Of a stretch of DNA of 27,630 bases, positions 1 to 27,630 are shown piece by piece. The DNA comes from a virus (taxonomy: Duplodnaviria; Caudoviricetes): positions 1 through 27,630 of the IMG/VR virus record IMGVR_UViG_3300038674_000867. One strand, given 5' to 3'. How positions within the stretch are numbered: the stretch's first letter is position 1; each line of letters opens with the position of its first letter. The notes under the pieces were generated by a model. It was not told the origin of the DNA, did no database searches, and was given only the letters and a program-made list of their open reading frames with translations. A program made the translations under genes and the position numbers.

Positions 1-513
1 ATTGCTACACAAATAGGGGCTGAAATTCCTAAAGGATATGCAAAGACCAATGTTTTAATTGAAAACATTGCAGCTGCCGTTAAAAAAATCGCTCGTTTGC
101 GTCCGCTTATTATTCTTGACCAAGCAAATTCATTAAAATCATCAGCATTGCGCTCTTTGATTCATATTTTCAACGAATGCGAAGATGTTTTAGGTTTGGT
201 TATCATCGGGACTGAAAACCTCGAATATGAGATTAAACGAGGCGTACGCTTGAATAAAGCCGGATATGACGAATTAGACAGCCGTTTTGGTCGCAAATAC
301 ATAAGCCTCATCGGGGCAAACTTGAATGATGCTCGCAAGGTATGCGAGGCAAACGGCATTACAGATAGGGACTTACAAAAACGCATTTTTGATGAATGTG
401 AACCAACTAAAACACTTCTTTCTGACGGTCGCCGCATTGAAGTTATCGAAGATATGCGCCGCCTAAAACGAGTAATAAAACGCGAACGCTTAAACTTATG
501 CTATGAAAACTAA
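1..513 (+). CDS. MuB-like transposition AAA+ ATPase, 5'-truncated by the window edge
   Basis: The frame is open from base 1 (IATQIGAEIPKGYAKTNVLIENIAAAVKKIARLRPLIILDQAN...), so the TTG at 97 is not the true start. Walker-B-like LIILDQA, sensor-1-like GLVIIGT, arginine-finger-like ELDSRFGR; position in the early region. Confidence 0.8.
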   Translation: MATQIGAEIPKGYAKTNVLIENIAAAVKKIARLRPLIILDQANSLKSSALRSLIHIFNECEDVLGLVIIGTENLEYEIKRGVRLNKAGYDELDSRFGRKYISLIGANLNDARKVCEANGITDRDLQKRIFDECEPTKTLLSDGRRIEVIEDMRRLKRVIKRERLNLCYEN

Positions 514-943
514 AGTATCACACGCCCAATTTTTCGCCTTATTGGCGCAAATGCCCGGTGCAGACAAAGAAGACCTTGTTTGGGAATATAGCCATACGGT
601 AACAAACTCCTTAAGTGAGTTCTATAATAAAAATCCGAATGGATACGCGCAGATGATTACCGATATGCAACGAATTGTAGATAAGATGAAGCCACAAACC
701 AATGAGCAAGCTGAATTAAAACGCCTACGAAGTGCCATTTTGCACCGGTTACAAAAACATGGCATTGATACCACAGATTGGAAAAGAGTAAACGCATTTA
801 TGCGCCAACCGCGCATAGCAGGCAAAACATTGGGCGAAATGACAATTTCCGAATTGCAGGCACTTATACCAAAATTGCAAAGCATCTTACAAAAGGACAA
901 AGACCATCAAGATTATATCAATTTTTTAGCGCAACACAATTAA
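503..943 (+). CDS. Phage hypothetical protein (positionally GemA/gp16-like)
   Basis: 146-aa ORF overlapping the ATPase stop. C-terminal IAGKTLGEMTISELQALIPKL motif resembles Bacteroidota Mu-like early proteins. Confidence 0.65.
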   Translation: MKTKVSHAQFFALLAQMPGADKEDLVWEYSHTVTNSLSEFYNKNPNGYAQMITDMQRIVDKMKPQTNEQAELKRLRSAILHRLQKHGIDTTDWKRVNAFMRQPRIAGKTLGEMTISELQALIPKLQSILQKDKDHQDYINFLAQHN

Positions 944-944
944 T

Positions 945-1187
945 ATGAAATCAAGCAAACTACATAAAATGCAATTAGGCAGACGCGCGGCTTATCTACG
1001 CCGTTGTATTCTTTGTGTCGAACTACTCGAACGATACGAGGACGATACAACCGTACGCTATCGCATTTTCGAGAAATACATAAAGCCCGAATTGCATTGT
1101 AGTTATGCTACTTTCAACAACATGCTCAATGAAGCAAATCCACAAAAGCAACTTGAAACTATCGAATTAAAATTACAAACTATTTAA
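945..1187 (+). CDS. Small phage hypothetical protein (possible HTH)
   Basis: 80-aa ORF tightly packed in the operon; ...YIKPELHCSYATFNNML resembles an HTH recognition helix. Confidence 0.6.
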   Translation: MKSSKLHKMQLGRRAAYLRRCILCVELLERYEDDTTVRYRIFEKYIKPELHCSYATFNNMLNEANPQKQLETIELKLQTI

Positions 1188-1198
1188 TTTTTATCATT

Positions 1199-1855
1199 AT
1201 GAACATCAAAGATTTATCAGCCGAACAAAAAGCGGAACTCAAGGCTCAATTAGAGCAAGAAGAAAAGGAAGCCAAAGAGCAGACAAAGCAAGAAAAAGAA
1301 GCCTATAAAGGTTTGCAAAACGAATTTGTAGAGGGATTTTTTCCAAAGCTAATGGACATTGTGCAAAAGCTGTCCGACTCCAAAGCGGAACTATTTGCAA
1401 ATGCATCGCCAATATTCGACCTAAAAAAGCAAGTGTTTGGCATTTCGGGCGATGAATTTGCAAAACAACAAAGTCACAGCATCAGTAACCACGATTTTAG
1501 TAAAACCATCATTTTGGGGCATAACACGGTCGATGGTTGGGATATGGAAGTAGCGACTGCCGGTATTGCTCGTGTCAATGATTGGTTAGCAAAACAAGCA
1601 TCCGAACAAAATCAAGTGCTTGTGGGCATTATCCGCGACTTATTGAAACCAAACAAAGAGGGATTGCTAAAAGCCCCTCGCGTATTAGAATTGCACAATC
1701 AAGCCGAAAAATTTGGCGATAAAGAACTTATCGAAGCTGTAGGTATGATTAAAGAAGCATATCGCCCTAAGAAAACAACCACTTTCATCAAGGCTAAAAC
1801 GAAAGATGAAAATGGCAAAGACATTTGGCTAAACCTTTCAATGAGCCAAGCCTAA
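1199..1855 (+). CDS. DUF3164-family Mu-like phage protein
   Basis: 218 aa; coiled-coil N-terminus, QQSHSI motif, LLKPNKEGLLKAPRVLEL, C-terminal W-x-x-L-S-M typical of DUF3164. Confidence 0.75.
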   Translation: MNIKDLSAEQKAELKAQLEQEEKEAKEQTKQEKEAYKGLQNEFVEGFFPKLMDIVQKLSDSKAELFANASPIFDLKKQVFGISGDEFAKQQSHSISNHDFSKTIILGHNTVDGWDMEVATAGIARVNDWLAKQASEQNQVLVGIIRDLLKPNKEGLLKAPRVLELHNQAEKFGDKELIEAVGMIKEAYRPKKTTTFIKAKTKDENGKDIWLNLSMSQA

Positions 1856-1895
1856 TCCTAAACGGTTTCTGCGGGGTTCGATTCCCCGCATAGGA
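1856..1895 (+). other. Intergenic hairpin with a tRNA T-loop-like motif
   Basis: TCCTA(1856-60)/TAGGA(1891-95) outer stem, AACGGTTTC bulge, TGCGGGG(1870-76)/CCCCGCA(1884-90) stem, TTCGATT loop. Confidence 0.6.
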
Positions 1896-1930
1896 GCAAA
1901 AAATAAACACCATGAGTACAGATAGAAACC

Positions 1931-2263
1931 ATGATACACCAAATAGCTGAACTAACCGGATATACCGCAGAGGAGATTGCCGGTTACGGAAGAAAAAACA
2001 AACAACTGGTAGATATACGCCACCTGTATTGGATGTACCTGTACGACTTTGGATTTACATATCAGGACATTGCAAAACTTAGTGGCGGGCGCAATCATGC
2101 AACTATTATTTATGGCGTTAACGCAATGCGAAATATGTTAAGCGTAGGATACAAGCAAGCTATTTGGCGTAACGAACAACTAAAAGGCTTACAACCAACA
2201 AGCGAAATGCTTTGGTTTTTTAACGCCAAAAAGAGCAACCGAGATGAAAAAGCCACTAATTAA
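1931..2263 (+). CDS. DnaA C-terminal (domain IV)-like HTH DNA-binding protein
   Basis: GRKNKQLVDIRH...TYQDIAKLSGGRNHATIIYG matches the DnaA domain IV signature (R..R....SLPEIG..FGGRDHTTVLHA). Confidence 0.75.
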   Translation: MIHQIAELTGYTAEEIAGYGRKNKQLVDIRHLYWMYLYDFGFTYQDIAKLSGGRNHATIIYGVNAMRNMLSVGYKQAIWRNEQLKGLQPTSEMLWFFNAKKSNRDEKATN

Positions 2264-2513
2264 ACTAATTTATTTTTTAAACAAACGCTTTGATTTAGGC
2301 TTATTTGAGGGTATGAAAGTAAGCCACACCTATACGGTGTCGCCCAACAAAATTTTATTCTCACACTTGCCTAAATCGCATTTAATTGATAATGCCAAGT
2401 GGCTCGTGGCTGATGAAATAAAACGGCAATTAGTGCAAGGTAGGCATATTGTTTTTACGGTTAATGGATACGAGGTAAAAGGCGAAGTAACGATAAATGC
2501 ATTAATAATTTAG
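2244..2513 (+). CDS. Phage hypothetical protein
   Basis: 89-aa ORF overlapping the upstream gene on the same strand. Confidence 0.55.
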   Translation: MKKPLIKLIYFLNKRFDLGLFEGMKVSHTYTVSPNKILFSHLPKSHLIDNAKWLVADEIKRQLVQGRHIVFTVNGYEVKGEVTINALII

Positions 2514-2525
2514 CTTTCAAGTAAT

Positions 2526-3005
2526 ATGCAAACTGAAAAAAAATGGCATACCTGTAACTGTACGCAACAAGTATTCTCATACAAAGAATGGTGTGAATTT
2601 TTAGAAAATAATGACAGCAAAACAACTGTTTTTAATTTCGGAAAATACTCTTACAATATCAATGATGTTTGTCTAAATCCCGATATAGAATGTAGTTATA
2701 ATGATAAAAACTGTGAATATCGGATTTATATTGCGCAATCAAAATTCGGTTGGTGCTGGGGGTATTATTGCCGATTTATTGACGGTGGCGGTTGCAGTGG
2801 TTGCCATTATTACAAGAAACAAGAAAATTGGTTTCTCACAAAAAAAGAAGCAATAACTGCAGGGCTTGAATATTTGCTCGAGATGGCAAATAAACATTTA
2901 AATGATGCTTCGAAATCCAATAAGCCAATAGTCGAAATTGTGAAAGATACTATTATCAAAGAAATTGCAAATATTAAAAACGAACAACTAAAACTATGGA
3001 ATTAA
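2526..3005 (+). CDS. Phage hypothetical protein (Cys/aromatic-rich)
   Basis: 159-aa ATG ORF in the operon. Confidence 0.6.
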   Translation: MQTEKKWHTCNCTQQVFSYKEWCEFLENNDSKTTVFNFGKYSYNINDVCLNPDIECSYNDKNCEYRIYIAQSKFGWCWGYYCRFIDGGGCSGCHYYKKQENWFLTKKEAITAGLEYLLEMANKHLNDASKSNKPIVEIVKDTIIKEIANIKNEQLKLWN

Positions 3006-3220
3006 TAACAAATAAGGAGGCTTGTAATAGCTGTAATATGCGATGTAATGCCTCAAAGGATTGTTGTTGTAGTTGTGAGAAAAAATGTGTTGGACGAACA
3101 GTTTGCCCCATATTTAACTACTCGCCACCTCCTATAAAGAAAAGAAAACCACGCCCAACAAAAGCAATGAAATTACAGAAAATGTTTGACGACCTAATGA
3201 ATAAGCATGATGATAAGTAA
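2996..3220 (+). CDS. Small Cys-rich putative metal-binding protein
   Basis: 74 aa with CNSCNMRC...CCCSCEKKC...C and a basic C-terminal half; overlaps the previous stop. Confidence 0.5.
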   Translation: MELITNKEACNSCNMRCNASKDCCCSCEKKCVGRTVCPIFNYSPPPIKKRKPRPTKAMKLQKMFDDLMNKHDDK

Positions 3221-3365
3221 AATAAAAAAAATAATGTCTTTCAGTATTTGTGCTATAATTAGTTGGTATTTTGGGCAGATTTTAGGCAAAGTATTTATTC
3301 TAATTATTTCCTACTTAGGATTAGAGAAATACCTCTTCGAAATTATTAAATTATTAACTATTTAA
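3207..3365 (+). CDS. Small membrane protein (52 aa, below the ORF-track cutoff)
   Basis: Translated by hand: MMISKIKKIMSFSICAIISWYFGQILGKVFILIISYLGLEKYLFEIIKLLTI; fills a gap in the operon. Confidence 0.45.
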   Translation: MMISKIKKIMSFSICAIISWYFGQILGKVFILIISYLGLEKYLFEIIKLLTI

Positions 3366-3372
3366 AAACGAC

Positions 3373-3549
3373 ATGAAAAAACATAGTTCTGTATCATTAA
3401 AAGGTGTAATATACAATGTTATGCAGTTGGAAAACCCAAAGAGTGGATGTCAAGGTCAATGTGACTACTATTTCCATTGTGAGGGTGATTGCGCACTAAA
3501 ATCAATTGTTGGCAGTCAATTTAGATTTTACACTTTAAAAATTAGATAA
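3373..3549 (+). CDS. Small 4-Cys hypothetical protein (58 aa, below the ORF-track cutoff)
   Basis: Translated by hand: MKKHSSVSLKGVIYNVMQLENPKSGCQGQCDYYFHCEGDCALKSIVGSQFRFYTLKIR; A-rich start context; fills a gap. Confidence 0.5.
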   Translation: MKKHSSVSLKGVIYNVMQLENPKSGCQGQCDYYFHCEGDCALKSIVGSQFRFYTLKIR

Positions 3550-3559
3550 TTATTAAACC

Positions 3560-3931
3560 ATGATTTTAGGATTTAAACCACAATTCAAGCAGCCGATTTT
3601 AGACGGCACGAAAAAGCACACTATCCGTGAGGATAAACATAACCGTTGGCATGCCGGAATAACTATGCAAATGGCAACTGGTGTAAGAACAAAGAAGTAC
3701 AATTGTTTTCAAGAAAACACTTGTAAAAGTGTTCAACGAATAGATATTATAAGAACATCCGATTATTTGAATGAAACAATAGTTAAAGTTGATGGGCGTG
3801 TGTTGAGTGAAAAAGAAACACAGTCATTAGCGTGGAATGACGGTTTTGTAAATTTAATTGACTTTTGGTTATGGTTTAGCGATGGCTTAGAAAATGGCAA
3901 AATAATTCATTGGACTGATTTTTATTATTAA
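3560..3931 (+). CDS. ASCH/PUA-like domain protein
   Basis: ILDGTKKHTIR (GxKxxTxR ASCH motif), LAWNDGF...FWLWF and a terminal IIHW. Confidence 0.8.
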   Translation: MILGFKPQFKQPILDGTKKHTIREDKHNRWHAGITMQMATGVRTKKYNCFQENTCKSVQRIDIIRTSDYLNETIVKVDGRVLSEKETQSLAWNDGFVNLIDFWLWFSDGLENGKIIHWTDFYY

Positions 3932-3933
3932 TT

Positions 3934-4167
3934 ATGGAACACAAACGCTATCAACATCCAATAATAGAAATTTGCCGCGATTGTAGCGGCATTGGCAAGG
4001 TTGCCGCTTATCATCCGGATGACTTACTACATATACGAGAACCGGAAATTAAAGCCTGTCAAACTTGCGCCGGCACTGGGCGGGTAACTGTAGAAAAAGT
4101 AACAACAATAACGGTGTTGCCGTTTGATAAAAACGCAAACCATCGGCTTAATGCTCGCAGACAATAA
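3934..4167 (+). CDS. DnaJ-type CxxCxGxG zinc-finger protein
   Basis: CRDCSGIG and CQTCAGTG motifs. Confidence 0.75.
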   Translation: MEHKRYQHPIIEICRDCSGIGKVAAYHPDDLLHIREPEIKACQTCAGTGRVTVEKVTTITVLPFDKNANHRLNARRQ

Positions 4168-4202
4168 AGTAAAAACATTAACTTTACGCAAAATTTTTAA
4201 CT

Positions 4203-4679
4203 ATGAAAACAAAGCTAATCCTTTTATTATCGCTTTTTACGATAAACCTTTTTGCGGGCGATTTACTTACTTCGCCTGTGTATGTGATTTATAACTCTGA
4301 TGGCGACCCTGTCAAAGTGTACCAAAAAGCCGAAGATTACATTCATTTCATCAATAAAAACAAGCAATACAGCGAGCAAGATGCACGCCTGTATTACCAA
4401 GAAGATACAACTACATGGCAACCAACCAGCGCCATGTTGGCTGATGAGTTGCAGAACCCCGACCCGCTTACCGATAAGTTTTTAGCTAAAAAAACGATTT
4501 ATTTGGTAATGCAAAGCAACTTTTACCTTGTTGACCGGGCTTACTTAAATTTAGATGATGGGCAAAAGTATATTGATAACTTCAAGCTAAAATATATCGA
4601 AGTGCCTTATTACTACCGCAACAAACAAAGTTATGACGAACTATACCGGATAAAGAAAAACCGGTTAAACAAACGATAG
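4203..4679 (+). CDS. Secreted/periplasmic hypothetical protein (possible moron)
   Basis: Signal peptide MKTKLILLLSLFTINLFA; last gene before the bidirectional terminator. Confidence 0.65.
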   Translation: MKTKLILLLSLFTINLFAGDLLTSPVYVIYNSDGDPVKVYQKAEDYIHFINKNKQYSEQDARLYYQEDTTTWQPTSAMLADELQNPDPLTDKFLAKKTIYLVMQSNFYLVDRAYLNLDDGQKYIDNFKLKYIEVPYYYRNKQSYDELYRIKKNRLNKR

Positions 4680-4705
4680 AAAAGCCCCTTTTAAGGGGCT
4701 TTTCT
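4678..4705. terminator. Bidirectional intrinsic terminator between the convergent early and late operons
   Basis: AGAAAAGCCCCTT-TT-AAGGGGCTTTTCT perfect inverted repeat with A/T tails on both sides. Confidence 0.85.
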
Positions 4706-5535
4706 TATTTATGCTTATACAGCATTATATCAATATACTTTCCTTGAAAGTTTACGCTTGTTGCTATCTCTTTCCTCGTAGCACCTGCAAACGGATTATT
4801 AGCCCCATAGTATCGCTCCATACACTCGCATAGGTCAATGATACTCGACTTGTTGCTTGTGAAATAGAAGTAAGAAGTACCAGTTACAGTTTGCAAAACA
4901 TCTAAGTAGTTGGATAATCGCCAATAGTTATCGCTGCCGTATGTACTGCAATCAGTTGAAAGGTACGGCGGATCAACAAGGAACACAACGCTTGGATGGT
5001 CGCGCCAAAAGCGAAACAATTCGGCATAATCTTGTTTTACTATCTCGACACCTGTAAGGTAATCGTCAGCATTATAATCGCTTTGCTTCATGTTGTTATA
5101 CATCGTTTCTTTGCTTAATTGCTCGAACGAGGTGGCATATTTTGCCGAAAACAGAAGCGATGACGACAATGTAATATAATCGACAAAGCCACTCTTTTGC
5201 TCGTTATATATCCGGGCAAGGATATCGGCTTTAGTTTGTTCGTCTATTTTCTTTTCACGCGGGGTATTTGCCACCAATGGGCGCAAATCAGCAAGCAACG
5301 CGTTAGTTCTTGGAATATTAGCAAGGCGCAAATGATAGTCATCAAAATCGTTGTAAATAACCCTTGCTTCGGGAAATATTTGCTTAACAGCGTTCGACAA
5401 AAAGCCGCTGCCGCCAAATAAATCGACAAAAACAGTTGCATCATTAAAATGCTGTTTAAGTACTGTTTGAAACTCTTTTAAAAACTTCCTTTTTTGACCT
5501 TGAAATGGTAAAGGGGCTTGATTGTAATTTTTCAT
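4705..5535 (-). CDS. DNA adenine methyltransferase (Dam/D12-class N6-adenine)
   Basis: PLPFQGQKR, SAM-binding VDLFGGSG and catalytic VDPPY motifs. Confidence 0.9.
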   Translation of the reverse strand: MKNYNQAPLPFQGQKRKFLKEFQTVLKQHFNDATVFVDLFGGSGFLSNAVKQIFPEARVIYNDFDDYHLRLANIPRTNALLADLRPLVANTPREKKIDEQTKADILARIYNEQKSGFVDYITLSSSLLFSAKYATSFEQLSKETMYNNMKQSDYNADDYLTGVEIVKQDYAELFRFWRDHPSVVFLVDPPYLSTDCSTYGSDNYWRLSNYLDVLQTVTGTSYFYFTSNKSSIIDLCECMERYYGANNPFAGATRKEIATSVNFQGKYIDIMLYKHK

Positions 5536-5557
5536 TCTTGATATTATTTATAATTAT

Positions 5558-5565
5558 TACTTTTG
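5558..5565 (+). promoter_or_regulatory. Bacteroidota sigmaA-type -7 box facing away from the methyltransferase
   Basis: TACTTTTG matches TAnnTTTG; no exact -33 TTTG at canonical spacing. Confidence 0.5.
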
Positions 5566-5571
5566 CATTGC

Positions 5572-5717
5572 TTTCGCAGGCACATAAAAATAAGGTGCAG
5601 ACACACCGCTCAAAGGCTATAAGCCTTCGGCTTGGTGTGTCTGCACCTTAATCATTTCCGGTTTGCCTGCGAAACTAACCGGCTGTGAAGTCGGAGGCTT
5701 TTTTACCTCCTATTTTT
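5572..5717 (+). ncRNA. Candidate structured RNA (antisense to, or part of, the methyltransferase leader)
   Basis: Stems 5572-82/5664-74 (11 bp) and 5591-5607/5634-50 (17 bp); 13-bp loop-tail pairing 5621-33/5688-5700; GGAGG/CCTCC hairpin followed by TATTTTT. Confidence 0.6.
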
Positions 5718-7900
5718 CAAGTACCACAAGTACCGTACTCATTCCACTCTACAAATTGACCGTGCGGTAATTTGATGAATTTCAAAACCAAAGTACCGTC
5801 CATGCCGGATGATGGTATATCAAACCAGTCATTTCGCCCATCATGCCCTTGCGGGTTGCTTACTTTCCAAGCTGCCAATCTTGAATCAAACAAGCATTCG
5901 CCATCGACTCTAATTAAATGCAGATTATTCACTTTGCGAGCTTCGGTATCTCCATAATTTTCATGTTTCAGAACCAAATACCTCACATCGCCAACTTCTA
6001 CATTTTCGGTAGTGATATTATGGAATCTGCCTTGCGGGTCGGTAAAGTCAAGGAAGATATTTCCCTGTGCAAAATCAAAGGTAAAAGCGGCATTGTCGCC
6101 ATCGCCCGAAGTTGCAGCCTCTTCCGTTTTATCCACAAAAGGTAACTTCTCCGCCGCAATTGGTTGTGTAATTGCCTCTATTGCCTCGTCTGTATATGCT
6201 TTTGCATTTTCTTCGGCAACATCGGCGGCGGCGTTGGCTTTTTCGGTTGCGCCGGCAGTTGTTTCATAACCGGTTAAATCAAACTCCGGAGATAATGGTT
6301 TCCAATAAAGCGTATCTTCCAAATATATGGCAAATACAGCCTTTTGTTCGTCAATTATCTTGTACACATCAAACTCCGCAACATCATCTGTCGGAAGTTC
6401 GTCCCGGCTTTCAATTTCGCCTTTGAAATTGAACAATCCGACTTCGCTTTCGGCAATTGCTTGCCGCGTTTCTTCCTCTGTCAAATAGTTAGTAAGTGTA
6501 ACAGCAAGCGAGGCATTGGTAACTTCGTTTACCTGTGCGCCGGGTTCGATATTATCAAGCTTCTTTTTGTCGGATGCTGTCATTAGTCCGGCACTATCTT
6601 GATATGCGCGTGGCAGCGTGTAGGAGTAACCGTAAGTTGATTTATTCCCTTTTTCGTCATAACGATAACCGGTAAGCCCTAAGCTTGCAAAATCAGCAAA
6701 ACAATTAATCCCACTCCAACCGGTAACGACTACTTTATTTGCAGCTGCCGTGAAATCGCTCTTAGGTATCAAACCGGATAAATCCGGTTTACTTGCCTCT
6801 ACTGCTTGCTCTGTGTACTGATTTGCCGCTGCAAGTGCCGCAGCCGCTTTATCCGTTGCTTCCGTTTTTGTGGCAAAATCGGCGTGTTCGGCTGCGTTAT
6901 CCGCCAATGCTTCTTTGCTTGCATAACCGGTTAAGTCGATAGGCTTTTCGTAGCAAACAAAGCGATTTTCGAGTTTTACATACTCGCGCCCATCATCAGC
7001 GGCAACACGCACCGAATAATTCTCAGCTACTGCTTGTTTTTGCCATTCGCCGAATTTCATTTCAATGATGGAATCTTCGCCCTCGCGGAAGATATAACGG
7101 TCGCCATCCACGCCGTCCGGATAAATATCGCCGTTTTCGTCATCGTAATCAAAACGAACATCATACAAGTAGCAACCACCGCTTGTGCTGTCGCTTTGAA
7201 TTTTCAACACGCCATCGTAACGCTCCGGAAGCGTAACCTCATACTCGACACTTGCAGTTACAAGGTTTAATGTGTGAATTTTTTCGCCATTCAAATAAAT
7301 GCCTAACACGCGGTTAGCACTCGATGCCAATGCTTTTACATAGATATTGCGAATACCTTTCAATTCCGGATATTCAACCCACGATACATGGCTGCTACTG
7401 CTTTTATCCAATTGACAGACATTGAATTTATCGCCATCGTAAGAGCGTTGTGTTACTCGTGCATAATTAAACAGCACTTCGCCGGCATCAATAGTTACCG
7501 GAAAATCAGCATAACTGTCATGCGCTGTAAACTCCGGAAGCTTGAAAATTTCCGAAGCCGGAAGAACCGATTTTTCGAGCGATGCAGGTTCAACAATAGC
7601 CAACACCGGTAACAATTGCCCTGTTTTGTCAAACGATGCAAGTTGTTGGTTTACGCTATCGCCAATTTGTGATACTTCAAGGCTTACCTCTTGCTTAAAT
7701 GATGTAACTTGCTTTTCAATATCCGTAATTTGCGCCGTTTCGGCTTTGCGGTTTATTGCTTCAGGAAGTCCGGCAACGGATTCCATTGGAATCTTTTCGT
7801 CTTTGTGCCAGTAACTGTCGAGCCATGCCCAAAATTGCGCTTGCGTTGGGTAAAGGTTTGTTTTAAACCAATTCTTTAGAGTGTTAATAGGTGTTGCCAT
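5717..7900 (-). CDS. Tail fibre / receptor-binding protein
   Basis: N-terminal LKNWFKT..PTQAQFWAWLDSYWHKDE anchor motif of Bacteroidota phage fibres; DLTGY repeats; AGLMTASDKKKLDNIEPGAQVN repeat; located after the baseplate genes. Confidence 0.75.
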   Translation of the reverse strand: MATPINTLKNWFKTNLYPTQAQFWAWLDSYWHKDEKIPMESVAGLPEAINRKAETAQITDIEKQVTSFKQEVSLEVSQIGDSVNQQLASFDKTGQLLPVLAIVEPASLEKSVLPASEIFKLPEFTAHDSYADFPVTIDAGEVLFNYARVTQRSYDGDKFNVCQLDKSSSSHVSWVEYPELKGIRNIYVKALASSANRVLGIYLNGEKIHTLNLVTASVEYEVTLPERYDGVLKIQSDSTSGGCYLYDVRFDYDDENGDIYPDGVDGDRYIFREGEDSIIEMKFGEWQKQAVAENYSVRVAADDGREYVKLENRFVCYEKPIDLTGYASKEALADNAAEHADFATKTEATDKAAAALAAANQYTEQAVEASKPDLSGLIPKSDFTAAANKVVVTGWSGINCFADFASLGLTGYRYDEKGNKSTYGYSYTLPRAYQDSAGLMTASDKKKLDNIEPGAQVNEVTNASLAVTLTNYLTEEETRQAIAESEVGLFNFKGEIESRDELPTDDVAEFDVYKIIDEQKAVFAIYLEDTLYWKPLSPEFDLTGYETTAGATEKANAAADVAEENAKAYTDEAIEAITQPIAAEKLPFVDKTEEAATSGDGDNAAFTFDFAQGNIFLDFTDPQGRFHNITTENVEVGDVRYLVLKHENYGDTEARKVNNLHLIRVDGECLFDSRLAAWKVSNPQGHDGRNDWFDIPSSGMDGTLVLKFIKLPHGQFVEWNEYGTCGT

Positions 7901-7902
7901 AG

Positions 7903-8769
7903 TTAGGATACTTGTGTGATTACTGTTTTTGTCGCAGGATTAAATGTAGCATTTGCTTCCGAAAGTAAAATATAAAAATGCCACCCTTGCGCAATTCCAG
8001 ATGGCCTGTAAGAAACATTCCCCGATAAGGTAAGGTTGTATTTATTTACCATACTACGACCAATACTTGTTACAAATGACAAATCTTGATTTTGGAGAAA
8101 AAAAGAATCTCTGTCAGATACGGCTAAAAAGGTTCCGGAAGCAGTATAGGATTTGAATGTCATTTCAAATTTTCTAAACTCATTAACTCCATTTGTCCCT
8201 TTAAATATTTTTAGATTTAATGCCAAATTTGAAGTCCCATAAAAAACCTCATTCCAAGTGATTTTTTGGGGCTGATAATTTATATAGTTAATTAAACTCT
8301 GATGAACAGAGTCAATGTTATTATTTAGTTCTTGTTTTGTTGATGCAATGCTCTGATTTAAGAGATTTTTTGTATCGCCAATCAAATTTTTAAGACTTAC
8401 CAAATTATCAACCCGGACAAATAAAGAGAATAAATACTTTTCATCGCCTGCGCTACCGAATTGGGCATAACGCAGCACTTTAGAGTTGTGTTTTACGCCT
8501 GTTTCGTAGGTTATCTCAGTGCGTTCGGTTGTTACTACGATATAGCTTTGTTTTGCCGATTTTCGGAATGGTAGCACTTCGCCTGCTATAATTACCCAGC
8601 CATCGCCAAGCAACCCATTACCGTCTTCGCATCCGGAAAGAATTACCAAGTTGCCCGCTAATGCAGTAAGCGCGCCGATGCTTTGAGAGAAACCCTCTTG
8701 CATATACGCTATTGCGTTTTGCGTAACGGGCAAACCGCCTTGCTTATTTAAGTCAATTGATTGGTTCAT
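7903..8769 (-). CDS. Baseplate-attached tail fibre/adaptor protein
   Basis: Conserved-looking N-terminus (GGLPVTQNAIAYMQ...VILSGC...DGWVIIAGEVLPF), a coiled coil and an AT-rich C-terminal domain; synteny. Confidence 0.65.
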   Translation of the reverse strand: MNQSIDLNKQGGLPVTQNAIAYMQEGFSQSIGALTALAGNLVILSGCEDGNGLLGDGWVIIAGEVLPFRKSAKQSYIVVTTERTEITYETGVKHNSKVLRYAQFGSAGDEKYLFSLFVRVDNLVSLKNLIGDTKNLLNQSIASTKQELNNNIDSVHQSLINYINYQPQKITWNEVFYGTSNLALNLKIFKGTNGVNEFRKFEMTFKSYTASGTFLAVSDRDSFFLQNQDLSFVTSIGRSMVNKYNLTLSGNVSYRPSGIAQGWHFYILLSEANATFNPATKTVITQVS

Positions 8770-8770
8770 A

Positions 8771-9280
8771 TCAATATTGTATTATAGAAAATTGTTTACT
8801 TGCTAACTTATAAGTGTTTATAATTGCTGTCATTTCGTTTACATCAAAAACAACTGCTTCGGGAACACACACGATAAAATCTATACCATCAGGAGCTAAT
8901 TCTGATTCATCATATAAATATACCGGGCGATTTTCGGCTTCGGTGTATAGAGGCACTCGCTTGCTTTCCTCATCCGTATATACATAAGTCGGTTGTTTAT
9001 AATCGCTATATGAATCTTTTATATAAATTCTCGGTATTTCCTTATCTGTTTGCCACGCTACATTGTAGCGGTCGTTAAGCATTTTTTCGAGATAGCATAT
9101 TTGCGGTGTTATCTGCAAATAATACAAGTTGCTTTCGCGGTTTCTTTTGAACGACTGATACAAATTATTGATGCAGCTAAATGCCGGAGATAACAACGCA
9201 AGGATTGTTCGCTTCCGGAGCATTGTCGGAAGTAACAAGCGTAGCAGCTTCGGGTAGTTTATTTCAAAAATCTTGCTCAT
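8771..9280 (-). CDS. Baseplate wedge protein (gpI/Mu gp48-like)
   Basis: LLLPTMLR...QICYLEKMLNDRY...DFIVCVP...YKLASK; follows the baseplate-J-like gene. Confidence 0.65.
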   Translation of the reverse strand: MSKIFEINYPKLLRLLLPTMLRKRTILALLSPAFSCINNLYQSFKRNRESNLYYLQITPQICYLEKMLNDRYNVAWQTDKEIPRIYIKDSYSDYKQPTYVYTDEESKRVPLYTEAENRPVYLYDESELAPDGIDFIVCVPEAVVFDVNEMTAIINTYKLASKQFSIIQY

Positions 9281-10155
9281 CAGTTAATCACAGTTTGCGG
9301 AATTGCCTCAATTACTAAATTATCATCGGAAACACGCGTATAGCCCGCCAAAGGGTTATATAGAGTTGTGAACATTTCTAACCTGCCGTTATATCCGGCA
9401 GCCGCTTTATTTATTTGCGGAATAACAACGCCATCGACCGTTTGCAATTTGTCTATCAAATAGGCAAGCACAAGCGTACCATTAAATGGCAGGTTACGCA
9501 GATACTCACGAATGGTATTTTCAACAACCGGTTCTTGCGATAGGATATTAACCAATTTGCCCTCAGTTGTTTTTTGAAGCACAAGCGGGTTGTAGTAAAT
9601 TGTCAAGTCCAATGTCAAGGTATCGGCAGGTTCGGAAATAATTAAAAGATTTACACCGGCATCTTTAATTCGGGACATATATTCTTTGAACTCAGTTAGC
9701 TCGGTTGCAGATAGTTCTTGTAAGTCATCGCCGTTACCGTTTTTTGCCACTTTTAAGGTCAATTTTCCGCTTTCTTCGACCGCTGCCGCATGAGTAATAA
9801 TTTGACTTGTTTTAATGGCATCATCGTCAATTGTGCTATTGTCGTATTGGTCGCTATCTTCCGGCAGGTCGTAACCATGTTGAAATGCTTTTGAACGGTT
9901 GGCATACCATTTGGCTGTGTGTGGCTTTTGGTTGCTGATAATGTCGCTTACCTCTTTTTTATGCGTATCGAATAAAGTTTCGAGAGTCCAAAAGGCGGCA
10001 GCAACTACATAGTAGAATAGACTTTCCAAGCTTGCCTTTGAGAATTGTTCATCAAAGGTTTTTGATCTGTCTAAACCGTACAATGCGACTATTGTAGAAT
10101 TTGCAACAAATTCTGCCGTCATACCTGCCTTTATTTGTTCTATCGTGCGTGCCAT
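9280..10155 (-). CDS. Baseplate wedge protein (gpJ/Mu gp47-like)
   Basis: MARTIEQIK N-terminus, IKDAGV, IREYLRNLPFNG...LQTVDGVV C-terminal gpJ-like pattern; synteny. Confidence 0.7.
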   Translation of the reverse strand: MARTIEQIKAGMTAEFVANSTIVALYGLDRSKTFDEQFSKASLESLFYYVVAAAFWTLETLFDTHKKEVSDIISNQKPHTAKWYANRSKAFQHGYDLPEDSDQYDNSTIDDDAIKTSQIITHAAAVEESGKLTLKVAKNGNGDDLQELSATELTEFKEYMSRIKDAGVNLLIISEPADTLTLDLTIYYNPLVLQKTTEGKLVNILSQEPVVENTIREYLRNLPFNGTLVLAYLIDKLQTVDGVVIPQINKAAAGYNGRLEMFTTLYNPLAGYTRVSDDNLVIEAIPQTVIN

Positions 10156-10159
10156 ATCT

Positions 10160-10441
10160 TTAGCTTACTATAAAGTCTATACCGATGCCCATGTAACCAA
10201 TACCGCCAAGCGTTGCTTGTTGTTCTTCGGCAGTTAAGCCGGTGGCGGGCATAATGTTTTTGTTTGCGTAATATTCGGCAATGGGTTTATTTGCCGGTGT
10301 AACGGTTGCGAGTTCTTGCCCGGCTGTTAAGTCATCGGTTAAGCTAACACCGTTAGCCAAAGCAAGTGAAAAAGCCGCTTCTACGCCGCCCGCTGTTTGC
10401 ACTGCAATATCAAATACACTTTGCCCCTCAAGAACTCGCAT
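10160..10441 (-). CDS. LysM-like baseplate protein (P2 gpX-like)
   Basis: VLEGQSVFDIAVQTAGG...LALANGVSLTDDLTAGQEL LysM-like pattern. Confidence 0.75.
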   Translation of the reverse strand: MRVLEGQSVFDIAVQTAGGVEAAFSLALANGVSLTDDLTAGQELATVTPANKPIAEYYANKNIMPATGLTAEEQQATLGGIGYMGIGIDFIVS

Positions 10442-10506
10442 TTTTTACCGTTTAAATAGTGTTTAAATTCAATTGTTTTTGCAAAAACAAGGAAACCCCT
10501 GTCTTT

Positions 10507-11037
10507 TTATTTTCCAAGCCTAAAACGCCGACAAACAACGAACGCTAAATGAACCAACCAAAGTAACAATCCAAGCAAGCAAATAACAACTATCACAATT
10601 ACCCAAGTTGGTGTATTGCTTTCAGTTTTTGTTTTTTCGGTTGCATTTACCTCATTGGCGGTTTTTGTTGTTGAATTATCGGTTTTAGTAATTGTTTGGT
10701 TAAGCGTTGTTTTATTATCATTTTCGGCAGATATATCGTTTTTAATTTGGCTGCCTTTTTGATATGTGGTTGTTGTAATAGCTGTTACACTTTGCTTACC
10801 GGTTGAATCCGGTGCGGAAAAATAAACGGTTGTCGTTTCGCCCACCTCGTTACTGTCAATTGTACTGCGGTCGGTTACTTTGGTAGCAGTTTCGGTAGCT
10901 GCTTCCTTTTTAGCGACTTCTTTGCTTTCGGTTACGGCGGTGGCTGTACTGTTTTGCTCGTAGCTTGATGCTGTTTTTGTGGTTTTACACGCCATTAGGG
11001 CAATCGCCATTATGGCGAGAAATAGTAGTTTTTTCAT
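10507..11037 (-). CDS. Putative unimolecular spanin (lipoprotein with C-terminal TM helix)
   Basis: Lipobox MKKLLFLAIMAIALMA-C, Thr-rich beta-prone core, C-terminal TM WVIVIVVICLLGLLLWLV plus basic tail; third gene of the lysis cassette. Confidence 0.7.
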   Translation of the reverse strand: MKKLLFLAIMAIALMACKTTKTASSYEQNSTATAVTESKEVAKKEAATETATKVTDRSTIDSNEVGETTTVYFSAPDSTGKQSVTAITTTTYQKGSQIKNDISAENDNKTTLNQTITKTDNSTTKTANEVNATEKTKTESNTPTWVIVIVVICLLGLLLWLVHLAFVVCRRFRLGK

Positions 11038-11375
11038 TTTTCGGTTTTTATAAATTCGTTAATCTTTTTATTAAGGCAGTTTATCGTTTTTTCTAATTTT
11101 TCGATTTTGTCGATGAGTTCGCCGCGCTCTTTGAGTAATGCTGTTTTTTCATCGAGCAAACGCAAGACTTTATCTTGCTCTTCAAGCAGCTTGTTCGTTA
11201 GTTCTTTTATTTGTTCGGTTAAATCCTTAATCGACTCAAGCAATGGCTTGATAGCCTCATTGATTAGCTGCAAATCGCTTTTTTTCTTTTCGCGTGGCGT
11301 TTGTAACTTTCCATATAACCAACCGAAAAAACCGGTGCCGGCAGCTATGGCTGTTGTGGTTATTACTTCTTTCAT
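11034..11375 (-). CDS. Putative holin-like protein (N-terminal TM plus coiled coil)
   Basis: Hydrophobic N-terminus (VITTTAIAAGTGFFGWLYG) followed by a long heptad region; lies between the endolysin and spanin. Confidence 0.5.
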   Translation of the reverse strand: MKEVITTTAIAAGTGFFGWLYGKLQTPREKKKSDLQLINEAIKPLLESIKDLTEQIKELTNKLLEEQDKVLRLLDEKTALLKERGELIDKIEKLEKTINCLNKKINEFIKTEK

Positions 11376-11377
11376 TG

Positions 11378-11809
11378 CTATACAACTTGAATGGTTACAG
11401 CTTCGCCATTTTTGATAGCTGCTTTTATGCGTTTGGTTAAATCAACCTCATAGGTTGTTGAGTTGAGAACCTTTCCTTTTTCTCTATTTTCTCCCACAAG
11501 AACACAACCGGCACTATCTGCCGCCGTATTGCCACGATGAATAAGAATACCATCGAAGTGTGGAACATCGAGCAGGCGCGGCAATTCTCGTTTGAATTTT
11601 GGCGACATGGTAACGACTACTTTGTAAGTACCAAAAGGTATTGCCGTTTCGCCGGCTACTTTTCCCTCGCCGGGATCGTTAAGGTCGCCATCGTGGTTAA
11701 GGTCGCGGTTCTTATCTTCGAGCGTATCGCAATAGCGCACGCCGTCAATGCTTAGTGTGCCGATGATGTATGTTGCACCAAAAAAGCGGCGGTTTAGGGT
11801 TAGTTTCAT
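11378..11809 (-). CDS. DUF5675-family endolysin (L,D-transpeptidase-like)
   Basis: CDTLED, TAIPFGTY, LLDVPHFDGILIHRGNTAADSAGCVLVG with the His/Cys catalytic motif. Confidence 0.85.
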   Translation of the reverse strand: MKLTLNRRFFGATYIIGTLSIDGVRYCDTLEDKNRDLNHDGDLNDPGEGKVAGETAIPFGTYKVVVTMSPKFKRELPRLLDVPHFDGILIHRGNTAADSAGCVLVGENREKGKVLNSTTYEVDLTKRIKAAIKNGEAVTIQVV

Positions 11810-11811
11810 GG

Positions 11812-12129
11812 TTATAAATTCACTTTAAAATTGCTTAAATCATTGCCCAATATCACTTTGGCAGTTTTCATATTATCGCTTCGTAATTCCTTTTCTAATT
11901 CGTTTACAAACTTTTGTCGAATATTACCCACCTCACTTTTGCGCAACCAATTGTCAATGCCAAAGCCGAGCGTAGGAAATTCCTTAAATTCGCCTTTTTG
12001 CATTTCGACAATCAAGCGAACACGCTGATAATTGATATTGCTTACTACAAGCCCAGAGGTGATTAATCCACTACTATCGCGCTTTACATCAATTTTCAAA
12101 TCGCTATCGTTGAGTAATATTCCGTTCAT
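11812..12129 (-). CDS. Baseplate wedge/sheath initiator (gp25/gpW/Mu gp46-like)
   Basis: KGEFKEFPTLGFGI motif typical of gp25-like proteins; downstream of the spike gene. Confidence 0.7.
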   Translation of the reverse strand: MNGILLNDSDLKIDVKRDSSGLITSGLVVSNINYQRVRLIVEMQKGEFKEFPTLGFGIDNWLRKSEVGNIRQKFVNELEKELRSDNMKTAKVILGNDLSNFKVNL

Positions 12130-12671
12130 TAGTGTTTTATGTTTTTATCCTCGAATGTGGCAGCTTTTGGCTGCGGAGTAGTAACATTAAATGTAAGTCC
12201 AAGCGGTGCGCCCTCGCCTGTTGTTGGGTGGGTTGAAAGTTGTGTTTTTAGTGTTTGCAAATCATCATACACTTTACCCATCCATGTAACAACCTCATTT
12301 AGCTTTAATAATGCGTTTTCGCCTTTATTAAAGACAAAACCATCTTTATTGACCGAAAGGGCTTGATTTCCTATTTTTAGAATTACCTTTTCGACTTCGG
12401 AACATCGCAAAACAACTGCTTCAGTTTTCATATTTTCAATAATCCCAACAATCACATTGCTACCATCAACCGGAACTACTGTAATAAAACTTTGCAAACT
12501 GTCATCAATCGCATTAAGTCGAACACCGTGCAATTCGGGAGCATTATCGCGCTCAACCATACAAGTAGTATTAGTTACTTTGCGAGCAACGCCTGTTAGA
12601 ATTTGCCCTATATGTAAGTTGCCAACTTGTTTTTTTATAGCTTGCTCGATAGCTTGCTCTAATGCTCCCAT
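12129..12671 (-). CDS. Baseplate central spike (gpV/Mu gp45-like)
   Basis: OB-fold-like N-terminus (VRLNA...PVDGSNVIVG) and a His-containing tip region; follows the hub gene. Confidence 0.65.
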   Translation of the reverse strand: MGALEQAIEQAIKKQVGNLHIGQILTGVARKVTNTTCMVERDNAPELHGVRLNAIDDSLQSFITVVPVDGSNVIVGIIENMKTEAVVLRCSEVEKVILKIGNQALSVNKDGFVFNKGENALLKLNEVVTWMGKVYDDLQTLKTQLSTHPTTGEGAPLGLTFNVTTPQPKAATFEDKNIKH

Positions 12672-12777
12672 TGTTTTATTGCTTTAATCTACCTTTAAAA
12701 TCGTTTTTAAGCGACTTAAAAATGAAAAACGATAACAGATAAATCAAAATGATTTATGCTCTAAAAATCGCCTTGTT

Positions 12778-13776
12778 TTAAACTTTATAGCTTAATGTGT
12801 TTTTACGAGAAAAGCCACCACTTTCATCATAGACAATATCTACTTTCTCAATCAAATATTTACCTGCTCGTTCGGGTTGGTCTTTATCCTTTATTGTCAA
12901 AGTATCGCCTGCGTGAGTACGCGGATAACCAAAACCGGTAATACTTCCGGTGTAGCCATCATATACGGCTTTTTTCATCACACTTAAGGCGCGTTCTTTT
13001 AATTGGTCTTCAGTAAGCGGTCCGGCAAAGTTTAAAGTTCGCTCCGAAGCATCTTTTTCTTTATTGCCGACAATTACCGTTGTTTTCTTTCCGTTAGGAT
13101 TAGTGGCAACGGCTTTGTAGCGCACTTTAAAATCTTCTTTACGCTTATACTTCAGTTCGTTTTTCTTGACATTTTCGCCGATAACATATTCATGCGATTG
13201 TGTTTTCTCGCCAAAATCAAATGCCAAACCGACCTTTAAAACACTATTTTGTAAACGACTATATAAACCGAAATTCTGCATTAAATCCTGCAATACAGCA
13301 AAACCGCTTGCATTATCTATTTGATACTTGCCAATTTTCACATCAGGACAATCAAAAGTGATACCTGACTTTTTCGGTATAATATCCGTTAGTATTTGCT
13401 TTAATGTTGCCGATTGGTAGCTTTTTATGTAATTAGTTTGTCGTAGCGGATAAGTTTCATCATCGCAATGAATAATAAGCGGCACATCGCTTTCAATCTC
13501 GCGGATATAGCCCACAAACTCAGTTTCAAAACTATTATCATAACCGCAAGCAATCACGACCTTATCGGCAACTTTAAATTGCTCCAAAATGGCTTTGTCT
13601 TTCAGTTTTGCATAATTTTTAGGAATGGTAACTTTAGCCGTATTCGACATTTCGAGAATATTCTCGCTAATTTCGAACCCACTAACATTTTTCAGCAACA
13701 CATTACCAAGCGTAACCTGCGCTGTCATATTTACATACATCAGCATAGTACAGAAGATTAAAATAAATCGTTTCAT
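12778..13776 (-). CDS. Baseplate hub (P2 gpD/Mu gp44-like)
   Basis: NTAKVTIP, DKVVIACGYD...FVGYI, YDGYTGSITGFGYP, GKYLIEKVD...GGFSR motifs. Confidence 0.8.
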   Translation of the reverse strand: MKRFILIFCTMLMYVNMTAQVTLGNVLLKNVSGFEISENILEMSNTAKVTIPKNYAKLKDKAILEQFKVADKVVIACGYDNSFETEFVGYIREIESDVPLIIHCDDETYPLRQTNYIKSYQSATLKQILTDIIPKKSGITFDCPDVKIGKYQIDNASGFAVLQDLMQNFGLYSRLQNSVLKVGLAFDFGEKTQSHEYVIGENVKKNELKYKRKEDFKVRYKAVATNPNGKKTTVIVGNKEKDASERTLNFAGPLTEDQLKERALSVMKKAVYDGYTGSITGFGYPRTHAGDTLTIKDKDQPERAGKYLIEKVDIVYDESGGFSRKNTLSYKV

Positions 13777-13781
13777 TTTTT

Positions 13782-14387
13782 CTATTCGTTAATAAGTTGA
13801 TATTCCAACGGTCTAATGGCGCGAGCGGTAAAGTTGTAAGAAACAGTATCTTCATAACCCTCAATAAAATCAATGTTTATATCTTTGATGTACAAAGCCT
13901 GTACACCGACTTTATTAAGTATCTCGCTCGCCACATTCCACACGCTGTTTTGTTCAAAAATTTTGTTTAATTGTTCCATTTTATCGAGTGGAAACTCGTG
14001 GTTCTCCATATCTACCAGCAGCCCGCGCCAAGTAATTTCCCACGGTTCAGTTGCGTATCGCTCCACGACCTCAATATCACTATTGTCGATAGGCGTAATC
14101 ACTAACTTTTTAGCGCGCTTTAAACTTAGCATGGGCGGCGTGGCAAATATTTCGCTTTGTGTTTCAACCAAAGAACTAAATCCAAAAAGGTACTCTTCGT
14201 TTTCGTTATAAAGCAAAACCTCATCAAATTTGGTTTTGTCATCCCACAGATACACGCCAATTTCGTAACCTGTATTGTGTTGCGACTTGATAACATCGGC
14301 AAAACCGTTATCATCTAACTTGCCACTGACAAGCCCACTAACAAAACCAAAAGCGGCTTGGTATCGCCCCGAAAAATCAAATATCAT
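13782..14387 (-). CDS. DUF6046-like tail tube initiator protein
   Basis: Start revised to ATG at 14387 (MIFDF...), which overlaps the TGA of the frameshifted chaperone (ATGA). K.LVITPI...VVERYATEPWEITWRGLL motif. Confidence 0.7.
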   Translation of the reverse strand: MIFDFSGRYQAAFGFVSGLVSGKLDDNGFADVIKSQHNTGYEIGVYLWDDKTKFDEVLLYNENEEYLFGFSSLVETQSEIFATPPMLSLKRAKKLVITPIDNSDIEVVERYATEPWEITWRGLLVDMENHEFPLDKMEQLNKIFEQNSVWNVASEILNKVGVQALYIKDINIDFIEGYEDTVSYNFTARAIRPLEYQLINE

Positions 14388-14934
14388 AATGTAATACCCT
14401 TTAAGAGTCCTTCTTCTGCCAACCAACGCAATTCCTTTATTCTACAAGCATACTCCTCATCGCTTAACAAATCGGGGTTCTCTTTAAAGAAAAAGCGTAT
14501 TTGGGCGTTGTAAATCCAATAAATTTGTTCGTCATCGCAACCGCCTGCGTCCGCTTCTTTTAATGGCGGAATAAGCGGCAGTTGCTCTAACAGTTTTTTA
14601 CAATTGCCTTTCTAACCGGAATCAAATCAGCAATGCCCGACAATGCACCATAAAATAAACCGTCATCAGCTAAAACCTCGTCTTTGTGCGAAAGCAGACA
14701 GTTTTTAACTAAAATCTCATCGGCTTTCTTTGGGTCTGTGTCAGCAAAACGGCGATACTGTCCAACGATATTACGGCTCGGAACACACGCCAATACTTCT
14801 TTGTATGCCGAACTTTCATCATCCACAGGTAAAGCAATAATTTTTACTTTGTCTTCGCCATGTTTTGCTTTAGCTTCGGCGATCATTGCTGCTGTAATGC
14901 CAACAGGCAAATCTTTTTTTGTTTCTTTTTCCAT
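14384..14934 (-). CDS. Tail assembly chaperone, long (gpGT-like) form via -1 frameshift, ~183 aa
   Basis: A AAA AAC at 14599-14593; the -1 frame is open to TGA at 14386-14384 (LLEQLPLIPP...IRFFFKENPDLLSDEEYACRIKELRWL...). Confidence 0.8.
14587..14934 (-). CDS. Tail assembly chaperone, short (gpG-like) form
   Basis: 115-aa ORF directly after the tail tube gene, ending VKNC* across the slippery site. Confidence 0.8.
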   Translation of the reverse strand: MEKETKKDLPVGITAAMIAEAKAKHGEDKVKIIALPVDDESSAYKEVLACVPSRNIVGQYRRFADTDPKKADEILVKNCLLSHKDEVLADDGLFYGALSGIADLIPVRKAIVKNC

Positions 14935-14957
14935 TTTAAATGTACTTTAAAGGGTGT

Positions 14958-15377
14958 TTAAACTACATGCAAATGCATGTCTAAAATAAATAACTCTAAT
15001 TCGCGTTCAAGTTCGCCGTCACCGGTAACACTTCTACCATCGCCGGTAAACTTGGCGTACACATAATCGTGTATCATCTCGTTTTCGGCGTTGAAAAAAG
15101 TAATATTGATAGGAAATGGCTTAATGCGAGCAATCTCGCCATTAGGGGCAAAGCGTTCGAACTCGGCAATCACATCTAATGGAAGTGTGATTTTACCAGC
15201 ATCGTACTCAATTCCCCCCATTCGCCACCCGCGCGGTTTACGCTTGATACCTTTAGAGTATTCGTGCGCATATTTGTAGCCGTACTCAATAGCAGATGGA
15301 TTTACATCGAACATACCGGCAACGGTAACCACACAATCGCCTGCCGAATACACTTCGCCCATTCGTCTGATTATCAT
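14958..15377 (-). CDS. Tail tube protein
   Basis: 139-aa beta-rich ORF directly after the sheath; YSAGD, IEY, PRGWRMGGIEYDAGKITL motifs. Confidence 0.8.
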   Translation of the reverse strand: MIIRRMGEVYSAGDCVVTVAGMFDVNPSAIEYGYKYAHEYSKGIKRKPRGWRMGGIEYDAGKITLPLDVIAEFERFAPNGEIARIKPFPINITFFNAENEMIHDYVYAKFTGDGRSVTGDGELERELELFILDMHLHVV

Positions 15378-16633
15378 AATGATTGATTTTTAAGGTTAAT
15401 AGTTCCTATTATTTCATTCACACAACCGGTAGGGATTACACCAAAGCGCATATTCAACTCTTTTTTTACCAACAAATCGCTGTCGGCATCGGTATAGGTT
15501 TTACCCTCTGAAATCAATTCTTTGCCCGCCAATTTATCGAACTCCAAATCGCCAATAGCGTTGTAATAACCAACCATAGAAGCAGGCAATTTGCCATCTT
15601 CGAGTTGTACCGGCTTTTTCACTTCTACCAACAGGCGGGTGCGCAATGCTCGCTTACTTTGGTCTATCGTGTGGCTGTAATAGACAGTATGTTGGTTCAT
15701 GCTACCGTCTTTATCCACAACAATTGGGGCACACACATGCCCATCGTTCCACCAATAGCCCGAAACGCCTTGATAACGAATTGGGAAAACATAGCCTTTA
15801 TCGTTGAGCGTTTCGAGCATATCGAAAGCCTCACTATATTTTTTGTGATTACTCAACCCGCCAACGATAAAAATCCCATTGGTGGCATCGGTTAGATTTT
15901 GGCTTTCTACTTCGCCCGGATTTCTATTCCAAGCAGCCGAAGCAATTACGCCCAAATAAGTACCAATATCGGCAAACTTTTTACCCATATCCGAAAGACC
16001 ATCGGCGTAGTTCCAATCTTGCCCAACGACAAGCGTTACTTTAGTTGCTTCTAATGTCGCATCGCCATTTTTTAAGTCGCGCAAGTCGGCAACACTCGAA
16101 AGATTCTCGCTTATAGCGCGACCCTCTAAAATGGTATGTAGTGGCATGTCATGCTCATCGCACCATTGTGCAAACGACTGTAAGGCGGGAATAGCCTCTT
16201 TTATATCAGCGTTCAAGCCATCAACTAAAGTATCTACATAAGTAGATGCCGGATTATATGCAAAAGCAATATCTGAAATACTGCCACCCGCTTCGACAAC
16301 CAACACCTTAGCATCAGCAATCATATCAATAGGCTTTTTGCTTTGCCCCACAATCATCACATTCAATACTTTGCCCTCGCCTGCACGGCGATAAAACTCG
16401 GAGATATGCCGATATACTTGTACATCGTTAGCGGTATCATAATTTTCGTCAATACCCAATGCTATTGCATCGGAAGGGCGGCGTAGCACGAGCAATGCGC
16501 CAAGCGAAAAGCCAGACACATTGCCCGCACCAATAACGGCAATACCATTGCAAACAAGACCAAACTCACGGTTGTCGCCTGCTACATTACTGCCGATTTT
16601 GCCCTCTTTTATTGTTACACCTCGTAAACTCAT
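15374..16633 (-). CDS. Tail sheath protein (DUF2586-like)
   Basis: 419 aa; HISEFYRRAG, LNDKGYVF...GVSGYWWND, terminal VIPTGCVNEIIGTI. Confidence 0.8.
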   Translation of the reverse strand: MSLRGVTIKEGKIGSNVAGDNREFGLVCNGIAVIGAGNVSGFSLGALLVLRRPSDAIALGIDENYDTANDVQVYRHISEFYRRAGEGKVLNVMIVGQSKKPIDMIADAKVLVVEAGGSISDIAFAYNPASTYVDTLVDGLNADIKEAIPALQSFAQWCDEHDMPLHTILEGRAISENLSSVADLRDLKNGDATLEATKVTLVVGQDWNYADGLSDMGKKFADIGTYLGVIASAAWNRNPGEVESQNLTDATNGIFIVGGLSNHKKYSEAFDMLETLNDKGYVFPIRYQGVSGYWWNDGHVCAPIVVDKDGSMNQHTVYYSHTIDQSKRALRTRLLVEVKKPVQLEDGKLPASMVGYYNAIGDLEFDKLAGKELISEGKTYTDADSDLLVKKELNMRFGVIPTGCVNEIIGTINLKNQSL

Positions 16634-16636
16634 GGT

Positions 16637-16981
16637 TTATTCTGCTTTAAGTTCTTTTACTCTTTCTTCGATAGCAGTAATTACAGTTGAGCGTTTTTTA
16701 TCCGCATTTTCAGCATCTAAGATGCTTTGTAATTCTTCTACACTTTCAATAGTCGCGATAAGCGGAATTAGCTCATCTGCTTTTTTGCTATTCAAGCCCG
16801 AAGCTTCGTTATACGAAGTTTCAATTTTGGCGTACAATTCTTTTTTGCCGCCCACAGAAATGGCTGCCAAATTTTCGGCAGTAAAAAATTCGCCGTTGTT
16901 ATTCATAAACAACTCTTTTACGCTGTGCTTTTTAGCCAATTCAACAGCTTGTTTTTTTTGTGCTGATGTTACTTGTAACAT
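16637..16981 (-). CDS. Small virion-associated hypothetical protein (HeH/gp35-like)
   Basis: Lies between capsid and sheath genes; C-terminal KRSTVITAIEERVKEL helix-extended-helix-like motif. Confidence 0.6.
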   Translation of the reverse strand: MLQVTSAQKKQAVELAKKHSVKELFMNNNGEFFTAENLAAISVGGKKELYAKIETSYNEASGLNSKKADELIPLIATIESVEELQSILDAENADKKRSTVITAIEERVKELKAE

Positions 16982-16993
16982 AATTTTGATTTT

Positions 16994-17025
16994 AAAAAAG
17001 CCCTAAACCCATATTTAGGGCTTTT
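16994..17025 (-). terminator. Intrinsic terminator/attenuator after the major capsid gene
   Basis: Minus strand AAAAGCCCTAAA-TATGGG-TTTAGGGCTTTTTT. Confidence 0.75.
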
Positions 17026-17044
17026 AGTTATTTATTTGAGTTGA

Positions 17045-17950
17045 TTATACAGCCGCACTAACAATAGCCCCAATAGCCTCGTTTACCGATGGCAACGCAA
17101 CGAAGTAGTTGCGGAAATTAATGAGGTTTTGTTGGGTTTGCGGGTCGGTTTTAGCTTCCGAATAATACATTTTAGTCTTACCGGTAGCTTTACGCGCCAA
17201 TTGTGGAGTAAACACTACCGAAGCCATACGAGCATCAGTACTTGGCAATGCTCCAAAAGACAATTTATTCAATGTTTTCGCATCGAAATAAGGGTTAGCG
17301 ATATACGATCGGATTTCAAAACCAAGTTGACCTTGTACCACACCTGTGCGCCAATCGGTAAGAACCTTGAATAAATCTTTATCTTCCAATAAAAGGTCAT
17401 TCACATGGTCGGGACATAAAACAATACGCATACCCTCAACATCAATTTCAGCGGCGGCATATTTTTCGCGCAAAGTGATAATATCTTCCCAAACCAAGCG
17501 TTTGCGTTTGCCATCAGGGGTAACCTTTCCGGTAGTAACGATAACCGGCGTTTTAGCAGTATTGCTATTAGGCGCAAGTGCGTGAGCCGCTTTTTTCAAT
17601 CGCCAACGAACAATTGCATCAGCGTGCGAGTCTTTTACCTCTTTGATCGTGTCGTACGCCAACGCATACAACTCATCGTCGGTAATAGGAGTTACTTTGG
17701 TTTGATACTTATCCAACACAATAGGCACATTTGTACCTTTAAGTTCTTGCATCGGAATAGGGTAAGTGGTGTTGTTAATCAACACATCGGGTTCTACGCC
17801 AAAGAAAGTGGAGTTAATTACTTGCGTTTCGTCATCGCCGGTTACATACTGCGATTTGTCGGGAATACCGTCCAAAAACGAATCTTTGATAGCCGAATTA
17901 GTTCTTTTGATAACCTCATTCGTCCATACTTCTCTATAAACTGTAGCCAT
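17045..17950 (-). CDS. Major capsid protein
   Basis: 301 aa after the protease/scaffold gene and followed by a terminator; REVWTNEVIK, PDVLINNTTYPI, LDKYQTK motifs of Bacteroidota Mu-like capsids. Confidence 0.8.
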   Translation of the reverse strand: MATVYREVWTNEVIKRTNSAIKDSFLDGIPDKSQYVTGDDETQVINSTFFGVEPDVLINNTTYPIPMQELKGTNVPIVLDKYQTKVTPITDDELYALAYDTIKEVKDSHADAIVRWRLKKAAHALAPNSNTAKTPVIVTTGKVTPDGKRKRLVWEDIITLREKYAAAEIDVEGMRIVLCPDHVNDLLLEDKDLFKVLTDWRTGVVQGQLGFEIRSYIANPYFDAKTLNKLSFGALPSTDARMASVVFTPQLARKATGKTKMYYSEAKTDPQTQQNLINFRNYFVALPSVNEAIGAIVSAAV

Positions 17951-17985
17951 TTTATAAATGATTAAAAATTAATAATTCCGATTAT

Positions 17986-18465
17986 TTATGCCGGATTGCT
18001 GCCGTATTTAGCTTTGTACAATTCGGCAAATTGGGTAGGATTCTCCACTTGCATTTTTTCCAATGCTTTCACATCGTTTTTTTGATAGTAATCCCAATCT
18101 TTGGTTGTACTTTCGCCGCCTTGCGCATCCGGCTTAATCATTTGAGCAATAGGCGTAGGAGTACCCAAACCGCCTAACGCAGTCGCCAACGCATCAATAC
18201 CTGCCGTTTGTCCGATTTTTTCGTAAGTAGCTCGGATGTCCTCTACTTTTTGCCCATTGGTAGCAACAAACTTGTTTGCAGCCTGTGCTTGGTCGAGCAA
18301 TGCTTTAATTTGATTTTCGGTTTTGGCTTTCGCTTCGGCTTCGAGGCGGTCGGCTGTATCTGTAACCGTTTTGAATTTCGCTTGCAATGCAGCAAGCACG
18401 ACAGAATCTTCACTTTCTGCCGTTACGCCTTGCAAAGCAAAGGCGGCAATCAATAAATTCTTCAT
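17986..18465 (-). CDS. Probable internally initiated scaffolding protein (159 aa)
   Basis: In-frame ATG at 18465 (MKNLLIAAFALQG...) preceded by an A/T-rich linker ...AACCAAAATTCAAAATTAACA-ATG. Confidence 0.6.
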   Translation of the reverse strand: MKNLLIAAFALQGVTAESEDSVVLAALQAKFKTVTDTADRLEAEAKAKTENQIKALLDQAQAANKFVATNGQKVEDIRATYEKIGQTAGIDALATALGGLGTPTPIAQMIKPDAQGGESTTKDWDYYQKNDVKALEKMQVENPTQFAELYKAKYGSNPA

Positions 18466-19116
18466 TGTTAATTTTGAATTTTGGTTAATATTATTGTTAT
18501 CCAAACAAGCCGAAAAACGGTTGTAGATTGCTTCTACTCCCAAATTTTCGACAGCGTTTATATCTAAGTTTTTGATGTTTTTTGCCGTTGCCGGAACTAC
18601 CTTTTTGGCAATTCCATAGCGTACCATTTCATCAGCATTAAGCCAATGGTCTTTACCATCAAACCACATTGCTGTTACTCCTTCGGCTGTTAGGTTGGTG
18701 CGTTCGGTAAGGCGTTTAATAAAAGAGCCTTCCATATCGCGCAATAGTTTAGCTGTTTGCAAATGTGCATCGGCATCGCCACCCTCAATGCATGAGGGGC
18801 GGTGAATCATCCCGAAAGCATTATCGGCAATAAAAACATTCTCAATAGCCGGTAAAATGAAACAACCCATACTTGCCGCTACACCATCAATGATTATATT
18901 GATTTTCAATTTAGTGCGTTGCATAGCATTATACATGGCAGTACCCTCTAATACGCTGCCACCGTAGCAGTGCATGCGAATAGTCAACTCTTCGTATTTG
19001 TTCGCTTCTACCATATCCAACAATTCGGTAAAACTGTCGCCATTGGCGTACCAACTACCAATGTTGCCGTATAGTTTGGCTTCGGCGTGTTTCTTATTTA
19101 TTTCTTTAAAAAGCAT
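17986..19116 (-). CDS. ClpP-like head maturation protease with C-terminal scaffold
   Basis: HCYGGSV, IDGVAASMG (catalytic Ser), MIHRP (His), DHWLNADEMVRYGIA. Confidence 0.88.
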   Translation of the reverse strand: MLFKEINKKHAEAKLYGNIGSWYANGDSFTELLDMVEANKYEELTIRMHCYGGSVLEGTAMYNAMQRTKLKINIIIDGVAASMGCFILPAIENVFIADNAFGMIHRPSCIEGGDADAHLQTAKLLRDMEGSFIKRLTERTNLTAEGVTAMWFDGKDHWLNADEMVRYGIAKKVVPATAKNIKNLDINAVENLGVEAIYNRFSACLDNNNINQNSKLTMKNLLIAAFALQGVTAESEDSVVLAALQAKFKTVTDTADRLEAEAKAKTENQIKALLDQAQAANKFVATNGQKVEDIRATYEKIGQTAGIDALATALGGLGTPTPIAQMIKPDAQGGESTTKDWDYYQKNDVKALEKMQVENPTQFAELYKAKYGSNPA

Positions 19117-19138
19117 ATTTCGCGATTGAATTTCGATG

Positions 19139-19170
19139 CAAATCTAAAAGGCGAAACACACGCTTGCAAA
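19139..19170 (-). promoter_or_regulatory. Bacteroidota sigmaA-type promoter for the leftward head/tail operon
   Basis: Minus strand TTTG(19170-67)-N20-TAGATTTG(19146-39). Confidence 0.7.
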
Positions 19171-19175
19171 CCCTT

Positions 19176-19234
19176 ATTAAAGCGACTTTAAAGAATATTA
19201 AAGCCGTTTTACAGAATCGTAAAACGGCTTTAAT
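19176..19234. repeat. Operator-like direct plus inverted repeats in the divergent late promoter region
   Basis: ATTAAAGCGACTTTAAAGAAT (19176-96) and ATTAAAGCCGTTTTACAGAAT (19197-217) in tandem; 16-bp perfect inverted repeat 19197-212/19219-234. Confidence 0.7.
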
Positions 19235-19291
19235 GCACCCACCAATCAACCCCTCTTTATTGAATAATATTGCAGAAAATTATAGTTGAAA

Positions 19292-19771
19292 ATGGCAAAA
19301 AAAGCAGATGAAAAAGTCAAAAAAGAAGTAACACCGGCAGAAACAAATTATGCCGAAATGCTTTATGTCGAAAAAGGCTTAACTCCACAAGCAATAGCTG
19401 ACGAATTAGGGCGAAACATCAAGACAATATACGCTTGGCGTGATAAATACAATTGGGATACAACAAAAGATTTATTCACATCAAGTCCCACAGAATTAAA
19501 AAAGATTCTGTTACAAGAAGCCGTTCGTATAGCTAAAGGTGAAGCCCGGAAAGATGCAGACGGCAATGATATAAAAGGCATTGATGCAGATTCATTAAGC
19601 AAGGTAATGAAAGCTTATGATTACATGAATAGTAAGCTTTCTATTGAAGTTGTTCGCGATGTCTTAATAAAGCGTGATTATTGGATGGCAGGTATTGACC
19701 CAAAAAGAGCTGCCGAAGACACTAAATTCAATCGTATGTTTTTACAAGAACTAATAAGTACAGAGCTATAA
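19292..19771 (+). CDS. Terminase small subunit-like HTH protein (DUF1804/gpP-N-like)
   Basis: AEMLYVEKGLTPQAIADELGRNIKTIYAWRDKYNW HTH; directly upstream of TerL. ATG at 19292 preferred over TTG at 19286. Confidence 0.8.
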   Translation: MAKKADEKVKKEVTPAETNYAEMLYVEKGLTPQAIADELGRNIKTIYAWRDKYNWDTTKDLFTSSPTELKKILLQEAVRIAKGEARKDADGNDIKGIDADSLSKVMKAYDYMNSKLSIEVVRDVLIKRDYWMAGIDPKRAAEDTKFNRMFLQELISTEL

Positions 19772-21342
19772 TGGCAAGTAACGATGCTAAATATATCAAA
19801 TTACTGTCTGATTACGACAAACATTGTATTCGTATCTCACAGGCAACCTCTATCAACATCAACGAAAAGCATGCTGATAAGCTAAAACGCATTGCCGAAT
19901 TTGAAAAGGAATATGTTACTTGGTTTGAATACTATTTCCCTAATTATGCGAAAAAGAAATGTGCTTGGTTTCATAAAAAAATGGCAAATGCCATTATTAA
20001 AAACAAACAAGTAAAAGCACTTTTTGAAGCATACCGTTCATCCGGTAAATCGGTGCATATAGATATGGGTATTCCTTTGTACTTATACCTTGCTAAAAAC
20101 GATTTAAGATTCATGCTTTTAGTTGGTAAAACAGAACCAAAAGCAAAAGCACTTTTATCGGGCATTCAAGCTCAATTACAATATAATCACAGGTTAAAAA
20201 ACGATTACGGCAACAAGTTTCAGCAAGGAGATTGGTCGGATGGAAATTTTATGACTTCTGACGGTGTGCGCTTTATGTCATTAGGATTTGGGCAAGACCC
20301 TCGCGGCGCACGCGAACAAGCAGAACGCCCCGATTATATCGCTGTCGATGATGTGGATAGTAAGAAACATCTAAAAAACAACGATTTAATGTCGGAAGCC
20401 ATTGATTTTATCACAGAAGATATTTGGGGTTGTTTTGATTCCGATGATGATGCAACCGAACGATTTGTTTATGCAAACAACAACTTTCATAAGAACTCCA
20501 TAACCAACCGTTTAAAAGAGTTTATTCTACAAAAAATAAAGGAAGCAAAAGAAGCGCAAGAATCACATGTGTTTTTTCATTTGAGAGTTGATGCAGTTAA
20601 AGACATAAACACTTTTGAACCTAATTGGGTAGAAAAAACAAGTGCGGGATATTGGAAAAAGAAATTTAAAAGTATGCCCTACCGTTCTTTTATGCGCGAA
20701 TTTATGAATACGCACATTGAAGAAGGTAAAGTTTTTAAAGCCGAATGGTTACAATACACTAAAATATTACCATATCACAAATATGATGCTATTTGTTTTT
20801 ATGGCGACTTATCGTGGAAAGACGAAGCTTGCCACAAATCAATTGTTGCATTAGGGAAAATCAAACGACAATTTCACATTTTGCACATCTTTTTTCGTCA
20901 AACAACCCGCACGCAGGTTGCAAAATGGCTATATGATATTTATGAAGATAAACGGCTTGATAAGTTCGACAATATAGCATACAAATTTGAGGGATTGTTT
21001 GCAATGAGTGAATTTGTGAATGACTTTGATAGTGAGGGCGATGAAAGGAATTATTATATTCCTATAATACCAAGCAAAGCGCGTAAGGGCGATAAAGACG
21101 ACCGTATTGAGGGAATAAGCGATTTTTTTGAGCGGCTCAATGTGTTTTGGAATATAGACGAAAAAGATAATGCCGACCAAGTTTTAGCAAGAGAAACTTA
21201 TTTAGATTTTCAAAAAGGGGCAAAAATACCAAAGGACTTCTTAGATGCTTTACATGGTGCATTTACAGATGTTAATGCTGTGACCTTTGTAGCCACTTTT
21301 GAAATAAAAACGACACCACGAACAAACAAATATAGATTTTAG
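19771..21342 (+). CDS. terL: Terminase large subunit
   Basis: Walker A RSSGKS, GQDPRG, Walker B RPDYIAVDDVD, REFMN, nuclease motifs YGDLS and DFLDALHG. Confidence 0.9.
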   Translation: MASNDAKYIKLLSDYDKHCIRISQATSININEKHADKLKRIAEFEKEYVTWFEYYFPNYAKKKCAWFHKKMANAIIKNKQVKALFEAYRSSGKSVHIDMGIPLYLYLAKNDLRFMLLVGKTEPKAKALLSGIQAQLQYNHRLKNDYGNKFQQGDWSDGNFMTSDGVRFMSLGFGQDPRGAREQAERPDYIAVDDVDSKKHLKNNDLMSEAIDFITEDIWGCFDSDDDATERFVYANNNFHKNSITNRLKEFILQKIKEAKEAQESHVFFHLRVDAVKDINTFEPNWVEKTSAGYWKKKFKSMPYRSFMREFMNTHIEEGKVFKAEWLQYTKILPYHKYDAICFYGDLSWKDEACHKSIVALGKIKRQFHILHIFFRQTTRTQVAKWLYDIYEDKRLDKFDNIAYKFEGLFAMSEFVNDFDSEGDERNYYIPIIPSKARKGDKDDRIEGISDFFERLNVFWNIDEKDNADQVLARETYLDFQKGAKIPKDFLDALHGAFTDVNAVTFVATFEIKTTPRTNKYRF

Positions 21343-21344
21343 CT

Positions 21345-21812
21345 ATGAGATTTATTCAAGAAAGCGATTATGCCATGCAGATTAAACAAGAAATTGTGCG
21401 ATTGCTTACCGATACAGAATTTTACATCTGCGCCAAGTTAATACGCGCAGAAAATACAGCCATTGCCCAAATACGCAATCGCATTGGTAAACGCTACAAC
21501 TGTAATCAAATATTCACACCCTTATTGCCACCTGCCAAAGGGAATAATAACGGTGAACAAGTAGATACACGCGACCAATGGATTGTAACCATTACAATAG
21601 ACATAGCCCTATACCACTTGTATAGTCAAACGGGAACGAAAGATATACCCGAACACAGGCAGCAACGCTACCAAGATGCGATTGATTGGCTCAAAGATGT
21701 AGGTAACGGCACAACGCCCACCGAGTTGCCACCGGTAGTAAATGAAACTACCGGCGAGCAATACAGCGAATTTCGGTTTAATAGCCGACAACCGGAAAAT
21801 CATAAATGGTAA
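21345..21812 (+). CDS. Head-tail adaptor (Mu gp36/DUF1320-like)
   Basis: DIALYHLY...IPEHRQQRYQDAIDWLKDVGNG motif. Confidence 0.85.
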   Translation: MRFIQESDYAMQIKQEIVRLLTDTEFYICAKLIRAENTAIAQIRNRIGKRYNCNQIFTPLLPPAKGNNNGEQVDTRDQWIVTITIDIALYHLYSQTGTKDIPEHRQQRYQDAIDWLKDVGNGTTPTELPPVVNETTGEQYSEFRFNSRQPENHKW

Positions 21813-21814
21813 AA

Positions 21815-21961
21815 CTAAACATCTTGTTTTTTCAGAATGTTGAAAAGCATGAATAAAAAGCCAAATGCAAAATTATTTATCAAAGAAATTAAACCACTTT
21901 GAGTAAAAAGAATTAATGCAATAAATAAAGCTATCAATAGCCATAAAAAGATATTTTTCAT
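21815..21961 (-). CDS. Small antisense-oriented membrane protein (48 aa), possible moron
   Basis: ATG at 21961: MKNIFLWLLIALFIALILFTQSGLISLINNFAFGFLFMLFNILKKQDV; two hydrophobic segments in very AT-rich DNA between gp36 and portal. Confidence 0.5.
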   Translation of the reverse strand: MKNIFLWLLIALFIALILFTQSGLISLINNFAFGFLFMLFNILKKQDV

Positions 21962-22019
21962 AAAAGATTTTATTCTATAAAAAATAGAATAAAAAAAAGA
22001 ACAATAAATATTAAGCCTG

Positions 22020-23210
22020 ATGACCCTTAGAGATATTTTTAGACCACGAGCCGAAACCAAACCACAAGAGGCGGCTACAAGTGATATAGTATTGAAACTT
22101 CAACAAGAATTTCAAGACCGTAACCGTAAGGATATACAAAAGTGGCGGCAGTCCATCACGGCTGCCGAAAATCCCGAAGACCCGCGTTGGTTTTTGTTGC
22201 AAGATTTGATTGATGATATTTCGCTTGATGCTCATTTATCATCGGTTAAAGATGTGCGAAAAGCTGCTACGCTGAACCATCGGTTTTATGTAACAGACCG
22301 TAAAACAGGTGCAAAATTTGACGAACAAACCGACTTTTTAAACAATAAGTGGTTTTACGATTTTTTAGATGCAGCATTGGAAGCCATTAATCGGAAGTAT
22401 AGCGTTTTGCAGTTTTTCCGTGTTGGCGATGATGTACGCTTCGATATTATTCCACATCGTAATGTTTGCCCACAAAAAAAGCGTATTTATTTGGAAGTTT
22501 CCGGCTCTACCTTTATCAATTATGCCGAACTGCCTAATGTGATAGAAATTAACCACAGTAGTAAGTTCGGATTAATTAATGATGTTGCACCAAATGTGAT
22601 TTGGAAACGCAACTTAATACAAGCGAATGCCGAATTTTCAGAGCGTTTCGGTATGCCTTTAATTACAGCAACTACATCGAACAAACAAGATGTAGATAGG
22701 ATAGATAAAGCCCTTAAGAATTTAGGCGAAGCCGGTACAGGCGTGCTGCCTACCGGTACGGATATACAGGTACACGCATTAGCCAATGCGGGTAACCCCG
22801 AAAAAGTGTATTTAGAGCCTGCCAAATTCCACGATGAGCAAGTAAGTAAACGCTTTCTTGGCAGTACAACTATGACAGACGAGGGCGCAAATAGAGCGCA
22901 AACCGAAGTACACCAAGCAACGCTTGATGATAAAATTTCATTGGCAGACAAACGAATGATAATGTTTGCGGTAACAAAAGACTTATTTCCATTGTTGCAA
23001 AGTCTTGGTTTCCCTTTTGATAATACAAAAATGGGCTTCCAATTTGACGAAACCGAAGATTTAACCCTTACCGAACAGTGGAAAATTACCAGCGAAGCAC
23101 TAAACAACTACGATTTAGATGAGCAAGAAATTGCCAAAACATTCAATTTACCTATTACAGGCAAAAAAGAGTATAATCCGCTTGGTGGTTTTTCGGGAAA
23201 TTTTCAGTAA
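22020..23210 (+). CDS. Portal protein (Mu gp29/DUF935-like)
   Basis: LDAHLSSV...R, FSERFGMP, SKRFLGSTTMTDEGANRAQTEVH motifs. Confidence 0.9.
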   Translation: MTLRDIFRPRAETKPQEAATSDIVLKLQQEFQDRNRKDIQKWRQSITAAENPEDPRWFLLQDLIDDISLDAHLSSVKDVRKAATLNHRFYVTDRKTGAKFDEQTDFLNNKWFYDFLDAALEAINRKYSVLQFFRVGDDVRFDIIPHRNVCPQKKRIYLEVSGSTFINYAELPNVIEINHSSKFGLINDVAPNVIWKRNLIQANAEFSERFGMPLITATTSNKQDVDRIDKALKNLGEAGTGVLPTGTDIQVHALANAGNPEKVYLEPAKFHDEQVSKRFLGSTTMTDEGANRAQTEVHQATLDDKISLADKRMIMFAVTKDLFPLLQSLGFPFDNTKMGFQFDETEDLTLTEQWKITSEALNNYDLDEQEIAKTFNLPITGKKEYNPLGGFSGNFQ

Positions 23211-23244
23211 GGGAGAAAGCAAAGGCGAAACTTACTCCCTTACT
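23195..23244 (+). promoter_or_regulatory. Candidate -1 ribosomal frameshift signal joining portal to MuF
   Basis: G GGA AAT and A AAT TTT, both in X XXY YYZ phase, followed by the AGTAAGGGAG(23206-15)/CTCCCTTACT(23235-44) stem. Confidence 0.65.
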
Positions 23245-24073
23245 ATACGCCGATATTTGTCCGCGTTGCGCAAGCAATCACGCCGTTGCATTGGACGAAT
23301 TGCCGCCTGAGTATATCAACTTATTAGATAAAGAAACACAACGATTGCTAAACGATGTGTACACAGGGAAAGTGCAAAAAACAGATGCCGAATTATTACA
23401 ACTAATTGCTGATAGTTTCAACGAAAAAGTAAATAAGGCATTTACAGCAAAAGCAAATTACACTACGCCTGATACTGAAATGTTAGATAGGCTTACTCGT
23501 AATGTTTGGCATTTTAGCGGTGCAAAAAATTATCACAATTTGCGTGATTTGACTTTAGCGTTGAAAGATGACAGTGGAAAATTGCGCGAATTTTCTGAGT
23601 GGAAAGATGAGGCATTGAAAATATGTAATACATACAATGTAAAGTGGATGAAAACCGAGTACGATATGGCTATTACAAGCGCACAAAACGCGGCTCGGTG
23701 GGTTGATTTCAAAAAGGAAGCACATATTATACCGCTACTTCAATACCAAACTGTTGGCGATAGTAGTGTGCGAGATAGCCATAGGGTATTAGATGGCATA
23801 ACGAAGCATATTGATGACGCCTTTTGGCGCACACATTACCCCCCAAATGGCTACGGTTGCCGGTGCGAAGCTATACAGTCTGTTGGCGACACAGCAACGC
23901 CCGACCAAGCAACGCCCGAAGTAAATATTCCAATGATGTTCCGCACCAATTTGGCAGACACGGGGCTTATATTTCCATCGAAACACCCATTTTTCAATGG
24001 CATTCCAGATGATGTGCGAAAATCATATAGTAAACAAGTTAATCGACATATTGACCGCATTTGGACGGATTGA
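23201..24073 (+). CDS. MuF (Mu gp30/SPP1 gp7-like) minor head protein, probably entered by frameshift from portal (ORF track uses TTG at 23291)
   Basis: LQYQTVGDSSVRDSHRVLDG...FWRTHYPPNGYGCRC MuF signature. The frame is open from 23177 with no ATG before the TTG at 23291. Confidence 0.85.
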   Translation, partial: FSVREKAKAKLTPLLYADICPRCASNHAVALDELPPEYINLLDKETQRLLNDVYTGKVQKTDAELLQLIADSFNEKVNKAFTAKANYTTPDTEMLDRLTRNVWHFSGAKNYHNLRDLTLALKDDSGKLREFSEWKDEALKICNTYNVKWMKTEYDMAITSAQNAARWVDFKKEAHIIPLLQYQTVGDSSVRDSHRVLDGITKHIDDAFWRTHYPPNGYGCRCEAIQSVGDTATPDQATPEVNIPMMFRTNLADTGLIFPSKHPFFNGIPDDVRKSYSKQVNRHIDRIWTD

Positions 24074-24418
24074 ATAAGCAAGCATATACCGGAGGGCGAC
24101 CACAAAAAAGAATTGGCTAATATCAATACCGGAACTTTAATTGTTTCTCGTAAATCGGCAAAAAACATACTATCTCACTTAGCAGATGCAGACAATAAAC
24201 ATTTGGTTAATCGTCTTTTTAATCATCTTGATAAGTTGAATTTCATAGAGCCTAAGGAATTGGATAAATTAAAAGATAACTATGTAAAAAAACGCAACAG
24301 GGGTGTTACTGGTTATAACTTATATTCGATAGAATTAGAGGGCAAAACTTGGCTTGTAAATACGGAAGTAATCAATGAATGTGAAGAAAAGCTTTATGCT
24401 TTTAGTATTAATCCATAA
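24074..24418 (+). CDS. In-frame C-terminal extension of MuF behind a single UGA; possible BECR/LPD-type nuclease-toxin domain (readthrough or nonsense-disrupted)
   Basis: Same frame as MuF: ...IWTD*ISKHIPEGDHKKELANINTGTLIVSRKSAKNILSH...GYNLYSIELEGKTWLVNTE...KLYAFS; there is no ATG start. Confidence 0.55.
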   Translation: MSKHIPEGDHKKELANINTGTLIVSRKSAKNILSHLADADNKHLVNRLFNHLDKLNFIEPKELDKLKDNYVKKRNRGVTGYNLYSIELEGKTWLVNTEVINECEEKLYAFSINP

Positions 24419-24490
24419 AAAAAGAGTACCGAAAACATGTCGACCAGCTCATCGCCCGGCTCTGATTTACATCGGTACTCAATTAATTTG
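24417..24490 (-). ncRNA. Candidate ~70-nt small RNA convergent on the MuF extension
   Basis: GAGTACCGA/TCGGTACTC closing stem (24472-80/24424-32) followed by T7 on the minus strand, immediately downstream of a consensus promoter. Confidence 0.5.
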
Positions 24491-24494
24491 AATA

Positions 24495-24526
24495 CAAAGA
24501 TATAAATTTTTTAAAAACAAAACAAA
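24495..24526 (-). promoter_or_regulatory. Bacteroidota sigmaA-type promoter, antisense to the operon
   Basis: Minus strand TTTG(24526-23)-N20-TATCTTTG(24502-495). Confidence 0.65.
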
Positions 24527-26542
24527 ATGTCATCAGGAGTAGCAAAATTACAACTACTGATTGATTTAAAAAACAATCTAAAATCAGGACTTGACGGCGC
24601 AAAAAAGCATGTAGATAAAGCTTGCGGACAAATGCAAGAAAAATTAAATAGTTTCAAAATGGGTAATATAAAAGCATTTGAGGCTATTAAAGAACAAGTT
24701 CCGGGCGTTGGGCAAGCTATTAGTTTGCTAACCAATCCTTATGCTTTGGTTACGGCTGCTGTTTTAGCTTTGGGTGTTGGTATTGTTTCGTGTACCAAGC
24801 GAGCAAATGAATGGCACGAGAAAATGGCTGAAATAAATGTAACTGCCGAACTAAGCAAGGATGAATTAGCTAAACTTTCCAACCAATTACTCGAAATTGG
24901 GGGGCGAAATGTTGCGCCGTTGGAAGAAGTGCCAAAAGCATTCAACCGGATTATCTCGGCAGGTCTTGATGTCAATCAATCATTAGAAGCATTAGAACCA
25001 ACTTTGCGAGCTGCTAAAGCAGGTTTTACAGATATTGAAACAGTTGCATCGGCAGCGGTATCAACTATGATGTCGTCCGGTGAAAATGTAAATAAAGTGT
25101 ACGATGTACTTTTCGCTACTGTAAAAGAGGGTAATGCCGAGTTTAAAGATATTGCGCAGTATTTACCCAAAGTGATACCATTAGCCCGAAATGTAGGGTT
25201 TGCTCTTGACGAAACCGCAGGGGCTTATGCTTCATTAACAGGTAAGTTGAGCACCGAACAATCTACAACCGCATTACAGGGAATTATGCGCGCACTATCA
25301 GACCAACGGACAGCAATTGGCGAAATTGATAAAGAAACAGGCAAATATGTAAGTGGATTTAAAAGTATTGGCGTTGATGTATTTGACCCCGCTACAAAAA
25401 AAATACGCCCGATAGTTGATATTGTAAATGACATCAACAAGCAAATGGCAGGCTTAAGCGATAAAGAGCGTATGCTAAAATTTGACAAATTGGGACTTGA
25501 CCAAATGAGTACGCTTGGTTTTTCTACTTTAATGCAAGATGTAACCGGACTTGAAAAAGCTATAAATGCAACTGTCGGCTCACAAGGAGCATTAGAAAAA
25601 GCCTATGCCGACTCGCTTACACCAATGGAAAGTTGGAAGATTGTGCAAAATCAAATAAAGGTAGAAATGATTAAAATAGGCGAAATATTCTTGCCTATTC
25701 TGTCGGCTATTGGAAAAGGGGCTTTATTTATCATCGAAAATCTTGATATTATCGGTGGCGTACTTGTAGGTTTAGGTACTGCATGGGCTATTTTAAACGC
25801 GAAGATTGTAGCACAAACGATTGCTATGGTTGGCTTAAAAATAGCTACAGTTGCAGTAACTGCGGCACAATGGTTATTTAATGTGGCGGCAAGTGCCAAT
25901 CCTATTGGAATAATTGTGTTGCTTGTAGGTGCGCTTATTGGTGGCTTGGTTGTAGCATATAATAAATTTGACAAATTTAGAGCAATAATAAAAGGTGTTT
26001 GGGAAGTTGTAAAAGGATTTGGCAAAATATTAAAGGATTATGTAATAGATAGAATTAAAGGGCTTTTAAGTGGTCTTGGGGCTATGGGTAGTGCAATAGA
26101 AAAGCTTTTTAATGGAGATTTTTCCGGTGCATGGGATGATGCTAAAAAAGGTGTTGCCGATATGTCAGGCGCAACGGCAGCTAAAAACGCAGCAGACAAA
26201 ACAAAAAATCTAAAAGACAATTTTAATAATGCTTACACTCAAGAAATGGCTAAAGCCAAACTTAAAGAGGAGAAAAGCAATACAGCAGAAGCAGAAACTT
26301 CGCAGACAGAAACAAATCCAAAAGCTACAAGCACAACAACCAACAGTAATAATATTGCTGCTGATGCAAAAGGTATTTCGGGCGGTAGTCAAACAAAAAA
26401 TATTACTATTAATATTGATAGCTTTATTAAAGGCTTCACACCGACACATCAAAGTGTAAACGGTATGAATACTGCCGAACTTGAACGATGGATGACTGAA
26501 ATGTTTTTGAGAGTTGTTCGAAGCGCAGAAACAGCAATGTAA
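24527..26542 (+). CDS. Tail tape measure protein (TP901-like core)
   Basis: 671 aa; ISAGLDVNQSLEALEPTLRAAKAG, DIAQYLPKVIPLARNVG, and ANPIGIIVLLVGALIGGLVVAYNK hydrophobic region. Confidence 0.92.
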   Translation: MSSGVAKLQLLIDLKNNLKSGLDGAKKHVDKACGQMQEKLNSFKMGNIKAFEAIKEQVPGVGQAISLLTNPYALVTAAVLALGVGIVSCTKRANEWHEKMAEINVTAELSKDELAKLSNQLLEIGGRNVAPLEEVPKAFNRIISAGLDVNQSLEALEPTLRAAKAGFTDIETVASAAVSTMMSSGENVNKVYDVLFATVKEGNAEFKDIAQYLPKVIPLARNVGFALDETAGAYASLTGKLSTEQSTTALQGIMRALSDQRTAIGEIDKETGKYVSGFKSIGVDVFDPATKKIRPIVDIVNDINKQMAGLSDKERMLKFDKLGLDQMSTLGFSTLMQDVTGLEKAINATVGSQGALEKAYADSLTPMESWKIVQNQIKVEMIKIGEIFLPILSAIGKGALFIIENLDIIGGVLVGLGTAWAILNAKIVAQTIAMVGLKIATVAVTAAQWLFNVAASANPIGIIVLLVGALIGGLVVAYNKFDKFRAIIKGVWEVVKGFGKILKDYVIDRIKGLLSGLGAMGSAIEKLFNGDFSGAWDDAKKGVADMSGATAAKNAADKTKNLKDNFNNAYTQEMAKAKLKEEKSNTAEAETSQTETNPKATSTTTNSNNIAADAKGISGGSQTKNITINIDSFIKGFTPTHQSVNGMNTAELERWMTEMFLRVVRSAETAM

Positions 26543-26554
26543 TTTAACGCAATC

Positions 26555-27091
26555 ATGGCAAAAGTTGATATTTCTGATTTTACAAAAAAGATAGATGCAC
26601 TCGTTGAGGCGCATAGTCATCTACCTGCCGAAGTAGCTACTATTGCGGTGAATTTTAGCAAAGAACGATTTCGCGAGCAAGCATGGCTTGATAAAACAAA
26701 AACAGCTTGGAAACCACGAAAAAACAATCGAAGTGGCGGTAAAAAGAAAAGCCAAACGCTACTTGTAAATACAGGTAGATTAAAACGAAGTATTCGTAAA
26801 ATATCTGCTACGCCAGATGCTGTTATTATTGGCACAGATGTACCCTACGCAAAAATTCATAATGAGGGCGGCATTATCAACGAAAATGTAGCAGTAAAGC
26901 AACATGACAAAAAAAGTTTTACGCGTAAAAGAAAAGGGCGCAAAGAAACAGTAAAGGCACACACAATAAAATCACATATTCGCAAATTGAATATAAAAGT
27001 ACCGGCGCGCCCTTTTATTGGCAATAGTTATACTTTAGAAAAAAGAATTTTATTACATATCAAAGCCCGCTTTGTAAGGGCATTAAAATAA
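26555..27091 (+). CDS. Virion morphogenesis/tail completion protein (Mu gpG/P2 gpS-like)
   Basis: LVNTGRLKRSI, GTDVPYAKIHNEGG, VPARPFIG motifs. Confidence 0.9.
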   Translation: MAKVDISDFTKKIDALVEAHSHLPAEVATIAVNFSKERFREQAWLDKTKTAWKPRKNNRSGGKKKSQTLLVNTGRLKRSIRKISATPDAVIIGTDVPYAKIHNEGGIINENVAVKQHDKKSFTRKRKGRKETVKAHTIKSHIRKLNIKVPARPFIGNSYTLEKRILLHIKARFVRALK

Positions 27092-27096
27092 GAAAT

Positions 27097-27630
27097 ATGT
27101 TAGCACAATTATTAGAACTTTACAAAGTGATTGACGCAAACAAACATAAGTTTGCCGAACGCAATTTGAATGGAGATTTCTTTATAGATGTTTTCCGATC
27201 GCAACCTTATGAACCTGAATTGTATGAGTATTTTTCATTACCTGCAATTTTTGTAGATTATACAATGCAAGGGCAAGGTAAAAATAAACCTCGCCTTGTT
27301 ACGCTCACTTTACATGTAATTACAGATGAGATGCCGGATGCCTCTAATATTTCAGAACAAAAAGATATAGGCATGAATCGCTTTTTATATCATATCTTAT
27401 TACAAGAAATATTAGAGGGCTGTAAATTAGGAAGAACAAAACCGTTAGAATTTACATCCGAAAACATAATTGATGCACCGGTTATTAATTATCATACACA
27501 AACATATCAATTAGAATCCTACTTGCACGATATGTTTGTTGATAATATAGATATTGTTTTGGGTGAATTTGAACGCTTAAACATCTATTCAAAGCTGCGA
27601 GAAAAAGCATTTAATAAATCTCAAACCTAA
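27097..27630 (+). CDS. Probable tail terminator (Mu gp37-like)
   Basis: FIDVFRSQP...LPAIFVDY...LTLHVIT pattern; follows the tail completion gene. Confidence 0.6.
   Translation: MLAQLLELYKVIDANKHKFAERNLNGDFFIDVFRSQPYEPELYEYFSLPAIFVDYTMQGQGKNKPRLVTLTLHVITDEMPDASNISEQKDIGMNRFLYHILLQEILEGCKLGRTKPLEFTSENIIDAPVINYHTQTYQLESYLHDMFVDNIDIVLGEFERLNIYSKLREKAFNKSQT

Follow-up and report, generated by a model that had tools for sequence, protein, structure and literature searches.

Tail assembly chaperone genes of lambda and most long-tailed phages use a -1 frameshift to yield the proteins G and GT (Xu, Hendrix and Duda 2004, cited in PMC6316719, PMC7911831 and PMC2628397). Frameshifting also acts on a virion protein of phage SPP1, where gp17.1 is extended to gp17.1* by a +1 frameshift (PMC6316719). 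The MuF proteins, which include SPP1 gp7 and Mu gp30, have been described together with the MuF polymorphic toxins (Jamet et al. 2017, PMC5576092). A few copies (1-2) of SPP1 gp7 attach to the portal, and the protein aids infection (PMC6316719, PMC5576092). Static fusions of portal and MuF, with or without a PBECR domain, are also on record (Iyer et al. 2017, PMC5512222; Microbacterium clusters EA3/5/8 and EB, PMC7302621), and the accessible portions of these two papers make no mention of recoding at the junction. A literature search over mostly open-access text, whose supplements could mention one, likewise returned static fusions and no portal-MuF frameshift. In tailed phages, frameshifts are already documented for tail chaperones and for some capsid and tail subunits; what would be new is a frameshift at the portal, of which we found none described.

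The stretch of DNA analysed here, hereafter the window, is 27,630 nt long and is a piece of a Mu-like (transposable) phage. Along its 27.6 kb it carries genes for a transposition protein, terminase, a gp36-like adaptor, portal, MuF, tape measure and neck proteins. Almost all named relatives of this phage are located in Bacteroidota genomes, and the sequencing runs containing the window sequence are bioreactor metagenomes. The capsid and Clp-type protease genes (17045-19116, minus strand) run opposite to the terminase-portal-MuF genes. The tape measure gene (24527-26542, plus strand) lies directly behind MuF, far from and opposite to the tail-chaperone gene, and phage fF4 has the same MuF-tape measure order.

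The Mu-type portal gene (22020..23210; this and all junction features below are on the plus strand) encodes 396 aa ending in Asn-Phe-Gln and a TAA stop at 23208-10. It belongs to PF06074 (E 8.5e-58; 196.7 bits against a curated cut-off of 23.9) and phrog_113, and the PF06074 profile also matches the solved portals 9khx and 8rka. Directly behind it is the reading frame of MuF (23204..24073, 289 codons from the slip site), a member of the MuF1/SPP1 gp7 family PF04233 (E 2e-15; 57.8 bits against a cut-off of 29.6) and of phrog_220. A sequence-only reading of this DNA had proposed that a -1 frameshift joins the two genes, and the elements on which it relied lie where it placed them: the heptamers G GGA AAT (23195-201) and A AAT TTT (23198-204), and an inverted repeat (23206-15/23235-44). 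The -1 frame is open from 23177, just after a TAA at 23174-76, into the PF04233 homology, and the predicted fusion is 684 aa long, as had been stated, with a computed mass of 78.2 kDa. Among 63 in-phase heptamers in the 8,311 codons of the 37 window genes, the -1 frame stays open furthest at the junction pair (290 and 289 codons), and the next longest, at the tail-chaperone site, has 69. The pairing of junction heptamers with long -1 frames is not due to chance.

The comparison set comprises 333 retrieved loci (some contigs twice), giving 334 classified sequences with the window included. These divide into 146 in-frame fusions, 134 split pairs with MuF in the -1 frame, 29 split pairs in the +1 frame and two split in frame; 23 were set aside, 15 without MuF in range and eight with an incomplete portal. 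Of the sequences, 310 had 200 or more portal residues; grouped at 90% identity inside each class, they formed 148 clusters: 71 split -1, 60 fused, 15 split +1 and two split in the 0 frame. The -1 relationship between portal and MuF, expected if the junction is a frameshift site, is conserved across 134 of the 334 sequences, and the -1 frames of these are mostly 400-510 codons long. The 64 signal-bearing split -1 clusters are referred to as class A.

The window's slippery heptamer A_AAU_UUU (23198..23204) has the X XXY YYZ form of -1 frameshift sites, is in phase and ends one codon before the portal stop. A canonical heptamer occurs at exactly this place in 60 of the 71 split -1 clusters, against a background of 75 in 22,414 codons (0.33% per codon); 55 are A_AAU_UUY, four U_UUU_UUC and one G_GGU_UUU. 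Four further clusters carry a U_UUY tetramer at the heptamer position, and seven of the 71 have neither heptamer nor tetramer there. Asn-Phe-x is the C-terminus of 118 of 120 stand-alone portal homologues, the window's own included. At the junction, Asn-Phe is written A-AAT-TTY in 55 of 55 cases behind eight different preceding amino acids, compared with 10 of 82 Asn-Phe pairs elsewhere in portals; the constraint acts on nucleotides and not on protein. Alignment of the junctions of the 71 split -1 clusters thus bears out a conserved slippery motif that is constrained at synonymous positions. Both heptamers named in the sequence-only reading are present, but conservation extends only to A_AAU_UUU; the overlapping alternative G_GGA_AAU (23195..23201), from which the same protein product would be expected, is not conserved, and GGA precedes Asn in five of 55 relatives.

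A spacer of 6 nt (23205..23210), consisting of the last portal codon and the stop, separates the heptamer from the predicted stimulator and falls within the 5-9 nt or so at which a 3' stem or pseudoknot follows -1 frameshift heptamers. In stem 1 (23211..23239), 23211-19 pairs with 23231-39 with one mismatch, and in the window copy it can be extended by 23206-10/23240-44. The perfect 10-bp stem described earlier as following the heptamer directly is indeed present; its outer 5 bp (23206-10/23240-44), however, fall in the spacer of A_AAU_UUU, and the conserved stem starts at 23211. The window hairpin has a folding energy of -16.3 kcal/mol (z -4.1; 0 of 200 shuffles equally stable). Across class A, 56 of 64 clusters have a strong stem beginning 4-6 nt past the heptamer, against 4.1% of 1,800 random positions. 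Folding each sequence over 65 nt gives modest z-scores, with a median of -1.5 and values below -2 in 19 of 64.

The stem covaries, as had been predicted for a functional signal. In 43 of the 64 class A sequences, chosen by excluding long-insert and odd subtypes by eye and aligned in a register selected after a slide control (the register differs between rows with a TAA and rows with a TAG stop), two-sided changes occur in 75 cells against 28.9 after shuffling (0 of 500 shuffles), and 72.7% of cells pair against 60.5%. The portal stop among the 64 signal-bearing relatives is TAG in 46 and TAA in 18. RNAalifold on the plain MAFFT alignment returned no consensus structure and no pairs. A predicted pseudoknot stem 2 (23224..23251) joins loop positions 23224-27 to 23248-51, with 4 bp in the window. 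The pairing score between loop and downstream sequence is 12.68 within sequences, compared with 10.97 +/- 0.30 when sequences are cross-paired (maximum 11.83 of 300; n = 60). Better pairing within than across sequences suggests a pseudoknot, and the stimulator of class A is probably one. Rfam covariance models, which cover known frameshift elements, gave 0 matches to the junction at E <= 5. No terminator-like site was found at the stem, and promoter-like matches are at chance level.

Between the slip site and MuF, the -1 frame is open in all 64 class A clusters. The window's linker in this frame (23204..23290) lies upstream of any start codon and holds a conserved Leu-Tyr pair (23243-48) and a CxxC motif (23258-69), both of which precede the TTG at 23291. 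Leu-Tyr is kept in 60 of 64 class A clusters through 10 synonymous codon pairs, and CxxC is present in 44 of 64. Upstream of the MuF profile, 33 of 64 class A clusters have no ATG; before the conserved Leu-Tyr, ATG is absent in 51 of 61. The sequence-only reading had claimed that the window frame has no ATG and only the TTG at 23291. An ATG does occur at 23480, although inside the MuF homology, and TTG codons stand 29, 32 and 47 codons after the slip site. The frame is thus open and conserved and has no conserved start of its own.

These data bear on the possibility that MuF is a separate protein, begun at a TTG or GTG or by re-initiation after the portal stop, with the stem regulating that start and Asn-Phe being a portal protein motif. 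The window does hold a TTG at 23291, but it stands, as had been noted, in a context without the A-rich leader of the window's other late genes. Start codons in the signal-bearing clade are scattered, confirming that MuF has no conserved independent start there, and 37 of 61 relatives have no ATG, GTG or TTG before Leu-Tyr. A protein motif, moreover, cannot account for A-AAT codons at every one of the 55 junctions, and a separate MuF leaves the signal inside in-frame fusions (below) unexplained. A random frame offset together with a conserved MuF start, which would speak for independent translation, is not what the signal clade displays; it fits another clade, one without the signal. Separate starts do occur among relatives: in a flavobacterial split +1 clade; in phages lotta8-2 and FPSV-S1; and in the four non-Bacteroidota Mu-like phages Villandry, Mushu, martha 12B12 and vB_PeaS-P1, where MuF is encoded separately, starting from an ATG of its own, and the signal is absent in all four. 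Hankyphage p00 combines U_UUU_UUC and a stem with MuF in the -1 frame, but an in-frame ATG is present where the genes overlap. In a gel-slice mass spectrometry dataset of hankyphage (PMC12135933, S6 Table), the 250-85 kDa slice holds portal and MuF, but proteins as small as Gam and the adaptor turn up in it as well. For the signal-bearing junctions, we regard a separately started MuF as very unlikely.

The split +1 flavobacterial clade serves as a natural negative control, having no signal and its own MuF ATG 65-83 nt before the portal stop. This clade was considered as a +1 frameshift and rejected on account of that ATG. In L060-L069, L074, L079, L142, L159 and L162, MuF begins at an ATG of its own, in the +1 frame, and overlaps roughly the final 25 codons of the portal gene. 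A W-x-x-P-D-Y motif in this clade's portal tail, also found in the linker of fused relatives, suggests that the layout arose by secondary splitting.

A second alternative attributes the frame switch to RNA polymerase, which would add one base by slippage, and not to the ribosome. Homopolymers of about 8-9 or more are the usual threshold for transcriptional slippage. Flavobacterial relatives (class C) have an A9-11 run in 31 of 36 cases; the stem is not enriched behind this run (4 of 36 against 4.8%), and run length switches the fused frame. For this flavobacterial A-run class, polymerase slippage is the likelier mechanism. In the window, the runs are only A3 and U4 (A3/T4 in DNA), and the site is phase-locked one codon before the stop with a stem at ribosomal spacing, so that polymerase slippage at this junction is extremely unlikely. 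Phages fF4 and Peternella_1 have A-runs, and TCUEAP3 has heptamers, all with MuF in the -1 frame. Near-identical Flavobacterium phages differ at the junction run, which is A10 in fused L161 and L057 and A9 in split -1 L334 (fF4) and L165; the difference may be natural length variation or a homopolymer sequencing error.

Natural in-frame portal-MuF fusions, which the sequence-only reading had suggested looking for, exist among the relatives and bear on the signal. A length-extended search yielded 55 fusions of portal, MuF and PBECR2, 834-910 aa long, and all of the closest 33 have the seam motif [NSP]-F-[NKE] (32 by pattern, the 33rd seen otherwise). In 19 fused clusters, termed class B, a slippery U-run is followed by an immediate stop in the -1 frame (18 TAA, one TGA) and a stem; the one fusion with TGA in place of TAA has thus kept its -1 stop. 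Five of the 19 have only a U_UUU tetramer. In 16 of the 19, 91.4% of stem cells pair and five pairs have two-sided changes, while stem 2 shows no covariation on the alignment because it is nearly invariant in the fused class. Since class B is defined by its own signal features (U-run, -1 stop and stem, with seven false sites far from the junction re-sorted by stem score), an unbiased count has to come from the portal tree. There, a well-supported clade of 84 rows carries the signal throughout: 64 class A, 18 fused (all class B) and two with a class A signal and a downstream indel.

Classes A and B are mixed along the portal tree, with 11 and 10 changes; on the MuF tree, with 3 and 2 changes, they are not (FastTree, with 144 of 148 rows on the MuF tree). 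Over the final 600 bases of the portal core, fused L021 and split L197 share 91.5% identity, and they have different cassettes behind the same heptamer. From the interleaving and this pair, we infer exchange of MuF cassettes at or just before the slip site. Since 16 of the 19 class B clusters belong to one MuF lineage, independent events would be few. The two layouts would give opposite shares of fusion at equal efficiency, so the making of both forms fits better than a low MuF copy number, and selection seems to act for producing both short portal and portal-MuF.

Outside class B, 34 of 41 fused clusters place an in-phase heptamer where the portal core ends in Gly-Lys-Lys, compared with 3 of 64 in class A. 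Two fused lineages without an A-run have 12-bp stems. Slippage by polymerase or ribosome is plausible in class C and these other fused clusters. Porphyromonas phage007a (L340) is fused and retains a signal like that of hankyphage, and its -1 frame meets a stop after 19 codons. Another heptamer, G_GGU_UUU, lies in phase at portal codon 326 of this phage; a structure of -31 kcal/mol follows it, and its -1 frame runs for 66 codons.

The existence of the 55 in-frame fusions also lends itself to a third alternative, in which a once-fused gene was broken by mutation or assembly error and MuF is a pseudogene. Indels behind the signal in two relatives are in keeping with this, as is a premature TGA in the window MuF. 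This TGA (24071-73) is present in every contig covering the position and cuts off an in-frame LPD3-like C-terminal domain (24074..24418) that is continuous in homologues L126, L163, L168 and L237; it may be a nonsense change or be read through. The window MuF also has a long branch on the tree, and branch and stop together suggest that this copy may be decaying. For the family, however, a pseudogene is contradicted by the -1 layout common to 134 of 334 sequences, most with long -1 frames. As for assembly error, the junction is identical, with zero differences, in contigs of three runs (two samples from one study that may itself be the source, hence not independent support), and this letter-for-letter agreement makes an assembly slip unlikely. 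A broken fusion is scarcely credible as an account of the junction. Atlas look-alikes of the LPD3-like domain have PF18798 in 10-24% of members, which is a lead only. Most class A MuF C-termini carry another ~150-aa domain, neither PBECR2 nor LPD3-like (L001, L004, L011, L013, L094, L103, L110, L113); by eye it resembles a nuclease, and the cassettes are polymorphic.

Taken with the alternatives, the evidence points to a recoding signal at the portal-MuF junction that is very likely real, and the junction is very probably a programmed -1 frameshift. With a high degree of confidence, based on sequence comparison, the conserved heptamer and stem would make a fraction of ribosomes shift by -1 into MuF, giving a 396-aa portal and a 684-aa fusion. 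The tRNA-Asn and tRNA-Phe would slip in tandem by -1 on A_AAU_UUU as the ribosome is held up by stem 1, probably in a pseudoknot. The C-terminus of the portal faces the capsid interior. Short and fused forms would co-assemble into a mixed portal ring, and MuF with its C-terminal effector domain would be carried into the head covalently, with no need to bind the portal in a step of its own, as SPP1 gp7 does. In relatives with in-frame fusions, shifted ribosomes would meet the immediate stop and yield the short portal, so that both layouts would give two products.

A broader reading, which we consider somewhat more probable than its negation, is that Bacteroidota Mu-like phages deliberately build a mixed ring. 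Both polarities would serve this end, A-run slippage would be a convergent third route, and the slip site would be the cassette seam that sets the effector dose per virion. As part of the same reading, each swapped MuF-effector cassette would bring its own stimulator and polarity. If real, the frameshift would explain how an internal head protein present in few copies enters the virion together with its effector domain, and would imply portal rings of unequal subunits. It would also correct the annotation of many Bacteroidota prophages, in which MuF starts are mis-called and fused 'portals' would also make a short form. The signal occurs in hankyphage, which is widespread in the gut and can be cultured for tests, and the reciprocal layouts make the number of MuF copies that a portal needs or tolerates testable.

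As far as the accessible accounts of G/GT go, the junction resembles that system in having an X XXY YYZ heptamer near the end of a late gene and two products with a common N-terminus, made in a set ratio in G/GT. It differs in that the genes are portal and MuF, the products would be virion components, and a reciprocal fused layout exists among relatives; the junction genes are not a tail-chaperone pair between major tail and tape measure genes. The window's probable tail-chaperone gene (14934-14587, minus strand) has A_AAA_AAC at its end (14599-14593), followed after 7 nt by a strong stem, and a -1 frame of 69 codons; it is likely a G/GT frameshift with a signal of the kind seen at the portal end. 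Within MuF, an in-phase A_AAA_AAU (23524-23530) has a stem score of 14 bp and a -1 stop after five codons.

Phage T7 10A/10B is another case of a virion protein extended by frameshifting. Like SPP1 gp17.1/17.1* and T7 10A/10B, the portal would be a structural oligomer in which a fraction of the subunits is lengthened at the C-terminus. In those systems, the extended proteins are tail-tube or capsid subunits with outer domains, whereas here the portal would be extended by an entire internal head protein that includes an effector domain.

In E. coli, dnaX yields tau and gamma by a -1 frameshift, and Thermus dnaX uses transcriptional slippage on A9. The fused relatives resemble dnaX, in that the long form is in frame, a shift into a near stop gives the short form, and a mixed oligomer would result; in both, the same outcome would be reached by ribosomal or polymerase slippage in different lineages. 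The difference is that dnaX encodes a cellular clamp loader, and we know of no dnaX lineage with reversed polarity, as in the window.

The static portal-MuF fusions have the same domain order in one chain and are described, in the accessible portions of those reports, as plain gene fusions. MuF polymorphic toxins have an intact toxin domain and a downstream immunity gene; the window MuF is truncated by the TGA, and the next gene is the tape measure. Like SPP1 gp7 and Mu gp30, the window has a PF04233 gene directly behind the portal with a variable C-terminal domain. SPP1 gp7 and Mu gp30 are separate proteins, whereas the window MuF would be covalently attached to the portal.
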